This document shows, one piece after another, positions 1-64,000 of a DNA stretch of 64,000 bases. The stretch comes from Escherichia coli (lineage in GTDB: Bacteria; Pseudomonadota; Gammaproteobacteria; Enterobacterales; Enterobacteriaceae). The stretch lies in NCBI RefSeq assembly GCF_044324875.1, contig NZ_CP172185.1; one strand, 5' to 3'. The notes under the pieces were generated by a model. The model was given only the letters and a program-made list of their open reading frames with translations. It did no database searches and was not told the origin of the DNA. Numbering within the stretch: position 1 is the first letter of the stretch; every line of letters starts with the position of its first letter. The position numbers were made by a program, and so were the translations under genes.

Positions 1-956
1 TGCAAGGCGAACCGGAAGTCAAAGTAGAGTCAGCCGAACGTCATCATGCGATGGTTAACTTCTGGCGAACCACACTTTCCTGCATTCTGGGGACGCTTTT
101 CTGGCTGTGGACGGGCTGGACTTCCGGCAGTGGTGCAATGGTGATGATTGCGGTAGTGACGTCACTGGCAATGCGTTTGCCGAATCCACGCATGGTGGCG
201 ATCGACTTTATCTACGGGACGCTGGCAGCGCTGCCGTTAGGGCTGCTCTACTTTTTGGTGATTATCCCTAATACTCAACAGAGCATGTTGCTGCTGTGTA
301 TTAGCCTGGCAGTGCTGGGATTCTTCCTCGGTATAGAAGTACAGAAACGGCGACTGGGCTCGATGGGGGCGCTGGCCAGCACCATAAATATTATCGTGCT
401 GGATAACCCGATGACTTTCCATTTCAGTCAGTTTCTCGACAGCGCATTAGGGCAAATCGTCGGCTGTGTGCTCGCGTTCACCGTTATTTTGCTGGTGCGG
501 GATAAATCGCGCGACAGGACTGGACGTGTACTGCTTAATCAGTTCGTTTCTGCTGCTGTTTCCGCGATGACTACCAATGTGGCACGTCGTAAAGAGAACC
601 ACCTCCCGGCACTTTATCAGCAGCTGTTTTTGCTGATGAATAAGTTCCCAGGGGATTTGCCGAAATTTCGCCTGGCGCTGACGATGATTATCGCGCACCA
701 GCGCCTGCGTGATGCGCCGATCCCGGTTAACGAGGATTTATCGGCGTTTCACCGACAAATGCGCCGCACAGCAGACCATGTGATATCTGCTCGTAGCGAT
801 GATAAACGTCGTCGGTACTTTGGCCAGTTGCTGGAAGAACTTGAAATCTATCAGGAAAAGCTACGCATCTGGCAAGCGCCACCGCAGGTGACGGAACCGG
901 TTCATCGGCTGGCGGGGATGCTCCATAAGTATCAACATGCGTTGACCGATAGTTAA
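1..956 (+). CDS. aaeB: C-terminal part of AaeB-like efflux pump subunit (FUSC family); 5' end lies outside the window
   Basis: Frame open from window edge to stop at 954-956; C-terminus matches my recollection of AaeB; hairpin plus T-run follows. Confidence 0.8.
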
Positions 957-963
957 GTCAAAA

Positions 964-989
964 CCGACGCCAAAAGCGTCGGTTTTTTC
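964..989 (+). terminator. Rho-independent terminator after aaeB
   Basis: CCGACGC-loop-GCGTCGG stem followed by TTTTTT. Confidence 0.7.
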
Positions 990-1047
990 ATGGCTATACT
1001 TAGCGATGAACGGCAGAACTCGCCGCGAAACGTGACGGTGGCAACAG

Positions 1048-1320
1048 ATGAATATTTATACCTTTGATTTTGATGAGATTGAGAGTCAGGAGGATTTTTA
1101 TCGCGACTTCAGCCAAGCCTTTGGTCTGGCGAAAGATAAGGTACGCGATCTCGACTCACTATGGGATGTGTTAATGAACGATGTCCTGCCGCTACCACTT
1201 GAGATTGAATTTGTTCATCTGGGAGAGAAAACGCGTCGCCGTTTTGGCGCGTTAATATTGCTGTTTGATGAGGCAGAGGAAGAGCTGGAAGGGCATTTGC
1301 GTTTTAATGTTCGTCATTAG
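1048..1320 (+). CDS. yhcO: Barstar-like putative ribonuclease inhibitor YhcO
   Basis: 90-aa [24 protein letters not shown]..., recognised as YhcO. Confidence 0.85.
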
Positions 1321-1324
1321 CGCA

Positions 1325-1348
1325 AAAAAAAGCCCCCGAACCGGGGGC
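1325..1348 (-). terminator. Terminator hairpin downstream of yhcN
   Basis: GCCCCCG-AA-CCGGGGGC stem preceded by an A-run on the plus strand (U-run for the minus-strand transcript). Confidence 0.5.
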
Positions 1349-1375
1349 AATATCGTCGGACAAGACGATGAGGGT

Positions 1376-1639
1376 TTATTTGTACAGTTCAGCCGTAGCG
1401 TGCCAGGTGTCACCGCTACGAGCTTCAGTAATCTGGTAGGCCGTTGCGCCTTTCTCTTCCGCTTTTTTGTTCAGCATTTCACGCATATCCATTGGCGAAG
1501 ACGCCACACCACTTACGGATACGGTCCCGATTGCTTCACGATTTTGTGCTTGTGCAGCATCAATGGAGTCGGCAGCGAATGCACCGAAAGAGAGAACAGA
1601 AAGTACGCTTAATGCAGCAACAGTGGTTTTGATTTTCAT
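1376..1639 (-). CDS. yhcN: Stress-induced periplasmic DUF1471 protein YhcN
   Basis: ORF 1376-1690; start taken at internal ATG giving MKIKTTVAALSVLSVLSFGAFA signal peptide (87 aa). Confidence 0.85.
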   Translation of the reverse strand: MKIKTTVAALSVLSVLSFGAFAADSIDAAQAQNREAIGTVSVSGVASSPMDMREMLNKKAEEKGATAYQITEARSGDTWHATAELYK

Positions 1640-2003
1640 GATTTTTACCTCGACATAATCTTTTAGCTGGGCCTTTGTTTCGTGACCCATATCACAAAAT
1701 CAAGTATACACTAATTATTGAACTAATTAATACCACGCTAACTGTTTCAGTTGATACTAAGTGTTAAAAATGTGAGTTTTAATAACAAAAAAGAATTAAA
1801 AACACGGTTATTTATTATTAATTCTATTGTTTTCAATTAGATAATGAATTTTGCATAATGTGCTTTTTTTACCGTATGTATTCATTGTGTGAATGACATG
1901 TCGCAGTAAAACGCACTATTCGTTAAATTAATCGGAGAGGAAAGCAGGGGGTTGAGAGGGATAAGCAACATTTTCCCCGCCGCCAGAAGCGACGGGGCAG
2001 AGA

Positions 2004-2477
<474 letters not shown>

Positions 2478-2496
2478 TCACCCGATATGGTGGTTG

Positions 2497-2537
2497 ATAC
2501 AACATTATTGTGCATACAGATGAATTTTTATGCAAAC
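2497..2537 (-). promoter_or_regulatory. Putative tandem ARG boxes (ArgR autoregulation) in argR promoter
   Basis: TGCATA...TGAATTTTTATGCA palindromic motifs resembling the ARG box consensus, just upstream of argR. Confidence 0.45.
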
Positions 2538-2833
2538 AGTCAGCCCTGAAGAAGGCTGAAATAATGTTATGAAAGAGCGGGATTTTATCAAATTTCGTTA
2601 TTGAGAAACATGCCTGCGTCACGGCATGCAAATTCTGCTTAAAAGTAAATTAATTGTTATCAAATTGATGTTGTTTTGGCTGAACGGTAGGGTATATTGT
2701 CACCACCTGTTGGAATGTTGCGCTAATGCATAAGCGACTGTTAATTACGTAAGTTAGGTTCCTGATTACGGCAATTAAATGCATAAACGCTAAACTTGCG
2801 TGACTACACATTCTTGAGATGTGGTCATTGTAA

Positions 2834-3847
<1,014 letters not shown>

Positions 3848-3863
3848 TTGATTAGCGGATAAT

Positions 3864-3897
3864 AAAAAACCGGAGCACAGACTCCGGTTTTTTGTTT
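3864..3897. terminator. Bidirectional terminator between convergent mdh and degS
   Basis: ACCGGAG-loop-CTCCGGT stem flanked by A-run and T-run. Confidence 0.7.
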
Positions 3898-3909
3898 TGA
3901 GCGCACGAC

Positions 3910-4977
3910 TTAATTGGTTGCCGGATATTCCTGAATGGTGACCTGCAGCGTTAACTGCTTATCATCACGCATCACTACAACCGGGATCACCGAGCCAGGG
4001 CGAATTTCCGCCACCTGATCCATCGTCTCCAGAGCAGAGATGGCCGGTTTGTTATCCACCGAAATAATCAAATCGTTGACCTGAATACCCGCATTCGCCG
4101 CCGGGCCGTCAGGTGACACTTCATTAACCACGATCCCTTGCAGTTGATCTATACCACCGCCCTGCGCGTGCAGTGGTGCGATCTCACGTCCGCCGATACC
4201 AATGTAGCCGCGGATCACGCGACCATCGCGGATCAGCTTATCCATAATTTTGGTTGCTAACTGGAAAGGAATCGCAAAGCCGATGCCTTCCGGCGTTTCG
4301 CCATCGTTACTCTTATCAAACGATAGCGTGTTAATGCCCATCAGTTCGCCCAGCGAGTTCACCAGCGCGCCGCCAGAGTTACCGTGGTTAATGGAAGCAT
4401 CAGTTTGCAGGAAGTTTTGCCGCCCGGTTGGGTTCAGACCAATTCGACCCGTGGCACTAATAATCCCCTGGGTAATGGTCTGCCCGAGGTTGTACGGGTT
4501 ACCGATCGCCAGTACCACGTCGCCAATGTGCGGTACGCGACGTGCATTGATTGGAATAGTAGGTAAACCGCCAGTGGCATTAATTTTAAGTACCGCCAGA
4601 TCGGTTAGAGAGTCAGATCCCACCAGCAATGCTTCAAATACACGTCCATCCTGTAAGGCGACGATGATCTGATCGGCGTCGTTGATGACGTGTTTATTGG
4701 TGATGATATAACCGCGTTGATCCATGATTACACCGGATCCCAGGGTGCGGATCTCAAGCTGGTTGTGAGAGTTGGTGTTCAAACCTCGGTTGTAAACGTT
4801 AACCACCGCTGGCGCGGCGCGGCGAACCGCCAGATTATAGCTGGCAGGCGTCTCATCGGTACTGTCAAATTGCGGAGTGGAAAGCGGGTTAAGGCTGCGC
4901 AGCGAAGGCATGGCAACCAGCAGAATAGCGCCGACAATTAATCCAATCGCAACGGAACGTAAGAGCTTCACAAACAT
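3910..4977 (-). CDS. degS: Serine endoprotease DegS (sigma-E pathway)
   Basis: 355-aa ORF MFVKLLRSVAIGLIVGAILLVAMPSLR..., trypsin-like plus PDZ. Confidence 0.95.
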   Translation of the reverse strand: MFVKLLRSVAIGLIVGAILLVAMPSLRSLNPLSTPQFDSTDETPASYNLAVRRAAPAVVNVYNRGLNTNSHNQLEIRTLGSGVIMDQRGYIITNKHVINDADQIIVALQDGRVFEALLVGSDSLTDLAVLKINATGGLPTIPINARRVPHIGDVVLAIGNPYNLGQTITQGIISATGRIGLNPTGRQNFLQTDASINHGNSGGALVNSLGELMGINTLSFDKSNDGETPEGIGFAIPFQLATKIMDKLIRDGRVIRGYIGIGGREIAPLHAQGGGIDQLQGIVVNEVSPDGPAANAGIQVNDLIISVDNKPAISALETMDQVAEIRPGSVIPVVVMRDDKQLTLQVTIQEYPATN

Positions 4978-5066
4978 GATGGAGGCGTCATTAAAAAAGG
5001 GAACGGCAGCAGCATACCACGAGTTAACCGGACATCACACGTCAGCCTGATGCCCGGTTTACGACA

Positions 5067-6434
5067 TTAACGCATCAGCAGATAGATGCTTTCATTGCCG
5101 CGTACAATTTGCAGGGCGATGATGGCCGGTTTTGCCGCCAGCACTTTACGCATTTCAGCAATCGAGTTCACCCGATCGCGGTTGACGCCAATGATCACAT
5201 CGTCTTTTTGCAAGCCTGCCTGAGCAGCTGGGCTTCCTTTGACAACCTCATCGATCTTAATACCTTTGCCGCCATCTTTTAGCTGACCATCGCTCAACGT
5301 TGCACCTTCAAGCGCTGGCGTGATCATTTCAGCGCTGGCCGACGAAGAGGTGCTGGTATCGAGCGTCACTTCTACTTCCAGTGGTTTGCCGTTACGCAGC
5401 AGGCCAAGCTTCACTTTCGTGCCCGGCTCGGTGGTTGCGATACGAGAGCGCAACTCAGCAAAGCTATTCAGCGGTTTGCCGTTGAGGCTGGTAATAATAT
5501 CGCCCGCTTTGATGCCCGCTTTTGCCGAGCCAGAACCTGGCAACACTTCGCTGACAAACGCGCCACGCTGCACGTCAAGGTTGAAGGCTTTGGCGATATC
5601 GGCACTCATCTCTGTGCCTTTGATGCCTAACAGACCGCGTTTGATTTCACCAAAGTCGATAAGCTGCTGCGCCAGTGTTCGCGCCATATTACTGGGGATG
5701 GCAAATCCAATCCCGACGCTCCCGCCACCAGGCGCAAGGATTGCCGTGTTGATGCCAATTAACTCACCGTTAAGATTTAACAGTGCACCGCCGGAGTTAC
5801 CGCGGTTAATGGAAGCATCTGTCTGGATAAAGTTTTCCAGACCTTCAAGATTCAACCCACTGCGGCCTAATGCTGACACAATGCCAGAGGTGGCGGTTTG
5901 CCCAAGGCCAAATGGGTTACCGACCGCCACGGCAAAATCACCGACGCGCAATTTATCGGAGTCGGCAATAGCGATTTGCGTTAATTTGCTCGGGTTTTGA
6001 ATTTGCAACAGGGCGATATCGCTCTGGTCATCGCTACCAATCAGTTTTGCATCAAACTCGCGCCCATCATTGAGCTGGATACTGATTTTCTGTGCCTGAT
6101 TAATCACATGGTTGTTGGTAAGCACATAGCCTTTACTGGCGTTGATGATGACACCGGAGCCTAAACCTTCGAAGGGTTGTGCAGGTTGATCCGGTAAATC
6201 ATCACCAAAAAACTTTTTGAATTCTTCCGGGATTTTCTGTCCCTGACTGGCCGTTCCTTCCACCCGTACGCTCACCACTGCCGGAAGCACTTTTTCCAGC
6301 ATTGGGGCCAGACTGGGGAGAGGGGCCTGATCGGCAACCTGGCCTGGAATCGACGCAACGGCCTGAAATGACGCCGAGAGAGTTAACCCGACACTTAACG
6401 CTAATGCACTCAACAGCTGGGTTTGTTTTTTCAT
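5067..6434 (-). CDS. degQ: Periplasmic serine endoprotease DegQ
   Basis: ORF 5067-6476; start taken at internal ATG giving MKKQTQLLSALALSVGLTLSASFQAVA (455 aa). Confidence 0.93.
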   Translation of the reverse strand: MKKQTQLLSALALSVGLTLSASFQAVASIPGQVADQAPLPSLAPMLEKVLPAVVSVRVEGTASQGQKIPEEFKKFFGDDLPDQPAQPFEGLGSGVIINASKGYVLTNNHVINQAQKISIQLNDGREFDAKLIGSDDQSDIALLQIQNPSKLTQIAIADSDKLRVGDFAVAVGNPFGLGQTATSGIVSALGRSGLNLEGLENFIQTDASINRGNSGGALLNLNGELIGINTAILAPGGGSVGIGFAIPSNMARTLAQQLIDFGEIKRGLLGIKGTEMSADIAKAFNLDVQRGAFVSEVLPGSGSAKAGIKAGDIITSLNGKPLNSFAELRSRIATTEPGTKVKLGLLRNGKPLEVEVTLDTSTSSSASAEMITPALEGATLSDGQLKDGGKGIKIDEVVKGSPAAQAGLQKDDVIIGVNRDRVNSIAEMRKVLAAKPAIIALQIVRGNESIYLLMR

Positions 6435-6587
6435 TATTCCTGCTCTCGTACCTGAATGATAAGAAAAGAGATTCAAAACAGTTTGATGTTATTGAATTTT
6501 CAGACGGCTAACAATGAGACACCAGATTAAATGATAGTCGGGGAGGGGGAGAAGAGGAGGGCGCAATGGCTGCGCCCGAAAAATAAA

Positions 6588-6986
6588 TTAGTCGCGCTTC
6601 GCGCCAGTACGCAGCAGGCCGGACGCGCCTTCAGAATAGTCGCGAGGCATCTGCACCGGTGCCTGATCGTTGCTGGCTTCAGACTCTGCCAGACGATTAC
6701 GGAACGGGTTTGCTTCAGCAGACAGTTCCGGCAGCAGGCTGCTGGAGCTTTTCGCCATGTGTTGATACAGCTGGCGATAGTCGTGCGCCATGGTATCCAG
6801 TAATTCCGCGCTGCGGGCAAAGTGGCTGACCAGCTCTTCGCGATACTCGTCCAGTTCAGCTTTATTCTTTTCCAGTTCGTACTGCAACGCCTGTTGCTGG
6901 CGTAGTTTACGATTACCAAAACGCATGGCCACAGCACCAATAATGATGCCGACGACTAACCCAATTAGCGCATATTCCCAGGTCAT
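6588..6986 (-). CDS. zapG: Inner-membrane divisome-associated protein ZapG (YhcB)
   Basis: ORF 6588-6992; start at MTWEYALIGLVVGIIIGAVAMRFG (132 aa). Confidence 0.9.
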   Translation of the reverse strand: MTWEYALIGLVVGIIIGAVAMRFGNRKLRQQQALQYELEKNKAELDEYREELVSHFARSAELLDTMAHDYRQLYQHMAKSSSSLLPELSAEANPFRNRLAESEASNDQAPVQMPRDYSEGASGLLRTGAKRD

Positions 6987-7178
6987 GAACATCTCCCGTT
7001 GTCTTTTGTTTCCGTAGGGTGTTGGCTTCAGGCTCCATGCCTGCGGCTGATTATGCCACTATAACCGTTAATTCCACAGAAGTGGAATCCCGACTGCATA
7101 TCGCGTAGTGTAGAACGGCCTTTTTTCGTCAACCGTGAACAACGGCGCACCGATTATTCAAGGAATAACAATAAGATC

Positions 7179-8306
7179 ATGCAAAGCGTTACCCCAACAT
7201 CGCAATACCTGAAGGCGCTCAATGAAGGCAGCCATCAACCCGACGACGTTCAAAAAGAGGCCGTCAGCCGCCTGGAAATTATTTATCAGGAACTCATCAA
7301 TAGCACGCCACCAGCCCCCAGGACGAGTGGGCTAATGGCGCGGGTTGGTAAGCTGTGGGGTAAACGTGAAGACACAAAGCATACGCCAGTGCGTGGCTTA
7401 TATATGTGGGGCGGGGTAGGACGCGGGAAAACCTGGCTGATGGACCTTTTCTATCAAAGCCTGCCGGGAGAGCGGAAACAGCGTCTGCACTTTCACCGTT
7501 TTATGCTGCGGGTACATGAAGAGCTAACTGCTTTGCAGGGGCAGACCGATCCGCTGGAAATTATTGCCGATCGCTTTAAAGCAGAAACTGACGTGCTCTG
7601 TTTTGACGAATTTTTTGTTTCTGATATTACCGATGCCATGCTACTTGGCGGTCTGATGAAAGCCCTGTTCGCCCGCGGTATTACCCTGGTAGCGACGTCA
7701 AATATTCCGCCGGACGAACTTTATCGAAATGGCCTACAACGTGCGCGTTTTTTGCCTGCAATCGATGCCATTAAACAGTATTGTGATGTAATGAACGTGG
7801 ACGCTGGTGTTGATTATCGACTGCGTACACTCACTCAGGCGCATCTGTGGCTTTCGCCCCTCAACGATGAAACCCGGGCGCAAATGGATAAACTATGGTT
7901 GGCGCTGGCGGGGGCGAAACGAGAAAATTCACCGACGTTAGAAATCAACCATCGGCCATTGGCGACAATGGGCGTCGAGAACCAGACGCTGGCGGTCTCT
8001 TTTACTACGCTGTGCGTCGACGCCCGCAGTCAGCATGACTATATTGCGCTCTCACGCCTCTTTCACACGGTCATGTTGTTTGATGTACCAGTTATGACGC
8101 GGTTGATGGAGAGCGAAGCGCGGCGCTTTATTGCGCTGGTGGATGAGTTTTACGAGCGCCATGTCAAATTAGTGGTGAGTGCAGAAGTGCCGCTGTATGA
8201 AATTTATCAGGGCGAGCGGCTGAAGTTTGAGTTCCAGCGTTGCCTGTCACGTCTGCAAGAGATGCAAAGCGAAGAGTATTTGAAGCGTGAGCATTTAGCG
8301 GGTTAA
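7179..8306 (+). CDS. zapE: AFG1-like ATPase ZapE (YhcM)
   Basis: 375-aa ORF with Walker A GVGRGKT. Confidence 0.93.
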   Translation: MQSVTPTSQYLKALNEGSHQPDDVQKEAVSRLEIIYQELINSTPPAPRTSGLMARVGKLWGKREDTKHTPVRGLYMWGGVGRGKTWLMDLFYQSLPGERKQRLHFHRFMLRVHEELTALQGQTDPLEIIADRFKAETDVLCFDEFFVSDITDAMLLGGLMKALFARGITLVATSNIPPDELYRNGLQRARFLPAIDAIKQYCDVMNVDAGVDYRLRTLTQAHLWLSPLNDETRAQMDKLWLALAGAKRENSPTLEINHRPLATMGVENQTLAVSFTTLCVDARSQHDYIALSRLFHTVMLFDVPVMTRLMESEARRFIALVDEFYERHVKLVVSAEVPLYEIYQGERLKFEFQRCLSRLQEMQSEEYLKREHLAG

Positions 8307-8437
8307 AACCTGCCACAAATCACAAAAAGGGGTCGATCTTTGACCCCGACTTCTCTATAATCCTGCGACCCCACGTTACAAGAAAGTTTTTTTCCCAAAA
8401 CTTTTTGTGTGCTGGCATAGGCTATTCGAAGGGGTAG

Positions 8438-8953
<516 letters not shown>

Positions 8954-8965
8954 TCGGGATTATAG

Positions 8966-9361
<396 letters not shown>

Positions 9362-9393
9362 TTGGCTTCTGCTCCGGCAGAAAACAATTTGCG

Positions 9394-9421
9394 AAAAAAC
9401 CCGCTTCGGCGGGTTTTTTTA
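9394..9421 (+). terminator. Rho-independent terminator of rplM-rpsI
   Basis: ACCCGC-TTCG-GCGGGT stem followed by TTTTTTT. Confidence 0.8.
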
Positions 9422-9515
9422 TGGCCTAAGTCCGAATCCAGCCTCTTTTCCTTCTCACTACAGCATTATTCTCTGTAAACGGTATTTTCCTCGCACTATA
9501 GAAAAGGATATCGCG

Positions 9516-10310
9516 ATGGGATTTTTTAATACATTGTTTAATAAGAAAGAATCATTAACGCTGTCGAATAAATGGGAATTCTTTATTACCACGGTGGAAG
9601 ATAATGTAACGGGCATACGTGTAGATATTGGCGCAATTGAGGACGAAAAATTTGATCGTCTTATCCACACATGGTTTTTACGTGTCCGTTATACTGACTG
9701 TTATGAAAACGGTTTTCCGCAACCTGATGAAACACAGCGTTTAAATCGTATTGAGGACTGGCTTGAGGCGCAGGGTAAAACACTACCGATCTGGCTAGTG
9801 GGTGTGGTTACGCAACAAGGTTCACGCGATTTTGTTTTCCAGTCAGAAAAAGACCTGGACTGGGAAAAGACATTGGATAAATTGTTGGCAGGTGGCCCGG
9901 AGCTCGCTTGCAGCTTTAATGAGAGTAAAAACGACCACGGAAATTACTACCGCCAGTTTTTGTATCCAACCAAATACGACTGGAACTGGATACACGATTC
10001 CCGAGTATGCCGCGGGTTACTGGAGCATGGTGACGATTTGACTCTCCCACGCACCATCGATTATTACGCGACATTGCCGACAGAAACTGCGGCCCACGCC
10101 TTTGTGGAGGACGTGACGAAATTGCCATATGGCATCACGCTGGTGAGCATTCGGATGAACGACCAACAACCGGAGTATATGGCGTCATTGATTAACACTG
10201 ATGCTCCGGAACAATGGCATATGACCGATATCACATGCCAGCTTACCGATTTGGCGGAAAAGCATGGAGGTAGTTTTGATGGCTGGGGCGCACCGATAGC
10301 AACGGCATAA
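9516..10310 (+). CDS. Accessory protein, apparent DUF695 N-terminal domain fused to an RraB-like (regulator of RNase activity B fold) C-terminal domain
   Basis: First ATG after the rpsI terminator in ORF 9285-10310, AAGGA RBS about 9 nt upstream; 264 aa; C-terminal ...QLTDLAEKHGGSFDGWGAPIA resembles the RraB family; no gene at this site in K-12 as I recall. Confidence 0.6.
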   Translation: MGFFNTLFNKKESLTLSNKWEFFITTVEDNVTGIRVDIGAIEDEKFDRLIHTWFLRVRYTDCYENGFPQPDETQRLNRIEDWLEAQGKTLPIWLVGVVTQQGSRDFVFQSEKDLDWEKTLDKLLAGGPELACSFNESKNDHGNYYRQFLYPTKYDWNWIHDSRVCRGLLEHGDDLTLPRTIDYYATLPTETAAHAFVEDVTKLPYGITLVSIRMNDQQPEYMASLINTDAPEQWHMTDITCQLTDLAEKHGGSFDGWGAPIATA

Positions 10311-10578
10311 AGGTTTAAAACAACATTCCCGGTGGGGACTAAGTCAAGCATTTCAGACTAAAGCGCATCTCTTTTTCCCCATTTCCGGCATCGACTCACC
10401 ACAAAGGTCGCAAAATCTGGTAAACTATCATCCAATTTTCTGCCCAAATGTCGGGTATTGCTCATTTTTTGTTTAATTTTCGAACAAAGAGAGTCGTTCC
10501 TTACTGGGTAACACAACTTCTGACTGGCCACCTGGTGGCTGGTAGCAGTAAAAATTCTGACTATACCTGGAGGTTTTC

Positions 10579-11217
10579 ATGGCTGTCGCTGCCAACAAAC
10601 GTTCGGTAATGACGCTGTTTTCCGGTCCTACTGACATCTATAGCCATCAGGTCCGCATTGTGCTGGCTGAGAAAGGTGTAAGTTTCGAGATCGAACACGT
10701 GGAAAAGGACAATCCGCCTCAGGATCTGATTGACCTCAACCCGAATCAGAGCGTTCCGACCCTGGTGGATCGTGAGCTGACCCTGTGGGAATCTCGCATC
10801 ATTATGGAATATCTGGATGAGCGTTTCCCGCATCCGCCACTGATGCCTGTTTACCCGGTAGCTCGCGGTGAAAGCCGTCTGTACATGCATCGCATCGAAA
10901 AAGACTGGTACACGCTGATGAACACCATCATCAACGGTTCAGCTTCTGAAGCAGATGCCGCACGTAAGCAACTGCGCGAAGAACTGCTGGCGATTGCGCC
11001 GGTCTTCGGTCAGAAGCCGTACTTCCTGAGCGATGAGTTCAGCCTGGTCGATTGCTACCTTGCTCCGCTGCTGTGGCGTCTGCCGCAACTGGGTATCGAG
11101 TTCAGCGGCCCGGGTGCGAAAGAGCTGAAAGGCTATATGACCCGCGTCTTTGAGCGTGACTCTTTCCTTGCTTCTTTAACTGAAGCTGAACGTGAAATGC
11201 GTCTGGGCCGGAGTTAA
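10579..11217 (+). CDS. sspA: Stringent starvation protein A
   Basis: 212-aa ORF MAVAANKRSVMTLFSGPTDIYSHQVRIVLAEKGV..., GGAGG RBS. Confidence 0.96.
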   Translation: MAVAANKRSVMTLFSGPTDIYSHQVRIVLAEKGVSFEIEHVEKDNPPQDLIDLNPNQSVPTLVDRELTLWESRIIMEYLDERFPHPPLMPVYPVARGESRLYMHRIEKDWYTLMNTIINGSASEADAARKQLREELLAIAPVFGQKPYFLSDEFSLVDCYLAPLLWRLPQLGIEFSGPGAKELKGYMTRVFERDSFLASLTEAEREMRLGRS

Positions 11218-11222
11218 TCTGT

Positions 11223-11720
11223 ATGGATTTGTCACAGCTAACACCACGTCGTCCCTATCTGCTGCGTGCATTCTATGAGTGGTTGCTGGATAACCAGCTC
11301 ACGCCGCACCTGGTGGTGGATGTGACGCTCCCTGGCGTGCAGGTTCCTATGGAATATGCGCGTGACGGGCAAATCGTACTCAACATTGCGCCGCGTGCTG
11401 TCGGCAATCTGGAACTGGCGAATGATGAGGTGCGCTTTAACGCGCGCTTTGGTGGCATTCCGCGTCAGGTTTCTGTGCCGCTGGCTGCCGTGCTGGCTAT
11501 CTACGCCCGTGAAAATGGCGCAGGCACGATGTTTGAACCTGAAGCTGCCTATGATGAAGATGCCAACATCATGAATGATGAAGAGGCATCGGCAGACAAC
11601 GAAACCGTTATGTCGGTTATTGATGGCGACAAGCCAGATCACGATGATGACACTCATCCTGACGATGAACCACCGCAGCCACCACGTGGTGGTCGACCAG
11701 CATTACGCGTTGTGAAGTAA
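11223..11720 (+). CDS. sspB: ClpXP adaptor SspB
   Basis: 165-aa ORF MDLSQLTPRRPYLLRAFYEWLLDNQLTPHLVVDV... Confidence 0.95.
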   Translation: MDLSQLTPRRPYLLRAFYEWLLDNQLTPHLVVDVTLPGVQVPMEYARDGQIVLNIAPRAVGNLELANDEVRFNARFGGIPRQVSVPLAAVLAIYARENGAGTMFEPEAAYDEDANIMNDEEASADNETVMSVIDGDKPDHDDDTHPDDEPPQPPRGGRPALRVVK

Positions 11721-11724
11721 TACT

Positions 11725-11757
11725 AAAACAGGCCCTGGCGGCCTGTTTTGTCTTTTT
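11725..11757. terminator. Bidirectional terminator between sspB and dcuD
   Basis: AAAACAGGCC-CTGGC-GGCCTGTTTT stem followed by a T-run. Confidence 0.75.
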
Positions 11758-11763
11758 AATCGC

Positions 11764-13131
11764 TTAATAAAATAGCGTGATAGTGGCAATCATATTCACC
11801 ACGAAACCGACTGCCATGGGGATCGCTGTCCGCTTCACTACCGCAAAAGGCGAAACGCCTGCAATTCCTGACGTAACGACCACCACCGCAGTAATCGGCG
11901 AAACAGCGCGCGCTAGCGTCGTGGCAAAATGCATCGGCATAATCATTACAACCGCTGGTACATGTAGTCCGGCTGCGATATTCGGAATAAGACTGGCAAA
12001 TGACATAAACGGCGCATTGCCTGAGCCCATCACAATGGCACAAATGGCAATGACCAGCGCCATAATAATCATCACGCCAATACCGCCCAGGCCAGAATGC
12101 TCCGCACCCCTGATAACCGCATCGACAGTGCCAATCGTCGTTAAGCCTTTCGCAAATATTTCACCCGCGACCACCAGCGTTACCACGTTGGCAAACTGCG
12201 TACCCATGCCGTCAAAAAACGCCTGCACATCGTCCATTGTTTCGCGCAAGTTATGCTTGCGGAAGAACTCAACAAACATCGTCACCGTCAAACTCAGTAA
12301 CATCACCACCACCAGATGCAGTTCTGACTGCATCAGCCCGACGTGGGCAAGGAACAGCGAGCCGAGCATCAGGATTAACGGCATCACAGGTAAAATGGCG
12401 TAATAGAGCGGCGGGACATTATCGAGAGCTTTTTGCTCTGCCTGTTCGTGATTGATATTTTTATCTTTTTTGTCGAAAGCGCGTTGCACGAAAAAGTGGG
12501 AGATCGCCACCGAGATAATGACGCAAGAGGCGACCGGAAGCTGGTAGTGGAAGAAGTAAGTGGCAATTTTCATTCCTGCTACCTGGGCAGCAAAAATGGA
12601 GTTCGTTTCCAGAATCCCCCACTCAATGGACATGGTGGTTGCGATAACCGCCACCGCAGAGAGACGACTTACTCCCAGACTCACCAGCGTCGGAAATAAG
12701 GTGACCATCAGCAACATACCCAGACCGGAGGCGCTGGTAATAAACTGCGCCATGATTTGGCCGATGACGTAAGTTGCCGACAGAATAATATACGGCGAGC
12801 GAATAAGTTTTAACGGGCGGCTTAACAAGCTCACCATCGCACGACTGGCCCCTATGCGCTCCATATAGCGGGCATAACCGCCCACTGCCATAATCGACAG
12901 CCCCAATCCGGCAATGCGGTTGGACAGCATGCGCAGGATTTCATTATAAATATCGACGATCAAGTAGCCGCTGCTTTTGGCGGGATCGAGCACACCACCG
13001 AACCCTAACCAGACACCGCACATCATCAGGAAGATACCTGCGGCAGCCAGCACCACCTGAGGTTTGTAGTTTTTCAGGATCAAATAGCCCATCGTAATTA
13101 ATACGATGACAGATATAATTATGCCGAACAT
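11764..13131 (-). CDS. dcuD: Anaerobic C4-dicarboxylate transporter (DcuC family) DcuD
   Basis: ORF 11764-13149; start taken at [25 protein letters not shown] (455 aa). Confidence 0.9.
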
Positions 13132-13510
13132 TGTTGAACTCCGTGTCAAAAGAAAACGGTCAATCCCATAAACGGCAGATTGAAAACAATGATGTTATAT
13201 TTTTTGCAAGGCTATTTATGGTGCGGATGTCGTGTTTTTAATTGTAGATGAGGTGATTTTTCATTAAAAAATATGCGCTTATGATTATTTTGTAAGAACA
13301 CATTCATAATATTCATAATACTTGTTAATAGTCTTATGAATAATTCAATCGGGATGTTTTTATCTGCGTTACATTAATTTTTCGCAATAGTTAATTATTC
13401 AGTTAATTATAGTAATGATGAGGCACAAAGAGAAAACCCCGCCATTTCCCCCTACTTTCAATCCTGTGATAGGATGTCACTGATGATGTTAATCACACTG
13501 ACCTTACAGA

Positions 13511-14302
13511 ATGGGCCTTATGAACGCATTTGATTCGCAAACCGAAGATTCTTCACCTGCAATTGGCCGCAACTTACGCAGCCGCCCGCTGGCGCGTAAA
13601 AAACTCTCCGAAATGGTGGAAGAAGAGCTGGAACAGATGATCCGCCGTCGTGAATTTGGCGAAGGTGAACAATTACCGTCTGAACGCGAGCTGATGGCGT
13701 TCTTTAACGTCGGGCGTCCTTCGGTGCGTGAAGCGCTGGCAGCGTTAAAACGCAAAGGTCTGGTGCAAATAAACAACGGCGAACGCGCTCGCGTCTCGCG
13801 TCCTTCTGCGGACACCATCATCGGCGAGCTTTCCGGTATGGCGAAAGATTTCCTTTCTCATCCTGGCGGGATTGCCCATTTCGAACAATTACGTCTGTTC
13901 TTTGAATCCAGCCTAGTGCGCTATGCGGCTGAACACGCCACCGATGAGCAAATCGATTTGCTGGCAAAAGCACTGGAAATCAACAGTCAGTCGCTGGATA
14001 ACAACGCGGCATTCATTCGTTCAGACGTTGATTTCCACCGCGTGCTGGCGGAGATCCCCGGTAACCCAATCTTCATGGCGATCCACGTTGCCCTGCTCGA
14101 CTGGCTGATCGCCGCACGTCCAACCGTGGCTGATCAGGCTCTGCACGAGCATAACAACGTTAGCTATCAACAGCATATTGCGATCGTTGATGCGATCCGC
14201 CGCCACGATCCCGATGAAGCCGATCGTGCGTTGCAATCGCATCTCAACAGCGTCTCTGCTACCTGGCACGCCTTCGGTCAGACCACCAACAAAAAGAAAT
14301 AA
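13511..14302 (+). CDS. nanR: GntR/FadR-family repressor NanR
   Basis: 263-aa [34 protein letters not shown]... Confidence 0.93.
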
Positions 14303-14365
14303 TGCCACTTTAGTGAAGCAGATCGCATTATAAGCTTTCTGTATGGGGTGTTGCTTAATTGATCT

Positions 14366-14388
14366 GGTATAACAGGTATAAAGGTATA
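14366..14388 (+). promoter_or_regulatory. NanR operator: three GGTATA repeats in the nanA promoter
   Basis: GGTATAACAGGTATAAAGGTATA directly upstream of nanA. Confidence 0.8.
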
Positions 14389-14423
14389 TCGTTTATCAGA
14401 CAAGCATCACTTCAGAGGTATTT

Positions 14424-15317
14424 ATGGCAACGAATTTACGTGGCGTAATGGCCGCACTCCTGACTCCTTTTGATCAACAACAAGCACTGGATAAAGCGAG
14501 TCTGCGTCGCCTGGTTCAGTTCAATATTAAGCAGGGCATCGACGGTTTATACGTGGGTGGTTCTACCGGCGAAGCCTTTGTACAAAGCCTTTCCGAGCGT
14601 GAACAGGTACTGGAAATCGTCGCCGAAGAGGCGAAAGGCAAGATTAAACTCATCGCCCACGTCGGTTGCGTCAGCACTGCTGAAAGCCAACAACTTGCGG
14701 CATCGGCTAAACGTTATGGCTTCGATGCCGTCTCCGCCGTCACGCCGTTCTACTATCCTTTCAGCTTTGAAGAACACTGCGATCACTATCGGGCAATTAT
14801 TGATTCGGCGGATGGTTTGCCGATGGTGGTGTACAACATTCCTGCCCTGAGCGGGGTAAAACTAACCCTGGATCAGATCAACACCCTGGTTACGCTGCCT
14901 GGTGTCGGCGTGCTGAAACAAACCTCTGGCGATCTCTATCAGATGGAGCAGATCCGTCGTGAACATCCGGATCTGGTGCTCTATAACGGTTACGACGAAA
15001 TTTTCGCCTCTGGTCTTCTGGCGGGCGCTGATGGTGGTATCGGTAGTACCTACAACATCATGGGCTGGCGTTATCAGGGTATTGTGAAGGCTCTGAAAGA
15101 AGGCGATATCCAGACCGCGCAGAAGCTGCAAACCGAATGTAATAAAGTCATTGATTTACTGATCAAAACGGGCGTATTCCGCGGCCTGAAAACGGTCCTG
15201 CATTATATGGATGTGGTGTCTGTGCCGCTGTGCCGCAAACCGTTTGGTCCGGTAGATGAAAAATATCTGCCAGAACTGAAGGCGCTGGCCCAGCAGTTGA
15301 TGCAAGAGCGCGGGTGA
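14424..15317 (+). CDS. nanA: N-acetylneuraminate lyase
   Basis: 297-aa [34 protein letters not shown]... Confidence 0.96.
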
Positions 15318-15425
15318 GTTGTTTCCCCTCGCTCGCCCCTACCGGGTGAGGGGAAATAAACGCATCTGTACCCTACAATTTTCATACCAAAGCGTGTGGG
15401 CATCGCCCACCGCGGGAGACTCACA

Positions 15426-16916
15426 ATGAGTACTACAACCCAGAATATCCCGTGGTATCGCCATCTCAACCGCGCACAATGGCGGGCATTTTCCGCTGCC
15501 TGGTTGGGATATCTGCTTGACGGTTTTGATTTCGTTTTAATCGCCCTGGTACTCACCGAAGTACAAGGTGAATTCGGGCTGACGACGGTACAGGCAGCAA
15601 GCCTGATCTCCGCAGCCTTTATCTCTCGCTGGTTCGGTGGCCTGATGCTCGGCGCTATGGGTGACCGCTACGGGCGTCGGCTGGCAATGGTCACCAGTAT
15701 CGTTCTCTTCTCGGTCGGGACGCTGGCCTGCGGTTTTGCGCCAGGCTACATCACCATGTTTATCGCGCGTCTGGTCATCGGCATGGAGATGGCGGGTGAA
15801 TACGGTTCCAGCGCTACCTATGTCATTGAAAGCTGGCCAAAACATCTGCGTAACAAAGCCAGTGGTTTTCTGATTTCAGGCTTCTCTGTGGGGGCCGTGG
15901 TTGCCGCTCAGGTCTATAGCCTGGTGGTTCCGGTCTGGGGCTGGCGTGCGCTGTTCTTTATCGGCATTTTGCCAATCATCTTTGCTCTCTGGCTGCGTAA
16001 AAACATCCCGGAAGCGGAAGACTGGAAAGAGAAACATGCAGGCAAAGCACCGGTACGCACAATGGTGGACATTCTCTACCGTGGTGAACATCGCATCGCC
16101 AATATCGTGATGACGCTGGCGGCAGCTACTGCGCTGTGGTTCTGCTTCGCCGGTAACCTGCAAAATGCCGCAATCGTCGCTGTACTCGGGCTGTTATGCG
16201 CCGCAATCTTTATCAGCTTTATGGTACAGAGTACGGGCAAACGCTGGCCAACGGGCGTAATGCTGATGGTGGTCGTGTTGTTTGCTTTCCTCTATTCATG
16301 GCCGATTCAGGCACTGCTGCCAACGTATCTTAAAACTGAACTTGCTTATAACCCGCATACTGTCGCCAATGTGCTGTTCTTTAGTGGCTTTGGTGCGGCG
16401 GTGGGGTGCTGCGTCGGTGGCTTCCTCGGTGACTGGCTGGGAACCCGCAAAGCGTACGTTTGCAGTCTGCTGGCCTCACAGCTGCTGATTATTCCGGTAT
16501 TTGCGATTGGTGGCGCAAACGTCTGGGTGCTCGGTCTGTTACTGTTCTTCCAGCAAATGCTTGGTCAGGGCATCTCCGGGATCTTACCGAAACTGATTGG
16601 CGGTTATTTTGATACCGACCAGCGTGCAGCGGGCCTGGGCTTTACCTACAACGTTGGCGCATTGGGCGGCGCACTGGCCCCAATCCTCGGCGCGTTGATC
16701 GCTCAACGTCTGGATCTGGGGACGGCACTGGGCTCGCTCTCGTTCAGTTTGACGTTTGTGGTGATCCTGCTGATTGGTCTGGATATGCCTTCTCGCGTTC
16801 AGCGTTGGCTGCGCCCGGAAGCGTTGCGTACTCATGACGCTATCGACGGCAAACCATTTAGCGGTGCCGTGCCGTTTGGCAGCGCCAAAAACGATTTAGT
16901 CAAAACCAAAAGTTAA
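15426..16916 (+). CDS. nanT: Sialic acid MFS transporter NanT
   Basis: ORF 15396-16916; start at ATG 15426 giving [22 protein letters not shown] (496 aa). Confidence 0.95.
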
Positions 16917-16963
16917 TCCTGTTGCCCGGTCTCTGTACCGGGCCTTTCGCTAAGGGAAGATGT

Positions 16964-17649
16964 ATGTCGTTACTTGCACAACTGGATCAAAAAATCGCTG
17001 CTAACGGTGGCCTGATTGTCTCCTGCCAGCCGGTCCCTGACAGCCCGCTCGATAAACCCGAAATCGTCGCCGCCATGGCATTAGCTGCAGAGCAGGCGGG
17101 TGCGGTCGCCATTCGCATTGAAGGTGTGGCAAATCTGCAAGCCACGCGTGCGGTGGTGAGCGTGCCGATTATCGGGATTGTAAAACGCGATCTGGAGGAT
17201 TCTCCGGTACGCATCACGGCCTATATTGAAGATGTTGATGCGCTGGCGCAGGTGGGCGCGGACATTATCGCGATTGACGGCACCGACCGACCGCGTCCGG
17301 TGCCTGTTGAAACGCTACTGGCACGTATCCACCATCACGGTTTACTGGCGATGACCGACTGCTCAACGCCGGAAGACGGTCTGGCATGCCAAAAGCTGGG
17401 AGCCGAAATTATTGGCACCACGCTTTCTGGCTATACCACACCTGAAACGCCAGAAGAGCCGGATCTGGCGCTGGTGAAAACGTTGAGTGACGCCGGATGT
17501 CGGGTGATTGCCGAAGGGCGTTACAACTCGCCTGCTCAGGCGGCAGATGCGATGCGCCACGGCGCGTGGGCGGTGACGGTCGGTTCTGCTATCACACGTC
17601 TTGAACACATTTGCCAGTGGTACAACACAGCGATGAAAAAGACGGTGCT

Positions 17650-17653
<4 letters not shown>
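16964..17653 (+). CDS. nanE: N-acetylmannosamine-6-phosphate 2-epimerase
   Basis: ORF 16922-17653; start at ATG 16964 giving [23 protein letters not shown] (229 aa). Confidence 0.93.
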
Positions 17654-18986
<1,333 letters not shown>

Positions 18987-19005
18987 AACTTAGTTCGTTT
19001 TAAAG

Positions 19006-19030
19006 ATTCTCCAGACAGTGTCTGGAGAAT
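19006..19030. repeat. 25-bp palindrome ATTCTCCAGACA-G-TGTCTGGAGAAT between convergent yhcH and yhcG; probable bidirectional terminator and member of a local palindromic repeat family
   Basis: Perfect 12-bp arms around a 1-nt centre, read directly. Confidence 0.6.
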
Positions 19031-19045
19031 TCGAAACCGCTGAAA

Positions 19046-20134
19046 TTAACGGCGTCTATAGCCTTCCTCTAGCACCGCCTGTGTTCGAACGAGTTCATCT
19101 GCGAGTCGTTTCTCATCAGGTAGTTGCATCTTATATTCGCTTGCCAGAACGGTGTTAGGCAAACCTGCCAGAGCATAATGCGCTTCGCCGGCTCCTTTCT
19201 CTGCACAGAGAATCAGACCGATGGGCGGATTTTCATCCGGTAGCGTCCAGTGATCTTTGGCGTAGTTGAGATACATATTCATCTGTCCGGCATCGCTATA
19301 GCTGAATTTGCCCACTTTTAGATCGACGATTAGCAGGCAGCATAAACGGCGGTGGAAAAACAGCAGATCGACACGAAACCAGTTATCATCAATGCGTAAC
19401 CTTCGCTGCCGACCAACAAAGGCAAAATCATCCCCAAGTTCCAGCATGAAATCCATCAGGTGGTTGATCAGCGCCTCCTCGAAATCAGATTCTGAATATT
19501 CATCTTTCAATTCCAGAAATTCGAGCACAAAGGGATCGCGTATCGCCTGCTGCGGAAGAATATGCGTCTCGGTAGGAGCGTGTTGTTGCAGCATGGCTGA
19601 TTTGTCATGTGACAGTAGTGTTCGCTCATAAAATTGGGTCGCAATTTGCCGCTCTAGCTGGCGAACAGACCAGCCACAGCGGAGCGTCTCTTTTTCATAA
19701 AAGCTACGAGCGTCAGCGTTTTTAACAGAAAGCAAACGGACGTAAGTGGACCAGGGCCGGGGGAAAGATTTGGCAGACAGCGTCTGCCAAATCTTTCCCG
19801 ATGGGAATTCTGCAGACGGTGTCTGCGGAATTTCAACATGTTGAAAAAAGAGGTAAAAAAGTCTCATTTGGCGCAAGTTTTTTGCAGAGAACCCACGCTT
19901 ATACCTTAGACATAAATCCTTTGATAGTCGCTTGATTAGCTGCGCACCATACGCAGCCCTGGCCTCGCCACCTTGTTCAAATTCGACAATTCGTCGGCCA
20001 ATTTCCCAGTATGTCGCGGTCATCAGCGCGTTAACGCTACGTACCGTTTCCGTCCGGGCGCTATCGACCAGGTGAATAATACCGTCGTGGATTTGCTGGT
20101 AGCCTGTTGAGGTTCTCTCTGAGAGCGATTCCAT
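19046..20134 (-). CDS. yhcG: YhcG, DUF1016 protein with predicted PD-(D/E)xK nuclease fold
   Basis: 362-aa ORF MESLSERTSTGYQQIHDGIIHLVDSARTETVRSVNALMTATYWEIGRRIVEFEQGG... Confidence 0.85.
   Translation of the reverse strand: MESLSERTSTGYQQIHDGIIHLVDSARTETVRSVNALMTATYWEIGRRIVEFEQGGEARAAYGAQLIKRLSKDLCLRYKRGFSAKNLRQMRLFYLFFQHVEIPQTPSAEFPSGKIWQTLSAKSFPRPWSTYVRLLSVKNADARSFYEKETLRCGWSVRQLERQIATQFYERTLLSHDKSAMLQQHAPTETHILPQQAIRDPFVLEFLELKDEYSESDFEEALINHLMDFMLELGDDFAFVGRQRRLRIDDNWFRVDLLFFHRRLCCLLIVDLKVGKFSYSDAGQMNMYLNYAKDHWTLPDENPPIGLILCAEKGAGEAHYALAGLPNTVLASEYKMQLPDEKRLADELVRTQAVLEEGYRRR
19761..19832. repeat. Two adjacent palindromic units inside the yhcG reading frame, related to the 19006-19030 palindrome
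   Basis: 19761-19799 perfect 18-bp arms around AGC (GGGAAAGATTTGGCAGAC/GTCTGCCAAATCTTTCCC); 19805-19832 imperfect copy GAATTCTGCAGACGGTGTCTGCGGAATT; shared core CAGAC(A/G)G(C/T)GTCTG. Confidence 0.6.
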
Positions 20135-20317
20135 TATCTGTCCCTTTATATGGCGCTGCGTTGAATAATGGAATCAGCTATACGCCGGGCATCTACCGGT
20201 AACAATCCAGATGTGCGTATTACATTGGTTTTCTTCAGATTATGCGAGGCGCTTTCCAGTACGAAAGGAGAATTTCAGCGCCGACTCTTTTCTGAGGAGG
20301 CGGCGCTGGGACAGAGT

Positions 20318-21748
<1,431 letters not shown>

Positions 21749-24700
21749 TTACTGCGCCTGCACGCGCAACTCTGCTGCGCTACGACTACGGTGACCCAGC
21801 AGTGCTTTTACATCACTGGACTTCGGTTTAACCAGCGCAAATTTAGTGGCGAAGGTTGACCAGTTCGCCAGAATCTCTTCACCACGCTGGGAACCGGTAT
21901 GCTGCACATGCTCGGTGATAAGTCCACGCAGATGCTCTTCATGGATCGCCAGATCGTCAACGCTTAAGACCTCGACCAGTTCCGGGTTAACGCGTTTGCG
22001 GAAATCGCCGCTTTCATCGAGAACGTAAGCGAAGCCGCCGGTCATGCCCGCGCCGAAGTTAACGCCGGTTTTACCGAGAATACAGACAATACCGCCTGTC
22101 ATATATTCACAGCCGTTGTCGCCAATGCCTTCTACCACGGTGATAGCACCGGAGTTACGCACGCCGAAACGTTCACCCGCGCGGCCTGCGGCATACAGAC
22201 GACCTCCGGTCGCGCCATACAGGCAGGTGTTGCCGATAATGCTTGCTTCATGGCTGCGGAAGGCTGAGCCAACCGGAGGACGAATGGCGATTAAGCCGCC
22301 CGCCATGCCTTTACCAACATAGTCGTTGGCATCACCGGTCAGGTACAGTTCCACGCCGCCCGCGTTCCACACGCCGAAGCTCTGGCCTGCGGTGCCGTTG
22401 AAGTACGCTTTGATCGGATCGGCTGCCAGACCCTGATCGCCGTGCGTCTGGGCGATATAGCCTGAAAGCGACGCGCCGACAGAACGGTCGGTGTTGCGAA
22501 TATCGAACCAGAAGGTTTTGCTCTGACGCTCATCGACAAACGGTTTTGCCTGTTGCAGCAACTGCGCGTTCAGCAGACCGTTATCAAACGGCGGGTTGTT
22601 TTCGGTGCAGTAAAGTGCCTTACCAGCATGCGGCTCGGCAGTCTCCAGCAGCTTCGACAGTGCCAGTTTCTGCTGTTTGGCGGTGAAACCGTCCAGCTCT
22701 TTCAGCAGGTCGGTGCGACCAATCAGATCCACCAGACGCGTTACCCCCAGTTGTGCCATCAGCTCGCGGGTTTCTCGGGCGATAAACTCAAAGTAATTAG
22801 TCACCTTGAACGGCAGGCCGTGATAGTGATTCTTACGCAGTTTGTCATCCTGAGTTGCAACACCCGTAGCGCAGTTGTTCAGATGGCAAATACGCAGATA
22901 TTTACAACCGAGCGCCACCATCGGGCCAGTGCCGAAGCCGAAGCTTTCTGCGCCGAGAATCGCCGCTTTGATGATATCGACACCCGTTTTCAGGCCGCCA
23001 TCAACCTGCAAACGAATTTTATGACGTAAACCGTTGGCAACCAGCGCCTGTTGGGTTTCCACCAGGCCGAGTTCCCACGGACAGCCTGCGTATTTCACCG
23101 ATGAAAGCGGACTTGCGCCGGTGCCGCCGTCATAGCCTGCGATGGTGATCAAGTCCGCATAAGCTTTCGCCACGCCAGTCGCGATGGTGCCGACGCCCGG
23201 TTCGGACACCAGCTTCACGGAGATCATCGCTTTCGGGTTAACCTGCTTGAGGTCGAAAATGAGCTGCGCTAAGTCCTCGATAGAATAGATATCGTGGTGC
23301 GGCGGCGGGGAGATCAGCGTCACGCCCGGCACCGAATAGCGCAGTTTGGCAATGTAAGGAGTGACTTTATCACCCGGCAACTGACCTCCTTCGCCCGGCT
23401 TCGCGCCCTGGGCGACTTTAATCTGAATCACGTCAGCATTGACCAGGTACGCCGGAGTAACGCCGAAGCGACCAGAAGCCACCTGCTTGATGCGCGACAC
23501 TTTGTTAGTGCCGTAGCGCGCCGGATCTTCACCACCTTCACCGGAGTTCGAGTTACCGCCGATGCTATTCATCGCTTCCGCCAGCGCCTCGTGGGCTTCC
23601 GGGCTTAACGCGCCGATAGACATCGCAGCGGTATCGAAGCGTTTAAACAGTTCGCTTGCCGGTTCAACATCGGCAATGTTGACTGCGTTTTCACCCGGCG
23701 TAATTGCCAGCAGATCGCGCAGCGTGGTTGCCGGACGCTCATTAACCAGCTTCGCGTATTCCTGATAGTCGCTGTACTCGCCGCTTTGTACCGCCTGTTG
23801 CAGCGTGCGCACCACGTCCGGGTTGTAGGCGTGGTATTCGCCGCCGTGGACGTATTTCAGCAGGCCGCCCTGGCTGATGGGCTTACGCGCCAGCCAGGCA
23901 CGTTTCGACAGGTTCAGCAGATCCTGCTGGAAGTCTTCAAAGCTTGCCCCACCAATGCGGCTGACCGCTCCCTGGAAGCACAGGCCCACTACATCATCGT
24001 GTAGACCGACCGCTTCAAACAGTTTCGAGCAGCGGTAAGAGGCGATGGTGGAGATGCCCATTTTGGACATGATTTTGTACAAGCCTTTGTTGATGCCGTT
24101 ACGGTAGTTCAGCATCACTGTACGATAATCTTTGGCAATCGCATGGGTGTCTACCAGGCGGCCCAGCGTTTCATAGGCAAGGTATGGATAAATAGCCGTC
24201 GCACCGAAGCCCAGCAACACGGCGAAATGGTGCGGATCGCGGGCGCTGGCGGTTTCGACGATGATGTTGGCATCGCAACGCAGGCTTTGATCGACCAGAC
24301 GGGTCTGGATCGCGCCAACCGCCATCGGGGCTGGAACCGGCAGGCGATCTTTAGCGATATTCCGGTCGGAGAGCACCAGCAGCACGGTGCCGCTACGTAC
24401 CATTTTTTCGGCTTTGTCACACAGCTCTTTGACCGTCGCTTCGAGCGTTGTTTTAGTGACGTCAAAGGTGATATCCAGCGTATCTGCGCGGTAGTGCTCC
24501 TCTTTCATCGTCGTGAGCTGTTTGAAATCGGAGTAGAGCAGAATCGGCGATTTAAAGCTTAAACGGTGCGCCTGGCCTTCTGCTTCACAGAAGACGTTCA
24601 TTTCACGACCGATACTGGTGGCGAGCGACATAACATGCGCTTCACGCAGCGGGTCGATTGGCGGGTTAGTCACCTGGGCAAATTGCTGGCGGAAGTAGTC

Positions 24701-26302
24701 GTAAATGATGCGTGGCTGACTGGAGAGCACGGCGAATGGGGTGTCGTCGCCCATCGAACCGACCGCTTCCTGACCGTTTTCGCCCAGCACGCGAATTACG
24801 GAGTCCAGCTCTTCCGCGCTGTAGTTAAACTGTTTCTGGTAGCTGGCAAGTGTGTCGTCGTCCAGTTCGCGGCTACCTACTTCTTCATCGGGCAGATCTT
24901 CAAACGGTACCAGTCGGCGGACGTTTTTCTCCATCCACTCTTTATATGGATGGCGGCTTTTCAGATCGTCATCGGTTTCTGCCGAGTGCAGAATACGCCC
25001 ACTGCGGGTGTCGATAACCATCAGTTCGCCTGGCCCGACGCGGCCTTTTTCGACCACTTCGTCAGGCTGGTAATCCCAGATACCGACTTCAGAGGCGCAG
25101 GTGATGAGCTTATCTTTGGTAATGACGTAGCGTGCCGGACGCAGACCGTTACGGTCGAGGTTACAGGCGGCAAAACGACCATCGGACATCACGATGCCCG
25201 CCGGGCCATCCCACGGCTCCATATGCATGGAGTTAAAGTCAAAGAAGGCACGCAGTTCCGGGTCCATATCCGGGTTGTTCTGCCAGGCGGGTGGCACTAA
25301 CAGGCGCATGGCACGGATGATATCCATCCCGCCTGCCAGCAGCAGTTCCAGCATGTTATCCATGGAACTGGAGTCAGAACCGGTTTCGTTGACGAACGGC
25401 GCGGCGTCGTGCAGGTCAGGGATCAGCGGCGTCTGGAATTTATAGGTACGTGCACGCGCCCATTGGCGGTTACCGGTGATGGTGTTGATTTCACCGTTAT
25501 GCGCCAGATAGCGGAACGGCTGCGCCAGCGGCCAGCGCGGTACGGTGTTAGTGGAGAAGCGCTGGTGGAACAGGCAGATGGCCGATTCCAGACGCAGGTC
25601 CGCGAGGTCCAGGTAGAAGCGCGGCAGATCCGCCGGCATACACAGACCTTTATAGATGTTCACCAGATTCGACAGGCTACAGACGTAGAAGTCTTTGTCG
25701 GCTTCGAGACGCTTTTCAATGCGGCGGCGGGCGATAAACAGACGGCGCTCCATATCGCGCGGACGCCAGCCTGCCGGGGCGTTCACAAAAATTTGCTCAA
25801 TGCGTGGCAGAGAGGAGAGGGCGATTTCACCCAGCACGCCTTCGTTAGTGGGGACATCACGCCAGCCCACAATCGACAACGTTTCGCGTTGCAGCTCTTC
25901 TTCAACGATGCGGCGTGCGGCAGCGGCGAGTTCAGGATCTTTATTCAGGAAGAGCATCCCGACGGCGTAGTTTTTTGCTAAACGCCAGCCGCGCTCCTGC
26001 GCAACGATGCGAAAAAAGCGATCCGGTTTTTGTAACAGCAAGCCGCAACCGTCACCGGTTTTACCATCGGCGAGAATCGCGCCACGGTGCTGCATGCGGG
26101 CCAGTGCGTGTATTGCAGTACGCACTACCTTGTGGCTAGGTTCGCCTTCTATGTGGGCGATCAGGCCGAAACCACAGTTATCCCTCTCAAGGGATTTATC
26201 GTACAACATATCGTGAACCTCCCCCAGGCTCTGCGGGAACCCCACTTCCGAACCGCTGCGCACGGGCACAGAAAGAGCGTGGCGACGGGGTTTGCGTGTC
26301 AT
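21749..26302 (-). CDS. gltB: Glutamate synthase large subunit
   Basis: ORF 21749-26317; start taken at MTRKPRRHALSVPVRSG... (propeptide before Cys of CGFGL), 1517 aa. Confidence 0.93.
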   Translation of the reverse strand: MTRKPRRHALSVPVRSGSEVGFPQSLGEVHDMLYDKSLERDNCGFGLIAHIEGEPSHKVVRTAIHALARMQHRGAILADGKTGDGCGLLLQKPDRFFRIVAQERGWRLAKNYAVGMLFLNKDPELAAAARRIVEEELQRETLSIVGWRDVPTNEGVLGEIALSSLPRIEQIFVNAPAGWRPRDMERRLFIARRRIEKRLEADKDFYVCSLSNLVNIYKGLCMPADLPRFYLDLADLRLESAICLFHQRFSTNTVPRWPLAQPFRYLAHNGEINTITGNRQWARARTYKFQTPLIPDLHDAAPFVNETGSDSSSMDNMLELLLAGGMDIIRAMRLLVPPAWQNNPDMDPELRAFFDFNSMHMEPWDGPAGIVMSDGRFAACNLDRNGLRPARYVITKDKLITCASEVGIWDYQPDEVVEKGRVGPGELMVIDTRSGRILHSAETDDDLKSRHPYKEWMEKNVRRLVPFEDLPDEEVGSRELDDDTLASYQKQFNYSAEELDSVIRVLGENGQEAVGSMGDDTPFAVLSSQPRIIYDYFRQQFAQVTNPPIDPLREAHVMSLATSIGREMNVFCEAEGQAHRLSFKSPILLYSDFKQLTTMKEEHYRADTLDITFDVTKTTLEATVKELCDKAEKMVRSGTVLLVLSDRNIAKDRLPVPAPMAVGAIQTRLVDQSLRCDANIIVETASARDPHHFAVLLGFGATAIYPYLAYETLGRLVDTHAIAKDYRTVMLNYRNGINKGLYKIMSKMGISTIASYRCSKLFEAVGLHDDVVGLCFQGAVSRIGGASFEDFQQDLLNLSKRAWLARKPISQGGLLKYVHGGEYHAYNPDVVRTLQQAVQSGEYSDYQEYAKLVNERPATTLRDLLAITPGENAVNIADVEPASELFKRFDTAAMSIGALSPEAHEALAEAMNSIGGNSNSGEGGEDPARYGTNKVSRIKQVASGRFGVTPAYLVNADVIQIKVAQGAKPGEGGQLPGDKVTPYIAKLRYSVPGVTLISPPPHHDIYSIEDLAQLIFDLKQVNPKAMISVKLVSEPGVGTIATGVAKAYADLITIAGYDGGTGASPLSSVKYAGCPWELGLVETQQALVANGLRHKIRLQVDGGLKTGVDIIKAAILGAESFGFGTGPMVALGCKYLRICHLNNCATGVATQDDKLRKNHYHGLPFKVTNYFEFIARETRELMAQLGVTRLVDLIGRTDLLKELDGFTAKQQKLALSKLLETAEPHAGKALYCTENNPPFDNGLLNAQLLQQAKPFVDERQSKTFWFDIRNTDRSVGASLSGYIAQTHGDQGLAADPIKAYFNGTAGQSFGVWNAGGVELYLTGDANDYVGKGMAGGLIAIRPPVGSAFRSHEASIIGNTCLYGATGGRLYAAGRAGERFGVRNSGAITVVEGIGDNGCEYMTGGIVCILGKTGVNFGAGMTGGFAYVLDESGDFRKRVNPELVEVLSVDDLAIHEEHLRGLITEHVQHTGSQRGEEILANWSTFATKFALVKPKSSDVKALLGHRSRSAAELRVQAQ

Positions 26303-26883
26303 ACGCGCGCCTCGCATTCGCCCCCTTGTTGTCCTTTTCGCATCGGTTAATACGGTGAAGAGGGGATCTCAATTACTGCATAAATATGATGAGCAGGCTG
26401 CTCATCCAGAAAGCTTCCAGCGGATTTCCAACTTATCGGGAAAGCTGATACAGGTCAAATGGCAAGCTTATTGGTACAGAAATGTGCTTTAGCGCAAAAT
26501 TCTTTATTAATTGGCTGAAATTAAAATAGATTTTCTATTTAAGGCTAAAAGGGAAGTCGTTAGAGAAACATCCAATTCCTGACTGTCATAAAGGCGTGTT
26601 AACCCTTATCCTGCCTTGAACTGACGAGAAAACCAGCATTTTATACTGCCTTAATTGGTAATGACGTTTCATGCTACTGTTTTTGCCTAAAATCCATAAG
26701 GAGATAAAAAAATCTGACACAAGATAAGCAAAAATGATTTATGTGATCATGCATGAAATTTCGGTAATTTTGATTGATTATGCAGTTGATAAAAGCGGGC
26801 CGGGACGATTGATCCAGGTCATCGCCGAATTGAGCTAAAAATGGCAGGCTTTGGCCTCTTTTCAAGGCGCGGTCTATCAGATT

Positions 26884-27813
26884 ATGCAGTTACAGAAATT
26901 AGTCAATATGTTTGGTGGTGATCTCACCCGTCGTTATGGGCAAAAGGTGCATAAGCTGACGCTGCACGGCGGTTTTAGCTGCCCTAACCGTGACGGTACC
27001 ATCGGGCGTGGTGGCTGCACATTCTGTAATGTTGCCTCGTTTGCCGATGAAGCGCAGCAACATCGTTCCATTGCCGAACAACTGGCGCACCAGGCGAATT
27101 TAGTTAACCGCGCTAAACGCTATCTGGCCTACTTTCAGGCGTATACCAGCACCTTTGCGGAAGTTCAGGTGCTGCGTTCTATGTATCAGCAGGCGGTGAG
27201 CCAGGCCAATATTGTCGGTTTGTGTGTTGGTACCCGCCCGGACTGCGTGCCGGATGCAGTGCTGGATCTGCTTTGTGAATATAAAGACCAGGGCTACGAA
27301 GTGTGGCTGGAGCTGGGGCTACAAACCGCCCACGACAAAACGCTACATCGCATCAACCGCGGCCATGATTTTGCCTGTTATCAGCGTACAACCCAGCTGG
27401 CACGTCAGCGCGGGCTGAAGGTGTGTTCCCACTTAATTGTCGGCCTGCCTGGCGAAGGGCAGGCTGAATGTTTGCAAACGCTGGAGCGAGTGGTTGAAAC
27501 CGGCGTGGACGGCATAAAGCTGCATCCGCTGCATATTGTGAAAGGCAGCATTATGGCGAAAGCCTGGGAAGCGGGGCGTTTGAACGGTATTGAACTGGAG
27601 GATTACACGCTCACTGCCGGAGAAATGATTCGCCATACGCCACCGGAAGTGATCTACCACCGCATTTCCGCCAGCGCCCGTCGCCCGACGTTGCTTGCTC
27701 CGCTGTGGTGCGAAAATCGATGGACGGGAATGGTCGAGCTGGATCGTTATCTGAATGAACATGGCGTACAGGGATCGGCGCTGGGACGTCCGTGGCTACC
27801 TCCAACGGCGTAG
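26884..27813 (+). CDS. yhcC: Radical SAM protein YhcC
   Basis: ORF 26851-27813; start at ATG 26884 giving MQLQKLVNMFGGDLTRRYGQKVHKL (309 aa). Confidence 0.88.
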   Translation: MQLQKLVNMFGGDLTRRYGQKVHKLTLHGGFSCPNRDGTIGRGGCTFCNVASFADEAQQHRSIAEQLAHQANLVNRAKRYLAYFQAYTSTFAEVQVLRSMYQQAVSQANIVGLCVGTRPDCVPDAVLDLLCEYKDQGYEVWLELGLQTAHDKTLHRINRGHDFACYQRTTQLARQRGLKVCSHLIVGLPGEGQAECLQTLERVVETGVDGIKLHPLHIVKGSIMAKAWEAGRLNGIELEDYTLTAGEMIRHTPPEVIYHRISASARRPTLLAPLWCENRWTGMVELDRYLNEHGVQGSALGRPWLPPTA

Positions 27814-27908
27814 GCCATTGAGGGGAATTCCGCATTTCTCACACAATTTATAACGTAACTGTCAGAATTGGGTATTATTGGGGCAGGTTGTCGTGAAGGA
27901 ATTCCCTA

Positions 27909-30245
27909 ATGAAGCAAATTCGTCTGCTGGCGCAGTATTATGTTGACCTGATGATGAAGTTAGGTCTGGTGCGCTTCTCAATGTTGCTGGCGCTGGCCCT
28001 CGTCGTTCTTGCCATTGTGGTACAAATGGCGGTAACCATGGTGCTGCATGGTCAGGTCGAAAGCATTGATGTTATTCGTTCTATCTTCTTTGGTTTGCTG
28101 ATTACGCCGTGGGCGGTCTACTTTCTATCGGTGGTCGTCGAGCAACTGGAGGAGTCACGGCAACGTCTGTCACGGCTGGTGCAAAAACTGGAGGAGATGC
28201 GCGAGCGCGATTTGAGCCTCAACGTTCAGTTAAAAGATAATATTGCCCAGCTAAATCAGGAAATCGCCGTTCGTGAAAAAGCGGAAGCAGAACTGCAGGA
28301 AACCTTCGGCCAACTGAAAATTGAAATCAAAGAGCGCGAAGAGACACAAATTCAGCTCGAGCAGCAATCCTCATTCTTACGTTCCTTCCTTGATGCTTCA
28401 CCCGACCTGGTTTTTTATCGTAACGAAGATAAAGAGTTTTCTGGCTGTAACCGCGCGATGGAGCTGCTGACCGGAAAAAGCGAAAAACAACTGGTTCACC
28501 TGAAACCTGCTGATGTTTACTCACCGGAAGCCGCTGCGAAAGTCATTGAAACTGATGAAAAAGTGTTCCGTCATAATGTGTCACTGACCTATGAGCAGTG
28601 GCTGGATTATCCCGACGGACGCAAAGCCTGCTTTGAAATTCGTAAAGTGCCGTACTACGACCGCGTGGGTAAACGTCACGGTTTGATGGGCTTTGGTCGC
28701 GACATTACCGAGCGTAAGCGGTATCAGGATGCGCTTGAACGGGCCAGCCGCGACAAAACGACGTTTATCTCCACCATCAGTCACGAATTGCGTACACCGC
28801 TGAATGGTATCGTCGGCCTGAGCCGCATTCTGCTGGATACCGAACTCACCGCCGAGCAGGAAAAATATCTCAAAACCATCCATGTTTCGGCCGTCACGCT
28901 CGGGAATATCTTCAACGATATTATCGACATGGATAAGATGGAACGGCGTAAGGTCCAGCTTGATAATCAGCCGGTTGATTTCACCAGCTTCCTTGCCGAT
29001 CTGGAAAATCTCTCCGCATTGCAGGCGCAACAAAAAGGATTGCGCTTTAATCTGGAGCCTACGCTGCCATTACCGCATCAGGTCATTACCGACGGGACGC
29101 GTTTGCGGCAGATCCTGTGGAATCTCATCAGTAACGCCGTCAAATTCACCCAGCAAGGCCAGGTTACCGTGCGCGTGCGCTACGATGAAGGCGATATGCT
29201 GCATTTTGAAGTGGAAGACTCTGGTATCGGCATTCCGCAGGATGAGCTGGATAAAATCTTTGCCATGTATTACCAGGTGAAAGACAGTCATGGCGGTAAA
29301 CCTGCCACCGGCACCGGTATTGGTCTGGCCGTTTCTCGTCGTCTGGCGAAAAATATGGGCGGCGATATTACGGTTACCAGCGAACAGGGCAAAGGTTCTA
29401 CCTTTACGTTGACGATCCACGCACCGTCGGTGGCTGAAGAGGTCGATGATGCGTTTGATGAAGACGATATGCCTTTACCGGCGCTGAATGTGCTGCTGGT
29501 GGAAGACATTGAACTGAACGTGATTGTCGCGCGTTCTGTGCTGGAAAAATTAGGTAACAGCGTTGATGTCGCCATGACCGGCAAGGCGGCGCTGGAGATG
29601 TTTAAACCGGGCGAATACGACCTGGTATTGCTGGATATTCAGTTGCCAGATATGACCGGGCTGGATATCTCTCGTGAACTGACGAAGCGTTATCCGCGCG
29701 AGGATTTACCGCCGCTGGTGGCCTTAACCGCTAACGTGCTGAAAGACAAGCAAGAGTACCTCAATGCTGGAATGGATGATGTGCTGAGTAAGCCGCTTTC
29801 TGTTCCGGCGCTAACCGCGATGATCAAGAAATTCTGGGATACCCAGGATGATGAGGAAAGTACGGTGACGACAGAAGAGAACAGTAAATCAGAAGCATTG
29901 CTCGATATTCCCATGCTGGAACAGTATCTCGAACTTGTAGGACCGAAGCTGATCACCGACGGGTTAGCGGTGTTTGAGAAGATGATGCCGGGCTATGTCA
30001 GCGTGCTGGAGTCGAATCTGACGGCGCAGGATAAAAAAGGCATTGTTGAGGAAGGACATAAAATTAAAGGTGCGGCGGGGTCAGTGGGGTTACGCCATCT
30101 GCAACAGCTGGGTCAGCAAATTCAGTCTCCTGACCTTCCCGCCTGGGAAGATAACGTCGGTGAATGGATTGAAGAGATGAAAGAAGAGTGGCGTCACGAC
30201 GTAGAAGTACTGAAAGCGTGGGTGGCAAAAGCCACTAAAAAATGA
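27909..30245 (+). CDS. arcB: Aerobic respiration control sensor kinase ArcB
   Basis: 778-aa ORF with HisKA/HATPase, receiver and HPt regions. Confidence 0.96.
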   Translation: MKQIRLLAQYYVDLMMKLGLVRFSMLLALALVVLAIVVQMAVTMVLHGQVESIDVIRSIFFGLLITPWAVYFLSVVVEQLEESRQRLSRLVQKLEEMRERDLSLNVQLKDNIAQLNQEIAVREKAEAELQETFGQLKIEIKEREETQIQLEQQSSFLRSFLDASPDLVFYRNEDKEFSGCNRAMELLTGKSEKQLVHLKPADVYSPEAAAKVIETDEKVFRHNVSLTYEQWLDYPDGRKACFEIRKVPYYDRVGKRHGLMGFGRDITERKRYQDALERASRDKTTFISTISHELRTPLNGIVGLSRILLDTELTAEQEKYLKTIHVSAVTLGNIFNDIIDMDKMERRKVQLDNQPVDFTSFLADLENLSALQAQQKGLRFNLEPTLPLPHQVITDGTRLRQILWNLISNAVKFTQQGQVTVRVRYDEGDMLHFEVEDSGIGIPQDELDKIFAMYYQVKDSHGGKPATGTGIGLAVSRRLAKNMGGDITVTSEQGKGSTFTLTIHAPSVAEEVDDAFDEDDMPLPALNVLLVEDIELNVIVARSVLEKLGNSVDVAMTGKAALEMFKPGEYDLVLLDIQLPDMTGLDISRELTKRYPREDLPPLVALTANVLKDKQEYLNAGMDDVLSKPLSVPALTAMIKKFWDTQDDEESTVTTEENSKSEALLDIPMLEQYLELVGPKLITDGLAVFEKMMPGYVSVLESNLTAQDKKGIVEEGHKIKGAAGSVGLRHLQQLGQQIQSPDLPAWEDNVGEWIEEMKEEWRHDVEVLKAWVAKATKK

Positions 30246-30357
30246 CCCCGGCTAGACCGGGGTGCGCGAATACTGCGCCAACACCAGGGAAATCTTGGCT
30301 GCGCCGTAAATTATTATGATGAGTTACAAGGGCACAGCACTGTTTTTCAGGCCGCAC
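30237..30357 (-). ncRNA. arcZ: ArcZ (SraH/RyhA) Hfq-dependent sRNA, antisense to the arcB 3' end
   Basis: Minus strand reads GTGCGGCCTGAAAAACAGTGCTGTGCCCTTGTAACTCATCATAATAATTTACGGCGCAGCCAAGATTTCCCTGGTGTTGGCGCAGTATTCGCGCACCCCGGTCTAGCCGGGGTCATTTTTT, matching my recollection of ArcZ including the terminal hairpin and U-run. Confidence 0.8.
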
Positions 30358-30474
30358 GCAGTTAAGATAGCAAAACTTAAATGATTTGTTACATGAATCA
30401 GTTAAATGTGTGATGCGTAGCATTTTTATTAAAAAAATTAATGTGTTTCAGTCAATTGCGAAAGGATGATCACA

Positions 30475-31128
30475 ATGAAGAAAATTGGCGTAATTCTGAG
30501 CGGATGCGGCGTCTATGACGGTTCTGAAATTCATGAAGCGGTGTTGACGTTGTTAGCTATTTCACGCAGCGGTGCACAGGCGGTCTGCTTTGCACCGGAT
30601 AAACAGCAGGTTGATGTTATCAACCATTTAACGGGCGAAGCGATGACGGAAACGCGCAATGTGCTGATTGAAGCGGCACGAATAACGCGCGGTGAAATCC
30701 GTCCTCTGGCCCAGGCCGATGCCGCTGAACTGGATGCGTTGATTGTGCCGGGGGGGTTTGGCGCGGCGAAGAATTTAAGCAATTTTGCCAGTCTTGGTCG
30801 CGAATGCACCGTTGACCGTGAATTAAAGGCGCTGGCACAAGCGATGCATCAGGCCGGAAAACCGCTTGGTTTTATGTGTATTGCCCCGGCGATGCTGCCG
30901 AAAATTTTCGATTTCCCGCTGCGTTTGACCATCGGTACTGATATCGATACCGCAGAAGTGCTGGAAGAGATGGGTGCGGAGCATGTGCCGTGTCCTGTCG
31001 ATGATATCGTGGTTGATGAAGACAACAAGATTGTCACCACCCCGGCATATATGCTGGCGCAGAACCTTGCAGAAGCGGCGAGCGGCATTGATAAGCTGGT
31101 TTCCCGCGTGCTGGTCCTGGCGGAATGA
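30475..31128 (+). CDS. elbB: DJ-1/PfpI-like glyoxalase ElbB (YhbL)
   Basis: ORF 30466-31128; start at ATG 30475 giving [21 protein letters not shown] (217 aa). Confidence 0.9.
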
Positions 31129-31853
31129 GTAAAAGCCGCTTAACGGTGTTTAGTTTCATTCGCCGTTTTCTTTTGCGGTTAATGGTTGTCCTCGCCGTTT
31201 TTTGGGGCGGGGGCATCGCGTTGTTTAGCGTTGCGCCTGTTCCTTTCTCAGCGGTAATGGTCGAGCGACAGGTCAGCGCCTGGCTGCATGGCAATTTTCG
31301 TTACGTGGCACATTCTGACTGGGTCAGTATGGATCAAATCTCGCCGTGGATGGGACTGGCGGTGATTGCCGCAGAAGATCAGACATTTCCTGAGCACTGG
31401 GGCTTTGATGTCGCTTCCATTGAGAAAGCCCTGGCGCACAACGAGCGCAATGAAAACCGTATTCGCGGTGCTTCAACGATTTCTCAGCAGACGGCCAAAA
31501 ATCTCTTTTTATGGGATGGGCGTAGCTGGGTTCGAAAAGGGCTGGAAGCTGGATTAACGCTGGGGATAGAAACTGTCTGGAGCAAAAAGCGTATCCTGAC
31601 GGTTTACCTGAATATCGCCGAATTTGGCGACGGTGTGTTTGGCGTCGAAGCTGCGGCACAACGTTATTTCCACAAACCCGCGAGCAAACTTACCCGCTCG
31701 GAAGCTGCATTACTGGCAGCTGTATTACCTAATCCACTTCGTTTCAAAGTCTCCGCGCCATCGGGCTACGTGCGTGGCCGTCAGGCGTGGATTTTACGGC
31801 AGATGTATCAGTTAGGCGGTGAGTCGTTTATGCAACAGCACCAGCTTGATTAA
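31125..31853 (+). CDS. mtgA: Monofunctional peptidoglycan glycosyltransferase
   Basis: 242-aa ORF, 4-bp overlap with the elbB stop. Confidence 0.93.
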
Positions 31854-32482
31854 GCTTCGCGCGAAGTGAGGGCCAGCGTTTTGCTCTCACGAGGTTGCAG
31901 ATCTTTCTGCAGGGCAATAGCCAGCGCCGGTTGGGCGATAAATCGTTTCCATAACCGCTCTTGCTTACGCAGACAACACCACTTCGACCAGGTCGCCAGT
32001 GGAATCAATGTGCTTTCACCAATGTTGTCGCAGACGACGGGGATAACCTCTGACTCACTGATGCGGTGACAGAGGATATTCTGCGGCTTCAGCGACATCG
32101 TCACGATACGGTTATCCTGCAAATAACGCTTCAGCTGTTTCAGTAACTGGCGCAGTTGTGCAATGTCTTCTTCGTAACGGCATTGTTCAGCAAATTCGGT
32201 CAGCGTAATGGAGGGCTTGCCGTCAAAATCGGCAATCACATCGTAGACATAACCGGTTCCGCAATCCGTCTCAACGGTACCGTGATAGCGCGGTATTCCA
32301 CTCCAGTCTTTTAACCGGCGACCAAGATGCGTGTAGTACTTTAACTCACGGCGGATCTCTTTATCGCCACCATCGCCACGATGGTAGACAATCTTAATAC
32401 AACGTTGGGCATCTTCCGGATGCGCATAACATTTCCGATGTCTTCCGGTGCCCAGGGGACTTTGTTCAGATAAGCGAATCAT
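31850..32482 (-). CDS. yrbL: PhoP-regulated protein YrbL
   Basis: ORF 31850-32539; start taken at [22 protein letters not shown] (210 aa). Confidence 0.85.
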
Positions 32483-32532
32483 GCCATCTCCTGGAAATAT
32501 TTTCTGACGATCTCCAGTATGGTCGATTAACT

Positions 32533-32549
32533 TAAACAAAACCTAAACA
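32533..32549 (-). promoter_or_regulatory. PhoP box (TGTTTA-N5-TGTTTA direct repeat) upstream of yrbL
   Basis: Minus strand reads TGTTTAGGTTTTGTTTA about 50 bp upstream of the yrbL start. Confidence 0.65.
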
Positions 32550-32694
32550 ATGCCTCTTAAGGTTTTCTTAAGGTTCTTCTGAAAGTGAAAAGCGCACAAA
32601 ATGTACAAATGACGTTGATTGAGAACGATTTCAGTACGCGCTTTTCTTATTGTCGGGGGAGCTTGAAGGGATTTGAATGTCAAAGTGATGAAGA

Positions 32695-32967
32695 TTAATC
32701 TTCATCAAAACCAGAATTAAAGAGGGCGATAACGGCGGCCAGTGCTTCCTCTTCCTGTGGACCGGTCGCTTCAACTTCAATCTGCCGTCCTTTGGCAGAA
32801 TCCAGCATCAGCAGTGCAATAACGCTGTTGGCTTCAGCCTCGGTGCCTTCGTCATTACGTAACAGCACTTCAGCGTCGAAACCCTGCATTAATTCAAACA
32901 GCTTCATTGCAGGCCGGGCATGCATGCCCAGCTTGTTTGTGATTTCAACAGTTTGCTTGACGGTCAT
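32695..32967 (-). CDS. npr: Nitrogen PTS phosphocarrier NPr
   Basis: 90-aa [33 protein letters not shown]... Confidence 0.95.
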
Positions 32968-33818
32968 GGTTTACGTTTTTCCAGCGTACGATGGCGTGAC
33001 TGGACGTTTTTACCGCGCGAGCGGAAGTAGTCTGCCAGTTGCTCTGCAATATACACCGAACGGTGCTTCCCGCCGGTACAACCAATGGCAACCGTCAGGT
33101 AGCTACGGTTGTTGGTTTCCAGCATAGGTAACCATAGCTCAAGATAGCTTCGCGTCTGGTAGATAAAATTGTGTACTTCTGTGTGGCGGTCGAGGAACGC
33201 GGCGACAGGTTTATCAAGACCTGTCATTGGACGCAGTTTCGGATCCCAGTGCGGGTTCGGCAAGAAGCGCACGTCAAAGACGTAATCTGCATCGATAGGG
33301 ATACCGTGTTTGAAGCCGAAAGACTCAAAGACCATGGTCAGTTCGCGTTCACGTTTACCCAGCAGACGGGTACGCAGCATTTCAGCCAGCTCGTGAACGG
33401 ACATTTCTGAGGTATCGACAATCAGATCCGCTCGCGAACGCAGAGGCTCCAGCAGATCGCTTTCTTTGTCGATAGCACTTTCCAGCGACAGGTTTTTGCT
33501 GGAAAGCGGATGCAGTCGGCGCGTGTCACTGTAACGACGAATTAAGGTATTACGGTCGGCATCCAGGAACAGGAGTTGCGGTGAGAAAGCGTCAGGCAGG
33601 TTACTCATCGCCTGTTCGAATATTTCTGGTGACTCCGGCATATTACGAACATCAATGCTGACGGCGGCAGAAATCTCGCGATCGGCCAGAGTTCGAGCCA
33701 GATCGGGTAACAACACTACGGGAAGGTTATCCACGCAGTAAAAACCCATATCTTCCAGCGCACGCAGGGCGACAGATTTACCTGAACCTGAACGTCCGCT
33801 GACGATCATCAGTACCAT
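32964..33818 (-). CDS. rapZ: RNase adaptor protein RapZ (YhbJ)
   Basis: 284-aa ORF with Walker A GRSGSGKS. Confidence 0.95.
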
Positions 33819-33863
33819 GTACTGTTTCTCCTCACAACGTCTAAAAGAGACATTACCGAATAA

Positions 33864-34355
33864 CTACGCTTCATCCGGAGTACCTTCGGTATCCGTAATG
33901 ATTTGATACAGCTCTTCATCGCTCTGGGCAGCGCGTAAACGGCGGCAGATGGTTTTGTCCGCCAGACGTTTCGCCACCAGCGACAGAGTATGCAGGTGCG
34001 TTTTAGTTTGGTCTGCCGGCACCAGCAGGGCAAAAAGTAAATCCACCGGTTGGTTGTCGATGGCATCGAAAGCTATAGGCGTTTCGAGCTGAACGAAAAC
34101 GCCAACGGCGCGCAGAGTATCTTCTTCCAGTTTGCCATGCGGAATGGCAATACCATTGCCGATACCGGTACTGCCCATTTTTTCCCGCGTCAGGATAGCT
34201 TCAAAAACCACCTGAGGCGGCAGGCTAAGTTGTTTCGCCGCCAGCTCGCTGATGATTTCCAGGGCGCGTTTTTTGCTCTGACAGTGGACGCGGCTTCGCG
34301 TACATTCCCTGTTAAGAACACTGCTAAGCTGTAGAGTTGTATCATTATTTGTCAT
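33864..34355 (-). CDS. ptsN: Nitrogen PTS EIIA(Ntr)
   Basis: ORF 33864-34379; start taken at MTNNDTTLQLSSVLNRECTRSRV (163 aa). Confidence 0.93.
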   Translation of the reverse strand: MTNNDTTLQLSSVLNRECTRSRVHCQSKKRALEIISELAAKQLSLPPQVVFEAILTREKMGSTGIGNGIAIPHGKLEEDTLRAVGVFVQLETPIAFDAIDNQPVDLLFALLVPADQTKTHLHTLSLVAKRLADKTICRRLRAAQSDEELYQIITDTEGTPDEA

Positions 34356-34472
34356 AATTTCACCTAAGAACCTGCCCACTCAAACAGTGGAACAGGCTCG
34401 GAGCATTAACCGTACAAATGGCCCGTTGTGCCGCACAACAGGCCGCCATGCACATGCTAATTGCCCGGACAA

Positions 34473-34760
34473 TTAGTGTTGTTTCAGTTTATCTTTATGT
34501 TTGGTCAACTGGCGTGCCAGCTTATCAATTAAGCCATCAATGGCAGCGTACATGTCCTGACCTTCCGCGCTGGCATGAATTTCACCACCGTTTACATGCA
34601 GTGTTGCATCTGAGGTGTGGGTGACTTTCTCCACTTTCAGAACAACATAGACCTGGTTGATTCGGTCAAAATATTGCTCAAGTTTGGCAAATTTGGCTGT
34701 AACAAATTCGCGCAGTGCCTCGGTGATCTCGACGTTATTTCCGGTAATGTTGAGCTGCAT
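34473..34760 (-). CDS. hpf: Ribosome hibernation promoting factor
   Basis: ORF 34473-34844; start taken at MQLNITGNNVEITEALREFV (95 aa). Confidence 0.93.
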   Translation of the reverse strand: MQLNITGNNVEITEALREFVTAKFAKLEQYFDRINQVYVVLKVEKVTHTSDATLHVNGGEIHASAEGQDMYAAIDGLIDKLARQLTKHKDKLKQH

Positions 34761-34782
34761 AGTGTCTTCCTTATCGGTTGGG

Positions 34783-36216
34783 TCAAACGAGCTGTTTACG
34801 CTGGTTTGACGGCGGAATGGATAAAGACTCTCGGTACTTCGCAACAGTGCGGCGTGCCACCATGATACCTTGTTCCGACAGCAAAGAGGTTAACTTGCTG
34901 TCGCTCAACGGTTTCGCTGGGTTTTCCGCCGCGATTAATTTCTTCACCAGCGCACGAATCGCCGTGGAGGAAGCTTCGCCGCCGCCCTCGGTATTGACGT
35001 GACTGGAAAAGAAATACTTCAGTTCAAAAATGCCTCGTGGACTATGCAGGTATTTTTGCGTGGTCACGCGAGATATCGTCGATTCATGCATTTCGACAGC
35101 CTGGGCGATATCGGCCAGTACCATCGGTTTCATATATTCTTCGCCTTGCTCAAAGAAGGCTTGCTGCTGTTCAACGATACAGCGACTCACGCGCAGTAGC
35201 GTATCGTTACGGCTTTCCAGACTCTTGATCAACCATTTGGCATCCTGCAGATTGCTGCGGATAAACTGGCTGTCACCATCGTTGCGCGCGTTATTGCACA
35301 TCGAGGCGTAGTGCTGGTTGATTTGCAGACGCGGAATGCTGTCACTGTTGAGTTCTACCGTCCAGTGACCGTTATGCTTACGCACCAGCACATCTGGAAT
35401 GACATACTCAGGTTCGCCCGTCTGGATCGACTGCCCGGGGCGCGGATCGAGCGACTGGATCAGATTGACGGCTTCTTTCAGCACATCTTCTTTCAGACGC
35501 GTGACGCGCATTAAAGTGCGGAAGTCGTGATTGGCTAACAGATCGAGATGATCGCTAATGATCAGTCTGGCCTCTTCCAGCCATGGCGTGGTTTTATCGA
35601 ATTGGGAGAGTTGGATCAGCAGACAGTCACGCAGATCTTTTGCTGCCACACCGACCGGATCAAACCGTTGGATCCGCTTAAGGACGGCTTCAACTTCGTC
35701 GATGTCAATCTCTTCATCGCCCATACTTTCGAGAATATCTTCCAGTGGGACAGTCAGATAACCGGTGTCATCAACGGCATCGACGATAGAGGTAGCAATA
35801 GCGCGGTCAGTGTCAGAAAACGGTGTCAACTCGACCTGCCACATCAGGTAATCCTGCAAGGTCTGCGTCGTTTCGCCCTGATAGACCGGCAGCTCGTCGT
35901 CAATGTAGTCACCGCTGGTGCCGGATGGTGTACCAGCGGTGTAAATGGTGTCCCAACTGGCATCGAGCGGCAGCTCTTCCGGCATCTCTTTTTGTTCGAA
36001 CGCGTCGGCGGTGTCCAGCGTTTCACTGTCTTGCGTTTCGCGGGTGTCGATTTCTTCATGAGTGTCGATTTGCTCAAGCAGCGGATTACTCTCCAGCGCC
36101 TGCTGTAGCTCCTGCTGAAGTTCCAGCGTCGACAACTGCAACAGACGAATTGCCTGTTGGAGCTGTGGCGTCATCGCCAGTTGTTGGCTAAGCCTGAGTT
36201 GCAAACCTTGCTTCAT
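34783..36216 (-). CDS. rpoN: RNA polymerase sigma-54
   Basis: 477-aa [36 protein letters not shown]... Confidence 0.97.
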
Positions 36217-36263
36217 GTTCAGAATCGTACTCTCCTGCTAAAACGTCGCAAACTTCTACCCTA

Positions 36264-36989
36264 TCAGAGTCTGAAGTCTTCCCCAAGGTATACACGCTTA
36301 ACGTGTTCGTCTTGTAAGATTTCCGTAGGCGTGCCGTGGGCGATCAAATGCCCCTGACTGACGATATAAGCGCGTTCACAAACCGCCAGTGTTTCACGCA
36401 CGTTGTGGTCAGTGATCAGTACGCCCAGGCCGCTGTCGCGCAGGTGCTCAATGATGCGTTTAATGTCGATAACCGAGATCGGGTCAACCCCGGCAAACGG
36501 TTCGTCGAGCAGAATAAATTTCGGATTCGCAGCCAGTGCGCGGGCAATTTCTACACGGCGACGTTCACCCCCGGAGAGTGACTGCCCCATGCTGTCACGC
36601 AAGTGTTCAATGTGAAACTCTTCCATCAGCTCGTTCGCGCGGTCTTCACGTTGTTCAGCAGACAAGTCGTCACGAATTTGCAGTACCGCCATCAGGTTAT
36701 CGTAAACGCTGAGGCGACGGAAAATGGAGGCTTCCTGTGGCAGATAGCCGATACCGCGGCGCGCGCGTGCATGCAGTGGCAGCAGACTGATATCGTCATC
36801 ATCAATAATGATGTTGCCCGCATCGCGCGGCACAATGCCTACAACCATGTAGAAAGTGGTGGTCTTACCGGCACCGTTTGGCCCCAGCAGACCGACAATT
36901 TCCCCGGAGTTGACGGTCAGGCTGACGTCTTCTACCACGCGACGGCCTTTATAGGCTTTTGCAAGGTTCTTTGCAGTTAATGTTGCCAT
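36264..36989 (-). CDS. lptB: LPS export ABC transporter ATPase
   Basis: 241-aa ORF with Walker [10 protein letters not shown]. Confidence 0.96.
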
Positions 36990-36995
36990 AACGAA

Positions 36996-37553
36996 TTAAT
37001 TACCCTTCTTCTGTGCCGGGGTCTGGCCTTTGTTGTTTTTGTCCTGCAGCTGCGACGGCACCAGAACGGTGGTTACGCGCTTACCTTTGTCGCTGAAAGC
37101 CTGCATTTTCTGCTCTTTCACCAGGTAAGTGATCTTATCGCCCTTAATGTTGCTATCGACCTGCTGCAGATAAGCATTACCCGTCAGAACGACAAAATCT
37201 TTTGCCAGTTCGTAGTGCATCTGGGAAGCGTGACCTTCAACGGGTTTACCATTGTCCTGCATCTGGTAGAACGTTGCCGGTTTACCGTAGCCGTCAATCA
37301 CTTCTTTACCTTGTTCGCCGCCCGGACGGGTAACGACCACTTTGTCGGCATTAATTTTGATGGTACCCTGGGTGACGATGACATTACCGGTAAAGGTAAC
37401 CACGTTGCCTTGCATATCAAGAGATTGCTGGTCCGATTCAATGTGGATCGGCTGATCAGTGTCTCCGGTTACGGCAAATGCCGGAATGCTGGCGGCCAGA
37501 AGTGAGCTGGCAAGCACAAGATTAAGGCTGAGTTTGTTTGTTTTGAATTTCAT
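36996..37553 (-). CDS. lptA: LPS transport periplasmic protein LptA
   Basis: ORF 36996-37574; start taken at MKFKTNKLSLNLVLASSLLAASIPAFA (185 aa). Confidence 0.93.
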   Translation of the reverse strand: MKFKTNKLSLNLVLASSLLAASIPAFAVTGDTDQPIHIESDQQSLDMQGNVVTFTGNVIVTQGTIKINADKVVVTRPGGEQGKEVIDGYGKPATFYQMQDNGKPVEGHASQMHYELAKDFVVLTGNAYLQQVDSNIKGDKITYLVKEQKMQAFSDKGKRVTTVLVPSQLQDKNNKGQTPAQKKGN

Positions 37554-38097
37554 AGGATGTTCTAACCTTTTCAATCAGCTCGGCGTTCTTGCTGCGTAAG
37601 TTGCCGCGCATTTTCAGACCGCTGGAGTTAAATGTTGTTCCGTATAACGTGACGAGGTCTTCAGAGGTAACATCCTGCGTCACCAGATTGATCTGCGCGT
37701 TATCCGTCGTGATTCTGCGAAGTTGAGAGTCCGGCACAAGTGCGTTGACTTCAACGTGTCCATATAAATAGAGCATCCGGTCATTGGTCAGCTTGGCTTT
37801 ATCTGCTTTTACGGACCATGTCGGGATTTTATCCTTATCAAACGTGGTAAGTACCGGCTGCGTAAACCACGAAACGGCCTGATCGGAATAATATTCAACG
37901 TGTTGAGCAATCAATCGATAGCTTAGTGCCCCTTCTGGGTTATAGACGAGCGTGTCCGTATGCTCGCTTTTATAGGTGGGATCATTGTTGTTGACGACCA
38001 CCTGGGCGGTATCGTCTTTTTCGGCCATATTAATGCCGATCATCACCAGAACCGCCAGTGATAGCACAATGATAACCCAACGTCTGGCTTTACTCAT
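37522..38097 (-). CDS. lptC: LPS transport protein LptC
   Basis: 191-aa ORF MSKARRWVIIVLSLAVLVMIGINMAEKDD..., 3' end overlaps the lptA start. Confidence 0.93.
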   Translation of the reverse strand: MSKARRWVIIVLSLAVLVMIGINMAEKDDTAQVVVNNNDPTYKSEHTDTLVYNPEGALSYRLIAQHVEYYSDQAVSWFTQPVLTTFDKDKIPTWSVKADKAKLTNDRMLYLYGHVEVNALVPDSQLRRITTDNAQINLVTQDVTSEDLVTLYGTTFNSSGLKMRGNLRSKNAELIEKVRTSYEIQNKQTQP

Positions 38098-38660
38098 ATC
38101 GATTGCCCTTTGGCTTCATCCAGTTTGCCCTGCGCCAGGAGTAATAAGTCGCAAACTTCTCGCACTGCGCCACGACCGCCAGCAATGCGCGTCACGTAAT
38201 CGGCGCGCGGGATCAACAGTGGATGCGCATCGGCCACGGCGACGCTTAAACCCACTTTTTCCATTACCGGCCAGTCGATGAGATCATCGCCGACATAAGC
38301 CACATTTTCCGGGGCAATCGCCAGTTTTTCCAGCAGATCGCTAAAGGCGATCAGTTTGTTTGACTGCCCCTGATACAAGTGAGTGATCCCCAATGTGGCA
38401 CAACGATCTTCTACCAGTTTAGCCTTTCGCCCGGTAATGATAGCGACTTCAATATCAGAGGTGAGCGCACAACGAATGCCATAACCGTCACGAACATTGA
38501 ACGCTTTCAGCTCTTCGCCATTATTGCCCATATAAATCAGGCCATCTGACAGTACGCCATCGACATCGAGGATCAGCAGACGAATGTTCTCTGCTTTTGC
38601 TATAACGTCGGCGCTGACAGGGCCGTAACAGGTCGCAAGCGACGCACCTGCTTTGCTCAT
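38094..38660 (-). CDS. kdsC: KDO 8-phosphate phosphatase
   Basis: 188-aa ORF, HAD motif LLILDVDGVLSDG. Confidence 0.95.
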   Translation of the reverse strand: MSKAGASLATCYGPVSADVIAKAENIRLLILDVDGVLSDGLIYMGNNGEELKAFNVRDGYGIRCALTSDIEVAIITGRKAKLVEDRCATLGITHLYQGQSNKLIAFSDLLEKLAIAPENVAYVGDDLIDWPVMEKVGLSVAVADAHPLLIPRADYVTRIAGGRGAVREVCDLLLLAQGKLDEAKGQSI

Positions 38661-38680
38661 TGTTGTTTATCCTTGAATCT

Positions 38681-39667
38681 TTACACTACGCCTGCACGCA
38701 GTAAATCATGCATATGTAACACACCGAGTAAATGGTCGCCATCGGCAACCATCACGGAGGTGATATGGCGGGACTGCATTAAGTTCAGTGCCTCAACGGC
38801 CAGAATGCCAGGGCGCACGCGTATTCCCCCCGGCGTCATAACATCGGCAATACTTAACTGACGAACATCCACGCCCATATCGAAGACACGGCGTAAATCA
38901 CCGTCGGTAAAGATGCCTTCAATCATCATATTGTCATCGCAAATGACAGTCATACCAAGATTTTTGCGGGTAACTTCCAGCAATGCGTCACGCAGACTGG
39001 CCGTTTTTTTAACATGCGGGATCTCATCGCCCGTATGCATAATATCGTTTACGCGTAGCAGAAGTTTACGACCCAGTGCGCCGCCTGGGTGTGAGAGCGC
39101 AAAATCTTCAGCAGTAAAGCCGCGTGCTTTTAACAGAGCGACAGCGAGGGCATCGCCCATAACCAGCGTGGCGGTGGTGCTGCTGGTCGGTGCCAGCCCT
39201 AACGGACAGGCTTCTTTCGCTACTTTAACACACAGATGAACATCTGCGGCGCGCGCCATGCTGCTCTCCGGGCGACCGGTGATGCAGATTAACGGTACGT
39301 GAAGACGCTTAAGCACTGGAATTAAGGCCGTGATTTCGCTGGATTCACCTGAGTTAGAGATAGCAATCACCACATCCTGTGGGGTGACCATGCCTAAATC
39401 ACCATGCGCGGCTTCACCAGGATGGACGAAAAATGAAGGTGTACCGGTGCTGGCAAACGTTGCCGCCATTTTGCGCCCAATATGCCCCGATTTCCCCATC
39501 CCCATGACGACAACTTTCCCTTTACACCAGAACATCTTTTCACAGGCAAGCGTGAAATTCTGATTGATGTATTGATCAAGCTCCGCCAGGCATTCACGTT
39601 CAATCGCCAGGACTTCTTTACCTGCTTGCTGAAAGTCAAAACCCGGTTGTAACTCTACGTGCGACAT
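38681..39667 (-). CDS. kdsD: D-arabinose 5-phosphate isomerase
   Basis: ORF 38681-39688; start taken at MSHVELQPGFDFQQAGKEVL (328 aa). Confidence 0.93.
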   Translation of the reverse strand: MSHVELQPGFDFQQAGKEVLAIERECLAELDQYINQNFTLACEKMFWCKGKVVVMGMGKSGHIGRKMAATFASTGTPSFFVHPGEAAHGDLGMVTPQDVVIAISNSGESSEITALIPVLKRLHVPLICITGRPESSMARAADVHLCVKVAKEACPLGLAPTSSTTATLVMGDALAVALLKARGFTAEDFALSHPGGALGRKLLLRVNDIMHTGDEIPHVKKTASLRDALLEVTRKNLGMTVICDDNMMIEGIFTDGDLRRVFDMGVDVRQLSIADVMTPGGIRVRPGILAVEALNLMQSRHITSVMVADGDHLLGVLHMHDLLRAGVV

Positions 39668-39680
39668 AATGCGTTTCCAG

Positions 39681-40658
39681 TTATTCAACGAGTATTGGCG
39701 ATAACCAGTACAACATCGCCAGCCATACGATAAATCCGCCAGTTAATAATACCCCTACACCACGGCCCGGTTGCGGGGAGCGCCGCCAGCATAGCAACGC
39801 AAAAATAATGCTCACCAGCAACATCACGCTGTAGTCACGACTGTACGCCAGTGGATCAATCTCTCCTGGCGTTATCAGCGCGGGTAAACCCAACACGATG
39901 ACAATATTAAAAATGTTTGCGCCAATGATATTTCCGACAGCAATGTCGTTTTCACCTTTGCGAACCCCCGCTATTGCGGTTGCCAGTTCCGGCAGGCTGG
40001 TTCCGATAGCAATTGCCGTCAGACCCATCGTCAACTCGCTGATGGCAAAGTAATTCGCCAGCACCGTGGCGTTATCAACCACCATCCGCGTGGCCACTGG
40101 CATGATGATAAGCGCAATGCCGAGCCATAAAAACGCGACGGGCAATCCACCGTCACGCGGCAACTCTGCAAGCTGCTCTCTGGTCAGGCTGTCAGTCCCC
40201 TGACGTTCAGCCTGACGTGCAAGTTTAACAATGAACAGCAGCCATAGCACAGCCAGAAAGAGGAGAAAGATACCATCGCTGCGACTAAGTTGTCCGTCAT
40301 AGAGTACGGAACCGGCCACCACGCTGACCAACAACATTAAGGGTAATTCACGGCGTAGAACATCAGAATGGACGGTAAAAGGACGAACCAGCGCAGCCAG
40401 ACCGAGGATCAGCAATATATTGATAATGTTTGAGCCGAGGGCTGTACCAACGGCTAAATCGCGTTGTTCGTGCAAAGACGCGGCAAGCGAGACGATGATT
40501 TCTGGTAACGATGTACCAATACTGACCACCGTCATGCCGATGATCAGCGGCGGGATGCCAAAGGTTCGGCAAAGAATAGACGCGGCAAAAACCAGGCGGT
40601 CGGCACTGTAAACGACCAAAAGTAAACCAACAATTAACAGTGCCGTAGCTAAAAGCAT
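39681..40658 (-). CDS. yrbG: Putative Na+/Ca2+ exchanger family inner-membrane protein YrbG
   Basis: 325-aa hydrophobic ORF MLLATALLIVGLLLVVYSADRLVFAASILC... Confidence 0.9.
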   Translation of the reverse strand: MLLATALLIVGLLLVVYSADRLVFAASILCRTFGIPPLIIGMTVVSIGTSLPEIIVSLAASLHEQRDLAVGTALGSNIINILLILGLAALVRPFTVHSDVLRRELPLMLLVSVVAGSVLYDGQLSRSDGIFLLFLAVLWLLFIVKLARQAERQGTDSLTREQLAELPRDGGLPVAFLWLGIALIIMPVATRMVVDNATVLANYFAISELTMGLTAIAIGTSLPELATAIAGVRKGENDIAVGNIIGANIFNIVIVLGLPALITPGEIDPLAYSRDYSVMLLVSIIFALLCWRRSPQPGRGVGVLLTGGFIVWLAMLYWLSPILVE

Positions 40659-40867
40659 CTAACGTCCTTTCTTCAGGTATACTCGCCGGTCCGCTGAAGA
40701 TTTTCAGAAAGCCGTAACGGATTCTTAATTTTGACTTTATGCGGCTAAAAAGTAAAACAAATGCCAGCTTTCGCTAACCACGGCGGGTAATATTCTGTAA
40801 ATATGTTGGGTTCAAGGTTAAATTGAGCGCCATGCTTAGAAAATCAACGCAAGACGAAGGGTGAATT

Positions 40868-42467
<1,600 letters not shown>

Positions 42468-42471
42468 GTTC

Positions 42472-43023
42472 ATGCAAACGAAAAAAAATGAAATTTGGGT
42501 GGGTATCTTTTTATTAGCAGCACTACTGGCGGCGCTGTTTGTTTGCCTGAAGGCGGCGAACGTGACGTCCATACGTACTGAACCGACCTACACGCTTTAT
42601 GCGACGTTCGATAACATTGGCGGCCTGAAAGCGCGCTCTCCGGTCAGCATTGGTGGTGTTGTTGTGGGCCGGGTGGCGGATATTACGCTGGACCCGAAAA
42701 CATATCTGCCGCGCGTAACGCTGGAAATTGAACAACGTTATAACCACATTCCTGATACCAGTTCGCTGAGCATTCGTACTTCCGGCCTGCTGGGGGAACA
42801 ATATCTGGCATTAAACGTCGGTTTTGAAGACCCGGAACTGGGGACTGCTATCCTGAAGGATGGCGATACAATTCAGGACACCAAGTCTGCGATGGTGCTG
42901 GAAGATCTTATTGGTCAGTTCCTTTACGGTAGTAAAGGCGATGACAATAAGAATAGTGGCGATGCGCCAGCTGCTGCGCCAGGTAATAATGAAACCACTG
43001 AACCTGTGGGTACAACGAAATAA
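42472..43023 (+). CDS. mlaD: MCE-domain protein MlaD
   Basis: ORF 42457-43023; start at ATG 42472 giving MQTKKNEIWVGIFLLAALLAALF (183 aa). Confidence 0.93.
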   Translation: MQTKKNEIWVGIFLLAALLAALFVCLKAANVTSIRTEPTYTLYATFDNIGGLKARSPVSIGGVVVGRVADITLDPKTYLPRVTLEIEQRYNHIPDTSSLSIRTSGLLGEQYLALNVGFEDPELGTAILKDGDTIQDTKSAMVLEDLIGQFLYGSKGDDNKNSGDAPAAAPGNNETTEPVGTTK

Positions 43024-43676
<653 letters not shown>

Positions 43677-43677
<1 letters not shown>

Positions 43678-43970
43678 TGAGCGAGTCACTGAGCTGGATG
43701 CAGACGGGTGACACGCTGGCGCTATCCGGAGAGCTGGATCAGGACGTTCTGCTACCGCTTTGGGAAATGCGTGAGGAAGCGGTGAAGGGGATTACCTGCA
43801 TCGATCTTAGCCGTGTGTCCCGCGTGGATACGGGTGGACTGGCATTGCTGCTCCATCTTATCGATCTGGCGAAAAAGCAGGGCAACAACGTGACGCTTCA
43901 GGGGGTAAACGACAAAGTGTATACCCTGGCGAAATTGTATAATTTGCCTACTGATGTTCTGCCTCGTTAA
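43677..43970 (+). CDS. mlaB: STAS-domain protein MlaB
   Basis: ORF 43581-43970; start at ATG overlapping the mlaC stop (TAATGA), MSESLSWMQTGDTLALSGELDQD (97 aa). Confidence 0.9.
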
Positions 43971-44129
43971 ATTTTTTCAGGCCGGATATGGCGTTAACCG
44001 CCTGTCCGGCAAACCTGCCTGCAAGTCGAGCCTTGTCTGATTTATCAGCGAGGCTTTTTGCTTATTTATGCCAGCGCAACTTTGCTCTAAGATGTTTCGC
44101 TGGTTTATTAACTGATGATTGAAGATCCC

Positions 44130-44384
44130 ATGGAAAATAATGAAATTCAGAGCGTGTTGATGAACGCTCTCTCCCTCCAGGAAGTCCACGTTTCCGGCGA
44201 TGGCAGCCACTTTCAGGTTATTGCCGTGGGTGAGTTGTTTGACGGCATGAGTCGGGTTAAAAAACAGCAGACGGTCTATGGCCCGCTGATGGAATATATT
44301 GCGGATAACCGCATTCATGCTGTGTCGATCAAAGCGTATACCCCTGCGGAGTGGGCGCGCGATCGCAAACTGAACGGCTTTTGA
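44130..44384 (+). CDS. ibaG: BolA-family acid stress protein IbaG (YrbA)
   Basis: ORF 44115-44384; start at ATG 44130 giving [19 protein letters not shown] (84 aa). Confidence 0.9.
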
Positions 44385-44438
44385 GCTATGGGCGATTCGC
44401 CGGTAGCGGATATGAATTGTTAACTGAGAACAAACTAA

Positions 44439-45698
<1,260 letters not shown>

Positions 45699-45708
45699 TT
45701 GTCTGAGA

Positions 45709-45735
45709 GCTGGCAGCCCCGTTCGCGGGGCTACC
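45709..45735. terminator. Hairpin shared by convergent murA and sfsB
   Basis: AGCCCCG-TTCG-CGGGGCT stem between the two stop codons. Confidence 0.55.
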
Positions 45736-45745
45736 GCCAGACCAC

Positions 45746-46024
45746 TCATTTTTTCGGTTTAGTGTAGCTACGCATCAACTGCGTTCTGTCGATAAACTCA
45801 TGGGTCTGCGGATCATGGTAGCGAGATGGCCAGATAATCCAGGGGTCAGTTCCCAGGGCTTTCGCAATAATCATCTCTCCTTTCGGCCAGGGGCGCGATA
45901 ATGCGTTCGCCAGCGTTGAGGAACTCAAACCATTTCTGCGAGATTCCGCCGCCATTGACGTTCCCTTCTTGCGCAAACCCGCAATGATGTCAGCGGGATG
46001 CCAGTCAATGAAATTACTTTCCAT
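45746..46024 (-). CDS. sfsB: Ner-like DNA-binding protein SfsB (Nlp)
   Basis: 92-aa ORF MESNFIDWHPADIIAGLRKKGTSMAAESRRNGLSSSTLANAL... Confidence 0.9.
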   Translation of the reverse strand: MESNFIDWHPADIIAGLRKKGTSMAAESRRNGLSSSTLANALSRPWPKGEMIIAKALGTDPWIIWPSRYHDPQTHEFIDRTQLMRSYTKPKK

Positions 46025-46252
46025 CTTTCCTCACTCCTTAAGTTAGTCGCTTTCATTCAGAACATTTCTTCTGTCGGGCATCACTATACTCCTGATGGCG
46101 TATTGTTCTAAAAAGTTCCTGTAAAGAGTGTGAATATTCAGAATATATAAAGATGTACAGCCCTATTATTCAGGTGTTATAGAGCTGAATAAGTGTTTTT
46201 ATGGAATTTACTAGAACCATCCCGCGCGCTGCGCGGGATGCGGGGGAGGGGA

Positions 46253-47224
46253 TTAACGATCGCGTTGAACAGCGATGTGCGCGAGGCCGATGAGTGCTTC
46301 TCGCCACGGGGTGTCCGGGAGCACCTGTAACGCTGCGATGGCTTTGTCTGCTTCTTCCTCGGCACGCTGACGCGTCCATTCAAGAGAGCCACAAGCGTTC
46401 ATTGCTTCCAGAACCGGTTCCAGAAGATGACGACCGTTACCCTGTTCGATGGCGGTACGAATCATCTGTGCCTGTTCTGGTGTGCCATGATGCATTGCAT
46501 GCAGCAGCGGCAGCGTCGGTTTACCTTCGTTCAGATCGTCGCCGACGTTTTTACCTAACTGTTCGCCATCGGCATTGTAATCGAGTAAATCGTCGATCAA
46601 CTGGAAAGCAGTGCCGAGATAGCGCCCATAATCCTGCAGGCCTTTCTCCTCCTCCGGCGTACAGCCAGCCAGAATCCCGGAACACTGCGCGGCAGCCTCA
46701 AACAGACGCGCGGTTTTGCTATAGATAACGCGCATGTAGTTTTCTTCAGTGATGTCCGGATCGTTAACGTTCATCAGTTGCAGAACTTCACCTTCTGCGA
46801 TGACGTTTACGGCTTCTGACATGACTTCCAGCACTTTGAGCGAACCGAGGCTGGTCATCATCTGGAACGCGCGGGTATAAATAAAATCGCCTACCAGCAC
46901 GCTGGCGGCATTGCCAAATGCGGCGTTGGCGGTAGCTTTACCCCTGCGCATATCTGATTCATCCACAACGTCGTCGTGCAGCAGAGTCGCCGTGTGGATA
47001 AACTCGATCAGGGCAGCAATGGTGACATGCGCATTTCCCTCATAGCCAACAGCTCGTGCAGCCAGTACAGCAATCATCGGACGAATACGTTTACCGCCGC
47101 CGCTGACGATGTAATAGCCTAACTGATTGATCAGTTGGACGTCGGAATTAAGCTGCTCAAGGATTGCCGCATTAACACCCGCCATATCTTGCGCGGTTAA
47201 CTCATTGATTTTTTCTAAATTCAT
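46253..47224 (-). CDS. ispB: Octaprenyl diphosphate synthase
   Basis: 323-aa ORF with DDxxD motifs LLHDDVVDESDMRRG and FQLIDDLLD. Confidence 0.96.
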   Translation of the reverse strand: MNLEKINELTAQDMAGVNAAILEQLNSDVQLINQLGYYIVSGGGKRIRPMIAVLAARAVGYEGNAHVTIAALIEFIHTATLLHDDVVDESDMRRGKATANAAFGNAASVLVGDFIYTRAFQMMTSLGSLKVLEVMSEAVNVIAEGEVLQLMNVNDPDITEENYMRVIYSKTARLFEAAAQCSGILAGCTPEEEKGLQDYGRYLGTAFQLIDDLLDYNADGEQLGKNVGDDLNEGKPTLPLLHAMHHGTPEQAQMIRTAIEQGNGRHLLEPVLEAMNACGSLEWTRQRAEEEADKAIAALQVLPDTPWREALIGLAHIAVQRDR

Positions 47225-47381
47225 CGCAAAAGCCGGGCTTTTCGCCCCGATTACCTTACTGTGAACAAAGGCAACTTAGGGTTTATGGTTAGGAATATAG
47301 GGTGATTGTACTGAAAAAATGGCACAGATAAACGTTACCGTACAAGTTGTGTTTTTTTTCTTCGTGTATTGACTGTAGCAC

Positions 47382-47410
47382 TTGTCAAAGGCGTGCGTTT
47401 TGCGTAATAT
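47382..47410 (+). promoter_or_regulatory. Candidate sigma-70 promoter of rplU-rpmA
   Basis: TTGTCA, 17-bp spacer, TAATAT, about 70 bp upstream of rplU. Confidence 0.5.
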
Positions 47411-47446
47411 TCGCGCCCTATTGTGAATATTTATAGCGCACTCTGA

Positions 47447-48072
<626 letters not shown>

Positions 48073-48098
48073 GTTTTTCGCGTCCCGGTAACGGATGA

Positions 48099-48127
48099 AA
48101 GCCCCGCAACACGTTGCGGGGCTTTTT
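48099..48127 (+). terminator. Rho-independent terminator after rpmA
   Basis: AAGCCCCGCAAC-ACGT-TGCGGGGCTTTTT. Confidence 0.8.
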
Positions 48128-48198
48128 ACATTCGATAACCGGTAAAAATGCGCATGGTGCGACGTTAATCCGCAAATGCGCTTTGCAGGGAATACGGT

Positions 48199-49164
48199 AT
48201 GAAGCAGCAGGCAGGCATTGGCATTCTTTTGGCGCTCACCACAGCAATTTGCTGGGGGGCGTTGCCAATCGCAATGAAGCAGGTGCTGGAGGTGATGGAA
48301 CCTCCGACAATCGTGTTTTACCGTTTCTTGATGGCGAGTATTGGCCTGGGTGCCATTCTTGCGGTGAAGAAGAGGTTGCCGCCATTACGCGTGTTTCGTA
48401 AGCCACGCTGGTTGATTTTGTTGGCAGTGGCGACCGCCGGGCTGTTTGGGAACTTCATCCTGTTCAGCTCATCCTTGCAATACCTGAGTCCGACCGCTTC
48501 GCAGGTGATTGGGCAACTCTCGCCAGTTGGCATGATGGTTGCCAGCGTATTTATCCTGAAAGAGAAAATGCGCAGCACTCAGGTTGTAGGGGCATTGATG
48601 CTCCTGAGCGGCCTGGTGATGTTTTTTAACACCAGTCTGGTCGAGATATTTACAAAGCTCACCGATTACACCTGGGGAGTTATCTTTGGGGTCGGTGCGG
48701 CGACGGTTTGGGTGAGTTATGGCGTGGCGCAAAAGGTTTTATTGCGTCGGCTGGCCTCACCGCAGATCCTGTTTTTACTGTACACTTTATGTACAATTGC
48801 GCTCTTCCCTCTGGCAAAGCCTGGAGTGATAGCGCAGCTTAGCCACTGGCAGCTCGCATGTTTAATTTTTTGCGGACTGAATACATTGGTAGGATATGGC
48901 GCCCTGGCGGAAGCGATGGCTCGCTGGCAGGCAGCGCAGGTGAGCGCGATCATCACGCTCACCCCACTGTTTACGCTGTTTTTTTCAGATCTTTTATCAC
49001 TGGCCTGGCCCGATTTCTTCGCCAGACCGATGTTAAACCTTTTAGGTTATCTCGGTGCGTTTGTCGTGGTTGCGGGCGCGATGTATTCCGCCATTGGTCA
49101 TCGTATTTGGGGCGGATTACGTAAGCATACAACGGTGGTATCGCAACCCCGCGCAGGCGAATGA
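48199..49164 (+). CDS. yhbE: EamA/DMT-family inner-membrane transporter YhbE
   Basis: 321-aa hydrophobic ORF MKQQAGIGILLALTTAICWGALPIAMKQVLE... Confidence 0.9.
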   Translation: MKQQAGIGILLALTTAICWGALPIAMKQVLEVMEPPTIVFYRFLMASIGLGAILAVKKRLPPLRVFRKPRWLILLAVATAGLFGNFILFSSSLQYLSPTASQVIGQLSPVGMMVASVFILKEKMRSTQVVGALMLLSGLVMFFNTSLVEIFTKLTDYTWGVIFGVGAATVWVSYGVAQKVLLRRLASPQILFLLYTLCTIALFPLAKPGVIAQLSHWQLACLIFCGLNTLVGYGALAEAMARWQAAQVSAIITLTPLFTLFFSDLLSLAWPDFFARPMLNLLGYLGAFVVVAGAMYSAIGHRIWGGLRKHTTVVSQPRAGE

Positions 49165-50352
<1,188 letters not shown>

Positions 50353-50376
50353 TCACTGATGATAAACGCCAAATAA

Positions 50377-50475
50377 GCCTGATGCGCTACGCTTATCAGG
50401 CCTACAAGAGAATTGCAAAATGTTGAATTTGCACGACTTTGTAGGCCGGATAAGGCGTTCACGCCGCATCCGGCA
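50377..50475. repeat. REP/BIME-type extragenic palindromes (two units) between obgE and dacB
   Basis: GCCTGATGCGCTACGCTTATCAGGCCTACA and TGTAGGCCGGATAAGGCGTTCACGCCGCATCCGGCA, classic REP sequences. Confidence 0.8.
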
Positions 50476-50505
50476 TAAACAAAGTGCACTTTGTCAATAA
50501 TCTGA

Positions 50506-50535
50506 AGCCCCGGCCATGTGCCGGGGTTTCTCTTT
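50506..50535 (+). terminator. Terminator-like hairpin after the REP cluster
   Basis: CCCCGG-CCATGTG-CCGGGG followed by TTTCTCTTT. Confidence 0.5.
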
Positions 50536-50538
50536 AGA

Positions 50539-51972
50539 CTAATTATTCTGATAAATATCTTTATACAAACGGCTTTCAAATCGCACTAACGGAATACGGC
50601 GATTACGCTGATCCGCCGGTTCTACTGCATAGCCGGAAAGATATTGTACAAACGCCATTCGTTGCCCGCTCGCCGTGGTAATGAATCCCGCCAGGTTATA
50701 TACCCCCTGCAACGAGCCGGTTTTCGCTGAGACTTTGCCATCCACGCCCGCCTGATGCAGACCTGCACGGTACTGCAAAGAGCCGTCATAGCCCGCCAGC
50801 GGTAGCATAGAGATAAAGTTAAGTTCATTGTCGTGTTGGGCAATGTATTGCAGCACCTGCATCATGGTGGCGGGGGCAATCAGGTTATGCCGCGAAAGCC
50901 CTGAACCATCGGCAATAATGGTGTTACCAATATCGACACCGGCTTGCTGGCGCAGGATCTGACGCACGGCGTCCGACCCGGCCCGCCATGTTCCAGGCAC
51001 ATTGAAGCGCGCATGGCCTATCATGCGGAAAACCGTATCGGCAATCATGTTGTCCGACTTTTTCAGCATAATCTTAAGCAGATCGTGCAGCGGGGCCGAC
51101 TGTTTACTGGCAACTACCGTTCCAGGTTCGTTAACCTGAGTCTGGCGTAGCAGTGTTCCGCTCCAGGTGATACCTGCCTGTTTTAACTCATCTTTCAGAA
51201 TTGCCCCAGCATAGCTGGCTCCATCCTGCACGGCAAAAGCCAACGGGAGCGGCTCAGAACGTTGTGGCAGGCATCCGGTCAGCGTAAAGCGGTTCAGGTC
51301 GCCTGGCACCACATCCAGCTCGCAATATTGCGCTTCGGCAGAACCACGGGGGAGGGTGCGTACCTGGCTGAACATCGTAACGGGGTAATAAGATGCCACG
51401 CGTATAAAAGCCATATCACCAGGTTTTGGGGCACTGTAGAGCGAGACGGAGAAACAGTTGCGGTCAACTATGGCGGCGGCAGGCGGAGCGCTAAAGCATT
51501 GTGTCATGTCATTCCATGGCCAGCCGGGGGCTTTATCGTGGCTGGCGAAAATGGAGGTATCTATCAACACATTGCCATCGATTTGGTTGACGCCAGATTT
51601 TTTCAAAGTCGCGACCATATTGCGAATATCCTGACGTTTTAACGTCGGATCGGCACCAAATCGCGCCACTAAGTCACCCTTAAGTACGCCGTTTTCCACA
51701 TTGCCTTTGGTTTCAAGCGTCGTGGTAAAACGAAAATCGGGGCCGAGTTGAATCAACGCCGCCAGCGCAGTAATCACTTTCTGGGTACTGGCGGGCAGCG
51801 CCATCTGCTGACTGTGGTAATCAATAGCGGGGGCCGACGCGCCGACTTTTTGCACCATCAGGGCAAGGTTGGCACCAGCGGGGAGTTGAGTAATGTACTC
51901 ATCAACATTTGCGGCCTGAACACTGAACGCTATACAGCTGGTCAATCCGATGATAAATCTGGAAAATCGCAT
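50539..51972 (-). CDS. dacB: D-alanyl-D-alanine carboxypeptidase/endopeptidase PBP4
   Basis: 477-aa ORF with signal peptide and STQK active-site motif. Confidence 0.95.
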   Translation of the reverse strand: MRFSRFIIGLTSCIAFSVQAANVDEYITQLPAGANLALMVQKVGASAPAIDYHSQQMALPASTQKVITALAALIQLGPDFRFTTTLETKGNVENGVLKGDLVARFGADPTLKRQDIRNMVATLKKSGVNQIDGNVLIDTSIFASHDKAPGWPWNDMTQCFSAPPAAAIVDRNCFSVSLYSAPKPGDMAFIRVASYYPVTMFSQVRTLPRGSAEAQYCELDVVPGDLNRFTLTGCLPQRSEPLPLAFAVQDGASYAGAILKDELKQAGITWSGTLLRQTQVNEPGTVVASKQSAPLHDLLKIMLKKSDNMIADTVFRMIGHARFNVPGTWRAGSDAVRQILRQQAGVDIGNTIIADGSGLSRHNLIAPATMMQVLQYIAQHDNELNFISMLPLAGYDGSLQYRAGLHQAGVDGKVSAKTGSLQGVYNLAGFITTASGQRMAFVQYLSGYAVEPADQRNRRIPLVRFESRLYKDIYQNN

Positions 51973-52048
51973 AATCTCGCGCTAACAACCTGGAATCGAG
52001 CCGTCATACTACGGCGCAACGCCCTATAAAGTAAACGATGACCCTTCG

Positions 52049-52125
52049 GGAACTTCAGGGTAAAATGACTATCAAAATGTGAATTGTAGCTGACCTGGGA
52101 CTTGTACCCGGGTCGGTATTTTTTT
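52049..52125 (+). promoter_or_regulatory. greA leader: sigma-E-type promoter followed by an intrinsic terminator (GraL-type leader RNA)
   Basis: GGAACTT, 16-bp spacer, TCAAA (52049-52076); then GACCTGGG...CCCGGGTC hairpin plus TTTTTTT (52092-52125) upstream of greA. Confidence 0.45.
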
Positions 52126-52219
52126 GCTTCTGGTCCCGGTGAGGAGTTATGCCGGGCAGGCCGAACAGCCGGGGTGGGTGAAGACTTGCCCCATCAGGAA
52201 TATTCAAGAGGTATAACAA

Positions 52220-52696
<477 letters not shown>

Positions 52697-52738
52697 GAAT
52701 TACCCAATACTCAAGATGTTGATGTATTGTAAAGAAAG

Positions 52739-52765
52739 GAAAAAGGCCGCTATGCGGCCTTTTAT
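52739..52765. terminator. Bidirectional terminator between greA and yhbY
   Basis: AAAAAGGCCGC-TATG-GCGGCCTTTT. Confidence 0.75.
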
Positions 52766-52851
52766 CAACGAACAGAGCGTGGCATTTTGCTCTCCTGCCT
52801 GCGGAAAACCCCTCGTTTTACACAGCAAATGTGTGTAACTTTAGGATAATC

Positions 52852-53145
52852 TTAGCGTGGCAGCGAGATTTTACGTTCTTTAGTTGGGCGATAAAGCACC
52901 AGCGTTTTACCGATGACCTGTACATTACAGGCGCCGGTTTCGCGCACGATAGCTTCCACGATCAAGGTTTTAGTTTCGCGATCTTCGGTGGCGATTTTCA
53001 CCTTGATGAGTTCATGGTGCTCTAACGCTTGTTCAATCTCGGCCAGCACCCCTTCGGTCAAACCATTACTGCCAAGCAGAACAACTGGCTTGAGCGGATG
53101 TGCCAGACCTTTCAGGTGCTGTTTTTGTTTAGTACTCAGATTCAT
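52852..53145 (-). CDS. yhbY: CRS1/YhbY-family RNA-binding protein
   Basis: 97-aa ORF MNLSTKQKQHLKGLAHPLKPVVLLGSNGLTEGVL... Confidence 0.93.
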   Translation of the reverse strand: MNLSTKQKQHLKGLAHPLKPVVLLGSNGLTEGVLAEIEQALEHHELIKVKIATEDRETKTLIVEAIVRETGACNVQVIGKTLVLYRPTKERKISLPR

Positions 53146-53270
53146 CGTATTTTTTGCTTACGTTGGGATTGAAAACGGGTCATTCTACCGCCATCTCCCA
53201 TATATCACCAAATAGGCGCGTAAAAATTTACGCAATTGGTTACGATGAGTTATCCCCATGGGAAAGTTAA

Positions 53271-53900
53271 ATGACAGGTAAGAAGCGTTCTGCCAGCTCC
53301 AGCCGCTGGCTTCAGGAACACTTTAGCGATAAATATGTTCAACAGGCACAGAAAAAGGGGTTACGTTCCCGTGCCTGGTTTAAACTTGATGAAATACAGC
53401 AAAGTGACAAACTCTTTAAACCGGGAATGACGGTTGTCGACCTTGGTGCTGCTCCGGGTGGTTGGTCACAATATGTGGTCACCCAAATTGGCGGCAAAGG
53501 CCGCATCATCGCTTGCGATCTTTTACCTATGGATCCTATCGTTGGTGTGGACTTTCTTCAGGGCGATTTTCGTGATGAACTGGTGATGAAAGCACTGCTG
53601 GAGCGCGTTGGCGACAGCAAAGTCCAGGTTGTCATGTCCGATATGGCACCAAACATGAGCGGAACACCGGCGGTGGATATCCCCCGTGCCATGTATCTGG
53701 TGGAACTGGCGCTAGAAATGTGTCGTGATGTATTAGCGCCAGGTGGCAGTTTTGTAGTGAAGGTGTTCCAGGGCGAAGGTTTCGATGAGTATCTAAGGGA
53801 AATTCGCTCCCTGTTTACGAAGGTCAAAGTTCGTAAGCCGGACTCTTCTCGTGCACGTTCGCGGGAAGTGTATATTGTAGCGACCGGGCGTAAACCCTAA
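53271..53900 (+). CDS. rlmE: 23S rRNA 2'-O-ribose U2552 methyltransferase RlmE (FtsJ)
   Basis: 209-aa ORF with SAM-binding motif [13 protein letters not shown]. Confidence 0.96.
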
Positions 53901-53999
53901 CCGGGAGATTTCAGACGAAAGTTTGAAAGATGCTGGATATAGAGTATCCTGACGCTGTTTTTAACACAGTTGTAATAAGAGGTTAATCCCTTGAGTGAC

Positions 54000-55934
54000 A
54001 TGGCGAAAAACCTAATACTCTGGCTGGTCATTGCCGTTGTGCTGATGTCAGTATTCCAGAGCTTTGGGCCCAGCGAGTCTAATGGCCGTAAGGTGGATTA
54101 CTCTACCTTCCTACAAGAGGTCAATAACGACCAGGTTCGTGAAGCGCGTATCAACGGACGTGAAATCAACGTTACCAAGAAAGATAGTAACCGTTATACC
54201 ACTTACATTCCGGTTCAGGATCCGAAATTACTGGATAACCTGTTGACCAAGAACGTCAAGGTTGTCGGTGAACCGCCTGAAGAACCAAGCCTGCTGGCTT
54301 CTATCTTCATCTCCTGGTTCCCGATGCTGTTGCTGATTGGTGTCTGGATCTTCTTCATGCGTCAAATGCAAGGCGGCGGTGGCAAAGGTGCCATGTCGTT
54401 TGGTAAGAGCAAAGCGCGCATGCTGACTGAAGATCAGATCAAAACGACCTTTGCTGACGTTGCGGGCTGCGACGAAGCAAAAGAAGAAGTTGCTGAACTG
54501 GTTGAGTATCTGCGCGAGCCGAGCCGCTTCCAGAAACTCGGCGGTAAGATCCCGAAAGGCGTTCTGATGGTCGGTCCTCCGGGTACCGGTAAAACGCTGC
54601 TGGCGAAAGCGATTGCAGGCGAAGCGAAAGTTCCGTTCTTTACTATCTCCGGTTCTGACTTCGTCGAAATGTTCGTCGGTGTGGGTGCATCCCGTGTTCG
54701 TGACATGTTCGAACAGGCGAAGAAAGCGGCACCGTGTATCATCTTTATCGATGAAATCGACGCCGTAGGCCGCCAGCGTGGCGCAGGCCTGGGCGGTGGT
54801 CACGATGAACGTGAACAGACTCTGAACCAGATGCTGGTTGAGATGGATGGCTTCGAAGGTAACGAAGGTATCATCGTTATCGCCGCAACTAACCGTCCGG
54901 ACGTTCTCGACCCGGCGCTGCTGCGTCCTGGCCGTTTCGACCGTCAGGTTGTGGTTGGTTTGCCAGATGTTCGCGGTCGTGAGCAGATCCTGAAAGTTCA
55001 CATGCGTCGCGTACCATTGGCACCCGATATCGACGCGGCAATCATTGCCCGTGGTACTCCTGGTTTCTCCGGTGCTGACCTGGCGAACCTGGTGAACGAA
55101 GCGGCACTGTTCGCTGCTCGTGGCAACAAACGCGTTGTGTCGATGGTTGAGTTCGAGAAAGCGAAAGACAAAATCATGATGGGTGCGGAACGTCGCTCCA
55201 TGGTGATGACGGAAGCGCAGAAAGAATCAACGGCTTACCACGAAGCGGGTCATGCGATTATCGGTCGCCTGGTGCCGGAACACGATCCGGTGCACAAAGT
55301 GACGATTATCCCACGCGGTCGTGCTCTGGGTGTGACTTTCTTCTTGCCTGAGGGCGACGCAATCAGCGCCAGCCGTCAGAAACTGGAAAGCCAGATTTCT
55401 ACGCTGTACGGTGGTCGTCTGGCAGAAGAGATCATCTACGGGCCGGAACATGTTTCTACCGGTGCGTCCAACGATATTAAAGTTGCGACCAACCTGGCAC
55501 GTAACATGGTGACTCAGTGGGGCTTCTCTGAGAAATTGGGTCCACTGCTGTACGCGGAAGAAGAAGGTGAAGTGTTCCTCGGCCGTAGCGTAGCGAAAGC
55601 GAAACATATGTCCGATGAAACTGCACGTATCATCGACCAGGAAGTGAAAGCACTGATTGAGCGTAACTATAATCGTGCGCGTCAGCTTCTGACCGACAAT
55701 ATGGATATTCTGCATGCGATGAAAGATGCTCTCATGAAATATGAGACTATCGACGCACCGCAGATTGATGACCTGATGGCACGTCGCGATGTACGTCCGC
55801 CAGCGGGCTGGGAAGAACCAGGCGCTTCTAACAATTCTGGCGACAATGGTAGTCCAAAGGCTCCACGTCCGGTTGATGAACCGCGTACGCCGAACCCGGG
55901 TAACACCATGTCAGAGCAGTTAGGCGACAAGTAA
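54000..55934 (+). CDS. ftsH: ATP-dependent zinc metalloprotease FtsH
   Basis: ORF 53991-55934 (TTG); ATG at 54000 gives [19 protein letters not shown] (644 aa); AAA+ motif GPPGTGKT and HEAGH zinc site. Confidence 0.95.
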
Positions 55935-55965
55935 GTTCCCGCATCAGATGACTGTATTTGTACCG

Positions 55966-55996
55966 AAAACCCCGGGGCGTGCTCCGGGGTTTTTTC
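55966..55996 (+). terminator. Terminator-like hairpin after ftsH, upstream of folP
   Basis: CCCCGGGGCGTGCTCCGGGG followed by TTTTTT. Confidence 0.6.
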
Positions 55997-56023
55997 TTAT
56001 CAATTCATACCAGGGATAACACC

Positions 56024-56872
56024 ATGAAACTTTTTGCCCAGGGCACTTCACTGGACCTTAGCCATCCTCACGTAATGGGGATCCTCAACGTCACGCCTGA
56101 TTCCTTTTCGGATGGCGGCACGCATAACTCGCTGATAGATGCGGTGAAACATGCGAATCTGATGATCAACGCTGGCGCGACGATCATTGACGTTGGTGGC
56201 GAGTCCACGCGCCCAGGGGCGGCGGAAGTTAGCGTTGAAGAAGAGTTGCAACGTGTTATTCCTGTGGTTGAGGCAATTGCTCAACGCTTCGAAGTCTGGA
56301 TCTCGGTCGATACATCCAAACCAGAAGTCATCCGTGAGTCAGCGAAAGTTGGCGCTCACATTATTAATGATATTCGCTCCCTTTCCGAACCAGGGGCTCT
56401 GGAGGCAGCTGCAGAAACCGGTTTACCGGTTTGTCTGATGCATATGCAGGGAAATCCAAAGACCATGCAGGAAGCCCCGAAGTATGACGATGTCTTTGCG
56501 GAAGTGAATCGCTATTTTATTGAGCAAATAGCACGTTGCGAGCAGGCGGGTATCGCAAAAGAGAAATTGTTGCTCGACCCCGGATTCGGTTTCGGTAAAA
56601 ATCTCTCCCATAACTATTCATTACTGGCGCGCCTGGCTGAATTTCACCATTTCAACCTGCCGCTGTTGGTGGGTATGTCACGAAAATCGATGATTGGGCA
56701 GCTGCTGAACGTGGGGCCGTCCGAGCGTCTGAGCGGTAGTCTGGCTTGTGCGGTCATTGCCGCAATGCAAGGCGCGCACATCATTCGTGTTCATGACGTC
56801 AAAGAAACCGTAGAAGCGATGCGGGTGGTGGAAGCCACTCTGTCTGCAAAGGAAAACAAACGCTATGAGTAA
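56024..56872 (+). CDS. folP: Dihydropteroate synthase
   Basis: ORF 55958-56872; start at ATG 56024 giving [32 protein letters not shown] (282 aa). Confidence 0.95.
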
Positions 56873-58202
56873 TCGTAAATATTTCGGTACCGATGGGATT
56901 CGTGGTCGTGTAGGGGATGCGCCGATCACCCCTGATTTTGTGCTTAAGCTGGGTTGGGCCGCGGGTAAAGTGCTGGCGCGCCACGGCTCCCGTAAGATCA
57001 TTATTGGTAAAGACACACGTATTTCTGGCTATATGCTGGAGTCAGCACTGGAAGCGGGTCTGGCGGCTGCCGGTCTTTCCGCGCTCTTCACTGGCCCGAT
57101 GCCAACACCGGCCGTGGCTTATCTGACGCGGACTTTCCGCGCAGAGGCTGGGATTGTGATATCTGCATCGCATAACCCGTTCTACGATAATGGCATTAAA
57201 TTTTTCTCTATCGACGGCACCAAACTACCGGATGCAGTAGAAGAGGCCATCGAAGCGGAAATGGAAAAAGAGATCAGCTGTGTTGATTCGGCAGAACTGG
57301 GTAAAGCCAGCCGTATCGTTGATGCTGCGGGTCGCTATATCGAGTTTTGCAAAGCCACGTTCCCGAACGAACTTAGCCTCAGTGAACTGAAGATTGTGGT
57401 GGATTGTGCAAACGGTGCGACTTATCACATCGCGCCGAACGTGCTGCGTGAACTGGGAGCGAACGTTATCGCTATCGGTTGTGAGCCGAACGGTGTAAAC
57501 ATCAATGCCGAAGTGGGGGCTACCGACGTTCGCGCGCTCCAGGCTCGTGTGCTGGCTGAAAAAGCGGATCTCGGTATTGCCTTCGACGGCGACGGCGATC
57601 GCGTGATTATGGTTGACCATGAAGGCAATAAAGTCGATGGCGATCAGATCATGTATATCATCGCGCGTGAAGGTCTTCGTCAGGGCCAGCTGCGTGGTGG
57701 CGCTGTGGGTACATTGATGAGCAACATGGGGATTGAACTGGCGCTGAAACAGTTAGGAATTCCATTTGCGCGCGCGAAAGTGGGTGACCGCTACGTACTG
57801 GAAAAAATGCAGGAGAAAGGCTGGCGTATCGGTGCAGAGAATTCCGGTCATGTGATCCTGCTGGATAAAACCACTACCGGTGACGGCATCGTTGCTGGCT
57901 TGCAGGTGCTGGCGGCGATGGCACGTAACCATATGAGCCTGCACGACCTTTGCAGCGGCATGAAAATGTTCCCGCAGATTCTGGTTAACGTGCGTTACAC
58001 CGCAGGTAGCGGCGATCCGCTTGAGCATGAGTCAGTTAAAGCCGTGACCGCAGAGGTTGAAGCTGCGCTGGGCAACCGTGGACGCGTTTTGCTGCGTAAA
58101 TCTGGCACCGAGCCGTTAATTCGCGTGATGGTAGAAGGTGAAGACGAAGCGCAGGTAACTGAATTTGCACACCGTATCGCCGATGCAGTAAAAGCCGTTT
58201 AA
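56865..58202 (+). CDS. glmM: Phosphoglucosamine mutase
   Basis: 445-aa ORF with active-site SASHNP; overlaps the folP 3' end by 8 bp. Confidence 0.97.
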
Positions 58203-58220
58203 AGCGTTAGATAACTGGCT

Positions 58221-58248
58221 AAAAAGGCGGCGATTGTCGCCTTTTTTC
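58221..58248 (+). terminator. Rho-independent terminator after glmM
   Basis: AGGCGGCGA-TTG-TCGCCT followed by TTTTTT. Confidence 0.7.
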
Positions 58249-58429
58249 TCGGCGAACACATCGGTTTTGCTGTTTTTTTCCGCAGTTGATACAATGCAAT
58301 AAAATTGCCCTTGCGAAGGTCATTCGCTTTGGTTAGTATTCACACCCGCTTCAGTGGGAAAGATTAAAAACTCCCGCTTTATTGGTTGAAGCATTGGTAC
58401 GCGGCAACTCCGCAAGGAACAGGTTGATT

Positions 58430-58762
58430 ATGTACGAAGCTCTTTTGGTAGTTTTCCTTATTGTGGCAATTGGCCTTGTTGGTCTGATCATGCTGCAGCA
58501 AGGTAAAGGCGCTGATATGGGAGCCTCCTTCGGAGCAGGCGCTTCCGCTACGCTGTTTGGTTCAAGTGGTTCTGGTAACTTCATGACCCGCATGACGGCG
58601 CTGCTGGCAACGTTATTCTTCATCATCAGTCTGGTGCTGGGTAACATCAATAGCAATAAAACCAATAAAGGTAGCGAATGGGAAAACCTGAGTGCGCCGG
58701 CGAAAACCGAACAAACTCAGTCAGCTGCTCCGGCTAAGCCGACCAGCGATATCCCGAACTAA
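58430..58762 (+). CDS. secG: Protein translocase subunit SecG
   Basis: ORF 58382-58762; start at ATG 58430 giving MYEALLVVFLIVAIGLVGLIMLQQGKGADMGASFG (110 aa). Confidence 0.95.
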   Translation: MYEALLVVFLIVAIGLVGLIMLQQGKGADMGASFGAGASATLFGSSGSGNFMTRMTALLATLFFIISLVLGNINSNKTNKGSEWENLSAPAKTEQTQSAAPAKPTSDIPN

Positions 58763-58776
58763 AAAGTAGTATCCGT

Positions 58777-58863
58777 GCCGAGGTGGTGGAATTGGTAGAC
58801 ACGCTACCTTGAGGTGGTAGTGCCCAATAGGGCTTACGGGTTCAAGTCCCGTCCTCGGTACCA
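58777..58863 (+). tRNA. leuU: tRNA-Leu (anticodon GAG)
   Basis: GCCGAGGTGGTGGAATTGGTAGACACGCTACCTTGAGGTGGTAGTGCCCAATAGGGCTTACGGGTTCAAGTCCCGTCCTCGGTACCA; cloverleaf with long variable arm and encoded CCA. Confidence 0.93.
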
Positions 58864-58873
58864 AATTCCAGAA

Positions 58874-58905
58874 AAGAGACGCTGAAAAGCGTCTTTTTTC
58901 GTTTT
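58874..58905 (+). terminator. Rho-independent terminator after leuU
   Basis: AGACGC-TGAAAA-GCGTCT followed by TTTTTT. Confidence 0.8.
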
Positions 58906-59319
58906 GGTCCTGGTCTGAGGAATGGTTGTCAGGTATCTGTATCTCGTCCAGTTGCTTTACTCGTAGCTGGTACTTTGAAACGATGGTGCCGGTACGCCTT
59001 AGTTATAAACTTTTCCCTTCTGCTGACATAATTGGCACTTTATTGTGTCAACTCCAGTTCCGGTACGAATACGGATATGTTTACTTCTCGATAAACCATC
59101 CTGCTCCTGTCAGTATAACTACTGATGGCTACGTTCTGCGTAATGTTTAGAGACGCATTGATAATGTTATTTAATTACTGAGAACAATGGCCGCATCATT
59201 TAAAAAGAAAAAACTAACAGTGTTTCGGTCTGATATGGATCAGAGTTGAAAAACATGTCTGATATAAAATTGAACATTGTTGATAATTGTTTATATTGGT
59301 TGTGAACTTGGATTTCTGG

Positions 59320-60945
59320 ATGACAGTATTCAACAAATTTGTTAGAAGTTTTAAATCTCATTGGTTGTTGTATCTTTGTGTTATTGTTTTTGGTATTACG
59401 AACTTAGTCGCCTCTTCCGGAGCGCATATGGTTCAGCGATTGCTGTTTTTCGTTCTGACCATCCTGGTTGTTAAACGTATATCATCCCTTCCGCTTCGCC
59501 TGCTTGTTGCCGCACCATTTGTGTTACTGACAGCGGCAGATATGAGTATTAGCCTCTATTCATGGTGTACCTTTGGTACAACTTTCAATGATGGATTTGC
59601 GATTAGTGTGCTGCAGAGTGATCCGGATGAAGTTGTCAAAATGCTGGGAATGTATATCCCTTATCTATGTGCTTTTGCCTTTTTATCCCTTCTTTTTTTT
59701 GCAGTAATAATAAAATATGATGTTTCCTTGCCGACAAAAAAAGTGACAGGAATATTATTGCTGATTGTCATTTCGGGAAGTTTATTTTCCGCTTGTCAAT
59801 TTGCTTATAAAGATGCAAAAAATAAAGAGGCGTTCAGTCCATATATACTAGCGTCGCGATTTGCTACCTATACGCCGTTTTTCAATCTCAATTATTTTGC
59901 TTTAGCAGCGAAAGAGCATCAAAGATTACTCTCAATTGCAAACACGGTGCCGTATTTTCAACTATCAGTCAGGGATACAGGTATTGATACCTACGTGTTG
60001 ATTGTGGGGGAGTCTGTACGTGTCGACAATATGTCTTTGTATGGATATACACGCTCTACGACACCGCAAGTCGAAGCACAAAGAAAACAGATCAAACTGT
60101 TTAATCAAGCAATAAGCGGTGCACCTTACACTGCGCTGTCGGTTCCCCTTTCTTTAACTGCTGATTCCGTTTTGAGTCATGACATTCATAATTACCCGGA
60201 CAACATTATTAATATGGCTAATCAAGCAGGATTTCAGACTTTCTGGCTAAGCTCGCAATCCGCTTTTCGGCAGAATGGTACAGCAGTTACCAGTATCGCC
60301 ATGCGCGCCATGGAAACAGTCTATGTCAGAGGATTTGATGAATTGTTGTTGCCGCATTTATCGCAAGCGTTACAGCAAAAGACGCAGCAAAAGAAACTGA
60401 TTGTTCTTCATTTAAATGGAAGCCATGAACCGGCTTGTAGCGCCTATCCGCAATCCAGCGCCGTGTTTCAACCGCAGGACGATCAGGATGCCTGCTATGA
60501 CAACTCCATTCATTACACAGATAGTTTGCTAGGTCAGGTTTTTGAATTATTAAAAGATCGCCGCGCCTCGGTCATGTATTTTGCCGACCACGGCCTGGAA
60601 CGCGACCCTACGAAGAAGAACGTCTATTTTCATGGAGGCAGGGAGGCCAGCCAGCAGGCATATCATGTCCCGATGTTTATCTGGTATAGCCCCGTTCTTG
60701 GGGATGGCGTGGATCGCACAACGGAAAACGATATCTTTTCCACTGCGTACAATAATTACCTTATTAATGCGTGGATGGGGGTAACAAAGCCGGAACAGCC
60801 GCAAACGCTGGAGGAAGTGATTGCACACTATAAAGGAGACTCACGGGTTGTAGATGCAAACCATGATGTTTTCGATTTTGTGATGCTAAGAAAGGAGTTT
60901 ACTGAGGATAAGCAAGGTAACCCCACCCCTGAAGGGCAGGGTTGA
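59320..60945 (+). CDS. yhbX: Putative phosphoethanolamine transferase family protein YhbX
   Basis: ORF 59287-60945 (TTG); ATG 59320 gives MTVFNKFVRSFKSHWLLYLCV (541 aa); membrane N-terminus plus sulfatase-like domain. Confidence 0.88.
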   Translation: MTVFNKFVRSFKSHWLLYLCVIVFGITNLVASSGAHMVQRLLFFVLTILVVKRISSLPLRLLVAAPFVLLTAADMSISLYSWCTFGTTFNDGFAISVLQSDPDEVVKMLGMYIPYLCAFAFLSLLFFAVIIKYDVSLPTKKVTGILLLIVISGSLFSACQFAYKDAKNKEAFSPYILASRFATYTPFFNLNYFALAAKEHQRLLSIANTVPYFQLSVRDTGIDTYVLIVGESVRVDNMSLYGYTRSTTPQVEAQRKQIKLFNQAISGAPYTALSVPLSLTADSVLSHDIHNYPDNIINMANQAGFQTFWLSSQSAFRQNGTAVTSIAMRAMETVYVRGFDELLLPHLSQALQQKTQQKKLIVLHLNGSHEPACSAYPQSSAVFQPQDDQDACYDNSIHYTDSLLGQVFELLKDRRASVMYFADHGLERDPTKKNVYFHGGREASQQAYHVPMFIWYSPVLGDGVDRTTENDIFSTAYNNYLINAWMGVTKPEQPQTLEEVIAHYKGDSRVVDANHDVFDFVMLRKEFTEDKQGNPTPEGQG

Positions 60946-60952
60946 TGTCGAA

Positions 60953-62311
<1,359 letters not shown>

Positions 62312-62349
62312 TTAATTAACTGATGATGAGCCTGGATTTCCGCTCTCAC

Positions 62350-62386
62350 TGAATTTTTATGCAAAATAAATGAGTTTTCATTTAAT
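62350..62386 (-). promoter_or_regulatory. Tandem ARG boxes (ArgR operator) in the argG promoter
   Basis: TGAATTTTTATGCA and TGAGTTTTCATTTAAT, 55-90 bp upstream of argG. Confidence 0.65.
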
Positions 62387-62521
62387 CATCTTTTATCGGA
62401 GACAGGAAGAGTTTAGTGTGTTTTTTGTAAAATAATGCGCTTAAGGGAGAGCAGGAGAAGGCAAAAGTATTCAACAAATGAAAGTGAACCGGATATTCAT
62501 TCACGTGATTAGCAATAAACG

Positions 62522-62551
62522 TTGACAAAATGTGGCATGGATCACTATAAT
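62522..62551 (+). promoter_or_regulatory. Consensus sigma-70 promoter of the metY-rimP-nusA operon
   Basis: TTGACA, 18-bp spacer, TATAAT, about 90 bp upstream of metY. Confidence 0.75.
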
Positions 62552-62643
62552 GCCTGCAGATTTTACGTCCCGTCTCGGTACACCAAATCCCAGCAGTATT
62601 TGCATTTTTTACCCAAAACGAGTAGAATTTGCCACGTTTCAGG

Positions 62644-62720
<77 letters not shown>

Positions 62721-62842
62721 CTTTCCCTTAGAGTCCTTTTTCAAATATACTGTGAAGACTTCGGCCTTCGTAGTGGGATTTGAAAAAATCCTTCTGGAAA
62801 GTGCTCCAGACCGCAGTTGCGGTTATAGGGTTCAGTTATATA

Positions 62843-62868
62843 AAGCCCCGATTTATCGGGGTTTTTTG
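62843..62868 (+). terminator. Intrinsic terminator/attenuator between metY and rimP
   Basis: AAGCCCCGATTTATCGGGGTTTTTTGTT. Confidence 0.8.
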
Positions 62869-62926
62869 TTATCTGACTACAGAATAACTGGGCTTTAGGC
62901 CCTTTTTTTATGTCTTGGGGGTGGGC

Positions 62927-63379
62927 TTGTCCACATTAGAGCAAAAATTAACAGAGATGATTACTGCGCCAGTTGAGGCCCTGGGTTTTGAACTGGTTGG
63001 CATCGAATTTATTCGCGGTCGCACATCCACACTGCGCATCTATATTGATAGTGAAGATGGCATCAATGTTGATGATTGTGCTGATGTGAGCCACCAGGTA
63101 AGTGCTGTGCTGGATGTTGAAGATCCCATCACCGTTGCTTATAACCTGGAAGTCTCCTCACCGGGTCTCGATCGCCCACTGTTCACGGCTGAACACTACG
63201 CCCGTTTCGTCGGAGAAGAGGTGACTCTGGTTCTCCGCATGGCGGTACAAAACCGTCGTAAATGGCAGGGCGTTATCAAAGCGGTAGACGGTGAAATGAT
63301 CACAGTTACCGTCGAAGGTAAAGATGAAGTGTTCGCGCTGAGTAATATCCAGAAGGCGAACCTGGTTCCCCACTTTTAA
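62927..63379 (+). CDS. rimP: Ribosome maturation factor RimP
   Basis: ORF 62915-63379; start taken at in-frame TTG 62927 giving (M)[27 protein letters not shown] (150 aa). Confidence 0.88.
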
Positions 63380-63406
63380 TAGTCTGGATGAGGTGAAAAG
63401 CCCGCG

Positions 63407-64000
63407 ATGAACAAAGAAATTTTGGCTGTAGTTGAAGCCGTATCCAATGAAAAGGCGCTACCTCGCGAGAAGATTTTCGAAGCATTGGAAAGCGCGCTGG
63501 CGACAGCAACAAAGAAAAAATATGAACAAGAAATCGACGTTCGCGTACAGATCGATCGCAAAAGCGGTGATTTTGACACCTTCCGTCGCTGGTTAGTTGT
63601 TGATGAAGTCACCCAGCCGACCAAGGAAATCACCCTTGAAGCCGCACGTTATGAAGATGAAAGCCTGAACCTGGGCGATTACGTTGAAGATCAGATTGAG
63701 TCTGTTACCTTTGACCGTATCACCACCCAGACGGCAAAACAGGTTATCGTGCAGAAAGTGCGTGAAGCCGAACGTGCGATGGTGGTTGATCAGTTCCGTG
63801 AACACGAAGGTGAAATCATCACCGGCGTGGTGAAAAAAGTAAACCGCGACAACATCTCTCTGGATCTGGGCAACAACGCTGAAGCCGTGATCCTGCGCGA
63901 AGATATGCTGCCGCGTGAAAACTTCCGTCCTGGCGACCGCGTTCGTGGCGTGCTCTATTCCGTTCGCCCGGAAGCGCGTGGCGCGCAACTGTTCGTCACC
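63407..64000 (+). CDS. nusA: Transcription termination/antitermination factor NusA, N-terminal part; 3' end lies outside the window
   Basis: ATG 63407 opens [59 protein letters not shown]..., no stop before window end. Confidence 0.93.

Follow-up and report, generated by a model that had tools for sequence, protein, structure and literature searches.

In this Escherichia coli chromosome the interval between rpsI and sspA holds a gene of 264 codons that K-12 lacks, and the explanation that we consider probable is that a resident gene of this locus has been deleted in most E. coli and that its product is a protein-binding regulator. The DNA analysed, referred to below as the window, is a stretch of 64,000 nucleotides. 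A preliminary reading made from the letters alone (the sequence-only reading) had interpreted the gene as an accessory insertion into a highly conserved locus; what it observed was confirmed, and its interpretation is partly supported. In the history that we propose, the gene would have occupied the rpsI-sspA interval for a long time in Escherichia, Salmonella and related enterics, and most E. coli would carry one deletion allele, the K-12-type spacer of 394 bp, from which ~0.9 kb was removed. A minority lineage that includes IAI39 and CE10 would still have the gene, and the window would come from such a strain.

The open reading frame lies, as the sequence-only reading placed it, behind a ribosome-binding site (AAGGA, 7 nt ahead of the ATG) and between the rplM-rpsI terminator and the upstream region of sspA (Table 1), and the C-terminal peptide quoted in that reading is an exact translation of the DNA. 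The lower GC content that had been noticed by eye is also borne out: the gene has 45.9% (GC3 47.9), while its neighbours range over 50.7-54.4% and the window as a whole has 51.2%. The product is 100% identical to a database protein (P0032, 'DUF695 domain-containing protein [Escherichia coli]'), which is listed for 203 contigs. These records, together with the matching of full-length Pfam models, a dN/dS of 0.10-0.13 (~0.12) across alleles and a confident AlphaFold2 model (pLDDT 95.3, pTM 0.88), establish the reading frame as a real chromosomal gene, whose product is a soluble, acidic, two-domain cytoplasmic protein (pI 4.7, lacking any long hydrophobic stretch). Both the protein and its family are already in the databases, where they have so far been catalogued as uncharacterised.

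Table 1. Features of the rpsI-sspA interval and its surroundings, in window coordinates
Feature	Position	Strand	Remarks
rplM	8526-8953	+	
rpsI	8969-9361	+	
rplM-rpsI intrinsic terminator	9393-9420	+	12-bp stem; RNA fold -17 kcal/mol, z -3.35
5' leader/intergenic region	9421-9515	+	RBS AAGGA at 9504-9508; conserved blocks GCCTAAGTCCGAATCCAGCCTCTTTTCC and AGCATTATTCTC
Left CTAAGTC	9426-9432	+	Part of the conserved leader; CTAAAATC at that position in the empty site
Segment without a solid collinear K-12/BL21 counterpart	9438-10334		897 bp, against 74 bp there
Coding sequence	9516-10310	+	264 codons; ATG at 9516, stop ending at 10310
DUF695 domain	9567-9965	+	Residues 18-150; Pfam E 1.7e-32
RraB-family domain	9987-10289	+	Residues 158-258; Pfam E 1.3e-23; motifs GDDL..PR.IDYY and GGSFDGWG
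sspA upstream region	10335-10578	+	98% identity to K-12
Right CTAAGTC	10339-10345	+	Within sequence common to K-12
sspA	10579-11217	+	sspB next, also +

The non-coding DNA on either side of the gene belongs to a conserved setting. The stem of the upstream terminator is flanked by both an A-run and a U-run, which would allow it to work bidirectionally, and its hairpin does not vary among the aligned loci, whether occupied or empty. When occupied sites are aligned, both conserved blocks of the leader are seen to be kept from Escherichia to Salmonella. Scanning of the + strand of the leader gave no consensus sigma-70 promoter, and a + strand scan of the gap between the gene and sspA gave no intrinsic terminator, the fold of 10305-10385 reaching a z of only -1.24. 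A candidate small RNA in the leader was rejected: the match to STnc370 (antisense, 9388-9453) reached 32.5 bits, below the gathering threshold of 54, is absent from the Salmonella, Escherichia-clade and BL21 loci, and is an artefact of the terminator hairpin.

The two domains proposed from the letters alone, DUF695 and RraB, are both recovered by Pfam over essentially the full models, the former as PF05117 (113 bits, model positions 1-134 of 134) and the latter as PF06877 (83.9 bits, 1-101 of 102). All 133 aligned relatives possess both, so the "fusion" that had been singled out as distinctive is the standard architecture of the family. Derivation of the DUF695 domain from a duplicated and diverged RraB domain was also considered and rejected (hhalign of the N-terminal against the C-terminal half, probability 1%). 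Searched against the PDB, the family profile found Vibrio cholerae VC0424 (1NXI) across the C-terminal domain (E 1.7e-12, with the GD..IDH and YDGWG motifs) and no solved homologue of the DUF695 half; the C-terminal domain also has the VC0424-like alpha/beta fold that characterises the RraB family. Conserved positions are chiefly G, P, W and L and polar ones are few; E80, D173, R179 and D255 are among the conserved residues. The family is large: HMMER searching of 1.84 billion representatives returned 1331 clusters (at 50% identity) with E<1e-3, typically of ~250 aa and aligned end to end, and the AFDB relatives that superpose at TM 0.8-0.9 belong to Proteobacteria, Bacteroidota, Firmicutes, Actinobacteria, Planctomycetes and others. 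These relatives include Streptococcus members, and none of them is characterised. A literature search found no paper on DUF695, PF05117, PF06877 or 'RraB-like'.

Within E. coli the gene is variable rather than core, as had been anticipated. Its specific 886 bp are present in 48 of 5426 complete genomes (~1%) at 98.9-99.7% identity, each of the 48 carriers having a single, chromosomal copy that is annotated "DUF695 domain-containing protein", and at every E. coli site displayed the gene stands between rpsI and sspA. Among the carriers are IAI39 and CE10, both of which we take to be phylogroup F strains. The statement that K-12 has no gene here was upheld by genome comparison: MG1655 and BL21 lack it and have an identical rpsI-sspA spacer of 394 bp. 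Nearly all of the non-carrier complete genomes match the query over ~518 bp, as K-12 does, a uniformity consistent with a single deletion allele. SI-NP020 has a third and shorter spacer type (315 bp), accompanied by a divergent sspA.

Outside E. coli the same slot is occupied again and again, and this speaks against the insertion proposed in the sequence-only reading. With the gene denoted X, exact look-ups of homologues recovered the order zapE-rplM-rpsI-X-sspA-sspB around orthologues in other enterics as well. It holds for alleles of 84-88% amino acid identity, among them those of 84-86% in an Escherichia lineage that NCBI files under "E. coli", in Escherichia sp. E1V33 and in E. whittamii; the closest alleles outside E. 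coli are ~88% identical in protein. An 81% allele occupies this slot in Salmonella enterica, where it is named 'putative cytoplasmic protein' (WP_077906546.1, Q57JC5); the order rplM-rpsI-DUF695-sspA can be read from the RefSeq annotation of serovar Senftenberg NCTC10384. Salmonella carries this orthologue widely (its cluster comprises 1350 sequences, one of them recorded for at least 1000 contigs), in contrast to the rarity of the gene in E. coli. Its tag in strain LT2 is presumably STM3343, which appears in one paper, within a list of genes of unknown function. The Salmonella protein is annotated in RefSeq as starting at Met15 (250 aa); a GTG stands at the position of the E. coli start, and this codon and the conserved N-terminal peptide that follows suggest a longer form of the protein there.

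More distant alleles carry the arrangement further. A 70% allele (locus L011) shows the order rpsI-X-sspA, and at a locus with a 52% allele (L016) the visible sequence runs from the 3' end of the S9 gene through the terminator, the gene itself and the sspA upstream region to the start of sspA. A 62% allele begins directly after the same terminator and leader and has other genes downstream. A genome-wide locus scan with strict peptide patterns gave 3 loci, and the outgroup sites inspected, which leave out E. fergusonii, E. albertii, Citrobacter and Klebsiella, are occupied. All of the enteric orthologues are of low GC (46-47%); since this composition is common to all of them, it is no sign of a recent arrival.

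Synonymous divergence was compared between the gene and its neighbours. The dS to Salmonella is 0.97 for the gene, 1.04 for sspB and 2.18 for zapE, and between E. coli and cryptic-clade alleles it is ~0.6 for the gene and 0.26-0.5 for the flanks. Locus L011 stands apart, in that its flanks differ by a dS of 0.30-0.56 and its gene by ~2.5, a saturated value; this contrast indicates that alleles at the slot are replaceable, and the replacement presumably took place by homologous recombination through the near-invariant flanks. In the proposed history, the ultra-conserved rplM-rpsI and sspA flanks would ease exchange of the slot's contents by this route, and such ease of exchange would account for one Escherichia-like locus having a far more divergent allele.

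The empty site was aligned with the window from its two anchored ends. On the left, window positions 9362-9437 correspond to positions 1-76 of the K-12 spacer (70 of 76 matching), and on the right, 10335-10578 correspond to spacer positions 151-394 (239 of 244). Weaker homology continues inward from both blocks, by ~5 nt on the left (to ~9442) and by ~18 nt on the right (from ~10316). At the left edge K-12 has TCTGAATC-AGC where the window has TCCGAATCCAGC, and at the right edge AAAACCACATCGCCAATAAGGG where the window has AAAACAACATTCCCGGTGGGG; on either side this homology extends past the minimal spacer of the SI-NP020 type. Local alignments of the middle ~50 bp of the K-12 spacer to the gene are no better than those of shuffled sequences, and the idea that coding-sequence remnants lie in mid-spacer was accordingly dropped, with only the end homologies standing. 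Remnants of both inner ends in the K-12 spacer are the pattern expected from an internal deletion, and on the strength of these short end homologies the spacer can be read as a probable deletion scar. Homology of the spacer to the inner edges of the window segment, combined with the presence of orthologues in the same slot elsewhere, argues that absence is the derived state.

The junctions had previously been sought in a direct repeat, CTAAGTC. Its two copies are where they were reported to be, with the reported spacing of 913 nt, and can be extended to 9 of 10 matches; the role given to them as junctions did not survive. The two intergenic regions share four 7-mers, where shuffled versions share 2.85 on average and at least one in 89% of shuffles, and the 1.2-kb interval contains 14 comparable direct-repeat families. 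Moreover, the empty site has the right copy and, as a degenerate left copy, CTAAAATC, so that the repeat is not a target-site duplication. Its recurrence is chance.

That a foreign gene, of accessory or defence type, recently arrived here by horizontal transfer, with CTAAGTC marking its junctions, is on these grounds very improbable. The rarity of the gene (48 of 5426 complete genomes), its GC content below that of the flanks and the direct repeat of 7-10 bp that brackets it are what such an event might leave behind, but each has a counterpart on the other side: the slot is filled in Salmonella, E. whittamii, the cryptic clades and distant enterics, with divergence that tracks that of the flanks; the low GC is shared by every orthologue; and the repeat occurs at chance level with the positions of both copies present in the empty site. 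There is, in addition, no integrase, transposase or other mobility ORF at the locus and no terminal inverted repeat. Insertion of a mobile element or genomic islet was therefore rejected, on the chance-level repeat, the lack of a mobility ORF and the occupied state of the outgroup sites inspected. A known anti-phage system or a phage origin was rejected likewise, and with it the suggestion of a defence-type accessory protein. The protein matches no PADLOC-DB family at E<=1 and no PHROG family at E<0.1, and in the plasmid and phage collections it is carried by no true plasmid and no true phage: the plasmid-collection matches are mostly to records of 0.4-4 Mb, of which those inspected resemble chromosomal DNA or chromids, and the phage-collection matches are to unannotated fragments of 2.7-3.5 kb that match host DNA.

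Closer to the resident-gene reading is a variant in which loss at the base of E. coli was followed by re-import: a divergent Escherichia would have donated the gene to the IAI39/CE10-like lineage, with the near-identical rplM-rpsI and sspA flanks serving for homologous recombination. We consider this history unlikely, though less so than insertion. The uniformity of the deletion allele in nearly all E. coli, the small set of carriers with alleles at least 98.9% identical, the allele replacement demonstrated at L011 and the excess of gene dS over flank dS between E. coli and the cryptic clades are all in keeping with re-import. Against it, none of the donors sampled carries an allele close to identity (~88% in protein at most), and identity profiles of the window against a carrier strain and against BL21 reveal no recombination tract around the gene: the first 14 kb of the window are ~99% identical to one gene-bearing strain, and identity to BL21 beside the gene is unremarkable. 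The carrier lineage, then, may either have retained the gene or have re-imported it by recombination; deletion of a resident gene in most E. coli is the reading that we prefer.

What the protein does was approached through its only studied relative. RraB binds a short part of the C-terminal region of RNase E, residues 694-727, and inhibits RNase E or remodels the degradosome (PMC4435900; PMC4980113). E. coli RraB (YjgD) is a single domain of 138 aa with an acidic tail (47 D+E, pI 4.05); the protein described here, in contrast, adds a DUF695 domain of 150 aa, has no acidic tail and is more mildly charged. BLASTP likeness between the two is confined to 17 residues around the LAEK..YDGWG motif (E 0.001). 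The protein thus departs from RraB proper in each of its defining traits, namely a single domain of ~138 aa, the acidic tail and orthology to yjgD, and, as rraB of K-12 lies elsewhere in a genome that lacks the DUF695-RraB gene, it is paralogous to RraB at best. A parallel in overall layout is NCBIfam TIGR01619 (hyp_HI0040 equivalog), typified by Haemophilus influenzae HI0040, which has the same two domains in ~250 aa. The alignment to this model runs from end to end (residues 18-258 against model positions 4-246 of 250) with a score of 18 bits (E 0.002), well short of the curated cut-off of 149.4 bits, which places the protein in a different subfamily. Proteins from Neisseria and Pedobacter that bear the TIGR01619 name superpose on it at TM 0.80-0.87; HI0040 is likewise uncharacterised.

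From the homology of the C-terminal domain to RraB and from the lack of a catalytic signature we infer that the product is most likely an acidic, non-enzymatic regulator that binds other proteins through its RraB-like domain. Such a protein would act stoichiometrically as a modulator, its RraB-like domain docking on a partner and its DUF695 domain, rigidly packed against the other, contributing specificity or sensing. RNase E and the degradosome are the leading candidate partner in enterics by analogy with RraB, a suggestion that we put forward only tentatively and with the balance against it. To our knowledge, Streptococcus, Bacteroidota and Actinobacteria do not have the E. coli-type C-terminal region of RNase E. 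Occurrence of the family in bacteria without RNase E makes a partner other than RNase E at least as likely. A broader proposal, that DUF695+RraB proteins are general protein-binding regulators of the RNA-decay or translation machinery, or else that the gene has a function shaped by conflict, which its deeply divergent alleles between invariant flanks would mirror, we rate as improbable.

The neighbourhoods of the gene and its homologues bear on whether it works in a set. In enterics its neighbours are rpsI and sspA, while the surroundings of distant homologues are unrelated to these and to one another (pta/AraC; ksgA-ispE; LacI/TctC/enolase-like), and neighbours vary in every non-enteric context sampled, none of them being kept as a partner. 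The gene stands alone, outside any conserved system, and a toxin-antitoxin or immunity pair was rejected because no conserved partner gene adjoins it in the contexts sampled. The idea that the protein is instead an orphan immunity protein, an antitoxin-like protein or an anti-phage decoy engaged in an arms race would explain the presence of divergent alleles in a conserved slot, and is in line with alleles that are 52-99% identical between nearly invariant flanks, with the allele replacement seen in one lineage and with a small, acidic, non-enzymatic product. We nevertheless judge it highly unlikely: a dN/dS of ~0.12 denotes purifying and not diversifying selection, no toxin or partner gene is adjacent in any context, PADLOC is negative, and the family is spread across many phyla as a single-copy, stand-alone gene. 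A role in small-molecule sensing, in which ACT-like or ferredoxin-like domains would bind a metabolite, is also unlikely, though less so; the fold matches concerned are generic (<15% identity), there is no known ligand motif, and the sole studied homologue works by binding protein. A protein-binding regulator is the function that we favour.

These results give no pointer to a new kind of system. They describe a conserved gene of a large uncharacterised family that is widespread in Salmonella and under purifying selection, and the apparent insertion into a core locus is more aptly taken for the ancestral condition, with K-12 carrying a derived deletion. K-12 is for this reason a poor reference for polarity, and old alleles that remain open to exchange can persist in slots enclosed by ultra-conserved genes. 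If proteins of the DUF695+RraB family are general regulators of the RNA-decay or translation machinery, the enteric member would join RraB as a second modulator of this type for RNase E, and mRNA turnover or the stress responses linked to sspA would have been rewired by its loss from most E. coli and its persistence in Salmonella.

The slot between rpsI and sspA holds several divergent alleles of the DUF695-RraB gene (the features are collected in the table below). In a metagenome contig (L011), the flanks of the gene are Escherichia-like, with dS values of 0.30-0.56 relative to the window, and the DUF695-RraB protein itself is only 70% identical, with a saturated dS of ~2.5. This is an allele replacement within the same rpsI-sspA slot. 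The 62%-identical orthologue in L013, from an organism with a GC content of ~43%, is preceded by the same rpsI terminator and leader; downstream of it, genes for a LysR protein, a metallo-beta-lactamase-fold protein and a short-chain dehydrogenase are found in place of sspA.

Coordinates of features at the DUF695-RraB locus and its homologues
Feature	Locus	Coordinates	Strand	Remarks
Salmonella orthologue	L004	4001-4795
Salmonella orthologue	L029	3043-3795
DUF695-RraB allele	L011 (ERR3179308_29895)	1790-2590
62%-identical orthologue and surroundings	L013	1-130 and 1213-3980
Third rpsI-sspA spacer type	L003 (E. coli SI-NP020)	1063-1377		315 bp
dcuC/dcuD transporter gene	window	11764-13149	-	between sspB and nanR

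The Salmonella orthologue is annotated as starting at Met15, giving 250 aa. Because Salmonella has a GTG where the E. coli gene has its ATG, and because residues 1-14 (GFFNALF.KKESL) are kept across alleles, the comparison suggests that the annotated start lies too far downstream. Pieces of this orthologue are also present in two short GenBank records labelled 'Salmonella phage S.Kent 1-2-1' (OR851148.1 and OR851009.1), which look like host DNA; similarly, several PLSDB 'plasmids' of 0.7-4 Mb (NZ_LN868944.1, NZ_CP064203.1 and NZ_CP084075.1) look like chromosomes or chromosome pieces.

In E. coli SI-NP020, which carries a third type of spacer, the region before the sspA promoter is joined directly to the terminator leader. 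The adjoining sspA is only 90.6% identical to that of the window, and by its sequence the segment looks like an import from divergent Escherichia.

A sub-threshold match to STnc370, a Salmonella sRNA family in Rfam, overlaps the bidirectional rpsI terminator (window 9388-9453, minus strand); it scores 32.5 bits, where the gathering score of the family is 54. This is probably hairpin noise, since the loci of Salmonella, the Escherichia clades and BL21 gave no match at E<=0.01.

Relative to the nearest complete E. coli genomes, identity is ~99% over the first 14 kb of the window and only 95-97% from the nan operon to gltDB (14500-25000), falling to 89% in the gene for a PDDEXK nuclease (yhcG-like), especially at 19501-20000. 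We also note that in BL21 this gene is truncated and adjoins a transposase gene.

The sspB-nanR interval holds the dcuC/dcuD gene in the window, K-12, BL21 and Escherichia sp. E1V33. Among the loci compared (L004, L005-L007, L009 and L029), the gene is missing from this position in Salmonella and in the Escherichia lineage of L005-L007. This is a second presence/absence difference, adjoining the DUF695-RraB locus.

Follow-up and report, generated by a model that had tools for sequence, protein, structure and literature searches.

In the malE-malF paradigm, which is said to go back to Newbury et al. in 1987, intercistronic REP/BIME elements reportedly stabilise the mRNA of the upstream gene. 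REPs that lie no more than 15 nt from a stop codon stall ribosomes and reduce the expression of the upstream gene, according to the part of PMC12306157 that summarises Liang, Rudd & Deutscher (2015). Another kind of enterobacterial repeat is known under the three names BoxC, PIT element and TMECO; these are intrastrand-triplex repeats (Holder et al. 2015, PMC4666352, where the earlier work of Bergler, Bachellier and Maher's group is cited), and a TMECO is built of a pyrimidine block and two purine blocks in the order CCCTCKCCC, GGGGAGAGGG and GGGTGAGGGG. MG1655 has 23 copies of TMECOs, all of them intergenic and including five inverted A+B pairs, and BoxC loci are unstable and unusually prone to rearrangement (PMC4666352). 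Intact PIT elements are without terminator activity in the passage of PMC4666352 that cites Maher and colleagues, and the published work found no regulatory role for BoxC/PIT (PMC4666352). In addition, Dar & Sorek described Rho-dependent transcripts that are trimmed back to a protective stem-loop lacking a U tract, with a rut site just downstream, such stem-loops giving protection against PNPase and RNase II. This paper discusses a stem-loop between nanA and nanT, two genes of the nan (sialic acid catabolism) operon, in relation to these systems.

The DNA analysed, hereafter called the window, is a stretch of 64,000 nt, and its nanA-nanT region is that of Escherichia coli: the 231 nt around the stem-loop (hairpin 1) are matched in 5409 of 5426 complete E. 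coli genomes, and K-12 is 99.6% identical to the window over these 231 nt. The genes of the region and the spacer are as follows (window positions):

13511-14302, plus strand: nanR
14424-15317, plus strand: nanA CDS, N-acetylneuraminate lyase, 297 aa (ORF list; RefSeq annotation of the 99.6%-identical K-12 region)
15315-15317, plus strand: nanA stop codon TGA
15318-15425: nanA-nanT spacer, 108 nt
15426-16916, plus strand: nanT CDS, sialic acid transporter, 496 aa (sequence, ORF list and K-12 annotation)
16964-17653, plus strand: nanE
17650-18525, plus strand: nanK
18522-18986, plus strand: nanQ/yhcH

K-12 positions are converted to window positions (x) by x = 15317 + (3372683 - K-12 position). 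NC_000913.3 has no annotated feature of any kind, repeat features included, in the nanA-nanT spacer, and the literature gave no usable account of a stem-loop or terminator between nanA and nanT, of nan Northern blots or of per-gene nan RNA-seq values. The comparative set consists of the nanA regions of 80 enterobacterial species representatives, which together with the window make 81 sequences, and their spacers were extracted and folded; nanT follows nanA in all 80 representatives. Within E. coli the spacer is intact, that is, the alignment covers at least 80% of the 231-nt query, in 5408 of the 5409 genomes. The exception is E. coli strain 01G17CRGN001 (L159, 2501-2540), where the query aligns over its first 38 nt only and RefSeq annotates both genes as pseudogenes, nanA without its C-terminus and nanT without its N-terminus; alignment and annotation together suggest that the spacer was lost there by deletion. 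Natural variants were also sought in metagenomes: of the 74 loci obtained, 72 are the nanA-nanT spacer, 60 have the window's allele and none brings a new substitution into the core stem of hairpin 1.

Hairpin 1 and a direct repeat that overlaps it are placed around the nanA stop codon:

15311-15318, plus strand: upstream copy of CGGGTGAG, made up of the last sense codon (GGG for Gly), the stop codon TGA and one more G
15319-15359, plus strand: hairpin 1, with 5' arm 15319-15335, loop 15336-15342 and 3' arm 15343-15359 (by folding)
15343-15350, plus strand: downstream copy of CGGGTGAG, in the 3' arm of hairpin 1, inside CCGGGTGAGGGG

A first-pass annotation of this DNA had reported a stem-loop between nanA and nanT, formed by TTTCCCCTC at 15322-15330 and GAGGGGAAA at 15348-15356 with 17 nt between them, and both the stem-loop and its coordinates proved exact. 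The 9-bp inverted repeat is real, but the 17-nt loop is not, most of its nucleotides being paired through G-C and G.U and the true loop being 7 nt long (CCCCUAC). The RNA structure prediction suggested as a check gives a very stable hairpin, larger than first described, with a core of 14 bp (15322-15335 with 15343-15356) and 17 bp in total (15319-15359). Its folding energy is -26.8 kcal/mol, while shuffled sequences have a mean of -11.0 (sd 2.5; z = -6.4) and none of 200 shuffles is as stable. The opposite strand reaches only -17.6 kcal/mol (z = -2.5) because the G.U pairs turn into A.C there, and this strand asymmetry therefore favours an RNA structure of the sense strand, that is, of the nan mRNA. 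When all 45-nt windows on both strands of the 64-kb window are ranked by stability, hairpin 1 is the sixth entry and the fifth locus, and its neighbours in this ranking are true terminators and REP elements. First in the 64-kb window is the local fold at 19756-19801, a near-perfect 18-bp palindrome, GGGAAAGAUUUGGCAGAC...GUCUGCCAAAUCUUUCCC, with about -32 kcal/mol on both strands. The stem of hairpin 1 begins at 15319 and its core at 15322, that is, 1-4 nt past the nanA stop codon, which ends at 15317; this is a stop-proximal position by the measure of 15 nt or less from the stop codon.

The arms of hairpin 1 consist of blocks known from the BoxC/PIT/TMECO family. The 3' arm, CCGGGTGAGGGG, equals loop 2 plus block 3 of a type-B TMECO unit with one G fewer than CCGGGGTGAGGGG (PMC4666352, Table 1), the 5' arm of E. 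albertii, CCCTCACCCG, is complementary without a mismatch to CGGGTGAGGG of the 3' arm, and in a comparison of block identity hairpin 1 agrees with the members of the family. The three blocks of a TMECO are not all there: the middle purine block GGGGAGAGGG is absent and the outer blocks alone are left, therefore hairpin 1 has no three-block triplex motif and is a plain hairpin only. Intact inverted BoxC pairs stand directly after the nanA stop in Pseudocitrobacter faecalis (L009) and Enterobacter sp. kpr-6 (L047), where the unit is of the type CCCTCTCCC-N-GGGAGAGGG-TTA/CCG-GGGTGAGGGG; the Kluyvera spacer has retained the inner hairpin and GGGTAAGGGGAAAT, and that of P. vendiensis (L010) contains four or five BoxC units. 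In P. vendiensis the spacer (L010, 3889-4297) has grown to 403 nt via four or five tandem BoxC-containing units of ~80 nt, a striking local amplification inside an operon. Pairwise alignments of the Escherichia spacers with L009 and the Kluyvera spacer L011 (the two that the flank comparison covered) give common flanks, GTTnTT on the left and AAACGCATC plus TTCATACCAAAGCG on the right, and in the alignment with L009 the Escherichia arms fall on the outermost blocks of the intact inverted pair.

Copies of the BoxC unit are scattered over E. coli genomes, which have a median of at least 17 such places each, the cpsG-wcaJ spacer being one example; the K-12 cpsG-wcaJ region has no repeat annotation naming the BoxC family, and the name is taken from PMC4666352. 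The 47-nt hairpin 1 query gives a median of one place per E. coli genome in BLAST, that is, hairpin 1 is single-copy, and its site is not found among the 23 TMECOs of MG1655 (PMC4666352). Being absent from these 23 and lacking the middle purine block, hairpin 1 is therefore a relic of the family and not a member of it. Judged by the sequence comparisons, the arms of hairpin 1 derive from an inverted BoxC/PIT/TMECO pair, and we count this ancestry among the points that the analysis has demonstrated. Such an inverted pair would once have been situated directly 3' of the nanA stop and would have lost its interior, the complementary outer blocks CCCTCRCYCG ... CGGGTGAGGG being what remains of it. 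The first description of the stem-loop was right in what it saw but overlooked this origin from a dispersed repeat. Identification of hairpin 1 as a REP or another multi-copy element was also considered and rejected, hairpin 1 being single-copy and the E. coli spacer having no REP consensus (of the GCCGGATG...CTTATCCGGCCTAC type). Against Rfam, 13000-19500 gave no match at the spacer even at permissive E-values, and three chance-level matches elsewhere (E = 1.7 or worse).

With regard to the direct repeat, the first-pass annotation had noticed a duplicated motif, and CGGGTGAG does occur at both 15311-15318 and 15343-15350. Of dinucleotide-shuffled versions of the 66-nt segment, 0.9% contain an exact non-overlapping direct repeat of at least 8 nt, in a test that was chosen after the repeat had been seen, and the upstream copy hinges on the Escherichia-specific codon choice GGG TGA. 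A supply of the nanA stop codon by the BoxC element was considered as well and rejected, for relatives encode the QERG* C-terminus with GGT TAA and GGC TGA, too. The last codons of nanA (CGCGGGTGAG in Escherichia and CGGGGCTGAG in Pseudocitrobacter, L009) resemble the third block of the BoxC unit downstream, CCGGGGTGAGGG, and this likeness may come from microhomology at the insertion site or from a small gene conversion.

For variation within Escherichia, seven representatives of species or clades were compared, along with the variants of the 74 metagenome contigs. The 3' arm of hairpin 1 is invariant, and in the core of the 5' arm all four variable sites keep pairing (two C>U changes facing a G, one G>A facing a U and one U>C facing a G), for which the chance probability is ~0.02 by a rough estimate. 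Of the cells, 95.9% pair; most of the other Escherichia lineages have no pair at 15321-15357, the third counted from the base, and other lineages do not maintain the outer three bp. Covariation support is nil by the shuffle control, in which 413 of 500 shuffles reach the observed value, and the spacer outside hairpin 1 is about as conserved as hairpin 1 itself. The variation is compatible with a conserved structure of hairpin 1 and is no proof of it.

Outside Escherichia, the position directly after nanA is usually occupied by a hairpin. One of -14 kcal/mol or below starts within 30 nt past the nanA stop in 68 of the 81 sequences and within 15 nt in 60 of them, and a U tract follows the orthologous hairpins in none of the 81. 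Classified by loose motif patterns, 51 of the 81 spacers contain REP/BIME-like sequence (including Salmonella, Citrobacter, Enterobacter and Lelliottia), 12 are BoxC-like and 18 have neither motif, these last containing mostly other palindromes (Raoultella, Edwardsiella, Phytobacter, Leclercia and others), with only weaker ones in Buttiauxella. The hairpins are non-homologous across genera, and at least five unrelated types are found at the same position. Two Trabulsiella species and one Enterobacter (L046, L048 and L030) have short spacers and no such hairpin, therefore the post-nanA hairpin is dispensable. This pattern fits either selection for a hairpin at the junction or the known preference of repeats for stop-adjacent sites, and it does not separate the two.

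Mapped RNA 3' ends of the operon come from the TRS re-analysis (PMC10687069) of the Term-seq data of Dar & Sorek (BW25113, LB), which lists 3372582 (nanA), 3371052 (nanT) and 3368963 (nanQ) on the K-12 minus strand; in window coordinates these termini are 15418, 16948 and 19037, and each lies 5-6 nt past a hairpin without a U tract. The features concerned, together with a motif between the two hairpins of the nanA-nanT spacer, are the following:

15371-15378, plus strand: CCCTACAA motif between the two hairpins, presumed single-stranded (from right-aligned spacers)
15392-15413, plus strand: hairpin 2, GCG-U-GUGGGC AUC GCCCAC-CGC (folding, -16.3 kcal/mol)
15411-15421, plus strand: mapped steady-state RNA 3' terminus, dominant at 15418 (TRS; K-12 3372582 on the minus strand, peak 3372579-3372589)
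16924-16943, plus strand: nanT-nanE spacer hairpin GCCCGGU...ACCGGGC, with the 3' terminus 16948 (K-12 3371052) 5 nt after it
19005-19031, plus strand: operon-end hairpin after nanQ/yhcH, with the 3' terminus 19037 (K-12 3368963)

The nanA terminus at 15418 has a signal of 0.94 with adjusted p values of 1e-35, 2e-19 and 4e-30. It falls within the nanT Shine-Dalgarno sequence GGGAG (15414-15418), which is directly abutted by the 3' edge of hairpin 2, and lies 5 nt past 15413; a steady-state 3' end a few nt past the stem is found for hairpin 2 and not for hairpin 1. In Term-seq of the junction, which the first-pass annotation had named as a check, the only terminus called in the spacer is the one at 15418 after hairpin 2, and none is listed at hairpin 1. 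The TRS sheet has no 3' end between K-12 3372582 and 3376243, hence none at hairpin 1, within the limit that the method could mask a minor peak: a weaker peak at ~15362 would be masked because TRS compares the local count with the next 67 nt, which include the 15418 peak. Among other data sets, the TERMITe and SMRT-Cappable-seq tables have no nan entries, nan termini are absent from the LB sheets of Dar & Sorek themselves, and the 3'-end tables of Adams et al. (2021) have no terminus in the nanA-nanT spacer, just one inside nanA. The nan termini are found in only one of the data sets consulted, and the operon is poorly expressed in the conditions of the data sets that lack them. The nanA-internal end of Adams et al. 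(2021) is a strong one, 45 nt into the reading frame at window 14469 (K-12 3373531, minus strand), and suggests that, in non-inducing conditions, transcription pauses or ends prematurely where the operon begins.

Hairpin 2 is common to Escherichia, Kluyvera, Pseudocitrobacter, Raoultella, Phytobacter, Leclercia, Silvania, Siccibacter, Buttiauxella and others. Over 25 distinct sequences, 148 of the 150 cells of its inner 6-bp helix are paired. At four of the six positions both partners vary (GC/AU/GU, UA/CG, GC/AU and CG/UA/GC), so that hairpin 2 has real covariation, with compensatory changes, across genera, and the slid controls all fall to 34-42% paired. Of the two hairpins in the nanA-nanT spacer, hairpin 2 is on this comparison the one better supported as a functional RNA element and, marking the mapped nanA 3' end, it is therefore the likelier determinant of any excess of nanA over nanT mRNA. 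The C/G ratio is 1.7-1.8 over 15400-15497, above the 95th percentile of the window, the first ~70 nt of nanT being C-rich and G-poor; transcription might be terminated by Rho early in nanT and the transcript then trimmed back to hairpin 2, which would give the 3' end at 15418. The broader idea of the first-pass annotation, that RNA structure in this spacer accompanies transcripts which accumulate with ends before nanT, stands, but the data point to hairpin 2 and not to hairpin 1. The hairpin between nanT and nanE is kept in Escherichia, Kluyvera, Citrobacter, Salmonella and Raoultella, and other genera are almost without a nanT-nanE spacer. The CCCTACAA motif recurs, with differing surroundings, in at least five further genus-level groups (Atlantibacter, Siccibacter, Leclercia, Silvania and 'Enterobacter' pulveris) and in L063, which is labelled Citrobacter freundii. 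At its E. coli site TACAAT resembles a -10 hexamer and ACAA/UUUU resembles an RNase E site.

As for function, the reading that we prefer, and to which we give about an even chance, is that hairpin 1 is a decayed inverted BoxC pair which does not terminate transcription and acts at most as a passive REP-like barrier or as a structure that slows ribosomes. It has the structure expected of a REP-like stabiliser, namely a stable hairpin lacking a U tract directly after the upstream cistron and within an operon, and the mRNA stabiliser setting differential expression which the first-pass annotation had proposed is plausible by analogy, as it fits the REP paradigm and unrelated hairpins are found in the same slot in most Enterobacteriaceae. 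Any 3'->5' exonuclease meets hairpin 2 before hairpin 1; hairpin 1 might be a second-line block to such enzymes once they are past hairpin 2 and would then protect the nanA reading frame. With a stem that starts 1-4 nt past the stop codon, it may also slow the terminating ribosome at the nanA stop. Nearly as likely as passive REP-like activity is a purely neutral relic, which we entertain tentatively: leftover repeat DNA would be without effect on nan expression and would persist as Escherichia is young and most of the changes are transitions that keep G.U pairing. The nil covariation signal, the about equal conservation of the spacer outside hairpin 1, a BoxC family without a demonstrated regulatory role (PMC4666352), the genera without any hairpin at the slot and the colonisation of many permissive spacers by REP-type elements all agree with neutrality, whereas it accords poorly with the presence of at least five unrelated hairpin types in this slot, most of them no more than 15 nt from the stop (68 of 81 sequences), with an invariant 3' arm and four of four 5'-arm changes that keep the pair, and with a hairpin of -27 kcal/mol located 1-4 nt past a stop, which is unlikely to be invisible to ribosomes and exonucleases. 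The same stop-proximal geometry would suit a brake on translation termination, by which the ribosome has to melt the stem at UGA and its stalling leads to mRNA cleavage, tmRNA tagging and less NanA, as for stop-close REPs. The stem 1-4 nt after UGA, the 15-nt rule for REPs in the part of PMC12306157 concerned and the 60 of 81 orthologous hairpins that start within 15 nt of the stop speak for such a brake; however, the effect has been demonstrated for canonical REPs only, NanA is expected to be needed in excess, so that lowering it is not obviously useful, and the insertion preference of REPs alone could explain the stop proximity. We consider the brake improbable. Doubtful, too, though less so than the brake, is a more elaborate proposal: selection at the nanA-nanT junction would favour a strong hairpin of whatever kind, as long as it lacks a U tract and stands no more than ~15 nt from the stop, and the slot would repeatedly be filled by captured selfish palindromic repeats (BoxC in Escherichia, Pseudocitrobacter and Kluyvera, REP/BIME in Salmonella, Citrobacter and Enterobacter, and other palindromes elsewhere), and together with hairpin 2 and Rho termination early in nanT this hairpin would form a two-tier device that sets the NanA:NanT ratio.

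Transcription termination by hairpin 1 is very unlikely, and the partial terminator of the first-pass annotation, that is, an intrinsic terminator by which hairpin 1 attenuates read-through into nanT, is not supported. It is true that hairpin 1 is a strong GC-rich stem-loop (17 bp, -26.8 kcal/mol) like that of intrinsic terminators, that it is located in an intercistronic spacer and that Term-seq has some transcripts ending in this spacer. However, the 8 nt 3' of the stem, AACGCAUC, contain a single U and are not a U tract, the promoter/terminator consensus scan made no call at hairpin 1, the called 3' end is 59 nt further downstream at hairpin 2, PIT/BoxC elements are without terminator activity in the relevant passage of PMC4666352, and none of the 81 orthologous hairpins has a U tract; the chance left to a terminator is accordingly very small. 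Least probable of all is that DNA rather than RNA matters, in the form of a binding or promoter element for nanT or of a recombination-prone palindrome. Genomic SELEX, which screens fragments of genomic DNA for binding in vitro, gave an RNA polymerase-sigma54 peak of 46% intensity with the reported position 3,370,654; it was assigned to the nanA-nanT spacer, and from it the authors predicted a constitutive promoter for nanTEK-yhcH (PMC8743547), and BoxC loci are reported to be unstable (PMC4666352). This RpoN holoenzyme peak and this instability favour a role of the DNA; on the other hand, a sigma54 consensus search of the spacer found no convincing site, matches with 2-3 mismatches being no commoner than chance, the strand asymmetry based on G.U pairs favours a structure at the RNA level, and the spacer is intact in 5408 of 5409 E. 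coli genomes.

The importance of these findings is modest, since hairpin 1 is an ordinary, degenerate relative of a known kind of repeat. The nan operon nevertheless gains a post-transcriptional map, with a hairpin at every cistron boundary that has a spacer and with mapped 3' ends at three of them, and the tempting label of terminator on the most conspicuous hairpin is corrected. For the engineering of nanA and nanT and for the reading of Term-seq and RNA-seq data, it is hairpin 2 and not hairpin 1 that marks the mapped 3' end. In addition, the locus is a clean case of a BoxC repeat decaying to a plain hairpin and of one intercistronic slot occupied by different repeat families in different genera, and the way this slot is filled is relevant to a long-standing debate, in which REP-type repeats are seen either as domesticated regulators or as tolerated parasites.

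When hairpin 1 is set beside the known systems, the likeness to intrinsic (Rho-independent) terminators is confined to the GC-rich stem-loop, from which hairpin 1 differs in having no U tract and no listed 3' end. It is much closer to the BoxC/PIT/TMECO repeats, with which it has in common the blocks CCCTCRCCC and CGGGTGAGGGG, an intergenic site, the layout of an inverted pair, intact copies in the same slot (Pseudocitrobacter and Enterobacter sp. kpr-6) and the local rearrangement of the family, but it lacks the middle purine block, is unlisted in MG1655 and is single-copy. With the REP/BIME elements of malE-malF it shares a GC-rich hairpin without a U tract that stands inside an operon, directly past the stop of its first cistron; in both cases the upstream gene encodes a soluble protein and the downstream gene a membrane transporter, and in Salmonella, Citrobacter and Enterobacter the orthologous slot holds REP-like elements. 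It differs from them in that it has no REP consensus and is single-copy and that a second hairpin downstream bears the mapped 3' end. Like the stop-proximal REPs that stall ribosomes, hairpin 1 is a stable palindrome starting no more than 15 nt (here 1-4 nt) from the stop, although it is not a REP. Lastly, it resembles the protective stem-loops of Dar & Sorek as a stable stem-loop lacking a U tract and differs from them in having no listed terminus, while this class of stem-loops accounts for the mapped nan termini after hairpin 2, nanT and nanQ.

Follow-up and report, generated by a model that had tools for sequence, protein, structure and literature searches.

A palindromic unit with covarying arms is conserved at one position inside DUF1016/YhcG nuclease genes of Bacteria and Archaea

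Several described families of prokaryotic palindromes and repeats each share some property with the palindromes at yhcG of Escherichia coli. Rickettsia palindromic elements (RPE) were reportedly described by Ogata et al. in 2000 as selfish palindromes lying in frame in protein-coding genes. These elements measure about 100-150 bp, are scattered through numerous unrelated genes of a single genus, and are considered mobile. REP/BIME elements are extragenic, number hundreds per genome, and occur together with RAYT transposases in E. coli. In type III toxin-antitoxin systems such as ToxIN, CptIN, and TenpIN, tandem RNA repeats of about 36 nt neutralize a nuclease; the direct repeats of the antitoxin precede the toxin ORF, with an intervening terminator, and the toxins are ToxN-type endoRNases. 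The matS site, GTGAC-RNY-GTCAC, is a 13-bp dyad that is bound by dimeric MatP.

The unit at yhcG resembles RPE in that it is palindromic DNA translated in frame, with the tolerated peptide as a by-product. In contrast to RPE, it spans 25-39 bp, occurs in one protein family at one fixed position, and covaries across Bacteria and Archaea; instead of lying in many unrelated host genes, exact-pattern sites fall within DUF1016 ORFs at 92 of 135 sites in metagenomes and 24 of 41 in viral contigs. Like REP/BIME, the units are short imperfect hairpin palindromes, single or clustered, that can lie between convergent genes (U1 and the Nissle unit, see below) and form hot spots at which IS elements insert and rearrangements occur. 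They differ from REP/BIME, however, in being mostly intragenic, in their consensus, and in being essentially limited to the yhcG locus in E. coli. The dispersal typical of REP/BIME was not observed, with three sites in the 64 kb, all at yhcG, and a median of 2, at most 6, places per E. coli genome matching a 50-nt U1 query. On inspection, the unit ATTnnnCAGACnnnGTCTGnnnAAT has AT ends and no GC-rich stem of the REP kind; it also lacks the GTTRRRY core of integron attC and lies inside an ORF. With type III toxin-antitoxin loci it shares an array of about 36-39 nt period linked to a nuclease gene in defence contexts, and this parallel leads to the idea that the repeats could be the nuclease's own ligand. 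The yhcG units are, however, palindromic hairpins, usually in 1-2 copies, inside an ORF that encodes a PD-(D/E)XK protein, so that the period alone is similar to a type III antitoxin array. The strand-symmetric core architecture, 5 + RNY/RSY + 5, is that of matS, but the sequence is different and the variable outer arms of the yhcG unit covary, which is unneeded for a dimer site.

The window analyzed here is a 64,000-nt (64-kb) stretch of E. coli DNA, which has the following features at yhcG.

18987-19045, minus strand: yhcG-like relic, "end of N-domain plus first unit", containing U1; direct repeat
19006-19030, no strand assigned: unit U1, stand-alone palindrome ATTCTCCAGACA-G-TGTCTGGAGAAT in the nanQ/yhcG spacer
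19046-20134, minus strand: yhcG, 362 aa, DUF1016_N (PF17761) plus YhcG_C (PF06250) PD-(D/E)XK nuclease
19760-19843, minus strand: inter-domain linker of yhcG, residues 98-125, made of units and 12-14 nt spacers
19761-19799, no strand assigned: unit U2, with the 25-nt canonical unit at 19768-19792, encoding GKIWQTLSAKSFP
About 19805-19832, no strand assigned: unit U3, encoding EIPQTPSAEF

Exact matches to the 25-nt pattern ATTnnnCAGACnnnGTCTGnnnAAT begin at 19006, 19768, and 19807 (3 observed, 0.02 expected in the 64-kb window), and no fourth site was found in the window with 2 mismatches allowed. The core CAGACRGYGTCTG likewise occurs at 3 sites against 0.17 expected; both counts are so far above expectation that chance does not explain the palindromes. 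U1, with perfect 12-bp arms around a single central base, lies in the 59-bp spacer that separates the convergent genes nanQ (yhcH) and yhcG, at a distance of 15 bp 3' of the yhcG stop codon. The arms of U2 are extended to 18 perfect bp flanking AGC, and those of U3 (AATTCTGCAGAC / GTCTGCGGAATT) are 12 bp long with one mismatch; U3 is identical to U1 at 21 of 25 positions. All three were matched by the covariance model, U1 at 19004-19032 with 40.4 bits (E = 7e-11), U2 with 41 bits, and U3 with 37 bits. U2 and U3 are in frame within the yhcG ORF, where the encoded peptide is EIPQTPSAEFPSGKIWQTLSAKSFPRPW. As single-stranded DNA, U1, U2, and U3 fold with -10.3 (z = -6.2), -20.9 (z = -9.7), and -9.9 kcal/mol, respectively, and beat shuffled sequences in every case (z range -6.2 to -9.7); the minus-strand RNA of the yhcG linker (19740-19860) folds with -45 kcal/mol (z = -6.9). 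Re-examination of the sequence thus bears out the original prediction in its description of the locus, namely three palindromes at these places with 21 of 25 positions shared by U3 and U1, a single family (all match ATTnnnCAGACnnnGTCTGnnnAAT), and two units translated in frame in the 362-aa ORF. Tandem Repeats Finder detected no tandem copies at yhcG in either the window or a three-unit allele, because the copies are about 75-83% alike over 23-40 nt and there are only 2-3 units. A degenerate unit at about 20256-20280, upstream of yhcG, was not detected by covariance model R1 at E <= 1, and the notion that yhcG is flanked by units on both sides was dropped for this reason.

The host gene belongs to the DUF1016/YhcG family. 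Close homologs of YhcG (76-94% identity) possess PF17761 and PF06250, the Salmonella ortholog has the same domains, and orthologs are named yhcG or PDDEXK nuclease in RefSeq. The protein matches the PADLOC system PDC-S02 (PDLC04807, E = 3.1e-133, residues 8-357), which is a candidate defence system only. A PDB sequence search returned nothing, and neither YhcG nor the 101-aa "transposase" ORF of the alternative haplotype received a name from NCBIfam. In the AlphaFold model (pTM 0.36), residues 98-125 form a linker that joins the helical N-domain (4-98) to the middle helices (128-183), with a pLDDT of 28-32 and no secondary structure; at this pTM the model is too uncertain for a fold search or comparison that could bear on specificity of the nuclease for junctions or hairpins. 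A yhcG deletion is synthetically lethal in hypomorphic dnaB, dnaN, and parE mutants, and YhcG associates with HsdMRS and McrBC (PMC2672614). Enrichment of DUF1016/YhcG proteins is described for type I R-M loci and for the vicinity of programmed inversions (PMC9881135).

DUF1016/YhcG nuclease genes, bacterial and archaeal alike, are marked by the unit as a defining cis-feature. From this family, which has 23,855 representatives at E <= 1e-3, 80 genes of many bacterial and archaeal phyla were sampled, and unit-like peptides were present at one junction in all 80 loci (Proteobacteria, Acidobacteria, Planctomycetes, Cyanobacteria, Bacteroidota, Firmicutes, DPANN, and other archaea). In each of these genes, the DNA that connects the N-terminal domain to the nuclease half contains 1-5 palindromes, most often at a period of 39 nt (13 codons), and covariance model R1 placed units at about +230 to +450 in nearly every gene. 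The order is always the N-terminal helical domain, the unit or units, and the "LSWSHY" start of the nuclease half; in minimal one-unit genes, the unit is fused directly to LSWSHY. At least 8 of the 11 arm pairs are retained in all 80 genes. The consensus is rATT-nnn-CAGAC-RSY-GTCTG-n'n'n'-AATy, with 12-bp arms and a 3-nt centre, which makes a hairpin-forming unit of 25-29 bases, and the three palindromes of the window are its copies. The units had originally been regarded as an addition that lengthens the linker beyond the DUF1016 norm; at least one unit is instead intrinsic and deeply conserved, and E. coli has merely amplified it. Domain shuffling at the hairpin gained no support, as the pairwise identities of the N- and C-domains correlate (r = 0.71) with no strong outliers at this depth. 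The best-scoring matches in Rfam 15, to miRNA and CRE models at 17-22 bits where the gathering scores are 100, were spurious, eight other loci gave nothing relevant in Rfam 15, and literature searches on the unit sequences, the peptides, yhcG, DUF1016, and PDC-S02 turned up no account of the palindromes.

The conserved entity is intrastrand complementarity together with a set of fixed nucleotides, namely the core, the stem-base A-T pair, and the purine-S-pyrimidine centre, and the peptide I-x-Q-T-x-S-[AGD]-[EKQ]-[FLS] is a by-product of translation in a disordered linker. At 87 QTxS sites, 9.07 of 11 arm pairs are formed, compared with 5.33 in a synonymous-codon null. Among 90 units, paired cells amount to 84.5% (72.5% when shuffled and 24-40% when slid), double-change cells number 146 versus 69, and the arm covariation score is 0.309 versus 0.109 for shuffled arms, a value of 0.309 being reached in 0 of 500 shuffles. 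Codon choice is forced in the same sense: the Ser codon is TCT in 95% of cases in units and 19% elsewhere, the third base of the x codon is G in 95% versus 26%, Thr is ACR in 97% versus 49%, and Gln is CAG in 90% versus 54%. Furthermore, the palindrome is kept with unrelated peptides such as LDAVRRE (locus L089, ctcgacgcAGTgcgtcgag) and ATQCVAN (L065, cgctacacAGTgtgtagcg). Other non-QTxS loci (L046, L030, L032/L051, L040, and L071) form 9-11 of 11 pairs, whereas control windows form mostly 6-8 and occasionally 9-10, and with non-QTxS peptides the palindrome persists, perfect with a different core. The pairing covariation, the forced codons, and the palindromes kept with other peptides together indicate that the peptide follows the nucleic-acid structure. 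Two columns are all but fixed, column 3 as A (89 of 90 units, in codons for I or K) and column 27 as T (90 of 90, in codons for F, L, or S); the CAGAC core is present in about 90% of units, and the centre is R-S-Y, with triplet counts of ACT 27 / AGT 18, AGC 13 / GCT 12, and ACC 8 / GGT 3. The nnn triplets differ between units of one gene (TGG/CCA, CTG/CGG, CGC/GCG), each being internally complementary, a symmetry for which binding by a dimer would not by itself account. Sense-strand mismatches comprise 17 G.T and 44 A.C; this asymmetry is set by which transitions are synonymous and is uninformative as a discriminator between RNA and DNA.

U1 is a relic copy that travels with a fragment of yhcG-like sequence. 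On the yhcG strand, 18987-19045 gives a 20-residue reading that can be compared with the intragenic FFQHVEIPQTPSAEF, and a 40-nt direct repeat links 19006-19045 with 19807-19846 (75% identical). The relic reading is also supported by the read-through allele P0026 (391 aa), through the 21 residues at its C-terminal end. A scan of 18900-20400 for intrinsic (Rho-independent) terminators did not call U1. Strains without yhcG retain a single unit between nanQ and gltD; the unit of Nissle has a 15-bp stem with the flanks TTTATTG / TTATAAAA. The median of two places per E. coli genome is consistent with the yhcG locus alone (U1 and the intragenic cluster), and the units are not a dispersed genomic repeat. 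The element can persist without the gene, and many out-of-gene units are clearly gene relics: the third or so of exact-pattern sites outside DUF1016 ORFs are mostly non-coding or DUF1016 relics, and several stand-alone copies have DUF1016 remnants at their flanks. No second protein family hosting units was identified among the 135 metagenome and 41 viral sites, and a synthetic multi-unit peptide gave no scored matches in the protein database. Units outside DUF1016 ORFs also have complementary nnn triplets, fully so in 53% of relic units compared with 75% of in-gene units. A two-core array pattern in viral contigs retrieved mostly unrelated tandem repeats, the relevant ones being L100, L105, and L120 (DUF1016 relics) and L115. 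Several units outside recognizable DUF1016 ORFs sit, as judged by eye, in apparent defence islands.

The main explanation, to which we give a probability of roughly 0.55, is that this family-wide conserved unit acts as a folded nucleic acid that is recognized by a gene-linked factor. The unit would work as a cruciform or single-strand DNA hairpin, or as a hairpin in the transcript, and the recognizing factor would travel with the gene, most likely being the encoded PD-(D/E)XK nuclease itself. A potentially toxic defence nuclease could in this way be autoregulated in cis or achieve self-recognition; fragility and recombinogenicity of the site may arise as a side effect of the structure. For a structure-specific nuclease role, the PDC-S02 match provides context, as do the synthetic lethality and the association with HsdMRS and McrBC (PMC2672614). 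The RNA level and the DNA level cannot be separated on the present sequence data; we would favor a hairpin or cruciform acting in cis, which may form in vivo and which YhcG may bind or cut. Two points count against the main explanation, namely the units that persist outside DUF1016 ORFs and the capacity of template switching to maintain symmetry in the absence of selection. In a bolder reading, which we consider rather unlikely, the DUF1016 nuclease has its cognate nucleic-acid ligand in the hairpin units of its own gene, an RNA or cruciform DNA "self" element that it would bind or cleave. If so, ligand units would restrain a widespread defence-island nuclease or mark its own locus, a regulatory principle of a kind not known from any defence system. 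Such a role would account for three features at once, conservation of the unit between archaea and E. coli, variation in copy number, and recombination breakpoints.

REP-type stabilizer hairpins can set mRNA half-life or processing, and the unit could similarly be an RNA-level element without a dedicated protein, serving mRNA half-life or processing or ribosome pausing for co-translational folding. The strong predicted RNA structure (z = -6.9), the placement of the units right where two domains meet, in a linker that is disordered, the covarying pairing, and a copy number that is free to vary would all fit. We nevertheless consider this unlikely, since the CAGAC core, the invariant stem-base A-T, and the R-S-Y centre are kept beyond the needs of a generic stable hairpin, and the reverse-complement symmetry of the centre triplets suggests strand equivalence; A.C mismatches, which disrupt an RNA helix, also outnumber G.U, in a count that is confounded by coding. 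Correction of quasipalindromes by replication template switching could preserve symmetry without selection, and the unit may then be a non-functional, self-perpetuating palindrome of ancestral origin in a linker that tolerates sequence change; loss of its last copy would be prevented, since this would fuse or frameshift the domains. Relic and non-coding copies that stay perfect (U1, the 15-bp stem of Nissle, and the L037 array), arms that can lengthen (18 bp in U2), hybrid units from recombination, and the disordered linker peptide point in this direction. Symmetrization, however, preserves symmetry but not identity, whereas the core, the stem-base A-T, the arm length of 12, and the centre length of 3 are conserved between archaea and Proteobacteria; the retention of at least 8 of 11 pairs in every sampled gene and the lower frequency of full nnn complementarity in relics likewise render this explanation quite improbable.

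A mobile miniature palindrome of the REP, RPE, or MITE type, inserted in frame in and beside yhcG, is the reading nearest to that of the original prediction. The in-frame palindromes with an additional copy outside the gene, and the stand-alone copies in other genomes and phage contigs, are what would be expected of it. However, there is no dispersal (3 of 3 sites in the 64 kb are at yhcG, with a median of 2 places in E. coli), no transposase or RAYT partner was seen, and several stand-alone copies are flanked by DUF1016 remnants. The identical codon-level position in DUF1016 genes of all sampled phyla, including one-unit genes, argues for ancestry rather than repeated insertion and leaves mobility very improbable; the earlier remark that the units are not REP, ERIC, or IS ends is supported. 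Selection on the peptide IxQTxSxxF as a short linear or phosphorylation motif, with the palindrome incidental, could explain why Q, T, and S are highly conserved in about 70% of genes. This protein-level repeat reading is largely refuted by the synonymous-codon null, the codon forcing, and the peptide-independent palindromes, and is barely credible: synonymous sites are fixed to the pairing base, the palindrome is kept with unrelated peptides, residues flanking QTxS covary as pairing dictates (W-A, C-G, R-G, G-D, F-G), and non-coding copies exist.

DUF1016/YhcG is a very large uncharacterized nuclease family and a PADLOC defence candidate, and a covarying hairpin that dictates a protein segment offers a testable handle on the recognition and control of these nucleases. 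It is also an unusually clean instance of nucleic-acid structure constraining protein sequence across both prokaryotic domains.

In Escherichia, an ancestral single unit, as in Salmonella, was amplified in tandem; the Salmonella ortholog has one intragenic unit and lacks the external one. The yhcG alleles with 1, 2, and 3 units encode 349, 362, and 375 aa, respectively, and others also occur. Most E. coli alleles are of the 375-aa, three-unit form, which is 39 bp longer than the allele of the window and has an extra unit EIRQTVSGELTPLG after U3 on the plus strand, absent in the window through a 39-bp deletion. Such deletions arose independently, with independent crossover points among alleles. 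The array is thus a coding tandem repeat (VNTR) of 39-nt period with 1-, 2-, and 3-unit alleles. The supposition that 362 versus 375 aa reflects one 39-bp unit is confirmed by the allele alignment, in which three units are the majority state, and the 39-bp length polymorphism is real; neither uniformity of the alleles nor restriction of the motif to this one place, on which the original prediction would have fallen, was found. Its interpretation held for the family, the in-frame translation, and the copy number, and missed that pairing rather than peptide is conserved.

Recombination or slippage among units now generates 1-, 2-, and 3-unit, frameshifted, and truncated alleles, and the unit acts as a recombination hot spot. 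Allele comparison revealed hybrid units produced by recombination, alleles with frameshifts, and truncated alleles whose break lies at a unit; the alternative haplotype, present in about 726 E. coli genomes, has its breakpoint inside U2. The MLVA locus CVN001 (39-bp repeat) was rejected as the identity of the array, its primers being absent from the window. The amplicon length of yhcG already types O157:H7 lineages as an LSPA-6 locus (PMC3514354, PMC8733641); in these papers, yhcG appears only as a length marker with a 2-bp deletion allele, and palindromic units are not mentioned. The length polymorphism is common to both descriptions, and the units account for the 39-bp steps. For E. coli typing, the units thus explain the length-polymorphic yhcG marker, and they also explain the full, truncated, and absent yhcG haplotypes, the junctions of which lie at units.

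In the window, yhcG lies in an E. coli-type nanE-nanK-nanQ(yhcH)/yhcG/gltD locus, and the three palindromic units predicted there were found with exactly the positions and arms proposed:

U1, 19006-19030, nanQ/yhcG spacer: perfect 12-bp arms
U2, 19761-19799, inside yhcG: AGC flanked by perfect 18-bp arms
U3, 19806-19832, inside yhcG: 12-bp arms with one mismatch

All three fit the pattern ATTnnnCAGACnnnGTCTGnnnAAT (3 exact matches versus 0.02 expected), no further site of which occurs in the 64 kb even at two mismatches, and the 13-nt core is present at 3 sites versus 0.17 expected. U2 and U3 are translated in frame within the 362-aa yhcG ORF, as had been read from the sequence. Each unit folds as single-stranded DNA far better than shuffles (z = -6.2 to -9.7), and the suggested RNA folding of the yhcG linker gave -45 kcal/mol (z = -6.9).

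A search of protein representatives returned 23,855 DUF1016 relatives, in whose linkers one to three I-x-Q-T-x-S-[AGD]-[EKQ]-[FLS] peptides are frequent. DNA of 80 homologs, drawn widely from across Bacteria and Archaea, was obtained, and every one has the unit peptide or a variant at one shared junction, immediately ahead of the LSWSHY that starts the nuclease half. The same palindrome underlies these peptides, as in the following examples:

gattttgcagacACTgtctgcaaaatc, a betaproteobacterium
ccaatttgccagacACTgtctggcaaattg, a Woesearchaeote
gattttccagtcAGTgactggaaaatt, Bacteroidota, with a compensatory core change giving the peptide QSVTG
gatttccgagacAGTgtctcggaaatt, with the peptide ISETVSRKF

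The palindromes of the original prediction are real and more general than was thought, being family-wide, and the homologs show that a palindromic unit of conserved structure is an intrinsic part of DUF1016 genes.

The unit codons are forced. At 87 QTxS sites the arms form 9.07 of 11 pairs, versus 5.33 after those peptides are re-encoded with the codon usage of each gene, and codon choice differs from the remainder of the same genes:

Codon choice in units and elsewhere in the same genes
Ser = TCT: 95% in units, 19% elsewhere
Third base of the x codon = G: 95% in units, 26% elsewhere
Thr = ACR: 97% in units, 49% elsewhere
Gln = CAG: 90% in units, 54% elsewhere

In a 90-unit alignment, 84.5% of the cells of the 12-pair helix are paired (72.5% shuffled, 24-40% slid), double-change cells number 146 versus 69, and the covariation score of 0.309 versus 0.109 was reached by 0 of 500 shuffles; GC, CG, UA and AU occur in comparable numbers at the three outer variable pairs. 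Some nucleotides are conserved while the encoded residues vary: column 3 is A in 89/90 units, in codons for I or K, and column 27 is T in 90/90, in codons for F, L or S. Furthermore, the 23 genes without QTxS keep a junction palindrome of 9-11/11 pairs whose core differs and whose peptide is unrelated (for example, LDAVRRE, ATQCVAN, SYPMGSQ, SAAPRES, ESLIRK and STLSNE), compared with mostly 6-8 and occasionally 9-10 pairs in control windows of the same genes. The AlphaFold model, of low overall confidence, places the unit segment between the helical N-domain and the remaining protein at pLDDT ~30 without secondary structure. The analysis shows the unit peptide to be a by-product, and a protein-level motif is highly improbable. 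Units of one gene differ at variable arm positions while each is internally complementary. A symmetric dimer reading duplex DNA is therefore not by itself a sufficient account of the symmetry, which implies that the arms pair within a strand, as a hairpin or cruciform. Neutral upkeep of the palindrome by template switching could also produce symmetry, but nucleotide identity and geometry are conserved besides, which makes this explanation unlikely. An mRNA hairpin acting independently of the protein is somewhat less doubtful. The unit centre is purine-S-pyrimidine, and because the centre triplets and conserved ends show reverse-complement symmetry, we lean towards a role in DNA or both strands rather than RNA; mismatch statistics as a discriminator between the two are confounded by coding. 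On our preferred reading, the unit would act through its nucleic-acid fold, which a factor co-travelling with the gene would recognise for autoregulation or self-recognition; the simplest candidate is the encoded nuclease. The fold may also make the site a breakpoint hot spot.

R1, a covariance model of the units, detects them between +230 and +450 of the gene in nearly every one of the 80 loci, with few matches at other positions, and a REP- or RPE-like mobile element is very unlikely. Exceptions comprise E. coli U1, tandem paralogs (L068, L069), a few upstream copies (L052, L053) and, in a Thermoleophilia MAG (L037, 117-313), a five-unit array that directly follows the stop codon of an unrelated gene and is explained by no ORF. 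The units of this array are spaced 36-48 nt apart, one with a CGAC/GTCG core; the preceding gene looks Gp37/Gp68-type by eye, and a DUF1016 gene with its own 3-4 units lies ~1 kb downstream. Exact-pattern scans placed 24 of 41 sites on viral contigs in DUF1016 ORFs and, of at least 135 metagenome sites, 92 among the matches listed. The outside sites, where ORFs are short or absent, are regarded as real units because their variable arms are mostly fully complementary; among the matches listed, full complementarity holds for 75% of in-gene units versus 53% of others. Several retain DUF1016 remnants, such as YYFKLEYPVTQIRQTLSGKLT or ...EEFRLSWSHY, and their neighbours, judged by eye, resemble type I R-M, AbiE and other defence genes. 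At a metagenomic type I R-M locus (L188, 6058-8014), hsdS, a stand-alone unit with relic peptide YYFKLEYPVTQIRQTLSGKLT, a GxxExxY-like gene and hsdM were discerned by eye; it looks as if the DUF1016 gene was truncated right after the hairpin, with another small nuclease gene in place.

The yhcG region was matched in 4,467 of 5,426 complete E. coli genomes. The copy-number steps of 39 bp that had been guessed for yhcG do occur: the common allele exceeds that of the window by 39 bp (1200 versus 1161 bp; CDS 1128 nt, 375 aa), the extra sequence aligning as a third unit TTAATTCGCCAGACACTGTCTGGCGAATT that encodes EIRQTVSGELTPLG, and protein clusters of 375, 362 and 349 aa correspond to 3, 2 and 1 units. 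Among the clusters there are also alleles of 370, 382 and 391 aa, which include a divergent set of units, read-through in one allele and deletions within the gene, and a frameshifted pseudogene arose by an 80-bp deletion between units. Two-unit alleles originated more than once: U3 is intact in the window, GDSC2239PM carries a hybrid with the left arm of U3 and the right arm of U4, a further unit of three-unit alleles, and SCPM-O-B-8794 has a different junction again. The alleles show that in Escherichia the unit has undergone tandem amplification and is unstable through recombination. No complete RefSeq E. coli genome exceeds 97.8% identity to the yhcG region of the window (19046-20134), and none was found with its exact two-unit allele, which makes the source strain somewhat divergent at yhcG. 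The LSPA-6 length markers for O157:H7 include yhcG (PMC3514354, PMC8733641); the MLVA locus CVN001, likewise of 39-bp period, is not the yhcG array. In addition, IS2, ISApl1 (IS30 family) and IS1 independently interrupt yhcG in three E. coli genomes (L007, L009 and H24), the H24 match stopping at query position 810 within the unit region.

An alternative haplotype, carried by ~726 of 5,426 complete genomes, has a 470-bp single-copy segment (L005 of E. coli B25FEP, 3531-4000; same in HS and O104:H4) in place of U1 and the C-terminal half of yhcG, with the breakpoint inside U2. This segment encodes a 101-aa ORF annotated 'transposase' (WP_000639208.1), without a match in NCBIfam or PADLOC. B2-type genomes such as Nissle 1917 completely lack yhcG and retain a single unit in the 67-bp nanQ/gltD spacer, its 15-bp stem perfect (ATAAATTCGCCAGAC-AGT-GTCTGGCGAATTTAT in Nissle 1917; L008, 2986-3052). 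There the unit lies between the stop codons of the convergent genes with A/T runs on either side and may now be a bidirectional terminator. Salmonella yhcG adjoins gltD with a single unit (10/11 pairs) and no external copy; therefore, yhcG is ancestral at the locus, its absence a deletion and the Escherichia array a local amplification. The U1 flank is homologous to U3-adjacent sequence (40 nt, 75% identical), its yhcG-strand reading FQRFRILQTLSGES resembles intragenic FFQHVEIPQTPSAEF, and one yhcG allele (391-aa cluster P0026) reads through into U1; such comparison shows U1 to be a relic.

YhcG matches PDC-S02, a PADLOC candidate defence protein (E = 3e-133). DUF1016 genes are enriched beside programmed inversions and within type I R-M loci (PMC9881135), and yhcG deletion was reported to be synthetic-lethal with dnaB, dnaN and parE hypomorphs (PMC2672614). 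Rfam 15 contains no family matching the unit, and full-text literature on yhcG, DUF1016, PDC-S02 and the unit sequences or peptides nowhere describes the palindromes; a family-wide covarying coding hairpin appears to be undescribed in the sources searched. The unit offers a concrete experimental entry point to the DUF1016 proteins, candidate defence nucleases that form a large and uncharacterised family. At the 5' end of yhcG, over which the antisense ncRNA G0-10703 has been reported (PMC7967276), a perfect 11-nt inverted repeat, GATTCCATTAT/ATAATGGAATC (20127-20137/20165-20175, arms 27 nt apart), could be an operator or hairpin; its left arm overlaps the start codon at 20134, and its right arm is ~30 nt upstream.

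Follow-up and report, generated by a model that had tools for sequence, protein, structure and literature searches.

An intragenic palindrome conserved across the YhcG/DUF1016 family of predicted nucleases and its possible tie to the enzyme

The YhcG/DUF1016 family (PF17761 and PF06250; COG4804) is a group of predicted PD-(D/E)xK nucleases with the described motif E-D-E(I/L/V)K (Feder and Bujnicki, 2005; PMC1189080). In Escherichia coli, deletion of yhcG is synthetic-lethal with hypomorphic alleles of dnaB, dnaN and parE, and network links connect YhcG with HsdMRS, McrBC and integrases (PMC2672614). With 23,855 representative clusters at E<=0.001 it is very large, and it is among the most frequent candidate defence genes, under the name PDC-S02. 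It has no known substrate, and our literature search found no biochemical report on any DUF1016 member.

Systems in which a palindrome accompanies a DNA-binding protein or a nuclease-type gene provide further comparisons. A parS site can lie within the spo0J/parB gene itself, and KorB has a 13-bp palindromic operator with G/C at its centre. The former we take to be the closest analogy for the intragenic palindrome described below. Judging from structural models, the N-terminal domain of YhcG may weakly resemble the ParB/Spo0J and KorB fold, and the YhcG element is an odd palindrome with a central C or G, located in the gene of the protein concerned. REP/RAYT elements and quasi-palindrome template-switch hotspots resemble it in that short perfect palindromes accompany a nuclease-type gene, arms stay complementary, centres flip and breaks from rearrangement fall at the palindrome. 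In contrast to REP/RAYT, the YhcG element is not dispersed, lies in frame inside a coding sequence and comes with no Y1 transposase.

Two other described systems bear on the protein rather than on the palindrome. The catalytic fold of NucS/EndoMS (PDB 2vld, 5gke) appears, in the model, to be common to YhcG. However, sequence identity is 12-15%, the N-domain of YhcG is all-helical and is not the NucS DNA-binding/dimerisation domain, searches returned no Pfam NucS/DUF91 match and no significant PDB sequence match, and there is no sign in YhcG of mismatch specificity or clamp binding. PDC-S02, as defined in PADLOC, is matched strongly by YhcG and has relatives within type I and type III restriction-modification (R-M) operons; however, it is a candidate system only, and the copy studied here sits between metabolic operons at a position conserved across genera.

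The yhcG gene, its locus and its product

The open reading frame at 19046..20134 (- strand) of a 64,000-nt stretch of E. coli DNA, hereafter the window, is E. coli yhcG, a real, known and little characterised gene. It starts with ATG and encodes 362 aa plus a stop codon in the ORF list and its translation, and RefSeq names its orthologue yhcG, "PDDEXK nuclease domain-containing protein". Exactly this 362-aa protein is recorded on 166 public contigs named E. coli, whereas the closest complete-genome match to the gene (97.9% identity) is 39 bp longer. Alleles of 349, 362, 370 and 375 aa occur in E. coli and differ in a linker by 39-bp units, with one unit in the 349-aa, two in the 362-aa and three in the 375-aa form. 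The window protein corresponds to the 375-aa K-12-type allele minus one such repeat unit (13 aa of linker), and this is the sole protein-level difference between the two.

YhcG is under long-term purifying selection and is not recent cargo: E. coli alleles give a dN/dS of 0.14-0.29 and the comparison with Pseudocitrobacter one of about 0.09, and synonymous sites are saturated in comparison with Salmonella. At least 80% of the coding sequence is held by 3347 of 5426 complete E. coli genomes (62%), so the gene, although a long-resident chromosomal copy, is dispensable in this species. An intact copy is absent from about 38% of genomes; 962 hold none of the coding sequence, and one particular truncation is found in 719 (13%), BL21 among them.

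At its 3' side, yhcG is convergent with nanQ (yhcH), whose stop codon lies at 18986, and its start is 183 bp from the end of gltD, which lies upstream. The initial annotation had described a stand-alone gene convergent with the nan operon, and both points stand, there being no partner gene adjacent at the window locus. It had also placed yhcG at the edge of a gltF-yhc deletion, which can be ruled out. The genes gltD and yhcG are direct neighbours in 3138 of the 5426 complete E. coli genomes (58%), counting the junction as present where at least 80% of the window yhcG/gltD junction length was covered, and the gene order is gltB-gltD-yhcG-nanQ in Pseudocitrobacter and gltB-gltD-yhcG-codBA-nanQ in Salmonella. 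The K-12 sequence departs from that of the window about 55 bp upstream of yhcG. Given the adjacency in most E. coli genomes and in both other genera, the arrangement in the window is the common and apparently ancestral one, and the gltF-yhcADEF cluster of K-12 is an insertion. The local history is thus corrected, with no deletion in the window.

The neighbourhood is not a defence island, and the position of the gene is kept across genera. A defence or mobile neighbourhood was not seen for the window copy, which is flanked by nanQ and gltD, and is found for a minority of distant relatives; likewise, no methyltransferase flanks the gene as would be expected of a type II R-M system.

With high confidence, the window protein is an intact member of the YhcG/DUF1016 family, full-length, with both domains and an orthodox E-D-(D/E)xK motif. 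Its DUF1016_N domain, which is helical and broken by the linker, spans aa 19-171 (19622..20080, - strand; E 4e-41, 140.7 bits against a gathering cut-off of 32.8), and its YhcG_C PDDEXK nuclease domain spans aa 195-347 (19094..19552, - strand; E 3e-56, 190 bits against 32.5). Both scores agree with the first description of the gene as a poorly characterised DUF1016 / PD-(D/E)xK protein. Every expected catalytic residue of the fold is present, including the D...(D/E)xK residues proposed at the outset as a check, as judged from residue conservation in an alignment of 34 relatives. On the - strand, these are the acidic residues E215 (invariant) and E219 (at least 90% conserved) in the first helix of the nuclease core (codons 19478..19492), the catalytic aspartate D256 of RVDLLF in an invariant column (19367..19369), the (D/E)xK motif D271-L272-K273 in columns at least 90% conserved (19316..19324; GATCTAAAA on the coding strand), and Q284..Y288 of GQMNMY (19271..19285), in which Q284 and Y288 reach the same level of at least 90%. 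The last forms a QxxxY motif, which we take to be RecB/Cas4-like. YhcG is predicted to act as a nuclease.

Fold comparison places the model of the C-terminal nuclease domain closest to NucS/EndoMS. For the N-domain, the top fold matches are the DNA-binding domains of ParB, Spo0J, KorB and SopB, a resemblance that is weak. Between the first helices and the remainder of the N-domain, the linker (~aa 97-125; 19760..19846, - strand) is disordered, with a pLDDT of 49-63 over residues 100-120 of the predicted structure, differs in length among alleles and bears palindromes in its DNA. Other searches added little. NCBIfam gave no match with YhcG, and PHROGs matched only a family of unknown function. 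The PDB sequence search returned nothing significant (best matches "DciF", E 0.85, on which a literature search found nothing relevant), and the PDB search with the family profile gave only chance matches to uL24m.

Palindromes in yhcG and across the DUF1016 family

The core motif CAGACNNNGTCTG occurs three times in the window (0.06 expected), at 19012, 19774 and 19813, and all three copies are at yhcG, two of them intragenic and one in the adjoining spacer. The first intragenic copy belongs to a perfect 39-nt palindrome (19761..19799) with 18-nt arms and a 3-nt centre (core CAGAC-GCT-GTCTG on the coding strand). The second belongs to a slightly imperfect unit of 27 nt (19805..19831; GAATTCCGCAGACACCGTCTGCAGAATTC on the coding strand). 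Folded as single-stranded DNA, the segment that contains both units (19755-19840) reaches -28 kcal/mol (z -8.15). In-frame palindromes had been noticed when the gene was first described and are confirmed here; they were, however, treated as a local oddity, whereas we find them to be conserved family-wide.

The third copy is an orphan palindrome (19006..19030) past the yhcG stop codon, in the 59-bp spacer between nanQ and yhcG. Between E. coli strains it shows compensatory arms (TCTCC/GGAGA versus TCTGC/GCAGA) and a flipped centre, and where E. coli lack yhcG, nanQ and gltD are separated by 67 bp that retain one perfect palindrome. The copy may thus serve a separate purpose there, possibly as a hairpin separating the convergent genes; a simple terminator scan did not call it a terminator.

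Within the coding sequence, the palindrome is perfect also in Salmonella and Pseudocitrobacter, despite the saturation of synonymous sites. Arm triplets differ among E. coli, Salmonella and Pseudocitrobacter and yet remain complementary (CCG/CGG, CTG/CAG, CGC/GCG, GTG/CAC), which entails coupled amino-acid changes, for example from E to Q.

The same feature extends far beyond the Enterobacteriaceae. In nearly every DUF1016 gene scanned, other phyla included, the longest perfect hairpin lies at about nt 240-370, where the disordered linker is encoded. When a 230-nt linker region was compared with the other ~800 nt of each gene, which is 3.5 times longer, perfect stems of at least 8 bp were found in the linker region of 47 of 74 genes and in the rest of only 7, and stems of at least 10 bp in 33 versus 4 (Fisher p 3e-8). 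For 39 of the 74 genes, no more than 1% of synonymous recodings that followed the codon usage of the gene itself attained the observed stem. Odd palindromes scoring at least 10 reach a density of 0.405 per kb in DUF1016 genes, compared with 0.034 per kb in the flanks (709 kb).

With mismatches allowed, a diverse set of 80 DUF1016 genes that includes archaeal ones yielded 77 palindromes in 62 of its members, in linker DNA and with the consensus ATTnnnCAGACA-S-TGTCTGnnnAAT. Bearers include contigs of Altiarchaeales, Nanoarchaeota, Woesearchaeota and ANME-2. The centre falls on the first codon base in 74 of the 77 palindromes; 44 have C and 29 have G as the central base, and 53 are symmetric down to this single base. 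The peptide encoded over the palindrome varies (QT.S, ES.I, ST.S, HA.R, QS.T, NA.R and others). The conserved thing is the palindrome and not the encoded peptide, and the amino-acid sequence does not account for it.

Covariation between the arms is extensive. In a gap-free alignment of the 62 sequences, 91.6% of cells pair (Watson-Crick or G-U) versus 69.7% after shuffling (reached in 0 of 500 shuffles), a percentage inflated by the selection of these sites as palindromic; double changes and comparisons on unselected sites are unaffected by this. Controls with a slid partner column gave 25-41% pairing. Both sides have changed at 12 of 13 pairs (169 cells versus 57 expected), whereas the outermost A-T pair is invariant in all 62 sequences. 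Among the cells that do not form Watson-Crick pairs, G-T is not in excess (11, versus 18 for A-C), and G-U makes up about 0.4% of stem cells. Because there is no G-U excess and the symmetry is the same on both strands, the constraint points to DNA rather than to mRNA.

We also scanned metagenome contigs for ATTNNNCAGACASTGTCTGNNNAAT independently of any protein, which gave 127 sites in 120 loci. A DUF1016 tblastn match overlaps 94 of these sites, and 97 have one no more than 450 nt away (E<=1e-5). Relaxing the threshold to E<=1e-3 adds five sites (four adjacent or overlapping, one about 1 kb away) and leaves 25 with no match in the locus. The unconstrained NNN triplets of the scan pattern are fully complementary in 83 of the 127 sites, versus 1.6% by chance; the proportion is 75 of 102 (74%) for gene-associated sites and 8 of 25 (32%) for orphans (p 3e-4). 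Many metagenomic orphans look like decayed gene remnants, either as tandem pairs or as a divergent gene.

Palindromes of this type are few in any one genome: E. coli genomes have a median of two places and at most six, and the copies examined are at the yhcG locus. This rules out a dispersed REP-like element. A general role of orphan copies as cassette boundaries was also considered and rejected; outside E. coli, a consensus-type orphan was present close to the gene at only one locus, and an extra copy at another locus falls in a tandem paralogue. When the palindrome core was compared with the protein for signs of coevolution, switches of the core that seemed rapid (L045 versus L043) proved to be diverged tandem copies.

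In E. coli, the palindrome is a natural rearrangement or fragile site, since both BL21-type and IS1-associated breaks fall in the palindrome region. In the truncation shared by the 719 genomes, the break coincides exactly with the arm end of the third palindrome (...GTCTGCCAAAT|TGAGAGG), and the IS1-associated disruption breaks at about nt 346 of the gene. For the BL21-type replacement, only the left junction falls at the palindrome. A hairpin-targeting insertion sequence as its source was unsupported, as the 101-aa "transposase" ORF has no Pfam match.

Candidate roles of the palindrome and of the enzyme

The reading that we favour, with a probability of roughly 0.4, takes YhcG to be a DNA endonuclease specific for a site or a structure, and its gene to bear a cis-acting palindrome of its own that is tied to the enzyme. 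YhcG would be a two-domain, metal-dependent endonuclease, with a NucS/RecB-like PD-(D/E)xK catalytic domain at the C-terminus and a helical N-terminal domain comparable to the DNA-binding module of ParB/KorB. Probably as a dimer, it would act on dyad-symmetric DNA or hairpin/cruciform structures. The linker palindrome would be a cis-acting DNA element tied to this activity, either as a site for self-binding or regulation, as parS is in parB, or as an example of the substrate of the enzyme; that YhcG binds the palindrome is thus a prediction of this model. In E. coli, the likeliest role would be the processing of abnormal DNA structures or replication intermediates, whereas in other lineages the DUF1016 module is embedded in R-M operons.

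Such a structure-handling role fits the NucS-like core and an N-domain that resembles palindrome binders. It also fits the synthetic lethality with replication and decatenation hypomorphs, published genetics that was overlooked when the initial annotation held that nothing in the sequence establishes a function, and the R-M and topoisomerase neighbours of relatives. Of the latter, a topoisomerase IV/gyrase subunit A domain is found in three neighbours of our sample (116 immediate neighbours among 80 fetched loci from diverse bacterial and archaeal genomes). In one flavobacterial locus, whose neighbours were scanned individually, DUF1016 lies between a gyrB/parE-like gene and a gyrA/parC-like gene.

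A stronger version of the idea, which we regard as possible but doubtful, would make the palindrome the cognate DNA element of DUF1016 nucleases, with protein and site co-inherited across bacteria and archaea. The enzyme would then recognise the hairpin or cruciform form, and the gene would carry a built-in sample of the substrate that could serve autoregulation or the sensing of DNA-structure stress.

The strongest rival holds that the palindrome has no function: a short palindrome that arose by chance in the DNA of a tolerant, disordered linker would have been kept perfect, extended and duplicated by slippage and by intrastrand template switching (correction of the quasi-palindrome), its covariation would reflect concerted evolution of the two arms, and the function of YhcG would be unrelated to it. 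Although we consider this unlikely, many of the observations are of the kind that such a process leaves behind. Pairing is strictly Watson-Crick, arm lengths vary widely (8 to 21 bp), and the left arm of the third unit in E. coli resembles an inverted copy of an ancestral AAATCTTTCCC segment. Tandem duplication has recurred in many lineages, including the E. coli alleles with one, two or three copies, and the flipped centres between strains and the 719 truncations exactly at an arm end mark a fragile site. In addition, the palindrome has been lost from about 25% of DUF1016 genes. Against a by-product, the palindrome occupies one homologous position in hosts as distant as bacteria and archaea, with proteins that share only about 40% identity. 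If paired arms drifted neutrally, the outer A/T pair (62/62) and the apical ACA-S-TGT would also be expected to be far less conserved than they are. Moreover, complementarity is kept even at the cost of residue changes, with P/R/L/V covarying with A/G and E with Q, and it is better kept in the gene-associated copies than in the orphans of the metagenome scan.

Alternatively, YhcG could be an anti-phage or anti-plasmid defence nuclease (PDC-S02), a single-gene effector of the restriction-like or abortive-infection type that would cut the DNA of the invader or of the host upon infection, with the copies in R-M operons forming a second line behind restriction. Several observations speak for this reading. 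The protein matches the PDC-S02 profile PDLC04807 over aa 8-357 (E 3.1e-133) and, second, a CRISPR-associated PD_DExK profile (E 3e-51). Immediate neighbours of DUF1016 genes include N6_Mtase (10), Methylase_S (6), Eco57I (5) and ResIII (4) domains (n=116), and the gene is inserted between hsdM and hsdS with overlapping stop/start codons in two type I R-M loci (L004, L006) and between mod and res in two type III loci (L054, L070). DUF1016 genes are enriched beside targets of programmed inversion (odds ratio 17; PMC9881135). The family is present on 514 of 72,556 plasmids, 194 of them conjugative, versus 14 of 50,697 phage records, and yhcG is variably present in E. coli.

We nevertheless judge a defence role of YhcG rather improbable. 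The only PDC-S02 representative tested, from a cold seep and assayed in E. coli B, gave no protection against T4, T5 or T7 (PMC12881386); the known phenotype of yhcG concerns replication and not phage (PMC2672614); in E. coli, yhcG is flanked by metabolic operons rather than by a defence island, at a position common to three genera; and the intragenic palindrome is left unexplained. The label "defence or DNA-processing candidate" that yhcG was first given is a fair one as regards the profile match and the R-M-embedded relatives, but a pure defence role finds no support at this locus or in the one published experiment.

Finally, an mRNA hairpin acting as a translational pause, an RNase site or an autogenous translational operator is very improbable, for although the element lies within the transcript, directly after the first helical subdomain (~95 aa), and its stems are strong, G-U pairs are not enriched (GT+TG 11 versus AC+CA 18 among mismatches), the single central base of 53 of the 77 palindromes is not needed by an RNA loop, an Rfam search with the element gave no match better than E 0.3, and the element persists outside transcribed genes.

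As a predicted nuclease, YhcG is ordinary, and its most informative feature is the intragenic palindrome. The protein was already known, whereas the family-wide palindrome seems to be undescribed; no publication connecting either DUF1016 or YhcG with this palindrome came up in our literature search. It represents a rare case of a strong constraint at the level of nucleic acid that overrides protein sequence inside an open reading frame, and its position in E. coli is naturally fragile, 13% of complete genomes being truncated exactly there. It also leads to a concrete hypothesis that is cheap to pursue, namely that the enzyme binds or cuts the sequence or structure of the palindrome. If the palindrome is indeed the cognate element of DUF1016 nucleases, it would provide the first experimental handle on the substrate of an abundant, uncharacterised family of nucleases and defence candidates, and it would explain why the DUF1016 module is often wired into R-M and topoisomerase operons.

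Layout of the gltD-yhcG junction and the yhcG allele

The interval between gltD and yhcG in the window (20135-20317) lacks gltF-yhcADEF, which the initial annotation had read as a deletion. This layout is, however, the majority one in E. coli, being found in 3138 of 5426 genomes, and is the same as that of Salmonella and Pseudocitrobacter. Thus, it is K-12 that has an insertion, and the window carries no deletion. The yhcG allele itself encodes Cys at residue 265 (HRRLCC; codon 265, window 19340-19342), a position occupied by Arg in E. coli relatives and by Arg or Lys in most members of the family, and also carries L124R within FPLPW; nevertheless, it is found on 166 public contigs.

Palindromes in the nanQ-yhcG spacer and at other loci

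A copy of the DUF1016 palindrome, which otherwise lies in the linker-coding DNA of DUF1016 genes, occupies the nanQ/yhcG spacer (window 19006-19030) and is an orphan in that it falls outside any such gene. It varies among E. coli strains through compensatory changes in the arms and a flip of the centre, and strains without any yhcG retain a single perfect palindrome in a nanQ-gltD spacer of 67 bp (L213, 2501-2529). The spacer palindrome may function as a hairpin lying between convergent genes. Among the 5426 complete E. coli genomes, 719 carry, in place of this orphan palindrome and the C-terminal two-thirds of yhcG, a segment of ~470 bp (E. coli BL21, L086 2530-3001, corresponding to window ~19046-19770), the left junction of which coincides exactly with the end of the third palindrome. 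The segment contains a 101-aa ORF annotated as “transposase” that has no Pfam match.

Orphan palindromes were also detected beyond E. coli. One with the consensus sequence is intergenic (L014, 4702-4732), located 2.4 kb upstream of a DUF1016 gene from Ignavibacteria and adjoining a gene with a SIR2_2 domain. Metagenomic orphans form two groups (L096 3658, L101 1176 and L120 5440; L099 1734, L106 3975 and L196 760), each with ~200 nt of common flanking homology and neither with a DUF1016 gene at its loci. One group adjoins a truncated IS3-like integrase ORF and the other a second G+C-rich hairpin. These flank-sharing palindromes might be pieces of larger repeated elements.

DUF1016_N motif and genomic associations of the family

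The conserved GFS..NL..MR.FY motif of DUF1016_N (YhcG aa 70-101) has a non-significant match to the PDB DciF chains 9vtc and 9lwv (E 0.85); we found no literature on DciF. Some DUF1016 genes lie within restriction-modification operons, with start and stop codons that overlap or abut, and separate mod from res in type III systems (L054 5790-11127; L070 4932-11082) or hsdM from hsdS in type I systems (L004 5130-9315; L006 5151-9315). At a flavobacterial locus (L034, 5001-10839), individual scans of the neighbors placed the DUF1016 gene between gyrB/parE-like and gyrA/parC-like genes, and the neighboring ORFs of L040 are similar in layout. Such topoisomerase-type neighbors are notable because E. 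coli yhcG is reportedly synthetic-lethal with a parE hypomorph. The topoisomerase-flanked layout may represent a single lineage event.

Follow-up and report, generated by a model that had tools for sequence, protein, structure and literature searches.

The 183-bp gltD-yhcG spacer of an Escherichia coli strain as a common allele of the variable gltD-nanQ interval

The window, that is, the whole stretch of 64,000 nucleotides that was analysed (contig NZ_CP172185.1), carries gltD, yhcG and nanQ in close succession. A first-pass annotation, made from the letters alone, had placed gltD and yhcG only 183 bp apart (20135-20317), and both the sequence and its list of open reading frames bear out these positions. 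The encoded GltD is 99.2% identical in amino acids to the K-12 protein, and YhcG contains its two domains (PF17761, 140.7 bits; PF06250, 190 bits) at scores above the Pfam cut-offs. The features of the interval are collected in Table 1.

Table 1. Genes and sequence features of the gltD-nanQ interval (positions of the window).
Feature	Position	Strand	Remarks
nanQ (yhcH)	18522-18986	+	NCBIfam NF040884, 235 bits; convergent with yhcG and gltD; right anchor of the variable interval
Palindrome of the yhcG family (TTCTCCAGACAGTGTCTGGAGAA) in the nanQ-yhcG spacer	19005-19031		Homologous to the nanQ-gltD copy of ATCC 25922 and to the post-gltD copy of K-12
yhcG	19046-20134	-	Intact, 362 aa; DUF1016_N and YhcG_C; PDDEXK nuclease-family
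Two tandem 39-bp units inside yhcG	19761-19838		Each a perfect palindrome; CAGAC-N3-GTCTG cores at 19774-19786 and 19813-19825
gltD-yhcG spacer, operon-free, yhcG-present allele (type 1)	20135-20317		Full match in 3139/5426 E. coli
yhcG 5' region common to the K-12 yhcF-yhcG spacer	20135-20257	-	From alignments
Left arm of the terminal inverted repeat, TCTGTCCC	20137-20144		Overlaps the yhcG ribosome-binding region; also in K-12, E. albertii and L006
60 bp found only in the operon-free allele	20258-20317		From blastn breakpoints; conserved in E. albertii and L006
GC-rich hairpin, CAGCGCCG-N17-CGGCGCTG	20276-20308	-	Starts 9 nt after the gltD stop codon
Right arm of the terminal inverted repeat, GGGACAGA	20308-20315		Not conserved outside E. 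coli
gltD (glutamate synthase small subunit, 472 aa)	20318-21736	-	NCBIfam TIGR01318, 896 bits; left anchor of the variable interval

The K-12 record (NC_000913) shows the order gltD-gltF-yhcA-yhcD-yhcE (split by IS5)-yhcF-yhcG-nanQ. The statement in the first-pass annotation that gltF-yhcADEF, about 7 kb, separates gltD from yhcG in K-12 was therefore correct (the record gives ~7.1 kb), and gltD does not adjoin yhcG in K-12 itself. By blastn, K-12 up to the gltD stop codon aligns with positions 28934-20318 (97.3% identity) and, from 124 bp upstream of yhcG, with positions 20257-13000 (95.5% identity), both blocks being collinear. Between the breakpoints, located at 20257/20258 and at the gltD stop codon, 7086 bp found only in K-12 face 60 bp found only in the window. 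The K-12 segment is made up of a palindrome flank, gltF-yhcADEF with IS5, and a further 61 bp. No tblastn match (E <= 1e-3) to K-12 GltF, YhcA, YhcD, YhcE or YhcF could be seen in the 64-kb window, so the marker genes of the Yhc locus, encoding DUF1120 subunits (gltF, yhcF), a PapD-type chaperone (yhcA) and an usher (yhcD), are missing as supposed, both at the gltD-yhcG site and from the window as a whole. A gltF copy outside the window is excluded only indirectly, by the approximate equality of gltF carriers and K-12-type junctions in the population counts given below.

The 123 bp of the spacer beside yhcG would constitute the 5' region of that gene. They are near-identical to K-12 beside the ATG and about 70% identical further out, and they include the yhcG Shine-Dalgarno sequence (AAAGGGACAGATA-ATG). 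The 60 bp beside gltD, in turn, showed no homology to the K-12 island (blastn-short) or to the sequences 3' of gltD at 16 other enterobacterial loci, and their global alignment with the 61 bp that follow the yhcF stop codon in K-12 and in a diverged Escherichia contig (L090) scored below the shuffle mean. The spacers are nearly equal in length (183 bp in the window and 184 bp between yhcF and yhcG in K-12); as no homologue of the 60 bp was found, this near-equality gives no evidence for a precise stop-to-stop deletion.

Within the 60-bp segment lies a hairpin with a minimum free energy of -19.2 kcal/mol (z = -3.5). Its arms, CAGCGCCG (20276-20283) and CGGCGCTG (20301-20308), match exactly as an inverted repeat of 8 bp. 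The structure is identical in the window, in E. albertii and in L006, a locus labelled E. coli. The first-pass annotation had noticed it as a GGCGCT...AGCGCC hairpin, a loose description of a real feature. Its tail (AAAUUCUCCUUUCGU) has no U run, and it was not called by a consensus terminator scan; it is placed like the terminator hairpins that follow gltD in other genera. It is probably a 3'-end or terminator structure of gltBD, which would most likely end or stabilise the gltBD transcript. The consensus promoter and terminator scan of positions 19900-20500 returned nothing, including no sigma-70 consensus promoter for yhcG, and the Rfam scan of positions 18900-20600 (E <= 1) gave only a spurious miRNA-model match on the yhcG palindromes.

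At its two ends the spacer carries the 8-bp inverted repeat to which the first-pass annotation had drawn attention. The repeat is exact, but it neither bounds the difference from K-12 nor is conserved on the gltD side, because its left arm lies in the stretch shared with K-12 and its right arm reads otherwise in E. albertii and L006 (CTGTCCC in the window, CTGCTCC in E. albertii and CTGCCCC in L006, all read on the coding strand of gltD). An 8-bp inverted repeat was present anywhere in 15% of the shuffled 183-mers, and a repeat whose arms both lay 5 nt or less from the ends in 0.035%, a value to be read with the ends being set by gene boundaries and the match chosen post hoc. No direct repeat or target duplication flanks the spacer, and no IS sequences were found. 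An excision scar of a transposable element or a miniature inverted-repeat element was rejected, since the repeats do not bound the polymorphic segment, a target duplication is absent, the right arm is not conserved and the spacer is found once per genome (median 1, maximum 2 places).

A second family of repeats is found within and around yhcG, where perfect palindromes in a coding sequence are in themselves unusual. The 39-bp units follow the pattern AATTC-nCCAGAC-N3/4-GTCTGGn-GAATT and encode ..QT[VLM]S.. motifs; two are present in the window and in L006 (362 aa), and three in K-12 (L001, 16130-16250) and in 19KM1831 (375 aa). The family has 3 matches in the window against 0.06 expected. It is not a genome-wide REP-like repeat, being found at a median of 2 places per genome, all at the gltD-nanQ locus. 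Single copies lie beside nanQ and/or gltD in every allele (19005-19031 in the window, 11960-11990 in ATCC 25922 locus L003, 8632-8660 in K-12 locus L001, and ~11450-11480 in Pseudocitrobacter locus L011). The single copy of ATCC 25922 has the flank of K-12 on its gltD side and that of the window on its nanQ side; the K-12-type and B2-type sequences look as if they were separated by one event between two palindrome copies. Three independent rearrangements of yhcG end exactly at palindromes, namely an internal deletion in E. albertii (L005, 3400-3480), a truncation with a ~470-bp replacement in the B strain NEBExpress (L088, 14590-14620) and an internal deletion in L090 (15700-15870). That the intergenic palindromes are remnants of yhcG is suggestive but ambiguous: the match in Pseudocitrobacter spans 20 aa (E = 0.005 in a tiny database), and a palindrome reads similarly on both strands.

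The frequency of each arrangement was determined among 5426 complete RefSeq E. coli genomes. A full spacer match, covering at least 80% of its length and in nearly all cases at 95% identity or more, was obtained in 3139 of them (58%), among which are O157:H7, O104:H4 and derivatives of the B strain such as NEBExpress. DNA of gltF was found in 1143 (21%), with identities of at least 99% in 1136 of the carriers, and this number agrees with the 1147 genomes that gave a K-12-like partial match, restricted to the yhcG-proximal 123 bp (query 1-123, 75.8%). The remaining class, about 1130 genomes without any match to the spacer, is B2-like and of the type of ATCC 25922, in which gltD is followed by 67 bp and then by nanQ, with neither the operon nor yhcG. 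Thus, the arrangement of the window is the commonest version in E. coli and K-12 represents a minority state. The absence pointed out in the first-pass annotation is on these counts an ordinary strain difference and not a lesion, and it has been documented before: BL21(DE3) lacks gltF beside gltBD (PMC6150544), and yhc appears in the literature as a chaperone-usher locus of the beta class that is sporadic and was seen in phylogroup A (PMC5216030, PMC3559732, PMC8174762), under-represented and confined to strains of that phylogroup (PMC3559732, PMC5216030).

The best match to gltBD of the window (20318-26317) among complete E. coli genomes is 97.7% identical, a value within the range of the species because K-12 and ATCC 25922 are only 96.2% identical over the same genes. 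The exact YhcG protein of the window occurs in 285 collection blocks (draft and read-archive assemblies), and assembly GCA_016679215.1 is 99.98% identical to the window in gltBD; GCA_014589615.1 belongs to this lineage as well. The lineage seems to be under-represented among finished genomes, though frequent in draft and read-archive assemblies. Other presence/absence differences could be seen in the neighbourhood. Between rpsI and sspA the window has an inserted gene (9516-10310, plus strand) whose 264-aa product combines a DUF695 domain with an RraB (regulator of ribonuclease activity B) domain. Neither K-12 nor ATCC 25922 has this gene, and only 48 of the 5426 complete genomes do, at ~99.6% identity. 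A dcuD-type transporter gene (11750-13504, between sspB and nanR) is present in K-12 and in the lineage of the window (PF03606 gene, L085-L087) and missing from ATCC 25922, where nanR abuts sspB (L003, 6350-6458).

The comparison was extended to GTDB species representatives, scanned with GltD and then by tblastn and blastn; the 80 loci listed include no E. fergusonii, E. marmotae or E. ruysiae. The type strain of E. albertii, NBRC 107761 (L005), has the same spacer in collinear position, with its 60 bp and hairpin, followed by the first ~370 bp of yhcG and a deletion reaching nanQ. L006 shares only 92.5% identity with the window across 11.6 kb, and its gltD, 183-bp spacer and yhcG are arranged exactly as in the window. 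Conservation of the spacer amounts to ~92-100% across the 3139 E. coli genomes, E. albertii and L006. Because the same spacer is found in the E. albertii type strain and in L006, the arrangement is old and does not represent a recent scar; judged from these alignments, it is older than the species splits within Escherichia. In Pseudocitrobacter, some Enterobacter and Cedecea, gltD is directly convergent on nanQ.

The operon itself was also found in diverged form. A protein search with GltF revealed relatives of 78% and 61% identity on contigs that carry a complete gltF-yhcA-yhcD-yhcE-yhcF set, placed directly after gltD and oriented as in K-12 (L093; L089-L092). In L093 the gltD gene is 99.1% identical to that of E. 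albertii, GltF and YhcD are 78% and 82% identical to their K-12 counterparts, and yhcF is followed by a palindrome and nanQ, with no yhcG. In L089-L092, with gltBD about 94% identical to E. coli, the identities to K-12 are 61% for GltF, 78% for YhcA, 67% for YhcD, 78% for YhcE and 86% for YhcF; the yhcF-yhcG spacer is K-12-like and yhcG is decayed. E. albertii is polymorphic at the locus, the type strain being operon-free with a yhcG remnant and L093 having a complete diverged operon and no yhcG. All four combinations of operon and yhcG, each present or absent, occur across Escherichia, and the operon-present and operon-absent states are both long-standing polymorphisms. Yhc is an old presence/absence polymorphism, because diverged operons share the site in at least three Escherichia species. 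Outside the genus, a distant beta-type chaperone-usher operon lies directly after gltD, in opposite orientation, in Enterobacter asburiae (L012, 11464-17543) and E. cloacae (L013, 12006-15919), with amino acid identities to K-12 of 47-60% for YhcA, 41-49% for YhcD and 29-54% for DUF1120 subunits; in E. asburiae it replaces the nan operon between gltD and sspB. This fimbrial class appears to have settled repeatedly on the 3' side of gltD.

The reading that best accounts for these observations is that the window carries an inherited, common allele of the variable gltD-nanQ interval, with yhcG and without gltF-yhcADEF, and that nothing happened here in this strain (probability about 0.88). Divergence of the alleles sets in directly behind the gltD stop codon. 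Between K-12 and the B strain NEBExpress, identity is 99-100% over gltBD as far as that codon and the sequences differ beyond it, and on the other side their nanK, nanQ and yhcG are only 95-98% identical; moreover, a different hairpin-containing sequence stands right after the gltD stop codon in every allele and genus examined. Identity up to the gltD stop codon with a different sequence in each allele beyond it is what a cassette swap between conserved flanking genes would be expected to leave. To go by these patterns, the exchange of alleles would proceed by homologous recombination, with gltD as the anchor at one end and yhcG or the nan genes at the other, and further local rearrangements end at the locus-specific palindrome family. 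A broader picture, offered tentatively and held at clearly less than even odds, is that gltD-nanQ is a long-lived, multi-allelic cassette locus of Escherichia in which the palindromes serve as a substrate of recombination or breakage that creates and interconverts alleles, the 183-bp spacer being a stable allele end and not a scar.

The first-pass annotation had offered the spacer as either a deletion scar or an ancestral empty site. The site is indeed operon-free, and a recent scar can be set aside. A deletion of the K-12-type island specific to this strain or clone, of which the 183 bp would be the scar and the 8-bp repeat the footprint of the deleting element, would be favoured only by the K-12 comparison and by the exactness of the terminal repeat. 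It is very hard to reconcile with the conservation of the spacer in 3139 E. coli genomes, E. albertii and L006, with 60 bp that have no K-12 counterpart, with breakpoints (20257/20258 and the gltD stop codon) that do not coincide with the repeat arms, with a right arm that is not conserved, and with the lack of IS sequences or target duplications. An RNA element is improbable, if less so: in gltBD read-through RNA the terminal repeat would pair the sequence after gltD with the Shine-Dalgarno sequence of yhcG and block its translation. The whole spacer folds better than its shuffles (z = -2.8) in a structure closed by the terminal-repeat helix, the left arm overlaps the yhcG ribosome-binding site, and a repeat so placed is rare in shuffles (0.035%). 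However, the 1-2 changes that L006 and E. albertii show in the gltD-side arm are not compensated in the opposite arm, Rfam gives no match, and most of the stability comes from the local hairpin by itself.

The inherited allele may itself have arisen in either of two ways. Just short of an even chance is given to an ancient deletion, in which an ancestor of the order gltD-palindrome-gltF-yhcADEF-yhcG-palindrome-nanQ would have lost the operon and the palindrome on the gltD side ahead of the separation of E. coli from E. albertii. Deeply diverged operons stand at one site and point the same way in three Escherichia species, and the K-12 flank 3' of gltD (16 bp, palindrome and tail) has a homologous counterpart in Pseudocitrobacter (78% over 69 bp) and also in the B2 flank, while the 60-bp flank of the window occurs only in type-1 alleles; Enterobacter species, too, have a distant beta-class chaperone-usher operon beside gltD. 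Against this, a deletion creates no 60 bp of new conserved sequence, and the operon is low in GC (43%, compared with 56% for gltBD), as is acquired DNA. The opposite course, a plausible one that we would also hold below even odds, takes the yhcG-only arrangement as the older Escherichia state, an ancestral empty site into whose lineage the operon never entered, with the operon inserted later and spread by recombination. In this scenario the low GC of the island would be expected, and it is consistent with the majority status of type 1 (seen in B-strain, O104:H4 and O157:H7 genomes), with its presence in two other Escherichia lineages, with a nearly clonal gltF (at least 99% identity in 1136 of the 1143 E. 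coli carriers) reported only in phylogroup A (PMC5216030), and with the absence of any trace of operon sequence in the 60 bp. Nevertheless, to judge from the diverged operons that occupy this site in other species, the operon is old there too, and it is the operon-bearing allele that keeps the gltD flank shared with the outgroup genus Pseudocitrobacter. Parsimony fails to order the states because all four operon/yhcG combinations exist.

For this strain the missing operon matters little, since gltBD is intact and most E. coli lack gltF-yhcADEF. The first-pass annotation had supposed that the loss of gltF could affect the regulation of nitrogen assimilation; such a regulatory role was proposed by Castano et al. 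(1992), as cited in PMC6150544. GltF and YhcF are both DUF1120 proteins (Pfam). The regulatory role was reportedly not confirmed by Goss et al. in 2001. Elsewhere gltF is treated as the first gene, or subunit, of the beta-class gltF-yhcADEF chaperone-usher operon (PMC8174762, PMC5216030). GltF is a DUF1120 fimbrial-type periplasmic protein of the Yhc set and not a regulator that most E. coli possess, and glutamate synthase function would be independent of gltF. An effect on nitrogen regulation is unlikely because ~79% of E. coli, including BL21(DE3), are without gltF. K-12 is accordingly an atypical reference at this locus: 'gltBDF' is not conserved as an operon, and gltF is to be grouped with the fimbrial genes of Yhc. 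What is added to present knowledge is the existence of diverged gltF-yhcADEF versions at the same site in other Escherichia species. Their presence in at least three species bears on the question, left open by Wurpel et al. (2013), of whether Yhc was gained recently or is a remnant of ancient origin (PMC3559732).

With respect to known systems, the beta-class Yhc locus gltF-yhcADEF is precisely what separates the window from K-12, and none of its genes is present in the window. A close likeness is with the junction of the E. coli B or BL21(DE3) type, where the same spacer is found (98.4% identical in the B derivative NEBExpress). The two differ in yhcG, which is intact in the window, whereas in the B strain it breaks off at its third internal palindrome, beyond which lie ~470 bp of foreign DNA that include a small transposase-annotated gene. 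The B2-type arrangement of ATCC 25922 shares with the window the absence of gltF-yhcADEF and the presence of the same palindrome family next to nanQ, but it has neither yhcG nor the 183-bp spacer, and its gltD flank matches that of K-12.

Follow-up and report, generated by a model that had tools for sequence, protein, structure and literature searches.

A palindrome in the gltB leader of Escherichia coli coincides with a conserved, putatively regulatory RNA stem-loop

Introduction

The control of gltBDF has been studied almost wholly at transcription initiation, with Lrp, IHF, Crp and ArgR as the regulators, and the 214-nt gltB leader, part of which was long annotated as coding, has been treated as inert. 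The Escherichia coli DNA analysed here, a stretch of 64,000 nucleotides (hereafter, the window), carries a perfect 19-bp palindrome upstream of gltB. A sequence-only reading had situated this palindrome 90–100 bp from the gltB start codon, within an AT-rich regulatory region, and had proposed that it might be either a regulator-binding site or a hairpin of the 5′ UTR. The question that the locus raises is, therefore, whether the symmetry serves the DNA or the RNA, and what function it could have there.

Results and Discussion

The palindrome lies in the transcribed leader of gltB

The gltB gene is encoded on the minus strand within a large ORF (21749–26317), for which the longest possible start is at 26317 and an older annotated start, giving 1517 aa, is at 26302. 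The start of K-12 gltB in RefSeq reads MLYDKSLERDNC, which corresponds to the ATG at 26209 of the window. The block formed by the Shine-Dalgarno sequence and this ATG is invariant across species, and only the ATG at 26209 combines a conserved Shine-Dalgarno sequence with a conserved downstream protein. The in-frame stretch upstream of it is not conserved as protein and is interrupted by frame-breaking indels between species. The old N-terminal extension of GltB was accordingly discarded as a protein segment (no Pfam match, no conservation in frame), and a plus-strand ORF of 66 aa (26292–26492) was rejected as a gene, as it has no Pfam match. The landmarks of the region are as follows.

26207–26209, minus strand: accepted gltB start codon (RefSeq NP_417679.2)
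26218–26225, minus strand: Shine-Dalgarno sequence GGGGGAGG
26430–26435, minus strand: −10 hexamer TAAGTT, invariant across Enterobacterales
26453–26458, minus strand: −35 hexamer TTGACC, separated from the −10 hexamer by a 17-bp spacer, invariant across Enterobacterales
26478–26499, minus strand: Crp-like site TTTTGCGCTAAAGCACATTTCT, the only Crp-like 22-mer, used as numbering anchor (the match is our own placement)

The palindrome, GATGAGCAG-G-CTGCTCATC in the plus-strand reading and GATGAGCAGCCTGCTCATC on the gltB-sense strand, is present at 26388–26406, exactly where it had been reported, and occurs once in the window. It consists of two perfect 9-nt arms around one central base, with no further extension. 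The site is unique in the window even when three mismatches are allowed, the second match being the same site on the other strand, and 5416 of 5426 complete E. coli genomes carry it in a single copy. A REP/BIME element would be expected in many copies per genome; one copy per genome was found. Counting palindromes whose arms span at least 9 nt around a spacer of no more than 5 nt gives 18 matches (about 10 loci) in the window, against 1.9 ± 1.5 expected from its dinucleotide shuffles, and simple arithmetic gives about 0.015 such palindromes per 640-bp intergenic region. The window is thus enriched in palindromes of this class, most of them terminator-like, and the functional case for the gltB palindrome consequently rests on conservation and not on rarity. 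The gltB palindrome is not a chance feature.

The regulatory sites mapped by Paul et al. 2007 (PMC1784095) are a Crp site at −76 to −55 (centre −65.5), an IHF site at −113 to −75, Lrp sites at −152, −215 and −246, and an ArgR site at −361 to −318. From the published Crp numbering, we infer that transcription starts at the C at 26423, 7 nt after TAAGTT, with a tolerance of ±2 nt. With +1 near 26423, the palindrome occupies positions +18 to +36 of a 5′ UTR of about 214 nt. A promoter scan of the region called no promoter, because the TTGACC-17-TAAGTT arrangement falls below the scan thresholds.

Comparison with the mapped sites shows that the palindrome is in the 5′ UTR, downstream of all Lrp, IHF, Crp and ArgR sites, which lie upstream of about −50. 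On a fragment extending to +246, Crp no longer bound once −121 to −48 had been replaced, and ArgR bound equally well whether its fragment stopped at −128 or continued to +246 (PMC1784095); neither Crp nor ArgR therefore needs the palindrome. The distance and setting given by the sequence-only reading have to be revised. The accepted ATG is 179–197 nt downstream of the palindrome, and the figure of 90–100 bp fits only the obsolete 1517-aa start at 26302. Similarly, the AT-rich regulatory DNA (36.8% GC) is found upstream of the transcription start, whereas the palindrome belongs to the transcribed leader, with a GC content of 57.5%. Between the window and K-12 there are 13 intergenic differences, all upstream of the promoter core and none in the leader.

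Base pairing is conserved at the palindrome position

The comparative set comprised 80 gltB loci from species-representative genomes, in which promoter and leader are alignable across Enterobacterales. A hairpin, hereafter P1, is found at the palindrome position in Enterobacterales lineages, built from differing sequences.

26388–26406, minus strand: stem-loop P1, mRNA positions +18 to +36, identified by folding, covariation and G·U pairs confined to the sense strand

The conserved form of P1 consists of a 7-bp stem and a 5-nt loop, and E. coli can reach 8 bp with a GCC triloop; the folding energy is −11.1 kcal/mol (z = −2.4). A total of 28 distinct stem variants occupy the position, including GATGAGC/GCTCATC, GATGGGC/GCCCATC, GATGAAC/GTTCATC, GGTGAGC/GCTCACC and GATGGAG/CTCCATC, as well as the more divergent GACGGGT/ACCCGTC, GACGAGT/ACTCGTC, GCGGA/TCCGC and TCAGAT/ATCTGA. 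The loops are unconstrained, with 28 different sequences. In the 41-species Enterobacterales leader alignment on which the pairing statistics are based, 87.1% of the stem cells are paired, a value that none of 500 shuffles reaches (75.4 ± 1.2), and slid partners pair in only 21–49% of the cells. Six of the seven P1 pairs show two-sided changes, amounting to 54 compensatory cells. A structure-guided alignment of 52 loci with a covariance model agrees on this covariation, and a scan of all column pairs in a 255-column alignment of the full leader returned two P1 pairs as its top two covarying pairs.

The nature of the exceptions identifies the strand. The non-Watson-Crick cells of P1 comprise 22 G·U and no A·C on the gltB-sense strand, compared with no G·U on the antisense strand, so that pairing is 87% as sense RNA versus 79% as antisense RNA or DNA. 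Within E. coli, one variant strain carries an A to G change that turns an A-U pair into G·U, which breaks the DNA dyad and keeps the RNA helix; at this same pair, Pseudescherichia carries the completed G-C. As judged from the alignments, these data show that selection acts on pairing in the gltB-sense transcript and not on DNA sequence. The comparative evidence strongly supports the assignment of the palindrome to a conserved cis-acting structure of the 5′ UTR, that is, to a putative RNA-level control element.

Of the two options originally offered, it is thus the hairpin at +18 to +36 of the mRNA that agrees with the compensatory and sense-specific G·U changes; the site is within the UTR and its pairing is conserved. 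An operator reading, in which a DNA-binding regulator would use the palindrome downstream of the transcription start, has in its favour the perfect 19-bp dyad of E. coli and its centre at +27, a position where repressors can act. The half-sites, however, are not conserved (GATGAGC, GACGGGT, GCGGA, TCAGAT, GGCGATC), the symmetry survives only as RNA-type pairing (22 G·U cells, and Watson-Crick pairs in just 79% of the cells), and the E. coli strain mentioned above has lost the DNA dyad with its RNA pairing intact. Crp and ArgR bind independently of the segment (PMC1784095), and the mapped sites are all located upstream. A stem and loop that vary freely while their pairing is kept indicate a selected RNA helix and not a transcription-factor operator, an interpretation that is disfavoured and that we regard as very improbable.

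P1 is embedded in a conserved 5′ module

P1 is flanked by near-invariant segments, GCUGGAAGC on the 5′ side and AUAUUUAUGCAGU on the 3′ side, with which it forms a module of about 65 nt.

26360–26423, minus strand: 5′ leader module, +1 to +64, consisting of invariant flank, P1 and invariant flank (alignments and covariance model)
26418–26421, minus strand: P0 5′ strand GCUG, +3 to +6, inside the invariant GCUGGAAGC (26413–26421)
26375–26378, minus strand: P0 3′ strand CAGU, +46 to +49, within the invariant AUAUUUAUGCAGU

The fuller flanks, CCGCUGGAAGCUUUCUG and CAUAUUUAUGCAGUAAU (UGAGAUUCCCUC), are nearly invariant and are held at fixed spacing from Enterobacterales to a Photobacterium. This species, Photobacterium alginatilyticum (L062 of the comparative set), has a different stem (GGCGAUC/GAUUGCC) but shares with E. 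coli both flanks, GCUGGAAGC and AUAUGCAGUAAU, as well as the 6-nt linker, the stem length of 7 bp and the loop length of 5 nt. The segment AUUUAUGCAGU is kept even in Aeromonas. A covariance model of the module (R1) detects it once per locus and always upstream of gltB, and nothing else in the window scores. The scores range from 29.7 to 89 bits in Enterobacterales, with at least 37 bits in all but Hafnia (L033), and reach 23 bits in the Photobacterium. The modules of Hafnia and Edwardsiella each carry an insertion, and Budvicia lacks the module. Of 5416 E. coli genomes, 5379 carry the module at 99% identity or more.

Beneath P1, RNAalifold predicts on two alignments a short basal helix, P0, formed by GCUG and CAGU, the latter overlapping an AUG-CAG-UAA mini-frame at 26373–26381. 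In P0, 99% of the cells are paired with one-sided changes only, a G·U to A-U change being found in ten sequences. The helix contributes about −3 kcal/mol in E. coli and extends to 7 bp in Photorhabdus (GUCACUG/CAGUGAC). Alternatively, GCUGGAAGC can fold as GCU-GGA-AGC, a 3-bp stem with a GGA loop that appears in the MFE structure.

A scan of 26100–26900 against Rfam 15 (E ≤ 10) returned noise only and no relevant family, the RefSeq annotation shows nothing at the site, and no description of the module was found in the literature. The module is a previously undescribed RNA element, although the class to which it belongs, cis-acting stem-loops of the 5′ UTR, is familiar. Most Enterobacterales also have a second small hairpin, GCAAGU-CCUCAAN-ACUUGU, directly after the module (L002–L040, alignment positions around 1340–1370), which E. 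coli, including the window (26330–26358, minus strand), lacks by a deletion of about 15 nt.

A scaffold for post-transcriptional control is the favoured role

The palindrome is the DNA counterpart of P1 at +18 to +36 of the gltBDF mRNA, and P1 forms the apical helix of a 65-nt module beginning at the mRNA 5′ end. The flanks would close the basal P0 (GCUG/CAGU, from +3), giving a 5′-terminal stem, an internal loop and a second stem. P1 may then serve as a rigid scaffold, presenting the invariant segments in a set geometry to trans-acting post-transcriptional regulators, and, by adding to a base-paired 5′ end, may slow 5′-end-dependent decay. The leading candidate partner would be RyhB with Hfq on GCUGGAAGC (+3 to +11), in an iron-sparing repression of an Fe-S enzyme; the second candidate would be CsrA on the GGA of GCU-GGA-AGC. 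The stem changes in sequence yet preserves its geometry, with invariant single-stranded blocks on either side, which suggests that it is a scaffold on which these blocks are recognised. On comparative grounds, we favour this role as scaffold or 5′-terminal structure with somewhat better than even confidence. A simple scaffold, however, does not explain the invariant nucleotides of the internal loop.

Stabilising 5′-terminal stem-loops of the ompA type were reportedly described by Emory, Bouvet and Belasco in 1992 in long enterobacterial 5′ UTRs. The gltB hairpin is similarly placed near the 5′ end of a long leader, and only about 2 nt would remain unpaired if the predicted P0 forms (from +3). 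By contrast, P1 alone starts at +18, P0 has only 4 bp and no covariation, and the gltB flanks are invariant in sequence, which a pure stabiliser would not need. If P0 does not form, 17 nt separate the hairpin from the 5′ end, a distance too great for a classical 5′-terminal stabiliser.

The leader element is conserved more strictly than the surrounding regulatory DNA and shows clear RNA covariation, which suggests that one of the two ammonia-assimilation routes has an additional, post-transcriptional layer of control. It also offers a concrete mutable site for scattered omics hints: effects of RyhB, GcvB and OmrA/B, CsrA in Vibrio, and a premature 3′ end in the leader.

RyhB and CsrA as candidate partners

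Target modules for sRNAs and Hfq in far-upstream leader regions are known from RyhB-shiA and RydC-cfa. The gltB leader resembles them in having a conserved single-stranded block complementary to an sRNA core beside a stable hairpin, and in being a leader found on Hfq; it differs in that the RyhB pairing is only predicted and is about 200 nt from the ribosome-binding site. As a special case of the scaffold, GCUUCCAGU of RyhB would pair with +3 to +11, displace the P0 partner strand and expose or remodel the leader, lowering GOGAT synthesis under iron limitation, with P1 as an adjacent structural or Hfq-positioning element. An interaction calculation with the K-12 RyhB sequence, windowed and corrected for accessibility, places the best leader site at RyhB nt 53–61 (GCUUCCAGU) with +3 to +11 (GCUGGAAGC), 9 bp within the most conserved block. 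The hybridisation energy is −16.2 and the total −10.1 kcal/mol, a value equalled by 5 of 150 shuffles. GOGAT is an Fe-S enzyme, iron-sparing or analogous sRNAs target gltB in other bacteria, and ribosome profiling listed gltB as a new RyhB-repressed gene with about 2-fold lower occupancy (Wang et al. 2015). However, the energy is only modestly unusual, ranking third among 58 local 5′ regions of the window, and some 200 nt separate the site from the ribosome-binding site, whereas the effect in Wang et al. is mainly translational. Moreover, the gltB1 target of RyhB in V. cholerae is a different, distant paralogue, and the flank has other sequences in Photorhabdus (CUGGAAAU), Edwardsiella (CCGGAAAU), Rosenbergiella (CUGGUARC) and P. 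indicum (GCAAUAAGC). The RyhB switch is therefore put forward tentatively, as a rather doubtful version of the scaffold. Two related attempts were discarded: plain RNAduplex runs with RyhB and the leader produced meaningless duplexes spanning the full length, which did not surpass those from shuffles, and a second contact of AUUACU with AGUAAU (+47 to +52) involves an unconserved AGUAAU in a pseudoknotted arrangement.

A dimer of CsrA could alternatively bind the GGA of GCU-GGA-AGC and a GGA in the Shine-Dalgarno hairpin, with P1 as the spacer between them. This would resemble CsrA-controlled leaders (glgC type; V. alginolyticus gltB, PMC12298160), which likewise combine a GGA in a short 5′ hairpin with a GGA at the Shine-Dalgarno sequence. 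The gltB leader of V. alginolyticus is bound with high affinity in gel shifts, gltBD is de-repressed more than 10-fold (PMC12298160), and Vibrio leaders have two hairpins with GGA in the loop. For E. coli, the GGA-loop fold of GCUGGAAGC in the MFE structure and the co-purification of gltB with CsrA (Edwards 2011, as tabulated elsewhere) point in the same direction. Against this stand the E. coli CLIP-seq data, with no gltB peak, and the finding of no significant translation change in E. coli csrA. Rosenbergiella has GGU in place of the first GGA and P. indicum has lost it, although both keep the module, and a second GGA at the base of P1 is not conserved. Binding of CsrA at this site is accordingly considered unlikely in E. 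coli. The supplements of Kim 2012 and of TIER-seq do not mention gltB.

In the Vibrio gltB leaders of the comparative set (L071, L077, L080), the region from about −45 to −1 relative to the ATG contains the hairpins CUGUC-xGGAx-GACAG and GCAA-AGGGAGAA-UUGC, the latter over the Shine-Dalgarno sequence. These paired GGA hairpins constitute a textbook dual CsrA site and fit the published V. alginolyticus gel shift.

Possible roles of the hairpin in termination, translation or metabolite sensing

A scaffold is a more likely reading than a terminator, mini-ORF or riboswitch. P1 followed by AUAUUUAU might halt the polymerase about 40–45 nt into the leader as a transcriptional pause or weak intrinsic terminator. 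Like terminators and attenuators, the gltB leader has a G+C-rich stem and then U-rich sequence; a simple lax scan flags P1 for its 8-bp stem with 4 G-C pairs and 5 U in the next 8 nt, and the tail CAUAUUUAUG is invariant. Yet the tail, CAUAUUUAU, starts with CAUA and leaves no contiguous U-tract adjoining the stem, and the invariance reaches far beyond a U-tract. Term-seq in three conditions recorded no 3′ end near MG1655 3354550, the sole leader 3′ end being at +147, and the stem thus differs from known terminators also in having no mapped 3′ end. On the basis of tail composition and Term-seq, the scan call was rejected: P1 is probably not a terminator, and a pause at this point appears improbable. 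A two-codon mini-ORF, AUG-CAG-stop (Met-Gln), would begin 7 nt past the hairpin, with P1 and P0 gating ribosomes and a possible link to glutamine or tRNA-Gln. AUGCAGU is the most conserved string and reaches Aeromonas, where CAG is changed synonymously to CAA, and the next codon is a stop in most species, varying between UAA, UGA and UAG. This frame, however, has no Shine-Dalgarno sequence; its AUG is missing in Edwardsiella and Rosenbergiella, the codon after AUG is UAG in Hafnia, and in Erwinia and Aeromonas the frame stays open for up to 8 or for more than 20 codons. Since P0 pairing accounts for the same nucleotides, translation of the mini-ORF seems a slim prospect.

Comparably slim is the prospect that the P0-loop-P1 arrangement is an undescribed metabolite-sensing RNA (e.g., for glutamine, glutamate or 2-oxoglutarate) exerting direct control of GOGAT, with the palindrome as its apical helix. 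The architecture of stem, invariant internal loop and stem is compatible with this reading, and is shared with the glutamine riboswitch and other small aptamers, as is a position in the 5′ UTR of a gene for nitrogen assimilation. The gltB module differs from these in having no Rfam match, two helices only and a narrow distribution restricted to a single gene, and any ligand is putative. Recognition of the invariant blocks on the P1 scaffold remains the favoured explanation.

Other features of the leader and its surroundings

Two further features lie downstream of the module in the leader.

26281–26322, minus strand: hairpin GGCGA...GUCGCC, +102 to +143, a conserved RNAalifold helix
26315–26344, minus strand: leader segment GATGCGAAAAGGACAACAAGGGGGCGAATG, +80 to +109, found in GcvB chimeras

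The supplement of Adams et al. 2021 lists a Term-seq 3′ end at MG1655 3354657 (window 26277, minus strand) as 'internal to gltB, 25 nt'. The 'internal' class rests on the obsolete start; by the current start, the 3′ end is therefore within the 5′ UTR, at +147. It is located 4 nt after the GGCGA...GUCGCC hairpin, just before UCUUUCU, with no Rho region listed nearby, which suggests premature termination or processing in the leader. Hfq-CLASH recovered five GcvB-gltB hybrids (Iosub et al. 2020, supplement file 8), and, given that these chimeras fall on the leader, gltB may be a GcvB target via its leader.

CCCCUCU (+59 to +65; 26359–26365, minus strand) can pair with AAGGGGG (26319–26326), a segment that overlaps the left arm of the downstream hairpin and lies just 5′ of it. 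Elsewhere, the long-range pairing takes the form CCCUCU/AGAGGG in other species and CCCCC/GGGG in Pantoea persica. The CCCUCU/AGAGGG helix is a plausible alternative structure, predicted from changes that are wobble or register-shifted only, in ambiguous alignment registers.

On the far side of the promoter, a Term-seq 3′ end at about 26793 (minus strand; MG1655 3354141) falls within G0-10702, an unnamed EcoCyc gene, close to the start of yhcC and reading toward gltB. G0-10702 is apparently the Hfq-dependent 'yhcC-gltB' sRNA of Raghavan 2011. This sRNA was dismissed as the element to which the palindrome belongs, as its position is some 370 nt upstream of the gltB start site.

Other palindromes of the window are found at a greater distance. 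Two similar ones, 19007–19029 and 19769–19791, share the core CAGACAG-N-GTCTG and are spaced about 760 bp apart downstream of gltD. The former is situated between convergent ORF ends and the latter inside a minus-strand ORF of 362 aa (19046–20134). K-12 gltF encodes about 254 aa, and the 362-aa ORF is not of this size. A perfect 22-bp palindrome, TGATGAAGATTAATCTTCATCA, at 32686–32707 overlaps the stop end of a 90-aa minus-strand ORF (32695–32967, npr/ptsO-sized), and is probably the terminator of the operon of this ORF.

Follow-up and report, generated by a model that had tools for sequence, protein, structure and literature searches.

On its minus strand at positions 30237-30357, the window (the whole 64,000-nucleotide stretch of Escherichia coli DNA analyzed here) almost certainly carries the free-standing gene arcZ (sraH/ryhA), which encodes an Hfq-dependent small regulatory RNA (sRNA) and is located between arcB and elbB. 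This is a well-known and ordinary E. coli sRNA gene, and the finding is already known. An earlier note on this DNA had placed the 121-nt ArcZ sRNA on this strand, antisense to the 3' end of arcB, and had proposed a covariance-model search as a check. We ran that search, and the Rfam model RF00081 matched the minus strand from 30357 to 30250 with 120.8 bits, nearly twice the gathering score of 66 (E 4.1e-27); the match spans model positions 1 to 106 of 106, is not truncated, and lies far above chance. The minus-strand letters of 30237-30357, GUGCGGCCUGAAAAACAGUGCUGUGCCCUUGUAACUCAUCAUAAUAAUUUACGGCGCAGCCAAGAUUUCCCUGGUGUUGGCGCAGUAUUCGCGCACCCCGGUCUAGCCGGGGUCAUUUUUU, are identical at 121 of 121 nt to the noncoding RNA arcZ of E. 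coli K-12 MG1655 (b4450). The ends given here for the gene, a 5' G at 30357 and a 3' end after the U-tail at 30237, were adopted from the K-12 annotation. These results bear out the identification, against which no evidence emerged, and the convergent arrangement with the 3' end of arcB agrees with the coordinates, with MG1655, and with the literature (PMC11331407). The gene and its neighbors are as follows.

30237-30357, minus strand: arcZ primary transcript, 121 nt (RF00081 and identity to b4450)
27909-30245, plus strand: arcB, sensor histidine kinase of 778 amino acids, convergent with arcZ (NF008302 and RefSeq annotation)
30475-31128, plus strand: elbB, on the promoter side of arcZ (NF008747 ElbB, 355 bits; RefSeq start at 30475)
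30237-30245, both strands: 9-bp overlap of the arcZ and arcB 3' ends, AAA AAA TGA (Lys-Lys-stop) on the plus strand and UCAUUUUUU on the minus strand

The arcB open reading frame (ORF) scored 1483 bits against the ArcB equivalog NF008302 (cut-off, 838) and ends in a TGA stop codon at 30243-30245. For the elbB ORF, an alternative start is possible at 30466. In MG1655, b4450 (3350577..3350697) has the same neighbors and orientation, and it shares the 9-nt overlap with arcB (3350689..3353025, opposite strand). Across the 271 nt compared, two substitutions separate the window from MG1655: one lies in arcB, the other approximately 63 nt upstream of the arcZ 5' end. The promoter-proximal 113 nt contain a single base change and the gene itself contains none. 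The differences indicate an E. coli strain distinct from K-12. The 401 nt around the locus are 100% identical to those of E. coli strain 7/2 and others.

The RNA can be divided into a variable 5' half and a conserved 3' portion, with the elements listed below.

30298-30338, minus strand: 5' stem-loop, ArcZ nt 20-27 paired with nt 53-60 (Rfam consensus structure), in the variable half that is lost on processing
30290-30294, minus strand: RNase E recognition motif G-A/U-U-U (R-N/W-U-U), predicted cut at the slash, between 30293 and 30292
30237-30292, minus strand: processed 56-nt ArcZ, probable active form (after PMC11331407)
30274-30289, minus strand: conserved seed CCCUGGUGUUGGCGCA, ArcZ nt 69-84, a conserved element named in PMC11331407
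30264-30278, minus strand: second hairpin GCGC-AGUAUUC-GCGC, nt 80-94 (Rfam structure, single-sequence fold, and RNAalifold)
30237-30263, minus strand: Rho-independent terminator, stem-loop ACCCCGGU-CUA-GCCGGGGU (30263..30245) and tail CAUUUUUU (30244..30237)

The terminator scan called an 8-pair stem with 6 G-C pairs, a 3-nt loop, and the tail CAUUUUUU. Its G+C core, CCCCGG/CCGGGG (30262..30246), adjoins the arcB stop codon; of the whole terminator, just the pair that closes the stem (A-U, with its U at 30245) and the tail are superimposed on that codon and the last two lysine codons. The terminator therefore overlaps the stop codon, the stem by 1 nt. The claim in the earlier note that the terminator hairpin overlaps the arcB stop thus holds for the terminator as a whole, mainly through its U-tail, and fails for the stem proper beyond that single nucleotide.

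Compensatory base changes among 112 homologous sequences support both the 5' stem and the terminator as predicted structures. The whole Rfam-derived structure was paired in 90.1% of cells, compared with 29 to 49% when the 3' partners were slid. The terminator was paired in 99.9% of cells, with compensatory changes in 2 of 7 pairs, and two of its pairs change from G-C to A-U in 20 to 22 of the 112 sequences; for the 5' stem, 76.5% of cells were paired and 7 of 8 pairs showed compensatory changes. The second hairpin shows no variation in the alignment, a consequence of its falling within the pattern by which the loci were retrieved. RNAalifold, applied to the MAFFT alignment of the 112 sequences, recovered the two 3' hairpins and missed the 5' stem, since that half aligns poorly, whereas the pair counts on the Rfam-derived structure reveal its covariation. 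A single-sequence minimum-free-energy fold of the 121 nt (z = -2.7) gave a long-range 5'/3' pairing at odds with the Rfam consensus and was set aside.

The RNase E motif (G64-A65/U66-U67-U68) lies directly 5' of the seed, with 56 nt remaining 3' of the cut, and it occurs at the same position in 79 of 112 homologues. The motif and a 56-nt ArcZ product have been described (PMC11331407), and a 56-nt product of a 121-nt RNA (121-56) places the predicted cut exactly at GA/UUU. The 56-nt form folds with a single-stranded 5' seed, a small hairpin, and the terminator (-20.6 kcal/mol). We infer the function of the window copy from the literature through its 100% identity to K-12 arcZ (mechanism and regulation, PMC11331407 and PMC4152358). 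The 121-nt primary transcript would be bound by Hfq, RNase E would cut between A65 and U66 to leave a stable 56-nt 3' fragment, and the single-stranded 5' seed of this fragment would pair with target mRNAs. Translation of rpoS would be activated by opening of the inhibitory leader hairpin and prevention of premature Rho termination, while mutS, flhDC, tpx, and sdaC would be among the repressed targets and decay of the sRNA CyaR would be triggered. Pairing of the window copy with the rpoS leader is expected from the literature and from sequence identity to the tested RNA. RNAduplex analysis did not discriminate: when the seed was paired with the rpoS leader of MG1655, 330 of 1,000 and 479 of 500 shuffles equaled or bettered the observed energy, and against the arcB mRNA, too, the energies were no better than those of shuffled seeds. 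We take both results as uninformative and not as evidence against pairing.

The gene is nearly universal in the species. Of 5426 complete E. coli genomes, 5416 carry one copy of arcZ, which is at least 99% identical in 5395. The exact 26-nt core including the seed occurs in at least 120 species of Enterobacterales, although invariance of the core across species is partly forced, as the loci were collected by exact-match search. In the Enterobacterales orthologues (Salmonella, Erwinia, Dickeya, Photorhabdus, Xenorhabdus, Yersinia, and others), the 3' portion UU-CCCUGGUGUUGGCGCAGUAUUCGCGC-ACCCC is invariant, as here, and the terminator with a 6- to 8-U tail and the convergent arcB are shared. 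The 5' halves vary in sequence and length, the promoter -10 element differs (TATGAT type), and in Morganellaceae-type loci the terminator stem reads CCCCAA/UUGGGG. The earlier note had also warned that protein-centered annotation would miss the gene; accordingly, arcZ was unannotated in 18 of 18 pipeline-annotated RefSeq records sampled, the matching stretch being labeled there as arcB or elbB alone.

Upstream of the gene, two further elements were noted.

30364-30392, minus strand: putative sigma-70 promoter, -35-like GTAACA (30392..30387), 17-bp spacer, extended -10 TGcTATCTT (30372..30364)
30396-30413, minus strand: conserved upstream block TCACACATTTAACTGATT, about -40 to -57 (phylogenetic footprint, 67 loci)

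A consensus promoter scan of 30000-30600 reported no sigma-70 site. The putative promoter, identified by eye, ends 7 nt upstream of the arcZ 5' end, matches the consensus hexamers at 4+4 of 12 positions, and carries the TG of an extended -10; it is absent from the scan because 8 of 12 matches fall below the cut-off of 9 of 12, and we therefore used cross-species conservation instead. TTTGcTATCTTA and GTAACAA are at least 95% conserved in 67 enterobacterial loci, with the -10 part biased by the choice of loci on ATCTTA. The block at 30396-30413 is a candidate binding site for a regulator, of noncanonical type. Transcription of arcZ is described as high in aerobic stationary phase and would be repressed by ArcB/ArcA-P at low oxygen; our statements on the ArcA/ArcB-ArcZ loop are taken from reviews. 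In the arcZ promoter region (30358-30465) we found no match to the ArcA box GTTAATTAAATGTTA (up to 3 mismatches) or to TGTTA-N6-TGTTA (up to 2 mismatches). The same ArcA-box scan picked up the mdh promoter site at 2644-2670, which indicates that the scan works. The literature is in disagreement here: according to a review, the arcZ promoter is bound by ArcA-P (PMC11331407), whereas ArcA ChIP-seq detected no site upstream of the gene (PMC3798270). The lack of both a canonical box and a ChIP-seq site makes direct binding of ArcA-P less certain than reviews imply.

The position of arcZ against arcB raises the question of whether the RNA acts mainly as a cis antisense RNA to the arcB 3' end, with its trans roles secondary, a reading that we regard as improbable. 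The tail-to-tail arrangement is certainly conserved: arcB is convergent to arcZ in all 117 usable Enterobacterales loci, its stop codon is positioned exactly as here, abutting the terminator, in 98 of these species loci, and it falls inside the expected ArcZ transcript in about 102. However, the overlap with annotated arcB amounts to just 9 nt, within the Hfq-binding U-tail, and in 13 of the 117 loci the arcB stop lies at least 30 nt past the core, so that arcB ends short of arcZ and no overlap exists, yet seed and tail are unchanged. The invariant part of the RNA is the seed for trans targets, and more than 300 trans interactions have been reported for ArcZ (PMC11331407).

That the region is merely the arcB 3' untranslated region (UTR) and terminator, with a minus-strand resemblance to ArcZ that has no independent function, is hardly credible. 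A hairpin does follow directly after the arcB stop, and hairpins placed after genes are often terminators, but the T-run after it is present on the minus strand only (the plus-strand flank reads UGCGCGAAUAC), which leads us to reject this reading. The terminator scan called no plus-strand terminator in 30000-30600, leaving arcB without an intrinsic terminator of its own. Moreover, the covariance-model match reaches approximately 90 nt past the hairpin, a conserved promoter-like element stands at the 5' end on the minus strand, curated annotation of K-12 includes an ncRNA gene at this position, and a discrete minus-strand transcript is reported for the identical K-12 sequence (PMC11331407). We likewise give almost no credence to, and rejected, a small protein encoded by the 62-codon minus-strand ORF at 30235..30423 with the RNA as its messenger, for although the ORF appears in the mechanical ORF list, it matched no NCBIfam family, its start codon, an ATG at 30423, precedes the annotated 5' end of the RNA by 66 nt, and its part in the arcZ 5' half carries many indels and substitutions between species while the noncoding structural elements are conserved.

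With arcZ thus read as a free-standing sRNA gene, its overlap with arcB may still have a meaning of its own. ArcZ is described as lowering arcB expression, and arcB mRNA may in turn be an antisense RNA against ArcZ, which would give a mutual-repression loop. The arcB sequence AAA AAA TGA is the mirror image of the Hfq-binding tail UCAUUUUUU, and 98 of 117 species retain this arrangement. Lacking an intrinsic terminator, arcB transcripts would run antisense through all of arcZ, and this read-through would perhaps also be a source of transcriptional interference. We therefore raise, as a tentative proposal that we consider more doubtful than probable, that the overlap is a two-way constraint and not an accident of close packing, and that arcB transcripts serve as a full-length ArcZ sponge. 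If this were true, mutual repression would operate largely at the level of RNA or transcription, with no need for a canonical ArcA operator at the arcZ promoter, in keeping with the absence of both an ArcA box and a ChIP-seq peak.

DsrA and RprA are, like ArcZ, Hfq-dependent activators of rpoS translation, and they act on the rpoS leader in the same general way (PMC4152358). They differ from ArcZ in sequence, locus, and signal, and share no family membership with it; unlike ArcZ, they are active without RNase E processing and have no antisense partner gene. In arrangement, ArcZ resembles sRNAs of the GadY/gadX type, which are convergent with a regulatory gene of their own pathway and overlap its 3' end. 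GadY acts by extended complementarity in the gadX 3' UTR, whereas the overlap of ArcZ with the arcB coding sequence is limited to 9 nt and the conserved ArcZ seed targets unlinked mRNAs.

The window copy adds nothing new to ArcZ biology. Its practical value is one of annotation: a nearly invariant E. coli gene is missing from the sampled pipeline records, so that a protein-centered reading of the locus overlooks a regulator for which interactions with hundreds of mRNAs have been reported. In enteric bacteria, ArcZ ties oxygen and redox sensing by ArcB/ArcA to the general stress response (RpoS), motility, mutagenesis, and virulence.

The window was scanned in full against Rfam 15 at gathering thresholds. 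One of the five matches, to minus-strand positions 30357..30250, was ArcZ (RF00081), with 120.8 bits (gathering score, 66; E 4.1e-27) over 106 of 106 model positions and no truncation. The earlier note had placed a 121-nt ArcZ sRNA on this strand beside arcB and proposed a covariance-model search as its check; the match was found, and curated arcZ of E. coli K-12 MG1655 proved identical at 121 of 121 positions. In that annotation, the ncRNA gene arcZ (b4450) lies at 3350577..3350697, with arcB on the opposite strand at 3350689..3353025 and a 9-nt overlap. Across the alignment of the window with MG1655, 2 of 271 positions differ, both in the flanks, which points to a non-K-12 strain of E. coli as the source; the 401 bases around arcZ have 100% identity with many complete E. 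coli chromosomes. The 121-nt sequence, which reads GUGCGGCCUG...CCCCGGUCUAGCCGGGGUCAUUUUUU from 30357 to 30237, is single copy in 5,416 of 5,426 complete E. coli genomes, with at least 99% identity in 5,395; the other 10 lack a match, and one of the matches is to a plasmid record. The gene belongs to the ArcZ family; all of the family's defining features that are testable in sequence are present. It is, as the earlier note acknowledged, already known.

The neighbors of arcZ were identified by protein family. A 778-codon open reading frame (ORF) at 27909..30245 (+) encodes ArcB (NF008302; 1,483 bits against a cutoff of 838); after its TGA stop at 30243-30245 come CCCCGGCTAGACCGGGG and intergenic DNA that reaches to the next plus-strand ORF. 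On the promoter side lies ElbB (NF008747; 355 bits), whose ORF has a possible start at ATG 30466 (+), for 220 residues, and a RefSeq start at ATG 30475, for 217. A 62-codon minus-strand ORF spanning arcZ had no protein-family match in the same search that identified ArcB and ElbB.

With nt 1 set at G30357, the RNA has the following parts, all on the minus strand:

30338..30298, minus strand: 5' stem-loop, nt 20-27 paired with nt 53-60 (Rfam-derived structure)
30294..30290, minus strand: RNase E motif G64-A65↓U66-U67-U68, fitting the published R-N↓W-U-U rule (PMC11331407)
30289..30274, minus strand: conserved seed CCCUGGUGUUGGCGCA, nt 69-84
nt 80-94, minus strand: second hairpin, GCGC-AGUAUUC-GCGC
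nt 95-113, minus strand: terminator stem-loop, followed by the tail CAUUUUUU, nt 114-121

The RNase E cut predicted at A65↓U66 would yield exactly the published 56-nt product, 30292..30237 (PMC11331407), whose fold leaves the first 14 nt unpaired ahead of the two hairpins (-20.6 kcal/mol). For the complete 121-nt RNA, the minimum-free-energy fold disagreed with the consensus structure and was set aside. The Rfam model ends within the terminator loop, and the final 13 nt of the interval (30249..30237) lie beyond it; these were covered by a terminator scan, which placed a stem-loop at 30263..30245 with 8 pairs (6 G-C), a loop of 3 and the tail CATTTTTT, on the minus strand only.

Conservation was examined through an exact 26-mer, CCCTGGTGTTGGCGCAGTATTCGCGC, which was found in at least 120 loci when one genome per species was searched. 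The 80 matches listed belong to genera that we take to be Enterobacterales, barring a few metagenome bins titled only "Proteobacteria bacterium"; they include Escherichia, Citrobacter, Enterobacter, Kluyvera, Pantoea, Erwinia, Serratia, Rahnella, Yersinia, Photorhabdus, Xenorhabdus, Proteus, Providencia and Morganella. When 112 distinct arcZ regions were aligned, the 5' half was variable, with many insertions and deletions, and the 3' part was invariant, which is the textbook pattern. Invariance of the 26-mer itself is forced by the exact-match collection of loci, but it reaches past the 26-mer, taking in the preceding UU, the following ACCCC and the GGGGU-YA-UUUUU tail. The R-N-W-U-U motif immediately precedes CCCUGG in 79 of the 112 sequences, and the tail has 6 to 8 U in 109.

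Paired positions in the same alignment were occupied by pairs in 90.1% of cells when the Rfam-derived structure plus terminator was taken as given, and in 29 to 49% when the 3' partners were slid by 1 to 3 columns. Compensatory changes were seen in 7 of the 8 pairs of the 5' stem, and two terminator pairs switch from G-C to A-U, in 20 to 22 sequences; the middle hairpin shows no variation and is hence uninformative for covariation. From this alignment, RNAalifold independently predicted the two 3' hairpins. The outer 3-bp helix of RF00081 (G73-G74-U75 with A95-C96-C97; 30250-30285, minus strand) shares bases with the terminator stem A95..U113, so both cannot form at once; of these two exclusive structures, covariation in the aligned sequences supports the terminator.

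The earlier note had stated that the terminator hairpin overlaps the arcB stop codon. This holds for the closing pair A95-U113, whose U lies at 30245, and for the tail, but the G+C core (30262..30246) only abuts the stop. ArcZ UCA (nt 113-115) complements the TGA, and UUUUUU complements the last two codons, AAA AAA; the Lys-Lys-stop end of arcB at 30237-30245 is the exact mirror of the tail UCAUUUUUU. When the C-terminal 149 residues of the window's ArcB were used as a tblastn query, arcB was convergent with arcZ in 117 of 117 loci having enough flank. The stop begins 18 to 21 nt after the 26-mer in 98 of these (19 nt in the window) and falls within the expected U-tail in 4 more. In 13 loci (Pantoea, Mixta and others), arcB ends at least 30 nt off and does not overlap arcZ; the ArcZ tail is retained there, which suggests that this juxtaposition is constrained by the RNA and not by the protein. 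In two outliers, Serratia sp. M24T3 (locus L082) and Pantoea sp. 1.19 (locus L016), the extended arcB frame continues beyond its normal stop position and enters the arcZ terminator or core, probably an alignment-frame artifact. On the arcB strand, the terminator scan showed neither a T-run behind the hairpin nor any other plus-strand terminator ahead of elbB. Therefore, arcB transcripts may run antisense across arcZ, with complementarity far above 9 nt.

Upstream of arcZ, an extended -10 element, TGcTATCTT (30372..30364, minus strand), ends 7 nt ahead of nt 1 and is separated by a 17-bp spacer from a -35-like hexamer, GTAACA (30392..30387, minus strand). This putative promoter was absent from the output of a consensus scan because its 8 of 12 hexamer matches fall under the cutoff. 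Among the 67 loci with an Escherichia-type -10, most positions of TTTGcTATCTTA, GTAACAA and an upstream block, TCACAcATTTaAcTGAtT (30413..30396), are at least 95% conserved. A 2024 review describes binding of ArcA-P to the arcZ promoter region (PMC11331407). In 30358-30465, we found no ArcA box matching GTTAATTAAATGTTA (up to 3 mismatches) or TGTTA-N6-TGTTA (up to 2 mismatches). Both searches match 2644-2670 (+), between argR and mdh, where two ArcA-box-like direct repeats, AGTAAATTAATTGTTA and TGTTATCAAATTGATG, overlap each other; ArcA-P is known to target mdh directly (PMC3798270), and this positive control indicates that the scan works. ArcA-P may bind directly through a noncanonical site, perhaps the conserved block at 30396-30413, or control of arcZ by ArcA may be indirect.

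Identity, architecture and conservation were observed directly for the arcZ of the window, and because this copy is identical to the RNA studied, the published mechanism (PMC11331407, PMC4152358) would carry over to it. The gene would be transcribed in aerobic stationary phase, with ArcB/ArcA-P repressing it when oxygen is low. Hfq would bind ArcZ, and RNase E would cleave it to give the active 56-nt form, whose seed would pair with many mRNAs, activating translation of rpoS and repressing mutS, flhDC, tpx and sdaC, among others, as well as the sRNA CyaR. ArcZ would also lower arcB expression, and the arcB mRNA is thought to act antisense to ArcZ, which together would form a mutual-repression switch. 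Duplex energies of the seed with the MG1655 rpoS leader or arcB mRNA were no better than those of shuffled seeds, a calculation that says nothing either way.

Other RNA elements were located in the window. A full-length enterobacterial greA leader (RF01769; 127.5 bits, gathering score 60) at 52003-52124 (+), with a terminator-like hairpin at its end, is another noncoding element that an ORF track would miss. A tRNA-Leu (anticodon GAG) with a long variable arm lies at 58777-58863 (+). About 90 nt beyond a tRNA-Met (anticodon CAT) at 62644-62720 (+) comes a full-length rimP leader (RF01770; 102 bits against 47) at 62809-62909 (+), and the two are the start of the metY-rimP-nusA region. The expectation that protein-centered annotation would miss arcZ was borne out: each of the 18 listed RefSeq E. 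coli records with pipeline annotation has only arcB or elbB under the match, unlike the curated MG1655 record, which annotates arcZ. This annotation gap is the sole practical point of the finding.
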